A DNA stretch of 64,000 nucleotides from Lama glama. Its lineage: Eukaryota. The stretch lies in the NCBI GenBank assembly GCA_028534125.1, contig CM052816.1, forward strand, positions 60,390,001-60,454,000. Reading direction: 5' to 3'. Under the pieces are notes generated by a model. The model made no database searches. It was not told the DNA's origin and saw nothing but the letters and a program-made list of their open reading frames with translations. Both the position numbers and the translations under genes were made by a program. This document shows positions 1-64,000 of the stretch, in pieces; positions within the stretch are counted from its first letter, which is position 1; the number at the start of each line of letters is the position of its first letter.

Positions 1-1263
1 TCGGTCCTCCCACTTTTTTCCTCCTCAGTCACCTCCAGTCTGACCTTCCACTGACACAGCTCCTCCTGTATTCCAGTCATGAGCATCACCTCGGTTCTCT
101 TCAATCATTTCAGCCTGAGAGTGGTTCCTTCTTCCTGTGGGGATTCCCTGGCAAGTGTTCACATTTCTCCCTCTTTTCGCAAGCACATTTTAAAGACAGG
201 AAGAACGTGATGGAACTCAAGATGGAAAGGGGAGAGAGAGAGAGAGGCTGTGTTATTTTGAAACTATTCTACCTAACACGCAGAACACGCTTATGTTCTA
301 AGCCATTTTTTAAAATACAGATTCAAAAGAACATGGTTAAAGAAAAATGAAGGGTAGAAATGACTGCTGAAGTTTCACACCTAAGCCGCTGTACAAGCTT
401 AATGGCCCCATTTAAAAACCTCACATCATCAGGTAACTAACTACATATGATTCTATATAAAAGGTAATTCAATGAACAAGATTCTGTATAGAGAATATAA
501 CATAATTACCTAATTGATAAACTAAGTATGATTCCAATTACTCACTGCTGGAAGCTTTTCCTACAATAACAGGAGCAGCTACCACTGCTGTCCCCAGGTA
601 CCTCACCTCTGGACAGGCACACAGACAGCTGAGGGGCAGCACCTGCCGCTGCCCTCCCCCCGGGTGGGCACTCAGGCACTCCCATCTCTGAGGAGCTGTC
701 CCATGCAAGGCAGACACACCAGCTACACAAGTGCCAGGACCTTCGACAGCCTCCATGGGGCTCAGGGATGAGGACCCGCGGGGTTCTAGGTTACTCAGAC
801 AATTTGCCTGAGAGTATGTGCTAAGTCAGAGTCTGCAGAGCAGCCTGGGAACTCACTCATTATTTCTGGCATAGCTTCCCTGGGGAAACGCCTTCAGAGG
901 TCTTCAACAAGCGATCTGAAGGCGAACTGATAAAAAAGTGCTCATTTGAAAACCTGTGGCTGTTCACGGAAAAGCAACTAAAAATGAGGCTCTCACTCAA
1001 TGGGAGATTCTGCCTCCAAGGATTTTTGTTTGATCCTTTCAGTCACTGAGACCTTGAGCCAGTGATTTTGCCTCTGTGTGTCTAAGTTTCACTAGTTTGT
1101 AAAATGGAGTTCATAACACTGAGTCTTGCAACCAAGAAGTGGTCAATGTGTTCAAGTATTTCCTTCCTCAGAGAAGAGTTGTAAAAGCTCAGGATATGTT
1201 AAACAGAATTCTAAGAAGATCCCAATAACCTGCACTCCTGTATACTTCCCCTTCCCTGTCCAC

Positions 1264-1621
1264 TGTGGCCAGACCCATCAAGATGATAGAATACCACGCC
1301 CATGCTTTGATTACTAATAAGCTGACTTCAAGTGATTCAAAAAGAAATGGTCCTGTGTGGGCCTGACCTAATCAGGGAACCTTTAAAGAAGGTGAAGCAG
1401 CAGAGAATGGCTTTCTGTCCTTGCTCAAAGAAGATGGAAGACACTGTGAGCTCTGCAATTGTAAGGAGTTGAATTCTGCTGACCATGTGAGCTGGGAAGA
1501 GAATAGAGATGAGCCCGGACCTGACTTCTGATGTCCAGAACTGGGAGATAATAAGTGGCTGTTGTTTTAAGCCATTAAGTTTATGGCAATTTGTTACACA
1601 GCAATAGAAAAAACTAATACA
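1264..1621 (+). mobile_element. ERVL-MaLR solo LTR (MLT1 family)
   Basis: Internal gggcctgacctaatcag...ctttaaaga motif and typical MLT1 end gttgttttaagccattaagtttatggcaatttgttacacagcaatagaaaaactaataca. Confidence 0.8.
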
Positions 1622-2974
1622 GAACATAGCTATAAATTTATGTTTCTATAACCACTGTGTAAAAAGGCATCAGAAGTAACACAGTACACATGTATTAGAA
1701 AGAAAAAGGGAGAGGGAGGGGAGAGACTTAATTTGTATTGGGCCAGGCTCTCTGGTAGATGCTTTCCAAATGCTATCTTTTATAAAGAAACAATTTTATT
1801 TAAAAAACAATTCTAGTGTCTTCTATTACTCTAAAATAAAGTTTCAAATTAAAGCCCAATTACCACCAACTTAACAAAAGTTTTAACTTCCTTATCATGA
1901 CAGAAATCTTTTAATTAGCAAAAGGATGTAATCCAAAGATGGCTTTAAAGATCCCTATTTTAAAAACATTCAGAACAAACAATGTGTAGGTGATTGTAAC
2001 CTTTAAAACAACTACACAAAATAAAAATATTGCTCATCATATTGGTCATTCAGAACCAATTTTCTCTGTTAATAAGAAAACTAACCCATTATCTTAAAAA
2101 TAGATGCAACATAACCCATAAAGCAATGCAGAAAGCAATTAACTGCACCAAAGACATTCAGAATAAAATATGAATTGTGACCTATTTTTTTTTGAAATAG
2201 CAAAACCAGAAAATACTCCACAATGTTTTAAAAATAGGAATTGTACGCAGCCAAAAAGCAAAAGTAGGGAGAGGTTTATGTGCACCTTAAAAATATCAGC
2301 ATCTATGTATGATACGCAGCGTTAATGTCACAAGATCCCTTGAGGTTCCTTAAACACTGAAATTGACTTCACAGAGAAGACCGGTGAATGCAAAGCCTAC
2401 CTTTGCAACTTCAGACTTATTTTGGAATTTCTACCATTTATCATGCTGTAACTTTGATCCCTCAAAAAAAAAGAAAAGCATATGTATCAAGCATAGCCTC
2501 AAAACATCTCAGAATGCTACCACAGTGAAAAGGCAGCACTGTTCTTAGGTAAGCACATCTTCCTCCATATTATAATTGACAGCCCAGTGATCCAGGTGAA
2601 AGAATGGAAATATTCAAATAAATACTAAAAAGTTTTAGGCACTATTAATAGTCATTTTTGCTGAAAGACAGAACTTGATGAAGTGAATTCACCATGCAAT
2701 TCCATTAAATAAATGAGCCTCTTGGAATTTGCTGTTAATTTTATATAGAAATATTTCAGCTGCTGTGCTATAGCTTCCATGAGATAATGAAAACAAAAGC
2801 TATTCAGGGTTGTCAAACTTCCCTACAGTCACTGCTTACTTCTTAAAAGCAGTAACAACTTCAGAAAACCAGGAAGAATCTTTAAATATTCCTTAATCAC
2901 AGAGTCTGACCTCTGTATTTCAACCAAAATGTGAACAGGCATGTTTTACTAGAAATGCTAACCACAGCTTTCAT

Positions 2975-3150
2975 CCCTAAGTGCTTTTTGGTGAGTACTT
3001 GACATGCATTATCACATTTAATTCTATGAGGTAGATACTGTCATCAACCTCATCTCATTGGTAATGAAACTAAGACCTAGGTTATTTAACTTGTCCATAG
3101 TTAAGTGTGATGTTAAGTAGTAGAACTGGGCTGGCCAGTCCCTAAAGCCA
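2975..3150 (-). mobile_element. MIR SINE fragment
   Basis: ctatgaggtagatact...tgaaactaagac...aacttgtccatag resembles the MIR core. Confidence 0.6.
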
Positions 3151-3889
3151 AAATAAGTAAGCAATTCTCAAGTGTTAACTATCTTTCACGAAGTAATTAC
3201 CCTTAATAAAACATGAGAGGTGTGACATCTATCACAGCTACTTTACTATGACAGGGAAAAATGAATGGAAATTTTCGTACCTATGTATGCCAATAATCTA
3301 ACAATTTTAGACTTACAAGAGAACAACACACTTGCACGCTCACTCTCACACACACATACCCTCTTATGCTGGTATCAACAAAGTGTTACCTCAAACTGCA
3401 TGAAAACTACTAGCTCCTTAATTATGCCTAAGTAAATGTGTAACATGCAAATTAGGCAACAGTTACATTAATCAATTTATAAGCATAAAGTAAACTGACA
3501 TAATTAATCTAAGACCAACAAGAAAATAATTAAGAAACTTAACTGAGAACATAAAGCTATCATCAACAGCTTTTGTCATACAAGCTAAATTACAAGGGTA
3601 ATCATAAGATACGCACACACACAAGCTTGTATATATGACAGTCTGGAAAATAGAAAATGATGATTGTTCTTATGCATGTAGTTTAGAATCATGCTATGAA
3701 AGCTAGTTTTATCATCTTATATACTCTTCCGGAATAATTGTCAGAATACAAATCCAGATTTCTTTGTTGTAAAATAAAATATCATATTAATCACAAATAT
3801 TTTATATCTAGATCTAGAAAATATATTTTTAATGGAGATATTAAAGGTTGTATCTTAGATATAAGAAAATGTACAAGTTGGTAAGACAA

Positions 3890-4105
3890 GTATACACTCC
3901 CAGAGACATAATAGCAAATATATGAATAGATATTTCTCAGAAAAGAATGCCTAAAATTTGTCTAAAATAAATTCAGACAAAATATTTTATTAGTAAGTGA
4001 AATGCAAATTAAAGTCACAATGAATTATCACTTCACATATAAATTGGTAAAATACAAACAGAGTAAAAGTGCCTATCCTGGCAGGGATGAGGGAAAAGAC
4101 AATTC
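3890..4105 (+). mobile_element. Old L1 ORF2 3' fragment
   Basis: gaaatgcaaattaaagtcacaatgaattatcacttcac matches the L1 ORF2 'EMQIKTTMRYH' region. Confidence 0.6.
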
Positions 4106-4109
4106 TTTT

Positions 4110-4500
4110 CAAATCATTAGCTAGTGTAAATACATACATATATTATTTCTTCTCTCTAGTTCAATTTGAATATTTTCTGCTAACCTGTCTTCTAGTCCAT
4201 GAATGCTGTCTTCTGCTGGGTCTAATCTACTGTTAAACCTATTCAGAGAGTTCTTAATTTCAGATATGTATCTTTTGGTCATAAAATTTTCTATATGCCT
4301 CTTTTTCCACAACTTTCAATTCCATGGTGAAATTTTCTAATTTTTCATCTTTTTAAAAACATATTTGTAACTTTATTTTTAAGTCCCTACATTCTAACTT
4401 CAACCTCTGAGTTAAAATTGCAACTAGGTATTATGTTCTCTCTTTTCTCTCTTGTCTTTTGGTCATATGGCCTTGTCTCTCAGTGTAACTACAACTTTTG
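4110..4500 (-). mobile_element. Old L1 ORF1 fragment
   Basis: Minus-strand translation ISEIKNSLNRFNSRLDPAEDSIHGLEDR resembles the L1 ORF1p coiled coil. Confidence 0.7.
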
Positions 4501-4837
4501 ATTATCAGGTGTTGTGTAAAAAAAAATTGAAAAATCTAAATCCGTGTTTCCACCACACTATGCAGGACATTTTAATAACACAGATACACTGTATATCTCT
4601 TTATGTGTTTTGATCTTTGAAAAAGCACAAGACATTGTAATATTCAATATTTCTTCACCCTTTAAGAACCAAGATATCCCCCCTTGGGAAAAATAATAGC
4701 CCCCATGAGAATTCATGCTCTAAATACTGTTACCTTATACCAAAAAGGGTTATTCTTCCTCTTCTGGGCTGAGAATTAATCACATGAATCCAAGCACAGC
4801 CTGAGCTGATTCAAGCTTGGTTGCACTTTTGGGATGA

Positions 4838-5110
<273 letters not shown>

Positions 5111-5859
5111 TAAATGCTGGCTGAAGCCTTGGGAGTGGACAGGTCATCTTCTAGAGAAGGGCTGTCCCAAAGGGCAGAGGTATCTGAGTACCAAGGGGAT
5201 AAAGGAGCCTGGGTTGCCCCCATCCTGCTGAGGGAGTTCCCCTTGCTGTCCATCCTCTGGGAATTGTATACACACTATAAATATATAATGGGGAAAGGCA
5301 TGGGTGGGGAAGGGTTGTGGGGCTAGGGCCTCACTTCCCCTCCTCCCACCTCCCCTGATCCCCTATCCCTGGGGTTATTTGTTAAAAAAGAATAGTAAAA
5401 GGATTTTTAAAAATTTCCAACCACTCTCCCCCAAACTCTAAACTAGAACATAAAAATTATCATTCGCACTGTAGAACCAATCAAGACAGTGATCTTCTGA
5501 TTAAAGGGGATCAGTCCACTCAATTCAGGCAATTTATTCATTTCTTGAAGCTATTTTCTCTTTCTGGGTGGCAAACAACTCTCAATTAAATATGAACAAA
5601 ACACTATGTGACAAGACTACTATGCAACTTAAGAAAAAAGTTCAGTTTTATGTCCCTTTTAATTGTAGCATTTCTTACACTAGTGAGTACATTTCACACT
5701 AACAGTCTTTTGCTTTACAAGGCACTAGAACCATTCCAGGAGCAAACCATCTACCATGATTGTTATATAATACTTACTTAAGAACAGAGTCCAATGCAGT
5801 ATGACAGTAAAAAAAAAAAAAAGAGGTAAAAATACTGAAGAATAAAAATTATTTGTACA

Positions 5860-6600
5860 TAATATAATTTTATGTCAATAAAGGCAAACACAATCAAATT
5901 GAAAGGCAAAGATAATCAAATTGACTGAAAAACTATCAGAGTTAAAAAAAAAAAGTCAAGCAGCCTGTACAGATCCCATATACATATACAAAATCCATTA
6001 GTTTTGCTATCACTGGCAAAAAAATATAATTTAAAATATCCTATTTGCATATTTTAAAAACTTAAAAATACTTCAAGGTATCTTAATGAGAAAACTGTGT
6101 GATCTATAAGATCTATTTTACAGAGGAACAAATATCAGCATTGTTAAGGTGAATGTAGTAAATGTTCCTAGAAGAAAAAAAGATACCGTAAGATGACATT
6201 TCCCTCTAAATGATATGTATACTTTTAATATTCCACTTAGGGAAATATCTCATGGTGAATGAAACTCAAATATGATTCTAATATTTACCCAGAGGAAAAA
6301 AACATGAATAGGTTAAAAATTTAAAAAAAAAATAAGAGATGAGTCTATCACATAAAAACCTGAGAAAGAAGAGTAAACATGAAAAGCTATGTCTACAGTT
6401 GTTAAAAACAATATGGTACTGGTTAAAGAAAATACAGAACACAGATACAAACAAGAGTTACAGGACATATACTAAATATGATGAGATATAATAAATCAGC
6501 AGGGAGAGAATTATTTAGTAATGGGAGAAGGGAATTACTGGTTAGCAAAAAAGGAAGAAAATTCTATTCTACTATGTACCAGAATAGATTACAAGTCCCC
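5860..6600 (+). mobile_element. Highly diverged L1 (L1ME-like) ORF2 fragment
   Basis: Degenerate L1 motifs: atatacaaaatcc, atgacattt, aaaaacaatatggtactggt. Confidence 0.55.
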
Positions 6601-7480
6601 TCATACAACAAATCCATTTATACAACAGATTTTTTGTGCCTACTGGTGCCAGACACTGTTAGGTATTGGAGATTCCAAGCTGAAGAGACAGTCTAGTAGT
6701 ATAATAAATGAAGTAAAAATAAAATAAATTAAGGAGCACATGTGAAAGTGCACTGAGGTCCCCCAATACCTTCTAGTGGGAAATATCTTACTATGCTAAT
6801 CTGAATAAGCACTGATGAAACTCAGAATGTGCTCTGTGTGTCCTAATCACTGCACCTCCCAATGCCTTCATACCCAATCGTACAGTGCCTGACACACAGC
6901 AGGTGCTCAAGTTATTTATGGAATAACAAATTACTTGAAGTATTTTAAAGTAAAATGACTGCTCTTCTGTGTGTGTTGCACACAGAAAAGCCTGGACTCT
7001 TGTTCTTCTACTTCCAAAGAGAGAAAGTTTACTGCATTTTGTTATTGGTAGAATGGTTGGAGGGACAGAAAGCAAAGGGGAAGATTTCAATAAAGAAAAA
7101 GAAAGATAACATTTTCCATTATGGCAAGCACTGTACCTAGGAGGAGAGAGGGGGTAAAGGCAAAGAACTAAGAACTGGATGCAAGTACCTCTGAGTAGAA
7201 AGGAGATACTGCTAAAAAGTGCAAGCCCAAGAGCAAACAGCCGAACACTTCAGTTTTATGACTTTCTAAAAGCAAACACTGGCGGCGTAAGAGCTCAGAG
7301 ATGAAGATTACCTAAGAAAAAGATACTTCTGGGAAAAGAAATAAAAAGGACTTTTTCATTTACTGACATTATGAAGTCTTTTTTATTGCATTTATTTAAC
7401 ACACCTACATGATGTTTAATACACACCAGGAACTGTTCAAGGTGATTTTACAAATATTATTTCATTTCATATTTCACACT

Positions 7481-9520
7481 GATGAAAGTCGTCAAAGAAA
7501 ACACCAGTGAAAGGAAAGATACACCATTCTCATGGCTTGGAAGAATTAACACCATTAAAATGACCATATTACCCAAGGCAATCTATAGCTTCAGTAAAAT
7601 CCATAATAAATTACCAAGGTCACTTTTCACAAAACTAGAACAAAGGATTCTAAAATTTTTATAGAAACACTAAAGATGCTGAACAGCCAAAACAATCTTG
7701 AGAACGAAGAATAAAGCTGGAGGTATCACACGCCCTGATTTCAAACTATACTACAAAGCTACAGTAATCAAAACAGTATGGTACTGGCATTAAAAACACA
7801 CACAGATCAATGGAACTGAAAGAATAGAAAGCCCAGAAATTAACCCACTTATATGGTCAATTAATCTACAACAAAGGAGACAAGAATATACAATGGAGAA
7901 AAGATAATCTCTTCAATAAACAATGTTGGGAAAACTTGACAGCTATATGCAAAAGAAACTGGACTACTTTCTCAAACCACACACAAAAATGAACTCAAAA
8001 TGGATTAAAGACATAAATATAAGACCTGAAACCATAAAATTTCTAGAATAAAACATAGGCAATATGCTTTTTAACAATATTTTTTGAACATGCCTCCTCA
8101 GGCCAGGGAAACAAAAGCAAACATAACCAAAAAATGGGACAGCTCAAACCAAAAAGCTTTTGCACAGCAAAGAAAACCATCAACAAAATGAAAAGGCTGC
8201 CTACTGAATGGGAGAAGATACTTACAAATGACATATACAATACAGGTTAATATCCAGAAACATACAAAGAACTCATACAACATCAAAAAAATAAAACAAA
8301 ACAAACAAAAGCCAAACAACCATATTAAAAACTGGGTAGAGGACCCGAATCAATATTTTCCAAAGACATACAGATGGCTAACAAGCACAGTAAAAATATG
8401 CTCAACATCACTAATCATTGGGGAATGCAAACCAAACAACAATGAGGTATCACCTCATATCTGTCAAAATGGCTATTATCAAAAAGACAACAAACAACAA
8501 GTTTTGGTGAGGATGTGGAGAGAGAGAAACGTTGTACATTATTGGTGGGAATGTAAACTAGTGCAGCTGCTATGGAAAACAGTGTGAAGATTCCTCAGAA
8601 AATTAAAAAAATAACTCTTATATGATCCAGCAAATTTACTCCAGGGTATTTATCAAAGGAAAATGAAAAAACTAATTTGGAAAAACACATGCATCCCTAT
8701 GTTCACTGTAGCATTATTTACAATAATCAAAACCTGAAAGTAACCTAAGTGCCCATTGATAAAGTGCCCAAGGATAAAGAAATTGTGGTATATATACACA
8801 ATGGAATACCACTCAGCAATAAAAAAGAATGAAATCTTGCCATTTGCAATAAAATGGATGGATCTAGAGTGTATTATGGTAAGCAAAATAAATCAAACAA
8901 GAGAAAGATAAATATTGTATGAGTTCACTTCTATGTGAAATCTAAAAAACAGATGAATAAACATAACAAAACAGAAACAGTCATAGAGAACAAACAAGTG
9001 GTTGTTGGGGTAGGAGAGAGAGAAATAGGTCAGGGAGATTAAGGGGTCCAAACTTCTAGTTACAAAATAAATGAGTCTGGGGTATGAAATGTACAGTGTG
9101 GGAAATACAGTCAATAATAATGTCACATCTTTATAAGGTGACAGATGGTAACCAGACATCATGGTCATCATTTTGAAATGTTTGAAATCACTATGTTGTA
9201 CACCAGAAACTAATATACTCTGGGAGGTCAATTATACTTCAAAAACAAACTCACAGAAAAAAGGATTAGGTATTTAGTTACCAGACCAGGGGTAGGGTGG
9301 GGTGGGAGGAAGGGAGAACTGGATAGAAGTAGCCAAAAGGTATAAACTTCTAGCTATAAAATAATAAATATTCAACAAAATTATTGTGGCAATTATTTCA
9401 CGATGTATATAATGCAAATCATTGTGCTGTACACCTTAAATTTACATAGTGCTGTATATTGATTATATCTTAAGGAAACTATAAAAGAAAAAAAGTAAAA
9501 CATCTCTCATAAAGAAAAAA
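7481..9520 (+). mobile_element. 5'-truncated L1 (ORF2 3' part plus 3' UTR) inserted into a MIR
   Basis: Translates to PFSWLGRINTIKMTILPKAIYSF and CSTSLII...[13 protein letters not shown] (L1 ORF2p), followed by an L1 3' UTR and A-rich tail. MIR halves flank it at ~7400-7470 and ~9660-9800. Confidence 0.92.
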
Positions 9521-9939
9521 AAGAATTTGAGAGGAACAAAATAATAAAAATAGTCCACAAAAAATGTAGGCCCATTAATATGCATGTAATTAAAAGACAT
9601 GACAATGTAATAAAAATAAATTTCATTTACGCAGCACAAAAATATCACCAAATATTATTTACTTTAATCTTTATAATAACCCATGATTCGAGTGTCATAA
9701 CCATGTCCATTGTACAGCAGAAGAAACTGAGTACCAGAGATGTTCTAATTAGCTTGACCAAGATTGTGTATCTATGAAGTGGTTAAGACAGGATTTAAAA
9801 TTATGCTGTTATAAAGAAGTCCCCATTGATATAATTCATCCCAAATGCAAGACCCTCTAGCATTTTCTTCATTTAAGGTGGGAATAACAGAATGACAAGA
9901 AATAAATAGAGAAGTCAAAGAAGAGGTGGCGACCGGAGT

Positions 9940-10100
9940 TTTAACCCTCTATCAGTGGCCAACGATGAGGCTCTAGGCAAGTTAATAATCTTTCTGGGCC
10001 TTGGTTTTCACATCAGTTAAATGGAGACAATACACCTAGCCTCCGAAATTAAGGACTGACTGAGGGAAAAAATAGTGTATGGCGAAGCACCTGGCACCAT
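9940..10100 (+). mobile_element. MIR SINE fragment
   Basis: ggcaagttaataatctttctgggccttggttttcacatcagttaaatggagacaatac matches the MIR core. Confidence 0.7.
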
Positions 10101-10559
10101 GGAGCACAAAGCTGGAGCAAGGGCGGCGCATGCAGCTATGGCTACACCAGTATTGTGTGTTGCACTAAGTAAGAAGCTAGCAAAGCTCCTCGTGGAGTCT
10201 CCCAGAACAGGAAAGATGGCTCAGATAAAGTAAAGGAGTTGATGGATAACTAGGTTGGAAAAGGGCAGAAGGACAGTTTCTGTGGGTAGCAAGGAGGTTG
10301 CAAAGTTACAATACGATCTGCTCCGCAGGCACCTTGGAAGTCAGTACTTCCTCTGATAAAAGAGCTAATAACAGTAAGAGTCCACCAACACCTACACCAA
10401 GAACGCTGCACAGTGTCAACATCCAACGACTAAGCTGAGCAACGGGGAAGCTCCTTCTCAGACCCTTACTTGTGCACTCTGCACATAAAAGGAACAAAAA
10501 ATCAGATCCTCTGAATACCTTCCTTCTCATACTAGTAGTACTGTCAGGTGTCAGCACAC

Positions 10560-10750
10560 GTTCCTTGGTGCCTAGCATGTGCCAAGCACCATACAGAGCA
10601 TTTTTGAGGCACCATCTCACTAAACCCTCATAAAGATCCTATTTCTATCTTTCCCATTTTAAATGAGGCTAAGTCACACAGCTGTGAGTGGCAGGACTAG
10701 GCTGGAAGAGAAACTTACCTCCTGAAAAAAAGCATATGATCTTAACTCTA
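10560..10750 (-). mobile_element. MIR SINE fragment
   Basis: atgtgccaagcacc...cccattttaaatgaggctaagtcacacagct...atgatcttaac. Confidence 0.6.
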
Positions 10751-13700
10751 GTAGTTACTGCTCTCAAATATACTGTTTATGGGGAAATCTTTAGAGAAAG
10801 CATGGAATCACCAAGTCAAAGCACCATGCTTCCACTCACGCAGAGGTCCACCACCTTTTAACTCATTAACATCAGGTTGGCAGACATTTTTCCCTATCCC
10901 ACGCTTGGGATTCCTCCTTGGCTGCTAAGTTAACTTACTGACAATAGGTGAAAGAGTTCAAAGCAAGACTGGATTTTGAATAGGAGACAAGCAAAGACAA
11001 ATACAAAACAAACAAACAAACAAAAAACAACCAAAAAACTTAGATCCAAATAATTATTTCTGCAAAATACAGGAAGACAAGGAGCAATTAAACCTGGGCT
11101 CACCTATTTCAAGTATAAATATTAAATCAGACTACTTATAAATCAAGTTCTATCCATTAATGTATTAACAGTAATTTGTACCAATTCTGGCCTTTTATAT
11201 ATTCTATGCCAGTGTTCCTCAAAGTGGAGTCTAAAAGTCTTTTTTGGGGAAATACGAATACTTGATAAAGTAAAAAAATTTGTTTTGGTTGACATTTCAT
11301 TGATACTTTGCAACAACTATCCTTTAATTTCACACTGCTCGATGATTCCAGTGCCACATCTCCACTTGTGTTAATGGTCAAGTTGGCGGAGTAGCACTCT
11401 TTCAGTTGCCCTGAGCTAATGAGAAAAGATCAGAGGCCCAAGTACACAAGTGAAATGAGGGCCAGAAGATATCACGGAGCAACAAGGATCTATCACTGAA
11501 GGCTTTTTATTAGAAAAATCACAGGAGAACTGGTTTCACATTGCATATGATAAATACGACAACTCAAAATACAAACAAATGAAGCAAGCAGGTGCCTTAG
11601 CAGTCAACAGTATATTAAGATTGCTTAAGAATGAGTTCGTTTTGGCAAAGTATTATCAGTAATATGTAATATTGCTGTTGTTACTTTAAATGTTACTCTG
11701 CAGTTTTGTTCTATTTGTTTTAATTTGTTTTAGATGTAGGGGTAAAACTGTTAAATACAGGTTTACCTGACTTTTTCCTTTGTACATAATTAAATATCAT
11801 TAAAATAAATATATTTAAGTTGACATTATGGGTGTGAAACAATTTCTCTTTTAAAGGAGCTCGCACATCCTTCAAATTAGAACACTTCTAAATGCACGGT
11901 CACAAACTACACGGGTTTGGAAAGCACTGAACTGGTCAGCATCCTCCACAAGCTGCCACTCTGCTGTTCTGCACTCCTCACAGAGCAAGTGTGAGGCCAA
12001 GTGCCTCTCCACAAGCAGCTTAACATTTAGGTAGAGAACAGGTCCATTTGAGGAAAACAAAATAATCCTTCTCAAGGAGGATTTTGAGAATGAGATGAAA
12101 GCTATTAGAAAACACACGCACACACAGACATTTATATACCATTTCAGGGAGCTTACAGATTCCAGAAAGCTGATCCTAGGATGAGAACACCTCAAAAATC
12201 AGAGAACAAGAATAATTTATAAAAGGCGAATTATTCTATTTAATTAGTAAGTGGAAATAAGATGATGACATGCAATCAGGAAAGAAATAAGTAGGGACCG
12301 AAAAATTTGAAAATAACTTGCTCGATTATTAAAAAATTCAGGAAAAATAATTAAATAGGTTTGGCTGGGGAAATTTTGCTCAAATACAAGTATACACAAT
12401 TCCAGATCTCATGATCTCACTTTCAAGTGGTCAAAATACAAAAATTCAATCATCACTGAAATATTTTTATTGATCAGAAATTTTAGTATGTAAGAGGGTC
12501 ATGGAGGACAATGTAGGCATAGGGAGTTATCAGAAATATAAGTACTCAGTTTACCCCAATTAAAGAGATATGGACAGAGTCTATGGATGGTTAAATGGAG
12601 TAATAAATGATAATAAACTTGAGATAAGCAAAGGATTAGTCATATTAGGCTTTGAAAGGCCAAAGAAATCTCTGGCTTCCCAATGTATATGAGCTTCAAA
12701 ATATGATTCCTGTTCAGATGAGAATTAAAAGATGAAACTATCAGATGAGAAATAATTATGAGGAGCTATGTTTACTGGCTGCAAAAGAACAACTAAGTAA
12801 TATTTTGAGAACCCCCAACACAATGTTTTGTTGAAATTTACTTTTAATCAAGTGCAGACTTTGAATAAATAAAAGGACTGAATTACTAAATGTCATGCTG
12901 TGTCAGAGAGAAAAACATCGAATTTCACTCCATCAAAGATTAATAGAAAAATCATAATAAAAACTATGCAAATTATTGCCATAGTTTAAGTAGATATCAA
13001 AGATTGCAGACATGCTCTAAGGAACAGAACTAATTGTCAACCCATGACCCATGCATAGCTAATAATCAACCCCAACGTGGAGCAAGCCTTCATCGCCTAT
13101 TCAGTTCATACTGTGGCTTTCAGGTCAAGGTTTCATCATTTCTGGTCTTAAATATGAACCAGCCATGCAAGGAATTTAATTCAAAGCACAAGCACAATTT
13201 CAACACAAGTTTATTTCGTCTTCTTTTTTCCCCCTCCATTTTTCCTTTTTATTTTCATGAGAAAACAAACTTATTTCTTGAAATATGCAAACTGTGGGGT
13301 AGCCTAGAGTTCCCGGTCACCTGCAGTTCTCTGAAATCACACTAACCAACCACATGAAAACAATGAAAATAAAGTCTCCTATGAAAAATTATGAAATTAC
13401 TATTTGAGTCAGAAACGAGAGGTTAAAACCAGATATTCAGTTCTAGGGTTGAACTCCTCTCTCCAGGCCCAAGAATTCCCTTATAAAACTGATGAGGCTA
13501 CTTTCCCACTAGAGAGGAAGAGCTTTTCCTGATGAAGACTTCCTACCTACTCAATTCCAGAAACTTCTCCGATAATTCAAACTGAAGTCTGACAAACAGG
13601 CACAACTATAAAAAGTCCTATTGATTAAGATCTTATGAACAGCAATTCAGGAGGGACAGTAAACGGAAGACAGGCAGTGTTACATTTCTTACCAGTTAGG

Positions 13701-14230
13701 TTATTATTTGAAGACAGTCTGTATACCATCACCACCCCTGAAAAAATATGCTGCATACTAACCTCTTTTACAGAGTTGCCATCATTTTCTGAAGACAACA
13801 TGGATCCAGGGCTCCTTCCAAGATGTCCTTTCAACACTGGTGATGCCATCTAACAGGATCACCATACTGGTTGAAATCTCACTGGCAGGTGACTAGAGAA
13901 ACTGGATGCTGCCCCTTTTCTACAGTATCTTAATATACACATGCCTTTTTGGTAGCAACACTGCTTTCAATATGATCTGAATATTTTTGGTGAAGAGGCC
14001 AGGGAGAGTATGGATAAATAAAACACAAATAATTTTCAAACTTTTTAGGTTGCTGCAGATTAACAACTGGAAGTTAATAAATGAAATCCAATGTAAAGTC
14101 ATGCCTAATTTTATTTCACTTACAAATGATAAGTATCACTTCATCAACAAAAGAAAACTGTTTGAATACAAGTTAGCTGGGCTCCCTGTACAGACCACAT
14201 CACCCCCCAAGCTTTGCCGCCCCAAATAAA

Positions 14231-14257
14231 ATACATACATACATACATACATACATA
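14231..14257. repeat. (ATAC)n microsatellite
   Basis: atacatacatacatacatacatacata seen directly. Confidence 0.9.
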
Positions 14258-15624
14258 AAGGAAAGAGGGTATTTATCCTAAAACAATTCCTCTCCCACCA
14301 CAAGAATCAAGATCCTGAAAAATGCCAAGAAAGGGGAATCCACAATTGATAAAATCAATAGCTTGAGGGGAAAATATAGTTATGGGAACTGAGGTTAAGA
14401 GTGAAATTTTCAGAGCCCTGGTAAATATGTAAAACCCCATAAAAATAAAATAAGGAAAAACATAACATTTTAGACACTTTTAAGGAAATACAAATGGATA
14501 GCATTAATTGCCTTTGAAGTTCCTCAAGTAACACTTTTTAGGATCTCACATCATTGTGCTTTTAAATGAGACACAGAAAATGACTTCCCTTTGTTACAGA
14601 TAAAGAAAGTCCTAAGGAGCCATGTTTCCCTTAAATCTGGACCTACATGAAATCTCCAGGGGCTAGCCAGTGCAGAGAAACAAAAATAATTCAAGATGGA
14701 TAAAGAGAGCTTTGGGATAACTTTCGTTTATCCTGCACAGCTGCATGGAGTGGGTGTCCCGCTCAACACCAAGCACATAACTTCACTCCTGCCACACCAA
14801 TTTTATAAATCTCAGCGTCTCCTACCACGTGCAGTCCTCAAGTCAGCTCACTAACCCTCCTTTCTTCCCAATTCCTTACATTAGAGAATCAGAAGCCAGA
14901 AAGATAGTGAATCCACATATAAAGGCAATTTTCTACTTCCCTGCTCCATACGTTTCTGAAACCATGTTAAAGAGTCAAATACATAATCAGGACATTTTTA
15001 AAATCCAAACTTCTGCATTATTCCTCATACAGTCCTCATTGATCTATTGCAAATCTGTCCCCATTCTCTAATTTTGTTCTTTTCATTCGCAGTCAAATAT
15101 ACACACCACTGGCCTAAGTACAATGACTGTCTGATTGAAACTCAGTAGTCCTTTTCAGAAAGACAAATAATTTCCCTCTGGTCTCAGCTGCATTAAGTTT
15201 ATGAGAGTGACACTTATCACTGACATCAGCATGTTCCTTTCTCTGCTTTCTAGTCAACTTTCTGAAACAATGGTAAAAAGCCATGAAGTACTCAAAACAG
15301 TGTCTAACTACCAAGATGGTGATGCTATTGAAGCTAAATGTTAGCTTGCAGAAAACGGTGACGACTAACACCATCTATGTTATAGGAAAGGGAGTTTTGA
15401 ATAAGTAAGGGAGCAGTTAAAGGGGGCACAGTCTTCTCTTCCACCTCACATAAAAGATGCTTTGGGGAAAAGATGTCACGGGGTCCCGCAGACTAGCTCT
15501 TCTTTAGGTCTTAGGAAGGAATTCTCTTTTCTCCATTCTCCTTAAACCAATCTTTCCTTTCTGATACACTATATACTCTGAAGACCAATAACTTCAGTTC
15601 CTGTGGAGAGGGTCTCGGTGTCAC

Positions 15625-16080
15625 TTAGGGTTACACATAGCTGCAGCTACATTTAATTGGAAACTCAAATATGTGGCTTAAACAAAATAGCTTATTGTTC
15701 TCTCAGGTAAAAAAGGATCAGAAGCAGGAAGTCCAAGTGTGGTGGCTACAAATCATCAGATTAAAACTACTTCTATTTTTCAGTTTTATTATCCTTAATA
15801 GTCTATCCTCATGTTCTACTTCATGGACCAGTGTGGTTGCTGGAGCGCTCATCAACACAAACGCATTCCACACAGGAAGAAGGAAGTAGAAGAAAAGAAA
15901 AAGGAGCCTCACCAGCTGTCTGTCCCCCAAGTAATTTCTGCTTAGATCTCATTGGCCAAGATGTAATGCCATGGCTATATACAGCTATGAGGGAAGGAGG
16001 CACGTAGACACAGTGACAAAAATCAGTTTTATCAGTAGAGCAGAAGGGAATCAATGGATACTAGGCATACAGCTGGGTGG
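15625..16080. mobile_element. Ancient ERVL/MaLR-type LTR fragment
   Basis: ttagggttacacatagctgc...ggcttaaacaaaatag...tctcattggccaag...catggctatatacagctatgagggaagg resembles old MLT1/LTR33-class LTRs. Family is uncertain. Confidence 0.45.
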
Positions 16081-16842
16081 CTCTGCCAGTGCCCCAGCCA
16101 GTGTCAGTTCTGGATAGGAGCCCAGTTCCCAGGGGAATCCTTGAGGCAGCTGAAGGTCCAGCCTTGTTCACCAGAGAGACATCGCTGACAAGTGGGGCGA
16201 CAGCCTTCTGGCAGGGAAGAGCACCCCCACTCAGAGTGCCCCTCTGCATCTTCCCACAAGCAGCCCGACGTGGTGGGGAGAAAGCTGCCGTGACCTCTAG
16301 TCCTGGGCAGCTCCCTCTCCCAGGCTCATCTCAGTGGCACACTAGGCTGTGCTCTGAAGCTGCCTCTGTAAGATTAAGACACCAGACTGCATTTTCAGAG
16401 AAACAACATTATAAACAGAGGGGGAGATTTCCAGGCTTATCCACAAAGGCCTATTTCACAGGTAATGTAGTGGAAACAGTATTTATTGGCCATCATCTAA
16501 AGTGGAATTGATGGGATTTCGATAGATTAGTCTTTGCTCTAATGAAGTATGCAAAAGAAGCCGGATGGAAGGAAAAAGAAAGCAGTGGCAAGGAGCAGCT
16601 CATGTTTCTTCCTGGCTTTGTTCTCTGGCAAATGCACCTCTCAACTGCTCTCTCCCCAACCAGGCACTTGTCTTATTCCTGTGCTTCTCCACAGTCCCTT
16701 CCCTGTGTGTCAGCAGGACCATGGAACCCATTCAGAGGAATTCAGTGATAAAAGGAGGGAACATTCCATGGACCACAACAAGCTCAGGATGACAGGTGGA
16801 ATCTACCTTCCAGATGTGAGCAGTGGGGATGGGGGCAGAGGG

Positions 16843-17268
16843 GTATTATGGATGACACTGTGTCCCCTCAAGGATGGTGAAGTCCTGACCCCCAGGCCCT
16901 GCAAATATGACCTTATTTGGAAAGAGAATTTTGCTTATGACCAAGTTAAGATGAGGTCAGTAGGGAGGGTCCTAATCCAATGTGACTATGTCCTTATAAA
17001 AGGGGGAATTTTGACACAGGGGAAATGCCACGTGAAGATGGAAGCAGACATGGAAGTGATGCATGTACAAGCCAAGGAACACCAAAGAGTGCCAGCAAAC
17101 TGCTGGAAGCTGGGAGAAAGGCCCGGGACAGACTCTCCCTCACTGCCTTCATGACAAGCCAGCTGTGCCAACACTGAGCTTGGACTCCTGCTTCTGGAAC
17201 GAGAAGTTTCTGTGGTGGAAGCCACCCAGCTTGCAGCACTTTGTTCAGCAGCCTTAGCAGACTAACAG
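16843..17268 (+). mobile_element. ERVL-MaLR solo LTR (MLT1A-C-like)
   Basis: tgtgtcccc...tgaccttatttggaaa...gttaagatgaggtca...caagccaaggaacaccaa...aagccacccag...ctttgttcagcagccttagcagactaaca. Confidence 0.88.
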
Positions 17269-17549
17269 CCTGAGGCGGCTGGAGCATCGTCTCCCACCTT
17301 GGGCTCCGGCCGCACAGGTCCCAGGGGTGGTTCCAGGAAAACTCCCTGATGGCTGGGGTGAGAGTGAGGGAAGCCGCAGGGCCTTCCCCTCAACTAGGAT
17401 CATCCAACACTACAGTCAAGGTAAGGAGAAGTCAGGTGCTGCTGTCTCGGGTACGACGTTTCTAAGTCTGTGAACACGGCAGGACTGCATGGACAGGCAG
17501 CTGCCTTGGGCTTCAGGAGGGGCAACTATGTGAGTGGGAGAAAAGGAGA

Positions 17550-17945
17550 CGGAAATGTCATTCTAGTGAAGGCAGCCAGAAAGAAAGGAAAATACCATAT
17601 GACATCCCTTATATGTGGAATCTAAAAAAAAAAGAAAAACAAATGAACTTATTTACAAAACAGAAACAGACACACAGACATGGAAAACAAACTTATGGTT
17701 ACTGGGGGGAAGCAGGTGGGAAGGGATAAATTGGGGGTTGGGGATTTGCAGATACTACTTTATGTAAAATAGATAAAGAACAAGTTTAAACCATATAGCA
17801 CAGGGAATTATATTCATTATCTTGTAGTAGCCTATAATGAAAAAGAATATATGTATGTATGTTATGACTGAAATGTTATGCTATACACCAGAAATTGATG
17901 CAACATTGTAAAGTGACTATACTTCAATAAAAAAAGGACCAAAAA
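17550..17945 (+). mobile_element. L1 3' UTR fragment (camelid/artiodactyl type)
   Basis: aaataccatatgacatcccttatatgtggaatct...acaaaacagaaacagac...gactatacttcaataaaaaaa. Confidence 0.9.
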
Positions 17946-20900
17946 AAGGATGCACTGTAATCACTCACTTCCGAGGACTCGGCAAGTTCAAATACCTAAG
18001 AGGGCTCTACTGGTCAGCATCTCTCACACACACTGCCCTCCTTCTGTAACGCCTCCCCCTTTTTTTCCCTCTCCTGGCCTTTCTGCACAGGATCTGTCTG
18101 GAAGACACTAGAAATGGCAGAGGCTGAAAAAGCTGGTAAGAAAGCTAATCCTTTTAATGATCAAAGTGGACTCCCCTCACTTCCATGCATATCCACACTC
18201 CATCTTTTATTGCTTTTAATAAAACATCTAGGAAGGGAGTAACAGAACAAAGCCCTCCATCTGTACATCAACTACCCAACTTGGGGAATCTCACACGCTG
18301 AAACGCCAGCCCCTCCCTGATCTCAGCTCCCCTCACTCTTCCCAGAGGGACGGCCAACATGATTTCTGGAGTTTCTTGCTCTCATGCAAGTAAGAAAGCC
18401 CTTACCCGTTACTACCAAAACATTCCCCCCACCCCCCGAATGATGGTGCTCCCTGTGGCAGTCCCACTGGTTACTTTTTTTCTTAAACTCTGTCTCTTTC
18501 CTTTCTTCCCCTCATCCAGCAAAAGAATGATTAACAGAGATATGCAAACCATGAGAATCATAACTGCAAATAGCTTAATTTATCCCTATCAACGAATATC
18601 TATTTCATTTACTGTGTTACCTGTTCCCTCCCCTCAATAAAGCTGTGATGCAGGGAATTCAAGCCAGACCAAGAGGAAATCCAGTTTGCATATTTCTCTA
18701 TTTCTGGCACTTCTTAACTCTGATTGGCAAATGGAAGCCTCTTTCACCTAGATGTACAATTCTCTGACAAAAACCCACAATCAATGAATTAGAATTTAGG
18801 ACAAGATTAAATTTAAATTACACTCCTTTACATAGAGGACTGGAAGAACATGAAAGCACTGATCAGTAATAAATCCATCACTTTTATCTGTTTTCATATT
18901 TCAAAAATTGCACTAGACTCAAATATATTAAGTGGATGATCCAACATCTATCATCAAATTTGGAGCATGGCATATTCTTATTGAAAGCTGGAATAATTTA
19001 GTGTATGAATACAGTAATTACTCAGCCAATTAATTAATGGTTTAGCCCATGAGAGTGTTAAATAGTAAGAGAGATACATGATTTTAAAACACCCGTAAAA
19101 ATATTTACGGAACAACTGTTGCACTCCAGGCATGGTTCTAGGCACGGAGGACACAGCAGGGAATGAAACCCCCTGGCCGTAGGGAACCTCCAACCAGGAG
19201 GACAGCAGGTGCAAGGAACTCCGGGAAGCCCTCCCTGATCACTAAATCACTCTACAACTCACAACTTGGCTAAGAATGGCTGCAGTGCGGCTTTCTGGGG
19301 GAAATCTTATAAAGTCCCAAGTGTTAAAAGCCAAACAAAGAAAATCTGTTCTATTCCCTAAATGAATATAGCATCTCTTTGTTGACTCCTGGAACCTATT
19401 AAAATGTGTTGTTTGGAGTGATTTCCTGCACACAAAAACTAAAAGCTTTTCTGAACCTAAACAAATATTGCCAACAGCTGTAGAAAAAATGTTAGTATTT
19501 GGAATTATATAAAACAAATCACTGAAAGTAAAGAAATGCCTCAGCAGCCCACACAACTACACACGACCATTAGGAACAACCCAGTGCTCGGCTCTCCTGG
19601 CTGTTTCTGTCGGAAGACACAGCAAATTCTGTGGGCAAGCTGGACACTCAGCTCAAATACGACTGGTCAGCTCCAGCAAGCAGTCCCCAGCTGGCAAGAT
19701 AAAGCACACCAAGAACCAACAATCAACAGGGAACAAGGACTTAGAAGAAACCCTGACAAGAAACACACTAACATGCTGCTGGGAGCTACCTCTGCACAGT
19801 GAGACTAAGGATGGAAACTCTTCTTCTCTACAGTTCTCTTTTTCTATGATGGAAATAACCAGGAAAACTGATTAATGCTTTCTGCTCTAAGAATGCTCAC
19901 AGTAACATAAAACACTACCCCATTTCTTAAATGCTACCAGAGTATGACACTGAAAATACCCAAAGGAAAAATTACTCATCAAAAGACATATGTGAAAGCT
20001 AAACTCTCTGCTTTCTAAACTATCCTTTAAGTGATGAGATGTGGGGTACTTTTGAATGCATTTTTTTTCCTGTTGACTAGTTCTTCTACAATGATCCCCT
20101 GTGTGGACTGTTAGAAGTATTATTTAAATTATTATTTTCTACAAAGACCAATTAGCTTTAACTAAGATACTATAAATTCTACATTATTACTTTAAAAATA
20201 GACCACAGTAATAGGGATATACATGTCAGTATATTCTCTAAAAACAAGTGTTGGAAATGCCTTCAGGATTGAATTATTTCCCTCTTTGAAAGGATCCTTG
20301 TAAGTTCAGAGAGGTCAAAACATACAAACTCTTCTGAAATTAGCTCTTTCCACAGAACACACGTCCCCGGTTCTCCATCTCTGCTACTCTGAGCAAATCA
20401 GCACCAAGTCTGACGAGCCAAGGAGACCACAACAGGGAGAAAATGAAGGGCGAGGTTTTTAAACCTCTGTCTTACGAGTTACACTGCAGGATTAAAGTAT
20501 TTCCTGATGACAGAAACACAGCTGATACCAGGGCCAGCTACCTTCTTTATGACGGGCTATTAAAGTGACTCTTAAAATGAGCTTTTCCTTCCTTCTGCTC
20601 CAAACCCCGTTTCTCCATAATCGAATGGTAGGTTATGAAGGCAGAGAGCAATTTGTTACGTCTATGATTCCCTCTGCCTGCAAGGTCAAGTTTCATCAGC
20701 CCTCCTTGCTTGCTCCAAACAACTTGAAATATATGACTGAGTCCTTAGGTTAAGGTCAGTGCTCCAGGTTACAAACGGGCAGAGTGGCTTCTCTATGAGC
20801 AACACAAACAGCAAGAGCTCGCTGGGCATCCTCAGTACAGTCATTTACTCTGCAGAGAAGAGGGATGGGTAAGAGTCGCCCCCAGGTATGAAGCAATGAA

Positions 20901-22282
20901 GCTTGGAGGGTTTCCGGAGGATGCAGATCTAGGACCACAAAAGGAAGCCAGAAAGAGACAGTAACTTGAAACATGTGAGCCACAACCACAAAGCACCTAC
21001 AACCCTCAAAGCACTTACTTCCCTCAGTGACCAGCTTCATTTCTTTTCAAGGCAGTTCTCCCAATGGCTGGCTAGAGAGGTTTTTGGGGTTTTTTTTCAG
21101 CCTTCATTTTGAAAGCTCCTGCTGCCAACACCTGTCTCCACTGTCACTGGCTGACCCCTAAATATGGGAGAGTGAGATTCCCCAATATTAACGGACCCCA
21201 AGAGAACAATTCTTTCTGCCAGGCTCACACCGTGGGTAGGAAAGCCTTCAACTACCTGGCATTTCTTTTAATCAGTCACATTGCTTTGGGGCTCATTTTA
21301 CAAAGCCATCTGGCTTTCCAGACATCAATGCAGGGACTATGAAAAACCCACTTTTTACTGTGGCCCCACAAAAGGGAGAAATCCACTTCAAAGAGTGTTA
21401 AGCTCCCAGGGTCCTGGTGTAGATAGAGCTCGCTCCAATTCTTCATTGTTCAGACATCCAAGGAGCCGAGCCATCTACGAGATAAAAGGACTCTTCTGAA
21501 AGCACCATGTAAAGGAAAACGTCTGTTCAGTCACAGGGTCCCTACAAACGTTATCTTACGTCCCATGGCAGGGTGTCTAAGAAGATGAAAATGAAGGGGC
21601 TTTAGCAGATCTGGTGGAGACCTGGCCAGATAAATGGGGAGTTGAGGGACAGGTGCCGTCCTAAATTGGAGACTGCTGAGGTGCCCTCCCTCCTATGAAT
21701 ATTCTCATTCTGACAAAATGTTCCCCACCTCAGGATGGCATTAAGCAGAAATGCTTTGACTTTTTTTCTCACTACTGAATACAACTGCAATTATATTTAA
21801 AATATCTCTACTTTCTGTTGCTTTGACAGGTTCGTTTTTGAAGTGTTCTATTCATACATTTCAATAGTCCTTTCTCTGTCTAAGAAAGAGTAAGCTGGCT
21901 TTTAACAAATCTAATACTAGGAGAAGGGGCCAATGGTATTTTTTCCTTTCCTTTTCCTTTTTTTTGCAAGTAGTGTTTTCATTCATTAGAATTTGCATGT
22001 TGGTAGAACTTACAAAACTCAAGGAGACTGACACATGTAAATGTTTAGATGTATACAAATATTAAGGGGATTCATAACTAGAGGTCAAATTTAATGTCAT
22101 TTTAAAAAGTCGCCCTTTGACATAACTTAACCTGGAAGTTAAATGCAGCTGGAGGTTTCATATCATCAGCACTTACAGGTTTCTCAAGAGACAGCTACTC
22201 CTCGTCAAGGCACAATGAGGGTTACTGACTACTGACCCAGGGGCTTCATGAAAATAAATGGAGCAGGCTCCATGCAGTTTTT

Positions 22283-23522
22283 CCACATTTCTTGTATTGT
22301 TTTTACTTCTTTTTATTATTAAATCTTGATGAGTTGAGTTAGAGAAAAAGCTGCCAGGAGATTTCTAAGCCAGATGCCTGTTTAACTTCTGAGGACAAAG
22401 AGGGATTTCCTCCCTCCACTTTTTATTGCTTTTTTTTTTTAAATGAAGTGTAGTGGCTGTGCAATATTATATAAGGTACAGGTGTACAATATAGTGATTC
22501 ACAGCTTTTAAAGGTTATACTCCATTTATAGTTATTATAAAATATTGGTTCTGTTCCCCGTGTTGTACAATATATCCTTGTAGCTTATTTTATACCTGAG
22601 TTCATACCTCTTACTTCCTATCCCTTATTGCCCTTCCTGCTTCCCTCTCCCCACTGATAATCACTAATTTGTCCTCTACATCTGTGAGTTTGCTTCTTTT
22701 TTTTTGTTATATTCACTAGTTTGTTGTATTTTTTTAGATTCCAAATGTAAGTGGTATCATACAGTATTTGTCTTTCTCTGCTTGACTTGTTTTACTTAGC
22801 TTATTAACCTCCAAGTCCATCCATGTTGCTGAAAATAGGACATAATTAAACTTCAAAGCTTTTGCACAGTAAAGAAAACCATCAACAAAACAAAAAGACA
22901 ACCTACTGAATGGGAGAAAATATTTGCAAATGAGATGACTGATAAGGGATTAATATCCAACATATGTAAACAGCTCATACAACTCAACATCAAAAATACA
23001 AACAACCCAATTAAAAAATGAACATAAGAACTGAACAGGCATTTTTCCAAAGAGGAAATGCAGGTGGCTAACAAGCACATGAAAAGATGCTTCACATCGC
23101 TAATCATCAAGGAAATGCAAATTAAAGCCATAAAGAGATATCACTTCACACCTGTCAGGAAGAATACAAATCACAAATGTTGGCAAGGATGTGGAGAAAG
23201 GGAACCCTCATACACTGCTGGCGGGAGTGTAAATTGGTGCAGCCACTATGGAAAACAGCATGGAGGCTCTTCAAAAACTAAAAACAGAGCTACCGTATGA
23301 TCCAGCAATTCCACTCTTGGGTATAAATTAAAAAAAAAAAAACACTAATTGGAAAAGATACATGCACCCCAGTGTTAACAGCAGCACTGTTTACAATTGC
23401 CAAGATACAGAAGCAACCCAAGTATCCATCAACAGGTGAACAGATAAAGAAGATGTGATATATATATATATATGCAATGGAATACTACTCAGCCATTAAA
23501 AACAAAACAAACCACATTTCTT
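22283..23522 (-). mobile_element. 5'-inverted L1 insertion with 11-bp TSD and probable 3' transduction
   Basis: Minus-strand 3' UTR with poly(T) at ~22430-22836 abuts a plus-strand ORF2 end at ~22837-23500. Direct repeat ccacatttctt at 22283-22293 and 23512-23522. Confidence 0.85.
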
Positions 23523-24888
23523 AATAGCCAGAAGACCTGGCAGCAGGGAAAAAAAAATGAAAAAGCACTTAGGTCACAATTATGACTGATTTATAATTTC
23601 TGCAACAAGCCCAGGGACAGGGTGGGCCCTCACTCCAAAAGAACCACATCTTCTCTGGTAATACTGCACATTACCACCCACAGACCTTTAAAAGTAAAGC
23701 AACAGGGAAGTCTCATCCTCGCACTGGATCTGTCGCATCAGTGTTTTGTTCTAACTCCTACATGTAGGAGGCTTAGCATACTCTAGCGGTGGATTAAGAC
23801 AAAAGAAAGATGGGATACTGGTGATATTCACTTTGAGACAATTTAAGATAGCATCAAACACATGAAGGCAGTATTTAATGAGGACAACATTTTAACAAGA
23901 ACAAGAGAATAGTGTTACATTAGAACACTGTTAAGTGAAGTTACATATTACTAGTAGTGACCATTTGTAGGCAACCTTTATGAGTCTTAAATTGGTAATT
24001 AATATGTACAAAATATTTACTGTGATTCAGTTTTAATTTTTAGTTGTAAGACTTCTTTCATCTTTTCAAAGTACAACGTCACGTAAGGTTGTTTTACTTC
24101 AGTTTGTTCTAGATTAAGAACACCTATGTATGAATTAAGGTGGGTTCCAGCTTCCCTTATCACATGAGGTCCAGAAATGATAACCTTGGCTTGAAGGAAC
24201 ATTGCTTTGAACATAATACCTGAAATATTTTTGTAGACACATTATTGTTTTTTGGTCAGCACAGTAATATTATCACTTGCTTAGTATCTTCATGTAAGTA
24301 GTGGGGGCTCAACATAACCTTCAGTTGATTCATTAAAATTAACACATATGGTTATTTTTACCCAAGGTTGCAGCACTGGGGCACTTCCTTCCTCATTTAA
24401 GACCCATGAGCATTATTTTAATTATTCTAGTGCTTCTATCTTCCTAGTTTATCACTTCAAGTCCTCTAATCACAGTGGCTTTTTGAATATGTTGACACAC
24501 TTGCAGCAACTAGACTGTCTCTGGCTTCAAGAACAAAAACTCTGTTTATTGCCCATGGACTCTAATAAAGCCACCCCAACCCCTGGTCACAAATGGTTGT
24601 TTGTGTTTATTTATTTTACAAAAACAGAGAGGTTCTCTGTCCTAATTTGAACAATTCTATCTTCCAGAGTCTAGGATTGGGCAGCCTTGAGCAAGTTAAA
24701 GGCTTAAATATTTGGCAAATTATAAGAGAAACTTTTCTTTATTATTAATCTTATGATACTCTTATTTGTTCTTTTTTTACTGTGGCTTTAAGTTCTGATG
24801 ATAGCCTACAAATATTTAAAAACTTTAAAAGTAACACTATAGAATTTACACACATGCAAAATTACATTTAAATATATTCTAATTATAC

Positions 24889-25245
24889 CTTTTTTATTGA
24901 AGTATAACTGATTTATAATATTGTGTTAATTTCAGGTGTAAAGTGATTCAGATTACATATACATATTCTTTTTCATATTTATTTCCATTATAAGTTATTT
25001 CAAGATATTGAATACAGTTCCTTGTGCTATATATACAGTAGGTTCTTGTTGTTTATCTGTTTTCTATATAGTATATATAGTAGTGTGTATCTGTTAATCC
25101 CAAACTCCTGCTTTATCCCTCCCCTCCCTTTCCCTTTGATAACCGTAAGTTTGTTTTCTACATCTGTGAGTCTGTTTCTGTTTCACAAATACATTCATTT
25201 GTATTATTTTTTAGATTCCACATATAAGTGATATCATGTAATATT
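24889..25245 (-). mobile_element. L1 3' UTR fragment
   Basis: ttttttattgaagtataactgattt...ttagattccacatataagtgatatcatg. Confidence 0.88.
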
Positions 25246-26989
25246 TCATAACAAATATCTTTTTATATTTATGTTCATCAACTTTGTCTATTTTGATGAT
25301 GACTAAAACTTAACTGCAGGGAACACAATTTGAGTTGGTCAAAATACAGCTCATTTGGAAACATGGGAAATGTGATGTTTCCTTTTATTTGGTATAGTTC
25401 ATATGATTTGTCATACTTAATATAATATGATTGATTCTTGGCTTTTGGCAGGCTCAGTTTATTCAACAGCTTGTAAGTACCATTTCCTCTGTCACTTAAA
25501 CTTCCATACTGGCCAGCAGGAGCTCCTTCAGTTTGGTTCATCTGTCCTTCATAGTTCCAAACACTATCAAAAGCATCCCTGCTCATCAGGGGAAAAAAAA
25601 TCCCCCCCAAAAGTCAAACAAAACAAAACAAAACAAAAAACTGTTCTGAAACCAACAAAATGTTCCCTATCCCAACCATGACATCTGGTTATGTCCCAGA
25701 AAGAATCCTGGTGTAGTGGAAAAGGTGGAAGCTAGGAAGCAGCTGTTCATCGTCTTATTTAGAACAAGGCAGAAAAATTACACTTGGTTTTGATTTAATA
25801 AAGATTGCAAGTTCATACAGAAGATTCAAAGTGAACTCTAACTTTGCTAAGTCCTTTTTTAGTCTTGATGTGAATAATTTAGTTTCTCCCTCTTTTTAAA
25901 ATTACCATCTTTAATATTTATACATATGCAAAAAATTCCCATACCAATCCATTTATTTGAATTATAATATCATTGAAAGTACTAAGAATCTCATTTTTAA
26001 AAACATAATTATATTTTTTCAAATATATCATTCAATAATGATCACAATATATAATTTCATCATTTCCTTTTTGGCTATAGAACAACCTAATGGCTTTTTC
26101 CCCCCCCTCTAATTAACCAAGTAAACATGTGTAGAACCTACATGGGAATGTTCCTTTACTCTCATAAGCAAAATACAGACCTCATGAGTATCTGCAGATG
26201 TATTCATTTTTAAGATAACACTATTATTTTTAACCACAGGCAGTTTTAGTGTTTAGCTCCAATATTCTAAAAGTCTGTAGAAAATGCAAAGGTATTTATC
26301 ACCTTAATATTAACAATTAAAGTTTTCAAAAAAAGCAATTAAGAATGTTAGTGAACACAATTAAGTTATATCACATTAATACATATTTAACGTTAAGAAT
26401 GGTCAAAAACACACAATATTAGACAACTTTACTCCAAATTTTCAGTGTGAAAATTTCTTAAGTCAACATTGTTTAAGTTTCAGGAAAATGAAATCATAAG
26501 AGACTGATTGAAATCATAAAACACACAGTTTTTATGCACTCCAGTAACAGTTCTTTGTTCCCATTGTCTACACACCCCTCAACCAATCCAGTTTATGGTT
26601 TGTTATATAAACAGAATTACAAATTATGTATAAGGTTACAGCCACTAAAAGCTTTAATCACTTTAGCTTTATTAAAATCTAATTTTTAGACAGATTAAAA
26701 TATGCCATTCCTGTATTCCCATTTTTGCATCTTGGGGTAATTATCACAGGAACAAAGTAAAATCACATTTAAAGAATTAAAATTCACAGAAGAAATAACC
26801 TCAAGGTTATCAGTAAATATTTTCCAAAGAGATCCTCAAACTGAGAAATAAAATTTTTTGGTTCTATTTATATTACTATATTATATATTACATTCAAAAC
26901 ATTTAAGATAAAAATCCTCAACTTTAAGTTTTAAAATTTAAGTTAACCAGATCAGTATGAAACAAAAAATAAATGTCTAAAAACAATCA

Positions 26990-28280
26990 TTAAAAGTATT
27001 AAAAGAAGTCCAGTGAGGGAGAACTTACCAGACATTACAACTCACTAGAAGAAAGCCATTGAATTAAAAACAAAATGGTGATGGCACAGAAACAGACAGG
27101 GATCAGAACAGAGAGGTGAGAAATAGATACAGACGTATACGGCATCTTTATATTTGACAAGGGTAACATTTCAATACCATGGAAAATAAAGTTTCTTGTA
27201 GTAACTAGGACTTAAGTAACTTTGTATCATCTACAACACTTAAAATGGGAGTAAGACTTTAATGTTTTTTTTAAATTCGGAAGAAAATTTACATGACCGT
27301 GGGACAGACAATACCATCTAGCAAAACAGGTAACTCAGAAGCAATTAAAAAAAAAAAAAAGACAGACATACTTGATTAAATAGTAAACAACAATTTCCTT
27401 GGTAAAAGATATCATACACAGAGACAAGAACTGTAAAGCTGTATTTGTACACATATAACAAAGAATAAACATTTCAAAAACACAACAAATAGCTCCCAGA
27501 AATTGTGAAAGAAAAAACACTACAAAGTAGAAAAAATGGGCAGTGGAAATGAATAGGAAATGAAGAAAAAAGAAATTCAAATGGACAATGAACATATGTA
27601 AATATATTCAACATCAGTGGCAGTGAAGAAAATGTAAATTAATGATCAGAGATAATAAGATTGGCAAGAATTAAAAGGAACAATGGTATCTAATGCTGGT
27701 GAGAATGTAGGAAGTGGGTACTCATGTGCAAACGTGATATACTCTTCCTTTGGGAAAAATAATGTATTAAAATCAAAAATACACATACCGTTTGACCAAG
27801 CAATTCCACTTCTGGGAATCTATCCTATAGGGAGAAAAAAAGGACCAGTACGTAAGGGCACAGGTACAAAGATTGCAGTATTGTTTGTTGTGGGGCAGAG
27901 GAGGAGCAGGGGATTGGAAGTAATGTGAATGTCCATTCATGGGGAAATGGTTAAATGAAATGTGGTCTATCTATAAAATAGAATATTAGGTATGATTAAA
28001 AAGAGTGGGATAAATCTGTAGACACTGACTTAGAAGGTTGATCAAGTAAGCAAAGCAAATTCAAGAGCTATAATCCCATTATAACAACCACACCAAAACA
28101 ATGAATGTGAATGCACTCATATGTACATGGAATAAGGAATAGAAGAACACAGACCAAACCAACAATGGCCACCTAGGGTTGTGAGTGGAAACAGGGGCTG
28201 GAAGGGATGGGGATAATTTACTTCTTTTTAGTGCACCTTTGTGCTATTTCACTAGTTACTATGAGTTATATTCATTTTAG
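26990..28280 (+). mobile_element. Old L1 (L1ME/L1MC-like) ORF2 3' end, host of the exonized MAST4 cassette
   Basis: Degenerate L1 motifs (aaaacaaaatggtgatggcacagaaacagaca, aaaaatgggca, aatgctggtgagaatgtagga, tgtccattcatggggaaatggttaaatgaaatgtgg). Plus-strand translation IPFDQAIPLLGIYP corresponds to the ORF2p [14 protein letters not shown] motif. Confidence 0.8.
27789..27824 (-). CDS. MAST4: 36-nt alternative cassette exon of MAST4 ([L]IDSQKWNCLVK[R]), L1-derived
   Basis: Minus strand reads ccttacgtactggtcctttttttctccctatag|GATAGATTCCCAGAAGTGGAATTGCTTGGTCAAACG|gtatgtgt. It is phase 2/2 and stop-free after the 32-nt exon, and it matches the recalled MAST4 isoform peptide LIDSQKWNCLVKR. Confidence 0.85.
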
Positions 28281-28389
28281 ACCTTTCACAAGTATTCTTA
28301 AGGAAAATACATTAGCTTTTATTAGTAGTAGTAAAGCAGTAGTACTTCCAGACATTCATCTTTAATAAAATAGTAGCAATTAAACAAAT

Positions 28390-29165
28390 ATTCCCTCCTC
28401 TGCTTACGCTAGTCACCAAAGAGTTTTTTTTCATTGTTTGCCCAATATCCATTCCATCTCTCTGCCATATGTGTATCAGCCATGTGGTTTGGGTGTGATT
28501 GACTCCACCCCATTCTCAGGGACTTCTGAATGGTCTATGCTAATTCTGTCCACCAAAAATGCAATTTGAAGCCACCTATACAATTTTAAATTTTCTAGTA
28601 TTCACATTAAAAAAATTAAAAGCAGGTGAAAGCAATTTTAAGACGTATTTATATTCTGACCCAAAATATCCCAAAATACTGTCATTTCCCATGCATTAAC
28701 AGGTATTTCACATTTTTTCATATCTCAATTGGGACTAGCTACATTTTAAGAGCTCAGTAGCCACATGTGGCCAGTGGTTACCATACTGGACAGCACCAGT
28801 CTGAGCTAATGAGAGTAATGCCATAACTATTACCATATTCAACAGTGGACACAACACCTAAGAAGGCCCAATAGAAGAGAAACCCCATAATGGTAGGATT
28901 ATGATGAGAAGAACCAAGAAAAAAGTAACCATAACCACCCCCCCCAAAAAATAAAAACTGCTGGCAGCCAACTATGAGCTAGGAAGGGAGCCTGCACTGG
29001 GATGAAGGAAAAACTGGATCCTGGTGTCAACACTGAACCTCTGGATCACACCCTGCAAGAAGCCTGGCCTTCCTAGTTACATTAGCTGGTCAATTTCCTT
29101 TATTTTTTTCAGCCACTTTGAGTGAGGTTTCCTATTACTTGCAATGAAAAGTATCCCAATTGATA
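28390..29165 (+). mobile_element. Old MaLR LTR (MLT1J/K-like) interrupted by a MER33-like element
   Basis: 3' end aagcctggccttcctagttacattagc...ttcagccactttgagtgaggtttcctattacttgcaatgaaaagtatcccaa is typical of late MLT1 LTRs. Confidence 0.6.
28541..28797. mobile_element. hAT-Charlie non-autonomous DNA transposon (MER33-like)
   Basis: ctgtcca...gccac...aattttaaattttctagta...cacattaaaaaa and terminal gtagccacatgtggccagtggttaccatactggacagcac. The termini ctgtcca/tggacag are inverted. Confidence 0.75.
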
Positions 29166-29485
29166 AACTCATCCATGGGCAATGCCATATCTAAACAAAT
29201 ACGTTCTTAAGTGAATTAATTCAAATGTTCAACACTTCTTCCATTTATTTGTACTCCAAGTATGCTTTTGTTAAACTATGCTAATTTGGTAATACTTTTA
29301 TGCATCTTCTGAAAGCATGCCCAGAGAAGATTTCCAAAGACTAATCCCTGATCATGCAGAGTCACTCTACACAGTCACCACACAGAAGAGTAGTTCTCTT
29401 CAAGACAATACAGACATGAGGCGTCAGAGGAATCAGTCAGCTCCACTCTCATTCCACCCTCTTTTCTGGTCCTCCCCCTCTAGAC

Positions 29486-29717
29486 CAGTGTTCCCCACCT
29501 TTGGCACTGTTAACATATTGGGTAGGTAAGTCGTCATTGGAGGTGTGCGTCTTCCTGTACACTGAAGGATGCTTAGCTGAATCTCTGGCCTCTCTTTACC
29601 CATGAGATGATAGATGAAACCCCACCCCTTCCAGTAGTTCTAACAATCAAATATGTCTCCAGACACTGTCAAATGTCCCCTTAAGGGACAAAAATCACGT
29701 CTGGTTGAGGACCACGG
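29486..29717. mobile_element. MER20 hAT DNA transposon with 8-bp TSD
   Basis: cagtgttccccacctttggcactgttaacat...aatatgtctccagacactgtcaaatgtcccc...ctggttgaggaccacgg, flanked by ctctagac (29478-29485) and ttctagac (29718-29725). Confidence 0.85.
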
Positions 29718-30227
29718 TTCTAGACCAACCATCAGTTCTAATGTACAACTGACCTTTGTTTTCTGATGATACGACTCCTGTGTGTTCCCTGCATCCTAAT
29801 CTTTGCAGGCCTTGTCTTCTCCTCCTCTAGACATGAATACGTGAACCTTATCTGGCCACGCTCTTCCTCCTCCTCTTCCTGACTACACTGATCGGGAGCT
29901 CTCCACTGCTGTTCTTCTTTCCAGAAGAAACGTAACTAGTCCCCTCTGACTTCAGCTTGAAATCACTACCTGAGCTGCTCCCTGAATCACTCACCCAATC
30001 ATTTCTCATGGGCTTCTCGGAGGGGTATTTGCTCGTTTTTGGTCACTTATTCCTCAACTTCGTTTGCCCCGGCTGGATCACCCATCTCCTCTATCAGTAT
30101 ACCGTAGGGGACAATCCCATCCCAGTCTCTCCAAACTGCATCAGCTCACACATTATTCTCCCTAATACATCCCTAAGACCAAAGTTTCATTATAGCCACT
30201 GGAAAATTCTTCATAGCTTCTCAAATT

Positions 30228-30401
30228 GATCTATAGGTTCAATGCAATTTCGATTAAAAAATCTCCACAGGTAGGAATAGACTTACCATATGACCCAGGA
30301 ATCCCACTCCTGGGCTTGTACCCAGAAGGAAATCTACTTCAGGATGACACCTGCACCCCAATGTTCATAGCAGCACTATTTACAATAGCCAAAACATGGA
30401 A
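30228..30401 (+). mobile_element. Young L1 ORF2 fragment running into the assembly gap
   Basis: Translates to IYRFNAISIK then IDLPYDPGIPLLGLYP...DTCTPMFIAALFTIAKTW (L1 ORF2p). Confidence 0.9.
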
Positions 30402-30901
30402 NNNNNNNNNNNNNNNNNNNNNNNNNNNNNNNNNNNNNNNNNNNNNNNNNNNNNNNNNNNNNNNNNNNNNNNNNNNNNNNNNNNNNNNNNNNNNNNNNNN
30501 NNNNNNNNNNNNNNNNNNNNNNNNNNNNNNNNNNNNNNNNNNNNNNNNNNNNNNNNNNNNNNNNNNNNNNNNNNNNNNNNNNNNNNNNNNNNNNNNNNNN
30601 NNNNNNNNNNNNNNNNNNNNNNNNNNNNNNNNNNNNNNNNNNNNNNNNNNNNNNNNNNNNNNNNNNNNNNNNNNNNNNNNNNNNNNNNNNNNNNNNNNNN
30701 NNNNNNNNNNNNNNNNNNNNNNNNNNNNNNNNNNNNNNNNNNNNNNNNNNNNNNNNNNNNNNNNNNNNNNNNNNNNNNNNNNNNNNNNNNNNNNNNNNNN
30801 NNNNNNNNNNNNNNNNNNNNNNNNNNNNNNNNNNNNNNNNNNNNNNNNNNNNNNNNNNNNNNNNNNNNNNNNNNNNNNNNNNNNNNNNNNNNNNNNNNNN
30901 N
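30402..30901. other. Assembly gap (500 N)
   Basis: Run of N. Confidence 1.
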
Positions 30902-31914
30902 TGCCAGCTACTGCAGGGGGACTGTCACACCCCACCAGCGTAGCCATCACTCGTCCCATGACCAGTCTCAGTGAACTCAGTGTCCTGCTAGTGCTGCTAG
31001 GTAACTTAAGGCTTTTCCTCTGGTTGCCGTGCTAAGTGTAAACTATTATGAAGCGTTTGAGGCCATGCTTTCCAAATTGTTCAAAGAAACCATGACAAGC
31101 ACGGTGAAGACAAGTGCACTCTGTCAAGTCTACTTTATGTGACCCTCACTGTGGACGTCGAGGCCAAAATTCATGTCTTTATAGAACAAAACGCACCCAC
31201 AGCCTTGCTGATTATCTCTTTCTAACTCAAGTGTGTCACCCTGAAGGAGGAAAGGTTGCTTTCCAGCCTCTGGTGGGTGGGAACTCTAAATTCTGGCCAC
31301 AGTTCACTGTCAAGAAACAATCCGAGCACAAGTACATCTCAAATCCTCCGAGCTGTTAGCTCCTCACTTATCCAACAAAGATACTTAGAATTGGTTTCCT
31401 GTTAAGGCTTCTTCCAGCTCTCACATCCTAAGATCACACTTTTCCACATGGACATCTGTGATACCCCAATACCTGCCTGACTCACAACATGGTTTTGAGA
31501 AGTAGTCTGTATACCAGGCTGGGAAAGGTGGGCAGGTTTCAAGGGATGGATTATTCTGGAAGAGGGGTCACTGAGCACAAGGAGTTCCCTCACAGCTTGA
31601 AGCTGCAGAGCCAGAACGTGTGTGGGGTCTGTCTCCATCACACGCCTAGAAACGTGTCACCAGGGTTGACCATGGAGGGACACAAGGCAAGATCGGCCCA
31701 GGAATGTGGAGTCAGCTGTCCCCTTTAACACCTCTCCATTGACAGAAGGGTTGGTAAACAAAGCTGCCCCCAGAATACACTACTCAAAAATGATCTGGCT
31801 TTAATGGACCATCCTCAGCCTACTTGGCAGTCTTTTGCCTAACTCTATAGGACAAAAATAAGTGATGGCAGTAGGGGAAAGAGGGTTTAATTCCATTATT
31901 ATTATTATTATTAT

Positions 31915-32135
31915 TTTTAACAAAACACTTACATAGAACTTACTGCATGCCAGGCACTGTTATAAACATTTTACAAATATTAACTCATTTTATCCTCAAA
32001 ACACTCCAGGATAGTAGAGTACACCCATTTTTACAGATGAGGAAACTTAAGACACACGGAGGCTAAGTAACCATCTGCGGGTCACACAGCTGGTTAAACG
32101 GCAGAGGTAGGACTGACCCTAGGCAGCATGGCTCT
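31915..32135 (-). mobile_element. MIR SINE
   Basis: cttactgcatgccaggcactgtt...aactcattttatcctca...cccatttttacagatgaggaaact...ggtcacacagctggt. Confidence 0.88.
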
Positions 32136-35100
32136 GAAACACCTATTGAGCAACAGACTTGAGAAAGCGTCTTTGAATGAGAGAGCACAGGCACCCGCCT
32201 TGCTCCGTGGGCCACCTGAAAATGCATGCCCAAAGGTACATGCATTTCAATTCCTGTTTGACTCACGTTTGCTAAAACGTCATTTAGTAAGCATGAAGCA
32301 GAGAACTTCCCCTCATGCTTTGGGTATCCAGACACTACCGTCACCTTGAATCTCTCCCAAGAACAACAGTTCCCAGCTGGGGGTGGCATTTTAGATCTGC
32401 AGTGAGAAATGGGCTCCAAGTCCACAAGCCGCCAGCTTCCTCTGCCTCCCTCCCCAGCATGTGTACATGCAGATCCAGATTTGCACTCCCAAGTGTGTTT
32501 GGAAATGCACATATATTTTGATGAACCTCCCTAAGTGACAGAACCTCCCTTGCCTGGGAGCAACACTAAGGTCTTCCTAGTAATTTTCAAAGGTGAGAAG
32601 ATCAATCCTACATTGTTTCCATCCCCCAGGTCTCCTCCCTTACCCACTGCACAAGAGATGAATGCAGGTGGGATGAGGGATGCTGTGAATACATACCAAA
32701 TACCAAACTGCTATTCGATGAATATATAAATGCAATTGACATTCTTTCACAGTCTGAAATCCTTTTTACTCTCAGGATATATTACAGCATTCTCTTTTTA
32801 TATAAACATGCCACTTTAAATGCTAATTCAGATGCAACACTCAATTTTTTCTTCATTTTGTTTCTGGCTTTCTAACATTCAAAATGACACTGGACTTCCA
32901 TTTGGCTTTGACAATAGATATTTTAAATTCTTGCTTCGATATTTGTGGGCTTGGAGGGAAGGAAGTCCTAAGAAGAAAACTAAGTTTATGTTAAAATTTA
33001 TCCAAATATGGTTTGTACTCCCATGTCCTTTATTTTGCCTAAATTAAGCCCTTTCCCTCTTTCAGAAAATGTTGTCTTCACTTTGCTGAAAATCTCATAA
33101 ATCTAATTCAACTCAGTTGTAAAAACCAAGGTGATTCCCTCTTCTTGCATTCTAGAAATAACCTCATTTTACTCAAATTACTTTTCTAAACAGCTTGTCA
33201 AGGCAGTATGTTTTGGCTGAAATACAACCGGCCTGAATATGTCTTCTCTTTAAAAAAAAATACACAGACTGACATATGCCAATTACAGCAACCCAAGCCT
33301 ATCCAATTACACTGAAGGTCATTTCCTGTGTTGGCTCAAAATGAGGAATTTCAGCCTAAGAATTATCCTAATCCAGTGCACCCAGTCCAATTTATCTGCA
33401 GTGAGACAAACTCTTCCAAGTCAAGCAGGGCCAGCTCCACCCAGAAGTTTCCAGTAACCTTCAGAGTCCTCTGCCTCTGTAGTCCTACCCACTCTGACAA
33501 CACTCTCTCCCTCTGCTGCTCACTCTCATCTTCCACCTCATACCTAAATACCCTTTCCTGCCCCTGCCCAAGAGAGACAAAATGAGAAAGACGTAAAGTC
33601 AGTTCATCACCCTCTTCATCCATTTGTTAATTTATACATGTGGCAAAATGGTCCTTGACAGAACTCCCGTATCTGGTGTCCTTGTCCCTCGCCAGTTCAC
33701 CAGAAACATCCCATTAATGATTCATCTTCTGCTGTGCTAAGTGCAGTTCAGGGACACCTTGCCCAAAGGTACATGCATTTCAGTAAGACACTGAAGAGAA
33801 AATACCTTTAAGAGCCAACTGAATAAATATCTAGGGCTGGGATGTTAAGTGTGTTTAGGATGCCTGTCTTCTTTGTGGATAGGGAGGTGGACCTCCCAGC
33901 AGATCTAAAACTGTTGCAAGCCTACAGAACCTTACCCTACTCATTCCATGGCCAGCCTTACTAGACCCCAGCCATTTCAGAATAATAATGAAAGGAAAGG
34001 GCGAATGGAGAAGGGACAAAACTCTATGGAGAGAAATAATACTGCTGCCTTGATCAAGAAATTAAAATAAGCCAAGACAACTCCGAAATGACTTTTAATC
34101 ATTTCAATACTCCCAGCAATTCCTCAGCATGCACAAACATACTTCTCCAGGCCCTCTGCGCACAGGAGGAGCTGCTTTCTGCTTTGAGTTTCTGCTGCTG
34201 GATGTGTGTGGCCAAAAAACAAAGCCAAGAAACAGACCAAGTATCAGTCACTGTTTCTACTAAATAAAGTGATAAGTGCAGATAATTCCGCAGATCCCAG
34301 CACTCCAGGGCTCCATGAAACAGTGCACTCGTGCTCAGGATTAAAGGATGTAGAAGAAAGGCTATTTTAAGTAGCAAGGATAATTTACTTGCTAAGAACA
34401 GATAATGCAGTTTCCTTCTCCGAGTGGGTGAGGGTGCAGACTGGAGGGGGATCTGAAAGATCATTAAAAACCAAGATTGAAGGAGGCCAGAGAGCTGGCC
34501 CCAGCCAATTTCCTGCTCCTCTCTCTAGGGAATTTCATGAAAAAAGAAGCCCCCTCTGTCCTGGAGAGCTGTTTACATGGGCAATTAACAAAACACGAAG
34601 GGGTCCTTTAAAATCAAAGAGTAGCTGCTAGGGACACTTCGGTTTTGCTCTGCACATCCATTAGCTCACACTGTGGGCTTTTTACCCTTTTTCCACTTTC
34701 CCTGCCTGAAAACAAACATCTCCTAGAGAGCTCTGCCCCTTCAAAGTGTCATTTTAGGACCTAGGTTTGTAAAGACAGTTAAGGAACTCACAACACTATT
34801 AGCTCTTTTATAAATATGGACAACTGCAGATTCGCTGTTTTTAGAAATCGTACAATATAAATACCATCTTGTGTCTAGAGTTTGCTTTTAGCTTTTGCTC
34901 AGCGTTGTATTTTTTTTTTTCATTATACTTGTTGATGCATCCACCCTCGTCCATTCACCCCACCTGCTGCCCAGGAGTTCACTGGATGACTGTATCATGA
35001 TGTATTCAATGGATATACAGACTTTAAGAGGAAGCTGAGAGGAAGGGAGCAGAGAGTCTGGCAACTTCAGTTCCAAAAGAAAGAGAAGGAAAGTGATAGA

Positions 35101-38095
35101 AGAATCTGGGATCGAGAAACTTGGCAAATGGCTACTCTTTGTAAGAAGGAGAGGACTAGCTCACATTCGCCTAAACAGAAAGCCAGAGGAGAGGTGGGCT
35201 CTGGGGCTCTGAAGTTGTAAAGAGCTAGAAAAGCCTCTGGAAAACTGATCTGGGGTCACCTGATTATTTAGTAACATCTGGCTTGTAAAGCTGTTTCCTT
35301 GACCTCTCTTGTCTGCTGCCTTTTGTACCATTAAAAAAAAAAAGCCACAACCATGGTCTTCACAACCTCTTAAACACATATGAAACGCAGACTTCAAGTT
35401 AGTCCTCAAAAAAAAAAAAAAAAACACAAGCAAACAAAAAAATGACTGCCAATCACAAATTAGTGGGGAACTGAATTTTCTAGACAAAATACAGTATGCT
35501 TTTTTATCCCTTTCAGTTAATTAGTATTAAAAAGAAAAGCCTACTTTCTGTGTTCTTTTATTTGTGAAAGCTTTCACTGATATATATAGAGTGTATGTTT
35601 TTATCATATGATTCTAGGCATAAAAATTATATGTAATCTTACTTAATAGTAATTTAAAAAAATCTGATAAATTCCTGTGTCTAAATGATGAAAATACATT
35701 TTTAAAATATTACCCAGCAAGACATTCAAATGACAAGTGGCAGATACAACAAATTCAGGTGTCTTCTTCCATGAGTACAGCTTTCCTGAAGGTACACCCC
35801 CTCTGACAATCACTTTGCTGGGTAAACAGAGACAATGAATCAGAGACAACTGTATCACATTGTGCAGTTGCTCACTGTTGACATGGAAAGACAACGCAAC
35901 AGAAGAGCAGGATCAAATTCTCAATCTTTCTGAGAAAAGGTACTGAAAGACCTGAAAGCATTTACACAGTACATAAACTGAGCAAGTGTTAACAGGTTTA
36001 ATGATCAGGTACCATTATGCCGGCTAGCACCAATCCACAAGAAAAACACATGTGAGTCTTTCTTCATTAGATCTGTATTAAAATCACTCGAGCACTTATT
36101 TTATAAGTAGTTTCTTTTTCTCAAAGTCATAAAAGAATCTGCACGAGGAGAGTAATGACCGGCATTCTTTGCGATGGTCACTGAAAACGCAGAGTGGTAT
36201 TATGTCTCAGACATCTATGTCATATGTCATTAATTCTTTTGGGAATACTGGTATTCAATAGAAAATTCAACACAGCATGTTTATTTCCTGCTTGCTTTAC
36301 TTGGAAGTATTATTTTTTTCCAAAATTCACTTTAAAAAAGTAGATTTATGATGACATATATACTATGCTTTACACCCATCATCTGATTGATATGTCCATT
36401 GATTTTTATTAGGAGGGGATTTTAATTGGCTTAAATGTAATTCTGTTCTCTTACTAAGTATTCAAAGCATGGACTCCCAACAAACTGTTGCCAACATCCT
36501 TTTTTTCCATTAAAAATTCCATGTTCTCAAGTAGAGAAATGTAAATATTTTCGTTACCATATATTCCCCCATTGACTCATGGCTATCAGCTAATATGAAC
36601 AGAATCGAGACTTATCCAAGTGCAAAAGGAGATATGGCCCTTCAATAGATATGAGGAATCAATTTTGCTAATTAATATTACCGTAATAATTTATAGAAAA
36701 TATACTAACTCAAACAGAAAAAAAAAAAGAACCATCTACTATAAAGGCTAAATGCAAGATCTGACTGAAGTTTTAAAATTTTAAAATAAAGTTTGGAAGA
36801 CAAACCTAGGATGATTTTTAAACCAAACTATGAGGGAAAAGAGATTTTTCTCTATAAAGGAATTTCATGCATCCTGGTATTTCTGCTTTTCTTTTTTCTT
36901 ATTTCTCATCATGATGGGAAATATTCAAAAAGTCTGAACTTTTCCAAGTCTAGGCAAAAGAGTCCTAATCATAATGCAGAAGAATGGAAGTTTTTGATTC
37001 TAAAGGCATTTCCTATGGCAAAGTATTAGCCCATTAACCTCTAGTGCACAGAGATGTAAGCCGGAAGCTAGTGAAAATTTACTTAGGCTCATTCTCCAAG
37101 AACAATGACCCCGTGTCCCCCTGGCAACTAAAAAAGTAAAGACTAGAATGGATAGTAATGAAATGTTCATGGTTGATGAAGTTTTGGTTCCTAGATGCAA
37201 AGGATGAAATTTTCCAAAATTTTGTCAACAGAATGAATTCTTTCTACAATCACCATATACGTTTCCAATCTCCCAAGTTGAAATTTGCATGAATTTATCT
37301 TAAATACTGTACTTATTTTTTAAAAGGACATTGCCCTAGCCACTAAATTCTTCAATATAAATCAGATACCAAATCCAAATGTTTCTGGACCAGCCCTTAC
37401 AAAGTATTAGTTGGTAACAAATCTATCCTAAATTTAGTAGAATATTAAAAGCAATTAATTTCATTTGCATCTTGTTAATGGGAAAATACTATGATTTATG
37501 CAAATAAATTAGCTTTAAAAATAAAAGGCTGACACACTACAAAGAAATCAAGTCAATGTTCACAAATTTGCTATTTTAACATGAATGTTACATGTTATCA
37601 GTTCAGTAAGGGCTAGATCTAACAGTAACTTTAGCTAATGCAAAGTCCCCATCAATTCAAATGCAAACGTATATATCATCTACTCTGAATAAAATTCATA
37701 ATATAAAACATCAATCACAGGTTTCCATACCATGTAGATAAGCACTAATTCTTTATGCAGACCAATTTAAACTATCTGCAGACCACATAATGGTTTTGCT
37801 TGATTGCATAATAGAATTTTCAAATTTAAATTAAGGTTCTCCCAGGAATAAATATGTATTTTGGCTTACAATGCCCATGAGGAACAAACCCTGGAAACTT
37901 TCTTCGAGTTATCTTTAAGTCATTAATATCTGACATTTACAAATAAATGCAGAGCTTTTTGTTTTCTTAGTTCAGCTGATTATCATTAATCTTCTGATGG
38001 CCACTGAAAATCTAACACATCAGAGAATAATCACATTACCAACTGTATCCCAAAATACAAATAAATCAATAAGGAAACTAAATTAGGCTACTTAC

Positions 38096-38127
38096 AAACT
38101 TCCTCTTCTGGGAAGACTCAGCTCCTT
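38096..38127 (-). CDS. MAST4: 32-nt internal coding exon of MAST4 (KELSLPRRGS + 2 nt; phase 0 in, phase 2 out)
   Basis: Minus strand reads catgttttctttcttccttttgcag|AAGGAGCTGAGTCTTCCCAGAAGAGGAAGTTT|gtaagtag, with a strong polypyrimidine acceptor and consensus donor. KELSLPRRGSF is the conserved MAST2/MAST4 peptide that precedes CRTSNRKSLI. Confidence 0.93.
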
Positions 38128-41100
38128 CTGCAAAAGGAAGAAAGAAAACATGTATGTGAGATGCTACATTAACCTTAGACCACTAGGACACCGAGTGGCT
38201 AAGATAAAACGTTATTCTTCTCCTTATGCTTGATTTGGCATTTTCTATACTGAAAAGATTTCAATGTAATAATTTTATGCTGGATCCCTTCTTATACTGT
38301 AATCTTTAGACACTGTGTTTAAGGTACAAACACGGTCTACCTAAATTCCAGAGCAAAAAAGACATCAATCCTCCCAAAGCAATGACAGATAGAGACTGAG
38401 TTGAACTACATGACCCCTATAATTGAGGGTAAGGAAAACCTGAGGAAGCAAAGAACTTATCCAAAGAGGAAAAGGACACAAGGAGGAGGAGAAATTTCAC
38501 AGGATTATAATTAAGTGAGAGGTGAAATGAAAAGGGTAGTTAAATCAGACTATTTGCCCCCAACAGAAGTAAACTCATTCAAAACACTGTGTCTACTGAA
38601 GATTATAATTTATAAAAGAAACACAGCAAAAAGTTTCCTTCTGGTATTATTTCCTAAAACAAATGTGATTTATGATTTATGCTATTTTGAAGTAGGTTAA
38701 TGAACCTCTCAAATGGTAACCAGAGAGCAACAATTAACAGAGTACTTGATAGTTTCAAAGGGTGCTCTCACACTCAGTTCACATTAAGATCATTATCTAT
38801 CTTTCTATGGAGAGTCTATGGAAAAACAAAACACAAAAACAACCAAGCAAACAAGTCAAACAAACAAAAAAGGCTAACAGAAATACCTCCACCCACTAGT
38901 GGAGTTTTCAGAAGCCCACGGAACTCAAGGATTACTTGATGACAATAATTAAAGAACAGGAAGCAATGATTCATCTGGCTATCTTAACTCAAAATTCGAA
39001 AAGGCTGACTCAATTTGGGTTTCATTCCCATAATTACCATTTCATTTTTTGTCTTCCAGGAGCTCCAGCATCATTTTTTGAAAGGTATTTCCCCTTCAGC
39101 TTCAAACTCACCTTTCCTGTTCCCTATTTTTATTGGATCCTTAAACGTTTGTCATGGCCTGTGGCCTCCCATCTTCTGAACCATGCAATTTACTCCAGCC
39201 CAGCTCCCAGAAAATGGACTTGAGAGCAGTGAGGCAGGAGAATAATCCTGCTTTAAATAGAACTTATTTAAAGCTATTACTTAACTTAGCTATTAAGTGG
39301 AAAACATACTTTGATACAGAGTTATAATAATCACATCACTGTTTAATTCCAAGAAGAAACAACAATTTTAGGGACAGAGTATTTTCTTCCTTCTCTCAAA
39401 GAGCTAACATTTTCTTTCCAAGGGTTGCAGGGTTCAGTGGGGAAAGGCTTTATTTTTTTTGTTTTGTTTTGTTTCGAGTTTTTCTTTAATCCTTCATTAG
39501 CCTGAAGAAATTACAGCATTTGCTGAACTTGGCTCCCTGATGCTGAAACAGAAATATACCTTCATTGACTAAAGCTTCTAATGATAAAAGTCTTTGATCA
39601 AGACAGTTTTCCTTGGGAACTGAAATGTAAATAGATAAACCAGTGAGTAATTTTTTTATATGTGTGTCCTGGGATATGACAAGCACTGAGAAATTTGTTT
39701 TGTATTCAGGTTAAAAAAAAGAAAAAAAAAACCAAAAAACCTCTCCCTAGAAGTGATCATTCACCAGAGGGTTTCTTTTAGGAAGAAATTACTGAGACCC
39801 ACTACATAGCAAAAGGCTAGAGTTCAGTCAAGTAAGTAAATACTGCTATCCAGTAAGTTGATCTCACAGCAGCATCAAAAGAAAAGGAGGGGTACCTGAA
39901 GTGTTATCACTAATAATAGGAAAAATATTACGTCAGGTGTTATTTCAACTGTGTATGCAAACAGATCACTCAGAAGACATAGAGGGGGAGGGCCAGATAA
40001 ATGATCCTCAAACAGTTCAGTCAATCATATTCCACCAAATACCCTGACCGTAAGCTGGCTGTTTTGCTCTGAGAAAAAAAACTGCTGAAACAGCAAGATG
40101 AGGGATAAAAACCAAGTCTGTTGTTAATCAGCAGTCTTTCCAACAGGTCTAGAATGATGAGTCCTAAACAAGAAGAAAGGTTACAGTGGGTAACCCCGCC
40201 CTGCTGCTCCTGGGGCTGGCAGCTGAGGTTCCAGGATGAGGAGCCGGGGACATTTAAGAGGTCACTGTCAACTGACCTGCGGGGTCAGCGCTAACCAGGC
40301 TGAGGAGCTAATCCACCTGATGGCTTGAATGTCAGGCTCGGAACTGGAAACTCAATTTGGTAGCAAATTGGAATCAGATGCGATGGTAATAAAGTGAGAG
40401 AAATGAATGTGCTGTGGCCAAGACCTTGTGAACAGTGGCTGCAAAAGCCTGCAAGTATCAGGAGGGCTAAGTGATCGCAGACAGAGCCAGGAGGGGCTGC
40501 TGCCCAGACGCATGGGGACCACGTACTGACCGACTGGCACCGGATGGACGGACCTGAGCAGCAATCAAGGCACTGACTGCCCCAGCGCTGGTGGTACTGT
40601 GTGTGTGTCCTCATCTTATTCTCTTAATGCCAGGATAAAGTCACTAACAGATAAACACACTTAGATCATTAGATAAAACATGTGGTATTGGTCCAAGTCA
40701 TAAATCAAAGCTTGTGCTTAGTGTATTTGGAACATGTCTAAAAGATCAGCATCAGGTAATAAAAGAGAAAGGAAGGGAGGGGGAGAAAAGAAAGGGCAAG
40801 AAGCATCAATCTGAACTAAACAACATGCAATTATTAATTATCACAGGGCAAAGAAATTCTTAAGAGTGTACTTAAGAATATTAAAAATTTTAAATTACTT
40901 TTATTGATATTGATTTCTCAGTGACTTCTAATATTTTTTAGAATTGCTGTGTATTATTACTTGCTTGAGATCATGAGCTCCTTGGCCCCCCTTTCTAAAA
41001 TTGCTAACTAGCAAATGTGTACATTGAAAATAAATGTGAAGGAAAGTTATCTGTCTGAGAACTCTGTTCAGTCTTCTTGCAATTCCTTGATAAGACTGGA

Positions 41101-41409
41101 CACTTAAATCTAGAAGGAGCATTTCTGTGGGTTTGGGAAGAAAAGAGCCTAACAAATGATTCTGTCCCTTTTCTGGCCAAACTGGGCCTCAAAAGGAGAA
41201 AATAACATTGTTTCATTCATAAAGGCAATTGAGAAATAGCTGTAATGTTTAATATGTACAAGCCAATTTCCATAATGATAATTTTTAAAATATATACTAT
41301 TTAGTAGGTATTTAATAGCTACACAAACACAAATAAAATGACATGGCTACACATGCCACATGTGTTTAGGAAATCTTTGAACTATTCTCTTGAACTGATG
41401 AACCAGTTT

Positions 41410-42110
41410 ATGATTTAAAAGAGAAAGGAGATTCACATGAATTATATTACAAGCAGGATATGTAGATATCCCCTCCTTCAAGAGGTAGGGCTTAATTCTC
41501 TTCCCCTGGAGAGTGGGCTGAACTTAGAGACTCCCTTCCAGGGAGCAGGGAAAGGGAAGAGCAGCAACTTGTCAGTGGAGAAACCTGACAGACACCATCT
41601 TAACCAACCATGTGATCAAGGTTGGCCATGTGCTGACACCTCATACCCTTGCTATGATACATTGAGAAGGGACTTCACCTCTGGGGCATTCTCCCTAAAA
41701 ACCTTAACTCCAGCCTCATCATGAAAAAAAAATCAGGAAAATCCAAATTGAGTCATTCTACATAACATCTTTAAAACTGGGTTGTGAAAAACAAGGAACA
41801 ATGGAGAAACTGTCACAGATCAGAGAAGACTAAGGTGAAAAGATGACCAAATGCTTTCCTAGTACAGGACTGTAGACTGGACTCTGGACCATAGAGAGGA
41901 CTGTAGTGGAAAACCTGGTGAATCTCCGTATAAAGGGTGTAGTTCAGCTAACAGTGACATACCAGTGTCAATTTCATGATTTTGACAAGTATATTAAGGT
42001 TATATAAGATGTTAAGACTAGGCAACAATGGTGGAAGGATATGTGGAAATTCTCTCAACTATCTTGCAACTTGTCTATAAATCTAAGATGATTAAAAAAA
42101 TTAAATTCTC
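41410..42110 (+). mobile_element. L1MC/L1MD-like 3' UTR fragment
   Basis: ggagaaacctgacagacaccatcttaacca, ggagaaactgtcacagatcagagaagactaagg, gtcaatttcatgattttgacaa, actatcttgcaac...taaatctaa. Confidence 0.75.
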
Positions 42111-42249
42111 TCAAAAGAGAAGAGAGGTAGGGAGAAAGACATGTGTGAGGGGGGCAGTGTAGGCTACAGCATTAAAAGCATGAACTAATAAATTTCTAAA
42201 TATTCTAAGCTTATTTTAAGGCAGTATTTTCATCCCAATATTTTAGAAA

Positions 42250-42620
42250 GTTATAGGGATAGTCCAAATGAGAGAAGACTGTGGGTAGGACCATCACGGA
42301 AGATGGTGAAAAGCACTCAGATCTGAGAGAGATTTTTTACAGAACTTACAGAAGAACTGGATGTGGAAGACAGAAGAGAAAGCAACAAAGAGTCAAAGCT
42401 TTTGGCCTGAGCAAATGGAGGTTGAGGGAAGAGGAGTTCTGTCTGGATATGTTACATCGAGCAAGTCTATAAAGATTCCAAAGAAAAAATTCCAAGCAGG
42501 TGGTTGGACAAATGAACCTGGGTTCAGGATAGAGGTCAGGGCTGGAGACATCATCACATAGGAGGCTAGATGAGATACGAGAAGAGAGATCAGACAGAAA
42601 AAGGAGAGGCACAGGTACAT
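42250..42620. mobile_element. L2 LINE fragment
   Basis: tttggcctgagcaaatggagg...tggatatgtt...gggttcaggatagaggtcagggctggagac resembles L2. Confidence 0.6.
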
Positions 42621-44624
42621 ACGGCGCTGCCGGAAATCTACAAGCGGGGAGAGTTGTGCTACATGGTGTTAAATGATGTGCTGAACTACGCAGCCCCTGG
42701 GGCTCTTCAAACAACAGAAACTGAACGAAGCTAGCGAGTGAAAAAAACTATTGGGTGAACACCAGCTCTCACACAGGTGACAGGATGGTTGCACAGATAA
42801 GGACAGAAAGTGACCAGGAACCAGGAAATTCTACCCCAGAGAACATGACCACATCTGGGAACAGCCCAGCTAGGACACAAGTGGAGCTCAGCCTCCAGGA
42901 AAGATCTCTCAGCCATCCCTGCACCTTCTCCTGAGCACTTGGGCAGGGTCCCTGTGAGTGTCCCAGGACCGTGGGTGGCAGCATGAACCCAAGGGAGCAG
43001 GAACAAGAAACACTGGCTCCCTTCACAAACATATTGGGAGGTGGGGCCAGGTCTACCCAGATTCATGCTCTGGGATGTCCTCCAAAAAAAGAGGAAGAGA
43101 ATTTGCAAGCTGGCAACCTGCCATCCCTCTAAAAACAAGACAAAAACAAAATAAAAACAGTACCCTGCAAACATATAGAACGGCAATGTCTATCATCCAC
43201 CATTTCCCCACTGTTTTCCAGAAGCCATTCGATTTAAAGTTCATGTATTTCCCTATTATCATCATTCCTTAGTCATTGGTGGCATCACCCTGTCATCAAG
43301 AGTGACTACAACTACTCTGCACTGACAAACCATTAATTAAGGGAGAGAGTTCAGAGACCCGAGAGGTATGAGGCAGTGTATCAAGCACTGTTAGAGACAC
43401 AGCAAAAAACAAAACAAAACATTGAAAAGCACCACTGGGGAAACACACATAAACACATACACAACAAGAGAGGTATCACCAGGTTCAAGTATATTACGCA
43501 GCATAATTTGAATAAGTAAATGCTAGCAGGGGAGAGAAAATAAAAGGGGATGAGATAATTCAGTGGTTCTGAACGCAGCCTGGCTACACATCAGTCACCC
43601 AGGGGGCTCTGACAAGTACCAGCGTCTGAACATCACCCTGGAGATGAGGAGAGAGTGGTTTGCAGGCTGTTTGGTGGAGGTTAGTAATGTTAAGTATCCT
43701 TAAGGACTATTAGTTTGCATAAATCGTTTGCCTTTGGATTTTTTTTTTTTCTTTTTGGAATACTACCTTTCTAGCTGTCACTACGGCAGGGAAGTTAGGT
43801 TTCTGGTTATTTCCTACGTGAGTGGGCAGTATCGTAGGGCAAGCAGTGTACTCCAAACGTAACTCTCCCTATATGACAGAGCATGGCATTAGCTAAGGGA
43901 TTAGGCTTAGTCAGGGACTGCCTTGTGTCACGGAATGCTTTTGGCCCCATTTCTGAAAGTCACTTGTGAAGGCAGAAGCACAGGACAGAGAAGTCCATGC
44001 CACAGAACCAGATCTGCCATGAAGACGTGGTTCTGAAGCAGAGCAGCAGGCAAAAGGGGCTTATGTTCAAACCACCTTGAAAAATCCAGTGAGCTGCCCA
44101 TGCGGTACATAACTTTCTGCACAAACACCTAGAGAGGAAAGCTGGAAAGGCAGAAGGTAGACCTCTACAGATGTGCTTGGACATCCAAACCATTCGACCA
44201 GCCAAACACCACTGAAATCCTGCCTTGGGGCCAGGAGATGGGTGGAGGATCCTAAAGGACTTCCCCTTTCTTGTAGGTTTTATTTCATTCTGGTTTTGTA
44301 TATATAACCATACTATACTTTAATACGTTTATTTGTGGTAGTGAAATTCAACAAAATAATCCATAAAAGGTACACACAAAAATGCCTGCTGGGTTTTCAT
44401 ATAAGTTTCACCTGATTGCAACCACATACTCACTTTCTCTGAAAAACAGGAGAAAGTAGTTAATGCCTTCCTTTCTTTCTGGGGTTGGCTTTTTCTGTCG
44501 TGAACCCAAATCAACAGCCATGATCTTCAAGGCTTGGCATTCGCCTCGCAGGCTTTTTCCATACATAAAGCTTCTGAGTCACACTATGGGAGTCTGTCTC
44601 TGAGTTTCATAAGATCCTATCAAA

Positions 44625-44800
44625 AACAGAGTCTAAATAACAAGATCCTACTGTATAGCCAGGGAACTACATTCAATAACTTGTAATAACCTATAATGAA
44701 AGGGAATATGTATATATGTATAACTGAATTACTACGCTGTACGCCAGAAACTAACACAACATTGTAAGTTGACTACAGTTCAATTAAAAAAGAGAGAGAG
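44625..44800 (+). mobile_element. Short L1 3' end
   Basis: aacaagatcctactgtatagccagggaactacattcaata...gttcaattaaaaaa. Confidence 0.85.
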
Positions 44801-45439
44801 TTTATGGATCTCCTAACAAATTCACCTGGCTGTCTGGCAGGACCCTTTGTAGTTCTCTGAGATGATCAATTACCCAGCATCACAAAGCCAGGAGATGGTG
44901 GAAGTAAAATCTGAAACCTATGTCATCCTGCCCCAATTTTCCCTGCGCTCCAACTCTGGCACTCTGAAAGGGCCAGGGAGCAGGACACAGTGCTGTGTGA
45001 GAGACAAAGAGGGGGTCTGAGTACACAAGCAGAGGAGGTTGGCCTTAATTTCAAAAGAGGACAATTTTTCCTCTAAAGAGGAAGAAAAGTGCAGGTATCA
45101 ACAAGTACCTTTTAAAGAAGAGCAAAGGAAAACTGAAGCAATTTATTTGGATTTCTGTAATTTCAGAAACACAGAAGGCAAAATCTTCTGCCCATTGTGA
45201 GGATGAGGGGCACACGTGGTGATTAAAGCCAGCGAAATGCGATTCCTTAATTCAATTGTATACTTTTTAGTAAAGGCTGATGTAGCAAGTGCTGTGCCAG
45301 GCACTTGGGATAAAGGACTCTACTTGCTGTAAAATCCAGTGTGGCAGGGCCTGGAATGGAGGTTTCTTCATAGCATGCAGGAGCCCCGAGGGTGGGAGTG
45401 ATTAGTTTTCTTTAAAGAGAGTCAGAATTTTTTCCTGCC

Positions 45440-45890
45440 CAGTGATGCTCCCCATTATTCACGGTAATAAAATCTGGTGGAAGTGACACCATTCTCAACC
45501 TCAAGACTTAGTTCAAGTTAAGCTAATGACAAAGTTCATTGTCTGGGCCAAAGTAATCCATTCAAAAGAGGGCATCTGATTCAATCCAGGAAAGCAAGAT
45601 GCAAAACAATGTTGGCTCCAGGTTCCTGGGAAAGTGTTCCTTCCCTTTTCTAAAAAAGCTAGCAGGAAAGGAGAATTACCTCAATAAGCTAATGACAGCT
45701 GCAGGGTAGAAGGTGACAGAGAAGAAAGACAGCTACAAACTGGGTCTTGGGTGATATCTCTGAAACAGTGGATCTGGTCTTGCCTGTACCTGGATTTCTC
45801 AGTCACATGAGCCAATTGATCTCCTTTACTGTTTAAACCAGTTTAACCTGTGTTTTCTGTTCCTTGCAATTCAGATATTCCCTAGTGAGC
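45440..45890 (+). mobile_element. Old MaLR LTR (MLT1-like)
   Basis: ctggatttctcagtcacatgagccaat...tttaaaccagtttaac...ttttctgttccttgcaa is an MLT1-type 3' end. Confidence 0.55.
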
Positions 45891-45949
45891 TAATACTCAA
45901 GCCTGGCCTTTCTTCAGTAGCATCTGGGAGCTGGCTAGGCAGCCTCAGG

Positions 45950-46385
45950 AGGAGGCAAGGAGGGGGGCATTCCAGAAGAGGGAATGGATGTAGCAAAGCA
46001 GGGTGGAGTGAAACAGCACACAGCTCTTAGCAAACCTGAAGTGGCCAGAACAGAGGCAAGAAAGGAAAAACCAACAGGACATGAGTATGGAGGCAGGGAC
46101 AGGGCAAATCATGGAAGGTTTTTGGAAGAGTCTGTCTTCATCCTATAGGTGATGGGGAGCTCACAGAACATTTTACATAGGAGAATAAGATGATCAAATC
46201 TACATGTTAAAAAAGGATCACCCTGGTATCAGGATGTCATACAGCTTATGGAGGACAAATGGGCAAAGAATTCAGAGGCTTATTCAATTGTGTTGGAAGC
46301 ATAGCCCAGCATCAGGACCAAGGAAGAGGCAGTAGGCAAAGAAAGGAGGGGCAGATTCAAGAGATAAATATATGTATAGGATCAA
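45950..46385. mobile_element. L2 LINE fragment
   Basis: gcattccagaagagggaa, cttcatcctataggtgatggggagc, aaaggatcaccctgg, gattcaagagat are L2-like. Confidence 0.6.
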
Positions 46386-46739
46386 CAATTAAGAAGAAAT
46401 GCCTAAATTCTGGGAAAGTTTAGGACCGTAGGCGCTAAGGGCGGGCGCCATCCAGCGGTCAGGAATGAGGGCCATCCAAAAGCACAGAGGGCCTTTCGGA
46501 AGGTAAATAATGGAAATCTGAACGTGAGTAAGGGGTGGCAAAACCCTGTGGTCTCTGATGGGCAGGACTGTGAGACAGATTTGCAAAATAAGGTAAGAAC
46601 CAAGGCGGGCATCCCAAGTCTTTCCTGCATGAAAGTTAAATAACATTCATTACAAATGCATTTTCCACTTTAAAATTTTCACACAGTTGATGAGAGTTGT
46701 TTTTCCTTACTAAGCCCAACAGCCTTCATCCATCTAGGA

Positions 46740-46915
46740 ACAGTCCCTAACATGTACTGCGTGGTGATGTTCATTGTCTCATTTCATCTTCACTGTTATT
46801 ACCATTTTACAGAACTGAGGCACAGACCAGTTAAGGAGCTACATAAGGTCACAGAGCAGGTAAATGGCTTAGCTTGTCTTTGAATCCACAACAGTCTGAA
46901 TCCAAAGCAGTTTAA
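46740..46915 (-). mobile_element. MIR SINE fragment
   Basis: ccattttacagaactgaggcacagaccagttaagg...aaggtcacagagcaggtaaatggc...tctgaatccaaagc. Confidence 0.75.
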
Positions 46916-49769
46916 TTATTTTTCATCACCAAGTAAGATGTGGTGTGTTTGTACTACGGACCCACCTTGAGTAGGCTATCAAATTGCATTCATAGTTGGT
47001 AACACACTGGCAATAACTCTCAGAAAAGAGTGTTACAACACAGCTTTGCAGCTCTTTCTAAGCAAATTTCACAGTTAAATTATTTTTATAGACTCTGATT
47101 TTATTTGAAGCAAAGCCTTGTGAACACGTTACTTTTAACACAGACCTTTTAAAGCAGAGAAAGCGTAACAAGTCAAATCACCGGTGAACCCCAAGTAAAT
47201 GAGCAAATGAAACAAGCTTCCTTTCCAGCCAATTACTATGGGTTTTGATGCTTCCTAACATGTTACTCCTTTGACATCAAAAAATCAAGTCTGGGAACCT
47301 CATATTTATATACATGTTGCCTTCCAATTCAGTACTATGTGAGGGAAATCTGCCTCCTAACTCAAAGTCTCCACGCTTCCGTGCAGGGTACGCTAGTAAT
47401 AACTAGTATTTATATTAATAACACCTCTATTTATTGAGAGCTTACTATACACTAAGTGAAGTGCATTTATTTCCTCAAAATTAGCAGCTTTCAGCCCACA
47501 GTCATACTGTATTTTATTTGCTCATTTTGTTCTTAGAGAACAAAAGGCTTTGTCAAATAAAAGTGTGGCATTTTTGAAATTAAGGAAACTCATTTTGATC
47601 AAATTAGTTCGCAACAGAGGAAACAAGAAAACATGTATTAGATCAACCAATCTTTATGTTAAAAAAAAATCCTTATTTCAGCCAATTGTGTACTTTACAG
47701 TGCTTAAATGAACAAGACCTAGATTCAGAAATACCTATATTCTAACATAAGTCAGAGCTGCAAAATATCCTTGGAAAATATCCTTGAAAAATCTCCTTCA
47801 CTACTGTAAGACTCCGTTTTCTAAACGAAAAGGTGAGGACACTACAATTTGTCATAAGGTGTTGAGAAGACTCGTGGGAACACGTGCCCTGCACGCAGCA
47901 CAGCTCCTGAACTTGAGAGCACCCTAGACAGTCAATCCGGACTATTTAAGCGTGACACTCACGTCAGATGCGGCACCTGGGGCACAAGGGAAGAGCTCTG
48001 ATCCTGATCGAGAGAGAAATGGGTAAAATCAAAGAGCAAGGGCACAGGACGCCTACCTGCCCCTCCCCTCTGAATGCAGAACCTGGGCAGAGTTCCCTGA
48101 AACAACTGGAAGACTTCAAGCAAATCAGGCTTCAGTGAAATCACATACCCTGTTACTGATCAGTAGAAAAATTCCTTTAGCGGAAGGAGATCAAACACAA
48201 ATGCTGGATATTTAAAATTTTAATTGACAGTGTACTTTTAGAGGTCCTTCAGGACTATAAAATTAAGGTCACCATAGACAAGTTTCGAGATTCTCTCTTT
48301 TCGCTTGGAAGAGACTTATGAAGGCTCCTGATAAATACGTGCAGGAGTCCTGCCGCTTAACTACGTTTCTTATTACTTGGGAAAGCTTGTGACCTACAGT
48401 GAGCTCAGATAAAAGGCAACACCACACAGCTGTGCCCTGCAAGGCTCTGCAATTTTTTTCAGGTCTTCCATCCATTACCAGCAAATTACAGTAAATTCAA
48501 AATATTGATCTACACACCCCTATATGGGAAGAAAGTTACCATTGGACTTTCATTGCTTATTGTTGGGTACAATTCCCAAGAATCAATAAAAGCTACAAAG
48601 TTCATAAGCTTCTAAAAAGCTAGTTAATATAGTGGATATGAGACACCTCTTAGGATCACTATCAATCTATAAGTTTCTTCAACAGAGCAGTGGCAAACAT
48701 CTTCACTGTTCAAAAGCCTTATTTGATTTTAGAATCTTCTCATTACCCAAGGAAACGCCCTGAGAAAGAAATAAATATAAATGACTGGCAATAAAAATTA
48801 AGCAACTAGGAAGAACCCAGCTTAATAGATTTCCACTTTTACCTTTTGGTTCCCTTGTGCTTCCACACCGACATTACTGTCCAACCCAGAGTCAGTCATT
48901 AAGAGTCGTGATTTTTTTTCCTTAAGTGTATCCGAACACAGATTTAAGATGAATTTTTCTTGACTAAGGTTTCCAGGTTCTATCAAAGGAGACCAGTTTG
49001 CCCATCAACAACATTTCAACCACCCCTAATTTAAAGAATCAATATCTTTTTATGAACCAATTTTTAAAAATCAGACAATAATTCAAAGATTCCATTAAAA
49101 TTACAGACAACTTTAATAAAAAAAGAAAAAGGCTTTTCATAGGACCAGGAAATAGAATTGGATGAGACTGGTGACAGTGAATTTATTCAGCTGAGATTAA
49201 TCACTTTTATTTACTAAGAACACTTTGTCGTTTATCTGGCAGTAACTATTCTAAAAGTCCATTTTAGTGTAGAAATTGACAGGCAAATCAGCTCAAGGGA
49301 GCCCTTGAAGCGCTAAATGAAGCTAATACCCTCAAGTCTGCTTTCTTCTGAAACCACTCTTCTCCATCTAAATGCAAAAGACAACACTTAAAATGTACAT
49401 ATGAAATGTATGGGGGCGATGGAAGATTAATGACATACATATTCAAATAATCAATAATGTGTCTTAAGCCTTTAATTGTACTGAAATTTATTGTAAAGAG
49501 GTCACAGAATAAAATAAACAATTGCCTTGTAAAGGATATATTTTACTTAGTAAATGATGGGTTCTATTTGTTAAAGGGTACAGAATCGGACTTTTTTAAA
49601 GTTATTTTTTCCAATGTGTGATTTCAAATTCCATCAACTGAAAGTGTGCTGGAACTGGGAACCCCAAAACTGAAGAACAGAGCTTAAAGTAGGATCCCCT
49701 GTTTCCTACTTCACACCTTCCCCTCCATTACCACTATGAAAACTGGAGCTGCTGGGCTCTCGCTGTGAT

Positions 49770-49960
49770 GCAAGATACCTAGTGAGTGTTAGGCTCTGTG
49801 CGGTACACTTTCTCCTACAGGATTTCATTTAAGTCTTACCCCTACCCTGCAATTACAGGAAGGGTGGCCACCATTTTTTTTCTGATGGAGAAACTGAACC
49901 TTGGAAAAGGTACATTGTGATTTGCCCAAAGTCAGAGGTCTCACGTTAAGGAGAGCAGAG
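49770..49960 (-). mobile_element. MIR SINE fragment
   Basis: gatggagaaactgaacc...tgatttgcccaaagtca. Confidence 0.6.
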
Positions 49961-51261
49961 CAAAAGCAAAGTAGCCTTGATGACCCTGTTCCCATACGGC
50001 ACTAGACCTCAACACTCGACCAACAAACATTTTTATGAGAGGAACCCTAAATCCTTATTTAAGCTGCTATCAGTTGCCTTTTTGGTTATCTGCAAGGTAA
50101 ATACGTTCCTGACAGTCTCCAAAAATAGTACTGAAGTTCGCAAGTTGGCTTCCAAACACTGTATCCAGAGGCACACCAAGCATTAAGACAACCTTGACAC
50201 CATCAACTCTGAGCATTAGGAAGGCTGGTGCTGGTTACCCAGAGAGAAGTGACCAAATGTTCCTTAAATGAGGATTAGGTTCTATGATGAACACAATCCT
50301 TGGAAACACTGATTACAGGCCTGTCAAATGCGGTTCTTTCTCCAAAATAGATTTGGGAGGGCTGCACAGTGTGTGTGAATGACTTTGAAGTTAACCAAAG
50401 AGACTCCAAACTTAATGGTATCACATTTGTGACAGTTAATTAGCAGAAAATATTACAGTGCAGTGGAGTTTTGCCTTTTTTTAAGCATCAAAAGCAATAA
50501 AAGGCTTTCGGATTTTAACCGCTTCTTCCCAAAGACTAAACTCTATTCTCATTGCAAAGACAGAACCCTTTCTCTCAAAGTCAACATGATCCCTTGTGTG
50601 ATTGTGGTATTTTTGGATCACTCCAACAGGGGTGGACATTTAAATTGGAGACTTAAGAAAGTTCTCATAAGGTGGCCTCTTATTTTTGTTAACTGAAAAA
50701 ATTAATTCCCGAGCAGAAAGGTTTCTCCCGTATCGTATGTGAATGCTGCCATTTGTAATTCAAGGGTGACCGTAGGTGGTTTCCACTTTGGTTTCTGTTA
50801 TACTAATTAGGTCCTTCCTTTTAAAAATCAAAAGCATACTAGACCTTGCTGTACTGACACGATTCCTGTATTACACAGAAGCTCTGAGTTCTCATACTGG
50901 ATTATCCTGTATCACCTTGGAAAGTGGAAACTGATAATTAAGTCAGGAATCACTGTCTATAGAATAAGTTAAAAAAAAAAAAACAGTAAAAACTGATGAT
51001 ACTATAACATAGTATGAACAAAGGGAAGAGATCAACTTTAGAACACGGAAGAACCCAAAATTATAGGCAGCCTAAACTATCTTTCAAAGCCACACTATGT
51101 AGACAAACTAATGAATTTGCACTAACGCTTTTAAATGGTTCTGTCACTTCAGATGCTAGTAAAAAAAAAAGAGAGGAAGTAACCTGAATTACACCGAATA
51201 GAATTACACATCAAGGAAAAAAAGTAGTGAAGCGAAACAGACAGTTAAAGAAGTACATGTC

Positions 51262-51655
51262 TCTTTTCTTACTGAGACATAATCGACATATAGCACTGCA
51301 CGTTTAAGGTGTGCAACATTGATTTAATACACTGCTATTGCAATATGCTTGCCAATGCAGTGTCAAACACCTCTATCACATCACAAAATTATCATTTTTT
51401 TCTAGTCATGGGAAAAATTAAGATCTAGTCTCTTAGCTAGCTTAATGTTTATAACAGAGTTTTGGATCTACCATCACTGTACTGCATGTTAGGTCTGCAG
51501 GACTTACTTATGTTCTAGTTCCAAGTACGTCCCCTTATAAAACATCTTTCCTGTTGTTCCACCCTCTGCTTCAGGTAACCATCATTCTTCTTTTTTCTGC
51601 TTCAGTTTTTCTTTTTCTTCTTCTTCTTTTTTAGATTCCACATGTAAGAGATTAT
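51262..51655 (-). mobile_element. L1 3' UTR fragment (L1MA-derived)
   Basis: actgagacataatcgacatatagcactgcacgtttaaggtgtgcaac...ttagattccacatgtaagagat, flanked by a repeated atgtctct. Confidence 0.75.
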
Positions 51656-51799
51656 ATGTCTCTCTTAAAGATGGAATCTAAATATTAAAATCCTAAAGGC
51701 TAAAAGATATATGCTAACTGAATAAAGCTGCTAACCCAAATGTCCTTCAGCCCTTGAGGATGAAGGTGTTACGGTGGCAGAGCCTCAGGGAGGCAGCCA

Positions 51800-52000
51800 G
51801 GCAGGGTGGCTCAGAAGACTGGCTCGGGAGGATGGCCTTGTACAAACTACTTACCCTCTCTGTGGTTTTCTTCCCTCACTGGAAATTATCGATAATAAGA
51901 GCTTATAGTGTTGTTGAGCAGATGAAATGAAAGAATACAAATAAAGTACCTAGAAAAGTGACTGGCACACATTGAGCAGGTTAACAATATTAGGTTATTA
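51800..52000 (+). mobile_element. MIR SINE fragment
   Basis: ccttgtacaaactacttaccctctctgtg...ttgttgagcagatgaaatga...aaagtacctagaaaagtgactggcacac. Confidence 0.7.
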
Positions 52001-54020
52001 TTTTATCTTAAATATTCATTCACAAATTTGACATTGCAACCCTAAGGTTTTGCAATTTGCAAGTATAAAATGTTCATCTACATAATAGGTAGTTATGCTG
52101 ATGTATCTTCTGTGAACCAAACAACAGATGAAAACTAGTGATTTACTTAAATAGTCTATTCGAATGAAAGCTTAGAGAATCTATCCTTCAATTTCTTACT
52201 GATACTCTCAGGTGCTTTCCAGATGAGCTCTGCTGAACTAAAACTAAGCCCAAATAGATTACCTGGGCCATTGTAACTGCCCTTTATCAAGCATGAAGTC
52301 CATCCCATGAAAAACAAACTTCTCAAAAAGCCAGATTACCTTTTGACCCACATGCATGCTAAACAAGTTGGCATATGTGCCAACCATTCCATAGTGTATC
52401 TTTTAAGAAGACCCTTTTTATCTATCTCATGTAGCTTTCATTAAATTACAAGAGAAAAAGTATTTCTTGCCATGACCAGGAATAATGCGAGATTTGTCAT
52501 CTCCTCTGTTTTCACTCTTTCTTTCTCTCCATCTACCTTTCATCAATAAACAACAGTGTTGCTTTAACTAAAAAGTGTGGAAAATTCTGATTGAATTTTC
52601 CACTTCAGAGTACACAAAATCATTCCATCTAACATGCTGTGTTAGAAAATCTATGCCCCATTCCGACCTCCTGTTGCAGCCTATTTCAAGTATCGGTGAT
52701 GCACCATTTCACGCTGCATGGCCGGTGAAGGAGAGTCAACATATTGACTGAGAAATGTTTGGAGAAAAAACCCTATTCCACATAGATCCCAGTGCCTGTC
52801 AAAAAGCACAAACATGTTTGCATTCTGTCTGCGCAAGGGCATAACAGAGCTCTCACCATAAGTGAAACCAGGTCCTTGCATTAACTCTCCACCTAAGCGG
52901 ACTCTGCAGGGCCGGGGGGTGCTGGGGGGAGGAAGAGTGGCCCAAATAATATGCTCAGAGGTGTTGGAGAGAAGACGTTATTAACTGTGCCCTTCCTTTC
53001 ACCTATTTGCAAGGTTAAAATAAAATTTAGCAGAAGAGATTACCACCGCTATGAGAAGGCACAGCTCAGCCTGCAGGCAAGGCGCACATAGAAGGAAAGG
53101 TAATATATTGATTGACCTTTCCTTCCAATTGCAGCCTGGGCAGCTAGCTGTCTTTTTTCATTTGGTGGGATATGACAGCTGACCCAGCTTATTTTTCTGG
53201 ACTAGCCAACTAGGACAGTCCTTGGACAAGTGAGGCTGTCTACGATGACAGAACCCAACAACATTAACGCTGCTGTAATTAAGAGGCCCTATGTATAATG
53301 CTATAATCTGATAGGATTTGAGCTCTTCCATCCTCCCAAAATGCAAGCTTCCTTGGCAGAAAGCAGTGGGGGAAGATGTTTCCCAGGTGTAAAGAGTGGC
53401 AGCCAATATGAATTATTCATATTCTTTGAAATAAAGAGCAACAGGGTCCATTTAACCCAACATTTCCCAAAGAACTTTGCTAGGGAGTGGTGATAAGAAA
53501 AACTTCAATGCCCTTGGCGAAAGGGTCTATATTCAAGTAAGTCTGAGAAACACCTAATTGAATATAGTTCAGAGAATTTACTTCTAGCAAGATTTTCACA
53601 ATTATTAGCATTTCATTTAACAAGCACAGAAGGCATGGTCTGCAGTGTTCCCCAAATTAATGGGACCATGGGACATGTTGGGGAAAATGCTACTCAGGCA
53701 CGTACGCAGACATGCTTTGAGAAATGTAGATTTAACTGAGTCTTTAGTACAATGATAGGATGACTGTAAGAAAAGCAGAGACCAAATTACCGCCATGTGA
53801 TACACCAGTTACTGCACTTAGTAACTTTGGATTTCACAGTCTGGTATTGCAATCTGATGAAAGAGGTAGGTGCCCTGCACCATAATTCAATCAAGTGTCT
53901 CCTAGGACACCTTGAAAGGCTGCACAACAAATCTGAGAGAAGACTGAAAACAAGAGCTTCATAAACAAATCCCTTGTGCACAACAGTGACCCAATCACTA
54001 AAGAAATAAACTCCAAGCAT

Positions 54021-54389
54021 AAAACTACATGACAAAAAAGACAAATGATCTTATTTACAAAATAGAAACAGATTCACAGACATAGAAAACAAACTTGTGG
54101 TTACCATGGGGGGAAGAGGGTGGGAAGGGATAGATTGCAAATCTCGAATTCCCAGATACTAATTATATATATATATATATAAAATAGATAAACAACAAGT
54201 TCATACTGTATAACGCAGGGAGGTATATTCAGTATCTTGTGGTAACTCATGGTGAAGGGAAATATTAAAATGAATGTATGTTTGTTCATGTATGACTGAA
54301 GCATTATGCTGTACACCACAAATTGACACAACACTGTAAACTGACTATACTTCAATAAAAATATATATATACAAAAAAAATTACATGAC
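54021..54389 (+). mobile_element. Camelid-type L1 3' end with 13-bp TSD
   Basis: aaaagacaaatgatcttatttacaaaatagaaacaga...ctgactatacttcaataaaa. TSD aaaactacatgac (54021-54033) / aaaattacatgac (54377-54389). Confidence 0.9.
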
Positions 54390-54793
54390 TACTGAAGCAC
54401 AGATATATGATTAATGTGAAAGACAAACCCAGAAAATAAGGACTGTCACCACAGCCATGTGTCTACAACAGCTACAGAAGAGCTGAACTAAGCCCTGTTT
54501 ATGAACGTTAAGGCTTCCCTTTGCTCTCTTCTCCCTACTGGCACATTCCCTCATCTCCTTGGACAAAGTTCCTATTTTTGAGACTTCCACTTCCACTCAG
54601 GAAGCAGAAAGTCACAGGAGACCATTACTCTCAATGACATGAATGAAGATGTGAAAGAAAAGCTAGAAACACAAAGTATAATATCAGTTTGGCTTGTTCC
54701 CCTCTTCCCAGCCATGGCAGGGTCCTTCTCCTCCCGCCATTCCACTAAGACTGGGAGCTAGCCATGGGCCTTTTCCTTCAAGAGTTTATCACT

Positions 54794-54922
54794 CAGGGTG
54801 GGGATAGGTATAGCTCAGTGGTAGAGTGTGTGCTTAGCATGCACAAGGTCCTGGGTTCAATCCCCAATACTTAAAAATAATAATTAAATAAATAAACTAA
54901 ATTACCACCCCAAAATTTTCAA
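54794..54922 (+). mobile_element. tRNA-Ala-derived SINE (Vic-1-like, camelid) with perfect 14-bp TSD
   Basis: ggtatagctcagtggtagagtgtgtgcttagcatgcacaaggtcctgggttcaatcccc (Pol III A and B boxes) plus an AT-rich tail. TSD aagagtttatcact at 54780-54793 and 54923-54936. Confidence 0.9.
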
Positions 54923-55299
54923 AAGAGTTTATCACTTGTGCATTCAGGCTTTTTTTAGGTTTATGTAGGCCTTTAGCTTTTAAAATTATTTTAAAGTATG
55001 ATTTTGTGGCTTACACACCTTGCTTTGATTGTGAAGGTAACAGCAATGCTCTTGTCATTGTCTACATCCTAAGTCGAAGAGGAAGCCTCAGAAACAGGAG
55101 ACACTGCTTCTTCTTGTGTTTATAATTTTAGGTGGGTGCCAAGCATTTTAACTGAAAGAACAGTAGGGATTGATGTAAATAATATTTAGCTCCAGAAAGA
55201 GATGGGTCTCTTTTATGTTGTACCAGTTGAGTCAGGGTGCTGAGTCATTCTGCTTTCTACTTGAACCAGGTATGGGTACTCTCATGACGCATGGTCAAG

Positions 55300-55975
55300 A
55301 AAAGAAACAGGCAATACAAACAGATGCAGAGATAGCCAAGATCCTGATGTTATCAAAGACACAAAAATAACTAGGCAAAAGGATACTGTGGCAAATGTGT
55401 GTGACAACATGAATGAGGACATTGGAAGTTTCACTAGAGAGACAAACTGTAATAATAAAGAACAAAAGGAAAAGTCAGACTGAAAGATACCAGAATAAAA
55501 TGAATTTACAAGCTGACTGAACAAAGTAAAAGAAAGAATAAGCAAAATTTAGGTCCAAACGATAGAAACTGGAGGGAGGGTATAGCTCAATGGTAGACAG
55601 CATGCTTAGCATGCACCAGGTCCTAGATTCAATCCCCAGTATCTTCATTTAAAAAAAAAAAAAAAGAAAGAAAGAAATTAAAAGAAATATCCAAAATGAG
55701 TCACCAAAAGAATAAAGCATAAAACAAAAACAGAACAAAAATGAAAAACAGTATCTAAGATCTTTGAGATAACATCGAACTGCCTAATATAGGCACAAAT
55801 GGAATCCTAGGAGGAGAGGAGAGAAAATAAGGTAGTAGATATTCCTGAATAGATAATAGCCAAGGGCTTTCCCAAAAAATTGATGAAGGGTATCAATCCA
55901 CATATTTAAGAGGCTAAGTGAATTCCAAGCAGAACAAAATCAAAGAAAATCATCGTTGGGAACATCATAATCTAG
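55300..55975 (+). mobile_element. Old L1 ORF1 fragment, interrupted by a SINE
   Basis: gataacatcgaactgcctaatatagg...ggaatcctaggaggagaggagag...gaattccaagcagaac resembles the L1 ORF1 region. Confidence 0.6.
55571..55680 (+). mobile_element. tRNA-Ala-derived SINE (Vic-1-like)
   Basis: ggagggtatagctcaatggtagacagcatgcttagcatgcaccaggtcctagattcaatccccagt followed by a poly(A)/GAAA tail. Confidence 0.88.
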
Positions 55976-56680
55976 TCTCTTTTTCAGGCAAGAAGCAGGT
56001 AAATGTGTGAGAGGTAATAGGAAGGGAGAATCTACCCACCCCCCCAAAAAAAATTAACTTGAAAAAATGTTAAAGCAAACAATGGTGGTTTCAAGATACT
56101 CAAGCCAGCCACAAAAAGATACTGTAGTGTCCAAGCACTGGCCAGCAAGTGTGTCTGTGGTGCTCAGGCTGCTCTTCTCAAGAACTGGCAGGGAACAAAA
56201 TCCTTCCAAAACCCGATCAGAATCTATAGAATCCCCAGGCAAGATAAGGGTTGTCTGGCTAAATGTTTCAATTACTTTTTTAGAGTTGCTGGTAATGTTT
56301 TGATTTGTTTCTTTTTGCCCTAAGGGTAGAGGGATATAAGGGAAAACAGGACACAGAAGTCCTTGAAGGCAAAGAAGAGATTTCAGTAATTCTTCATAAA
56401 TCTAGAGCTAAATTGGATAACCTGTACTTAGCCCAACTGATGATCTTTTCACCTCTAAATTAAAAAGATTTCCTACTCCCTTCCTCCAAATAAATTGTTA
56501 ATCTCATCTTGGCCAAATGCCTGTTATACAAGTCTTTGGCAAGCACAACTCTGATGACCTGAGAAAAGTCAACAAATGTAACTCACCAGTTTTTTAAAGC
56601 CCTTGGGGAAAAAATCCACCTAAGGACAAGAGAAGTTAGGCTGCAACAATTCACCTATGTCTCTGTAAACTTTGCCAGCT

Positions 56681-56817
56681 GGGAGGGAAAGGAGGAGGAG
56701 AAGGAAGGAGGGGGAGCGGAGAGGGAAAGGGGGAGAGGGAGAGAGGGAGAGAGAGACAGAAAAGAAAGGAAGGAAAACAAAGAAAGAGAAGGAGAGAAAA
56801 GAGAGAAGGAAAGAAAG
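56681..56817. repeat. GA-rich low-complexity purine tract
   Basis: About 135 nt of almost pure A/G on the plus strand. Confidence 0.9.
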
Positions 56818-57090
56818 TGGCTATTATATGATATTGAATATAGTTCCCTGTGCTATACAGTAGGTCTTTGTTGTTTACCTATTTTATATATAGTAGTTTG
56901 TATCTGTTAATACCAAACTCCTAATTTATGTCTCCCCTACTCCCCTGCTTCCCCTTTGGTAACCACAAATTTGTTTGCAAGTCTATTTCTGTCTTGAAAA
57001 TAAGTTCATTTGTATCATTTTTTAGATTCCACATATAAGTGATATCATCTGATATTTGTCTTTGTCTGACTTACTTCACATTACAATCTC
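56818..57090 (-). mobile_element. L1 3' UTR fragment
   Basis: gatattgaatatagttccctgtgctatacagtagg...tttagattccacatataagtgatatcat. Confidence 0.88.
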
Positions 57091-57611
57091 TGTAATGCTC
57101 TATTTTTTAAATCTTGGTACTGTTACCGGGTATAGTCAGTGTGTGAAAGGTCATTGATATCTGCACTTCTTGGACATGTTACTCTTACAGAAAAAAAAAT
57201 CAGTCTCCAAGATCTTTGGGATAGTATCAAACTTACAATATCTGTATATTTTTGTGTTACAAGAAGATGTTTTTTAATAAATTAGCAAGAGATTCTTCAA
57301 AAGGCAGTAGACTATAGTCACCTTCAAGCTTGTGCACTAAATCCCACTGTGTGCTAGACCACAAAACAGCCAAATCCTTCAGTACAAACTGTCGGAACTG
57401 AATTCCAAAGGCATGTTTTAGTCCCACAATTTTGAATGCTTTAATACTGTGTTTATATCATACCTTACAGAGAGCATCATGGAAAATAAGTAAGTGGAAT
57501 CCACTTTCGGTAAAATTACCTGTATGTGTCACAGATGTTAGGCTAAAAAAATTGGAGTGCCCTTTGCCCATTTTTCAACTAATTTGTTAGGTCCAAAATT
57601 CTGTTAAAAAC

Positions 57612-58659
57612 AGAGAAATAAATTTTTTTCTTCAGTATTGCTTTGGCAATTCTGGGTCTTTTGTGATTCCATATAAATTTTAGGATTATTTGTACTAGTT
57701 CTGTGAAAATGTCCTGGATAATCTGACAGGGATTGCATTAAATCTGTAGATTGCTTTGGGTAATACGGCCATTTTTAACAATATTAATTCTTCCAATCCA
57801 AGAGCATGGGATATCTTTCCATTTCTTTAAGTCATCTTTAATTTCCTTAATTGATGTTTTATAGTTCTCTGTATGTAAGTCTTTCACCTCGTTGGGCAGG
57901 TTTATTCCTATTTTATTTTTTGATATGGTTTTAAAAGCATTTTTTAAACTTTCTTTTCTGATATTTCATTGTTAGTGTAAAGAAATGCAATGGATTTCTG
58001 TATATTAATCTTGTATCCTGCTACCTTGCTGAATTCGTTTATCAGCTCTAGTAGGTTATGTGTGGAGTCTTTAGGGTTTTCTATATACAGTATCATGTCA
58101 TTCCAGCAATTTACTCCTGGGTATATATCTGGAGGGAACTCTAATTCAAAAGACACATGCACCCCAATGTTCACAGCAGCACTATTTATAAAAGCCAAGA
58201 CATGGAAACAATGTAAATGTCCATTGACAGGTGAATGGATAAAGTTGTGGTATATTTATATAATGGAATACTATTTAGCCATAAAGAAGGATAAATGCCA
58301 TTTGCAGCAGCATGGACAGACCTGGAGATTGTCTGACTAAGTGAAGAAAGCCAGAAAGAGAAATAAAAATACCACATGACATCACTCATATGTGAAAGCT
58401 AAAAGAAAGATAAATTAACTTATTTACAAAACAGAAACAGACTCACAGACATAGAAAACAAACTTATGATTACCAGGGAGATAAGGGGGTGGGAATAGAT
58501 AAATTAGGGGTTCAGGATTTGCAAATACTACTATATATAAAATAGATAAACAACAAGGTCCTACTGTATAGCACAGGGAATACTATTCAAAACTTTGTAA
58601 TGGCCTATAATGAAAAAGAATATGAAAAGGAATATATATATTAAAAAAGAGAAATAAAT
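57612..58659 (+). mobile_element. 5'-inverted L1 insertion with TSD
   Basis: Antisense ORF2 at ~57625-58100 ([36 protein letters not shown] on the minus strand) is joined to a sense ORF2 end and 3' UTR at ~58100-58645. TSD agagaaataaat at 57612-57623 and 58648-58659. Confidence 0.9.
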
Positions 58660-59205
58660 CCTTGTAAGCTGGGATAGTCACACATAGCAACAGTAAGGAG
58701 AATGAATGCTTTCCAGACAGCTTTGCAGCATCATGTATGTCCACAGTAGCATGGATTCAGGTAGCAGAAGAGTGGGATATAGGTCAAAGGAGGTCTCTGG
58801 CCCTGGAGGCAGAAAGAACATCAACTTGGGTGTAGTGGCTACCTTTTTCTGAACACTGAGAAATGCCGCTTAGTACAGGGTGCCCACTGGGAAAGGGTGG
58901 AGCCCCTCCTAGATGGTGGTGCAAAGGTCGTGGCATGACAGCTCAGTGCAGGGACTCACTGGGCTTCACCTTGTACTAGCTCTGTGGCCTCCTGCAAGTG
59001 ATGTAATTTCTCTGCACTGTCTGCCAGTGTGTTATGCACAGGTGTGCCAGGAAGACATCACGTGGTAAGTATAGCCCCAAATGCAACCTGAGGCTCTTCC
59101 TGTACATGAAGGTAATCATGCCCACTGTAGCTGGGATCAAAGATAATCTGTAGATGGCTGATGTACAAACAAGCAAAAAAAAAAAAAAAAACTATAAGCT
59201 GCCTC

Positions 59206-59370
59206 AAAAATTTTCATCATATTACTAAACGAATGTATGTGTGTATATGCATGGTTGGGACATTGTGCTGTACACCAGAAATTGATACACTGTAATAGAC
59301 TTACTTCAATAAAATTTTTTTAAAAACCATATATATATAAAATAACAGAAAAGAAAAAAAATTTCCATCA
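59206..59370 (+). mobile_element. Very short L1 3' terminus with TSD
   Basis: gtgctgtacaccagaaattgatacactgtaatagacttacttcaataaaa, flanked by aaaaattttcatca / aaaaatttccatca. Confidence 0.8.
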
Positions 59371-62300
59371 GCAATGCATCACCCCTAAAAGCCTTTGTAA
59401 AAAAGTTTACATAGTACAACATATGTGACTAAAATAGTCCCAGACTAATTACGGCAACCAATCTTCCCAGCCCCTTCCCTTCCTTTTCATATCCTTAAAC
59501 ATAGTAACAAATATTCCAGCCTCCAAAAAAGAAGAAATTATTCTTTAACACTTGAAATTCCTGGGACTAGGAAGGTGTTAATTACCATCCAGAAACTCAA
59601 TTATAAGGCTTAAAAATGTAGAAATTTTAAAGCCTATCCCCTTAGTGCTTAAAAATCAACCTATTTTCCTCTGCTATTATAGAAACACAATTCCATGATT
59701 TCCGTCACCTTTATTCTACCTCATCTTTGCAACCATGAACTCTGGTCAATGCAGCCTCCTGCCCCCTCTGAATAGTGGGTTTCTAAGGTCTCAGAGACAT
59801 TTACTCTTCAGATAGATAAAAATGAAAAAAAGATCAATCCTAAAAGGTTTATAGCAGTAAGAAAAGAAGACCATCCGCTCTGAGATAGCTCTGGGCCGAT
59901 TTTCCCAGCAGGGGAGCCCAGGTTTTATAAACCTTGTTCTCATTAGAAAAAGGTAGAGAAATCGTTGAGAATTAGTATAAAGGATTTTCCAGCCCTACAG
60001 CAGGTTGAAACCATGTATCTTAGAATTATATGTAGGGTTTTGGTAGTTGGAATGTCTGTCCATTTGGGGAGTTTGGTTTGTTTTTTCAAGAGGCTGGAAT
60101 GTTACAACACTTTCTGGTTTTGAAATTTATTAGACACTATGCCGACCGCTACTTACTCTCACAAGCTCAAAATTTCAATACCATCTTTACGAACCTATTT
60201 ATTCCGGATCAGCAAAGCTTCTGATGAAAAATGACAGCTCATCTAGAATAAATCTTCGTCATCCTTTTGTGCTGAAATGCCAGGAGATTTGAAAACGAAT
60301 CCTCTGTACACTCTCGTGTTCTTTTCTGTCCACATCCTGTCTCCCCAGGTCGTGTCCCTAATGCTCCCATATCAAACTGATTTTTATTTAACAGAGGCCT
60401 TTACCAGCTCCACCAATAACTGCTCTGTGGTTCTTGAACTACTATTCCTACTGCCCGTTTTGCCTCACTCTTTGTTCATTCACTGTGTTAAGAGCATTCA
60501 TACTGGGGGATGGACAGGTGAGCATATTCTCCAAATAAAAGACACTTTAGAAATTCCCAGCGGACAAGCTTAGCCAATCAGCGCTACATTACTTATCTCT
60601 GATTTCTCCTTAACTCTTTACCTCTTTTTCAAATAAAACAGATTTAATAGCTTGTTTTCCTATACTCAAAGCACAAAGGCATTCTAAGACTAAGAGAAAA
60701 AAATTCAGGCTAGGGGAAAAAAAAGCCAACTCCTCGGGCTGAAAATGAGCCCCGGATTTCTGCTCCATACTCTCCCCAAAGCCTTAAAGTTTTAAAAAAA
60801 TTTACATCCACTGAAAACACTGATGGAAGACTGCCCAGTGATAATGCTTTGCAAGTCCTGAGAAAGGATGCCATTTGCAGAGGGACTTTAGGATTGAGAA
60901 ATACCACTGCAAAATCTCAGACTAAGTGGTCAAGTATCTAGTTTTAAATAGCCTTGACAGAAAAGAAAAACAATTCCATAATGTGATGAAGAGAACACTT
61001 CATAAACTCCTTTCATACATGAGAAAACCTCGAGCAGTGGGGGCTGAGTGTTGAGTGGTTGCACACGGCCACAAAGCTGGCTTACGACAAAGCCCACTGT
61101 ACAACCCGGTCCAGGATTTCTTCCCACCACTCCGTACTGCAAATGGGAAACTAAGTGCCTTTACTTGATCACACTTCTCCCAAGTTGACAATGCCGACTC
61201 ACTACAAAACCAGGGTTCTCAAAAGATCTGGCAGTTGGTTTACCGTAAATTGTTACTGACCCCCAGAACATGGGCATCTTTCATTTGCCAGAGTTCTTTA
61301 CTGTAACTCAGGTTATTCAGTTGAAAATAACACAGTGTAGATTCTAAACCAAGGTACTTACCATGAAAGGTCACTGGCTACACAGATACACATTTCCATT
61401 TGCTACTTACTGTCCAAGTAACCCATCCACACAGCAAATGTGGTTTCCGCCAACAGCTCCTAATGTTAGAAAGAAATTGTAGGCCTTTCTCAAATACCTA
61501 GTACTGCAGTATTTTGGGGAGAAAAGAATTTGACCTTTAAAATCTCTTTGTTAACATTGGCTGAACCTATTCTCATACAGCACATTAAGGCACCAGACAT
61601 CTTCTTTATAGCTGTTTAATGAGTTCCTCTTAGAGCATGTCTAGAAAAAGAAGCCACGTTCCTTACTCAAAACAAAATGGAACAACAAAAAGACTCTCAC
61701 CACCAACAGAAGATATCCAGTTCATTTACAGTGTAATACATAACACTTTGCCTGGTGAGGCACAGAATTTCTGAAAATGCCACAGCAGAATGAAATGAGC
61801 ACGGGAAAAAAGAAAGATGAGGAACAAAAGCACGTGCTGAGTTGAACCAGAACACCGCCGCTGACCCAGAGGTACACCTGGGTCTAACAGTGAATGTGCT
61901 GAATCACATGCTGTTTCAGTGCCTCATTAATTAGAACTTTCAGGTGGGGTCCGAGACAGAGGGGATGTGTTCCACTTCAGCAAGATTCACCTCTTACCTG
62001 ATGAAAACACCCAGGTTATTTAGCGCCAGTTTATTTTCTCCCTCACATACTAACCCAGCTTTCATGACATCATCACAAGGATCCTAAGCCAAAGTGAGCT
62101 GTCTGGAGCTTGGAGAAGGGGACAGCCCAGGCATTTAATAAATGTAACAAAGGGATATGACGCCTGGAGTCCACTTTCAAATACTTCCACATAAGCAATG
62201 AAATCTGATGTACTGAGAATATCCAAATACAGTTAGGAGCCCTGGTCAGAATTTACTCCCCCAGCGTGGTCAACTAGCCTTACGTCAGAGGTATCCAAAT

Positions 62301-62929
62301 CTCGGTCACACTGGAGGTTTTGCTCACTGGCGTACTGAAATGGGTTTTCAATGCTGAAATCAAAATTAGTGGCCTCCCAGTCAGTATAATGGATGCTAGA
62401 AACAGGCTTTCATTGTTGACTCTAGTGGTATTTAAGCAAAGTGAATTGGTAAAAATCATTTTTGAGATATTCTCTGCCCCTGAATGAACAAGGCATAAGA
62501 ATTTATGAAGGTCTGTAAGTTAGGCCCTTAAGACTGGCACCCAAGGCGCAAACAAACATTCAGTGGCCTCATGCCCAGTGGCTGGGTCAGAGGTGCCCCC
62601 ACTACATAATGCCCACCACAAAAGTGAGAGCAGCCAGCCTCTGGAAAGTAGTCAGGTCATTAACCTTGAGTGGAACTTTCCAAAAAGATTTGGCTGGGGC
62701 ACCTACAAAGCCAAAGAGCAGGGACTTCTTTGAGTTTACAGGACAGGCTACAGTTATGCCTTGTGCCTGTTTGCCAGTAAATATCTGTTTAATGAAAGTC
62801 TGTGTGCAGCAAGACTGGCCTGCAACTTACGTTAGCTCAAAACCTCAGCCACGTTTCTCTAGACCAGAAGAGTTGCACATGACCAAGTTGGATAAAGATA
62901 ATTCTCAATAATGTATCACACATGTAACT

Positions 62930-63295
62930 CCTATACTGGAGCCCACCCACACCAGCTCAATAAGCTTTCAGGAATTTTATAATCCAGTTGTTAAATACAA
63001 CCCTTATTGCCGATTAAAAAATACCTAAACTTCCAATGAAATATACTGAAAACAAAGGTAAGAGATACTCAAAATTGATTCACTTCCTAATTATTTTGCT
63101 ATACTTTACTAGGATATTTGTCAGTTCTATCTGTACATAATAGAGCTTCACTGGGCATCTCTTCCCGGGTCTGAGGTCACTTTTGCCACACTGGTACTTG
63201 AAACTGGCAGTGGTGGGAGCACTGACACCACAGAAACCAGCAGATGCTACTGATCAGGGTTTTGCTTGTTTCCAAGTCTAGTTGTTCAACACAGG
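62930..63295. mobile_element. hAT-Tip100 DNA transposon fragment (Arthur1-like)
   Basis: ctggagccc...accagctc...caggaatttt...ccagttgttaaa...cacttcctaattattttgcta resembles the Arthur1 family. Family recalled, not verified. Confidence 0.5.
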
Positions 63296-64000
63296 AACTC
63301 CCTTGCTACAAGTGATCTTGAATTAACAGAGAAGACTTTGCCACCTCTCAGGCCTTCAAGTATACAAGCATAAGTAATCCCCCACCACCCTATTCTCCGC
63401 AGAGGGACCACACCGCCATGCACCATGCGACAGGACACACTCACTTTTGAAGCAGCTGGGTCCACTAGTCTCTGGCGATGTCGGGCTGAGTTGAAATGGC
63501 TCTTCGGAGGCTGCCCTTCCTGACAGGGGATGGAAGATGGGGATGAACGAGGTGGGAGCAGACAGAGGGGTCATGGGATGATGGGAACATGGTCAGAAAA
63601 GGGAGAGGGACAGTGTTTAACGGCACTGGACTTGTCTGTTTTAGCTAAAATCCAACAATAAAAACACGACACATTTTTTTCCCCACAAAGCACATGCCAC
63701 GTGCAAGTCATTTTGTTAAAAAGAGCCTTGTGTATATGTACATATACATACGCGCATGTGTGATAAACATCTCACGGTATCACATTCCCCTTCAAACCTG
63801 TATTTTTCTCTTACCTGATATTGTCTCTAATTATATTTCAAGGATACTAAGGAAAACTGGAGCATGATTTCCCTGAGTATGAAGTCAATCTTCCTAGAAT
63901 AACAGAAAGTATTAAGGGGCATTCTTAGACTTGCCACCTATTTGGGTATCTCCAAAAAGATATGGAAATCACAGTGTTTCTCAAAACCATGAAAATTCTC

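Follow-up and report, generated by a model that had tools for sequence, protein, structure and literature searches.

The analysis of a 64,000-nt window of the Lama glama genome (contig CM052816.1, positions 60,390,001 to 60,454,000) indicated that an old piece of L1 ORF2, located antisense within an intron of MAST4, corresponds to an annotated optional exon of this gene. The exon is near-invariant in placental mammals, and its peptide has probably been under selection since before the placental radiation. All positions below are those of the window, and the features are collected in Table 1.

The MAST4 cassette exon

The neighbouring stretches of the genome contain the subsequent exons, the kinase exons and a last exon of 1.3 kaa. 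The 99% identity of this last exon to alpaca MAST4 identified the gene as camelid MAST4, encoded on the minus strand. Residues 206-216 of alpaca isoform X1 (P0147) map to the 32-nt exon, residues 217-228 of 2566, right after RRGS, to the cassette located 10.3 kb further on, and residues 229-259 to the exon that follows at a distance of about 129 kb, each with 100% identity. Together with the 2-2 phase of the cassette, this mapping confirmed the in-frame insertion after the 32-nt exon that had been proposed in the initial annotation.

Table 1. Features of the MAST4 cassette exon and its surroundings (window positions)
Feature	Position	Strand	Remarks
Remnant of a decayed L1 (3' part of ORF2) containing stops and frameshifts, in antisense orientation to MAST4	26990..28030	+	ORF2 peptide matches and copy alignments; ends approximate
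MAST4 cassette exon	27789..27824 (27824-27789)	-	36 nt, symmetric phase 2-2, adds 12 residues IDSQKWNCLVKR; alpaca isoform mapping and protein records
Acceptor region: AG, pyrimidine tract, candidate branch point	27825..27856	-	Branch-point use inferred
Donor GTATGT	27783..27788	-	GT common at the equivalent L1 position (31/46 aligned copies)
32-nt MAST4 exon upstream of the cassette (KELSLPRRGS), phase 2 end	38096..38127	-	Isoform mapping
75-nt alternative in-frame MAST4 exon further upstream, 25 residues	63445..63519	-	In many placental isoforms

The plus strand reads PFDQAIPLLGIYP between positions 27788 and 27826, so that the 36-nt exon is flanked on the minus strand by tag on its 5' side and gtatgt on its 3' side. 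The acceptor AG is the only one within 76 nt upstream, the tract before it has pyrimidines at 14 of 14 positions, and a branch-point-like CTTAC places its A at -29 (about 27853). Pairing of the donor with the 9-nt U1 motif in its generally known form was estimated at -5.0 kcal/mol, with -4.9 for the donor of the 32-nt exon. All the signals originally described for this minus-strand exon are, thus, present in the sequence. The window contains 10 minus-strand segments, the cassette included, that are open, preserve the frame and pass the same crude splice filter; the splice signals by themselves are not beyond chance, and it is the protein records that set the cassette apart.

The peptide is present in a partial human MAST4 record, KAI2537699.1 (P0218), which agrees with its earlier attribution to human isoforms. 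For alpaca, dromedary, elephant, horse, pangolin and other species, the annotation lists isoforms both with and without the cassette, and this evidence of inclusion consists of database isoforms, mostly predicted models that may be carried over from one species to another. Neural microexons of the SRRM4 type are at most 27 nt long and carry UGC just upstream of the acceptor. The cassette was not assigned to this type, as it has 36 nt and no TGC in the 30 nt before its acceptor.

Origin from L1 ORF2

The plus strand of the window is identical to residues 1168-1181 of human L1 ORF2p at 13 of 14 positions, and a related ORF piece from another L1 copy (L043) matched residues 1146-1242 of the same protein with an E value of 5.6e-38 in a PDB search. 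Using peptides from 17 L1 copies like L043 as the ORF2 query set, five collinear matches were obtained (27051-27185, 27314-27385, 27509-27709, 27740-27898 and 27906-27986), with frame shifts and stops; the best E value over the exon was 7e-8. The codons of the exon lie exactly opposite ORF2 codons. Moreover, the flanks alone, with the exon excluded, retrieved two sets of further copies from the genome (10 and 21), the majority of which aligned to L1, and the flanks of the exon are among the most diverged copies examined. The exon is located inside an L1 copy, with both splice sites within the ORF2 homology, and both the ORF2 origin and the antisense orientation put forward earlier (ORF2 on the plus strand, the MAST4 exon on the minus strand) held. 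The element had been placed at about 26990-28280, of which the part up to about 28030 stood, but the right end was not confirmed: support stops at 28030-28150, no L1 match at E<=1e-3 was found in 27990-28600, and one local L1 alignment extends to 28147.

A DNA profile of 17 younger L1 copies, searched with the default composition correction, matched only 26993-27226 and missed the exon, which we attribute to the age and A-richness of this L1. A profile match covering the exon without composition correction (E 2e-42) was discounted, as composition-driven minus-strand matches also arose. No Pfam family was assigned to the translation of the plus strand, and three L1 ORF pieces likewise had no meaningful Pfam match. 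The default profile scan would fit a chance resemblance to L1 on the reverse strand of an old vertebrate MAST4 exon. That explanation is contradicted and has almost no probability left, because the 13/14 match to human ORF2p stands in register with four further ORF2 segments over 0.9 kb, the flanks alone retrieve L1 copies, and the peptide is missing from 147 of the 147 listed non-placental proteins. A domesticated L1 protein of the L1TD1 or Lyosin type, which would keep an L1 protein domain in the element's own frame, was rejected as well, since the exon encodes 12 residues and runs antisense to ORF2.

Further L1 fragments were observed in the window at 7428-9255, 17573-17940, 22432-23502, 24879-25246, 54057-54361 and 56820-58620. 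Those at about 22.8 kb and 58.1 kb consist of back-to-back pieces in opposite orientation, like 5'-inverted insertions. The L1 piece at about 30287 is interrupted by a 500-N assembly gap (30402-30901).

Splice signals in other L1 copies

The splice signals were tallied in 46 of 56 L1 copies that could be aligned (10 did not cover the region, and a few alignments were shaky); nine of the 46 had been chosen by their likeness to the exon. GT was present at the donor place in 31 copies, AG at the acceptor place in eight and both in five. An open 36-nt antisense frame, encoding similar peptides, occurred in 18 of the 46, and the pyrimidine tract corresponds to an A-rich stretch of ORF2 on the opposite strand. 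The donor, the pyrimidine tract and the open antisense frame are, therefore, common in L1s, and the acceptor AG is the scarce part.

The four other copies of the motif in the window (8619, 23294, 30287 and 58094) had been described as having no comparable acceptor and donor pair. AG is missing at the homologous place in all four, so none has such a pair, but this does not extend to the donors, which are as good or better in two of them (23294 and 30287). On the minus strand, the piece at 30287-30322 carries a perfect GTAAGT donor, and it is apparently internally deleted. Elsewhere in the genome, one old L1 (G000:C12:53340700-53343759, about 1500-1560 of this copy, L008) has both AG and GT, together with a 14/14 pyrimidine tract and an antisense frame that stays open over the 36 nt.

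Distribution of the peptide among species

The protein query spanning the exon junction gave 49 matches among 329 candidates at E<=1e-5. All 49 come from named placental species, and they include tenrec, sloth, tamandua, shrews, bats and rodents; the peptide is also found in elephant and manatee. The protein set comprised 582 fetched records, some of which are not MAST4, with clusters sampled by the members listed, at most 15 each. The 11 residues fully coded by the exon are present in 91 of these proteins, all of them placental MAST4: 78 are exact, 12 carry I>V (murids and cricetids) and one carries Q>P (Nannospalax). The remaining 491 proteins match at no more than five of the 11 residues.

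Marsupial proteins came from a separate search, as the search of 50% representatives yielded none; the non-placental sample consisted of marsupials, sauropsids and amphibians. The peptide was found in none of the 58 listed marsupial proteins (seven species), though 39 of them join both flanking exons, and likewise in none of the 76 sauropsid and 13 amphibian proteins among those listed. Annotated MAST4 isoforms with the peptide occur in 63 placental species from all four superorders, with the same junction at the protein level. The comparison of placental orders with marsupials, proposed earlier as a check, thus agreed with a placental exon, carried in four superorders and in 0 of 58 listed marsupial proteins. 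The initial annotation had described the exon as shared by camelids and primates; it is present in both, but the sharing is wider and older, as it also includes Afrotheria, Xenarthra and rodents. Near-invariance of the peptide in all four main placental branches and its absence from the marsupial proteins suggest that it was likely useful before placental diversification.

Conservation of the exon

The parsimony analysis was performed on one protein per species from 63 species. Only species with the exon annotated were eligible, which biases the set toward conservation, and species in which the exon was lost or altered may be unannotated, inflating it. The 11 exon-coded sites required two changes over the 63 species (0.18 per site). 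The corresponding values per site were 0 for the exon upstream, 0.35 for the one that follows, 0.31 for the DUF1908 part, 0.06 for the kinase, 0.94 for the linker and PDZ, and 5.6 for the last exon. Without the long-branch rows of Perognathus and Pipistrellus, the values were 0.27 for DUF1908, 0.05 for the kinase and 5.1 for the last exon. On the same tree, the median for the last exon is 59-65 changes in 11 sites, and 49 of its 1081 windows of 11 residues have at most two changes. By these counts, the cassette appears to be held nearly as tightly as the neighbouring conserved domain, and two changes in 11 sites are taken to show the constraint that had been claimed for it, acting either on the peptide or on the nucleotides.

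The records behind these counts are mostly predicted 'isoform X' models, and several placental clusters are represented solely by a member without the exon. Both facts are what would be expected if a rare cryptic exon from one or a few species had been transferred to the annotation of other genomes, with good matches alone being retained. This origin of the pattern is very unlikely, as each record is the translation of its own genome, and near-identity between tenrec, elephant and sloth on one side and mouse, shrew and camel on the other is unexpected of neutral L1 DNA, given the median number of changes in the last exon. In addition, variants at 10 of 11 residues were detectable, yet no protein matched at six to nine of the 11, and, within one of the cluster sets examined, the exon is found in all seven clusters with at least eight members.

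The preservation of the exon was also compared at the nucleotide level with the majority sequence of younger L1 copies as the yardstick. The exon bin agrees with it at 30 of 36 positions and ranks at the top of 27 bins, the other 26 flank bins reaching a mean of 20.9 of 36 (sd 2.8, max 26). The control L1s were 24 copies picked by their flanks, of which eight were dropped (no exon bin or too little flank) and 16 kept; the copies chosen by exon similarity (L002-L010) were excluded from this test. The excess of the exon bin over its flanks was 9.1 here and 1.9 in the 16 controls (sd 2.9, max 6.5; rank p ~0.06), so the segment is mildly conserved in L1s generally. The impression that the exon is better preserved than its flanking L1 was upheld, with an excess above that of 16 out of 16 control copies in a small test.

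All 11 third codon positions of the exon equal the L1 yardstick, compared with 149 of 183 (0.81) in the control copies, which hints at constraint on the nucleotides and is not significant. If a splicing-regulatory or other RNA or DNA element were the target of selection, the 12 residues would be tolerated passengers in a disordered region. Such an explanation draws on these third positions and on the frequent overlap of splicing signals with short alternative exons, but the exon preserves the frame and lacks a stop in 91 of 91 records, the commoner change (I>V) is conservative, and the lack of silent changes in one lineage, at about 10 partly degenerate sites, is not significant (estimated p ~0.1). 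We regard it as unlikely and selection on the peptide as the preferred reading.

Comparison with known exonised elements

Most L1-derived coding exons are young and rarely included, with no selection evident. A coding exon that is derived from antisense L1, placental-wide and near-invariant is rare.

The exonisation of transposable elements (TEs) is established, and so is the origin of alternative exons from old antisense L1s (Attig et al. 2018, PMC6108849). The exons from old LINEs described there resemble the MAST4 exon in that an antisense mammal-wide L1 in a long intron gives an alternative exon, but they are treated in bulk by inclusion level, unlike the single case of MAST4. The text and smaller supplements of that paper do not name MAST4, and its large tables mmc5 and mmc6 may list the exon. 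Sela et al. 2007 (PMC2394776) report six TE exons orthologous between human and mouse, four from MIR and two from DNA elements, with no L1 among the six. The MIR exons of DMWD and MYT1L in that report, like the MAST4 exon, were exonised before the split of placental orders and kept in both species.

Lyosin (MYL4), L1TD1 and BCNT-P97 (Kitao et al. 2025, PMC12129022) are likewise conserved coding exons that originated from LINEs, and Lyosin, like the cassette form of MAST4, is an alternative isoform. These three use the element's own frame (ORF1p or endonuclease) over hundreds of residues, whereas the MAST4 exon is read from the antisense strand of ORF2 and encodes a novel 12-residue peptide without L1 protein function. 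In the accessible text of the same paper, conserved L1 co-options are described as few, and those derived from ORF2 are left open. The class of L1 coding exons is large, as 684 human coding exons in GENCODE overlap LINE/L1 (Martinez-Gomez et al., PMC6924539). LINE/L1 is not among the classes named in the accessible text of that study as being under purifying selection, and the MAST4 exon looks like an exception within its class.

Within the full-text literature outside subscription journals, no paper on the L1 origin of the MAST4 exon was found. Mentions of MAST4 in the accessible parts of PMC8373072 and PMC9132324 concern promoters, and the gene was not found in the readable supplements of several papers, PMC2203978 included. 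Public annotation already includes the exon, which may well be present in bulk lists of TE exons. In the features examined, it behaves as an exapted TE cassette exon, and it is a small and datable example of protein sequence newly arisen from the non-coding strand of a retrotransposon. Since the ancestral state is readable in L1 copies and the exon is missing from non-placental orthologues, the birth of the motif is directly testable. MAST4 has been linked to epilepsy, bone differentiation and cilia (PMC12024977), and, with the exon masked as a repeat, variants there could be overlooked.

Proposed origin and role of the peptide

The donor, the pyrimidine tract and the open antisense frame would have been supplied by the L1, and the limiting step would have been the acceptor AG, either a new mutation or one inherited from an old subfamily. 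A symmetric and optional exon would have come at no cost to the main isoform. The Leu-giving base (Pro to Gln in ORF2, Trp to Leu on the antisense strand) is present in none of the 17 flank-picked copies, but Leu is found in 63 of 63 species, so the change from Trp to Leu was presumably fixed before the placental radiation.

The 12-residue insert lies 60 residues before the GRRWS serine and 345 before the kinase domain, and it adds Trp222 and Cys224, the latter five residues from Cys229. The GRRWS serine of MAST4 is the equivalent of MAST1 S90, a PAK site that binds 14-3-3, and the N terminus of MAST1 has been described as disordered (PMC13598245). Following the basophilic RRGS site, the peptide could act as a short linear motif in a disordered N-terminal regulatory arm. 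Its position suggests, weakly, that it might tune the binding or localisation of the long isoforms and not catalysis. As to the chemistry, a contact with a membrane or a partner through the added Trp and the new C224/C229 pair is the favoured possibility, though a doubtful one. An autophagy (LIR) motif of the W-x-x-L type was rejected, as the adjacent residues are off the usual pattern.

A wider and tentative proposal is that the antisense of the ORF2 C-terminal region is a latent, frame-preserving 36-nt exon cassette throughout the genome, which would already contain the donor, the pyrimidine tract and the open frame and be short of an AG. The stem placental might have recruited it in MAST4 as a new functional motif, e.g., a site for lipidation or docking by which the long isoforms are retargeted. 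If so, independent recruitments of the same cassette would be expected in other genes, and L008, with its AG, is one other copy of this kind.

Other inserts at the same junction

Rhinoceros (P0013) and beaver (P0140) proteins contain an extra lineage-specific 16 or 20 residues ahead of the placental insert. Another alternative exon at this junction (LTPRS..., 27 residues; P0066, P0092, P0237 and P0393) was observed in frog, birds and placentals, which makes it ancient, and it can come after the L1-derived exon. The intron after the 32-nt exon may be a repeated source of new exons. A different insert of nine residues, unrelated to the placental one, is carried at the 38096 junction by five of the 15 listed Monodelphis isoforms (P0433 cluster).
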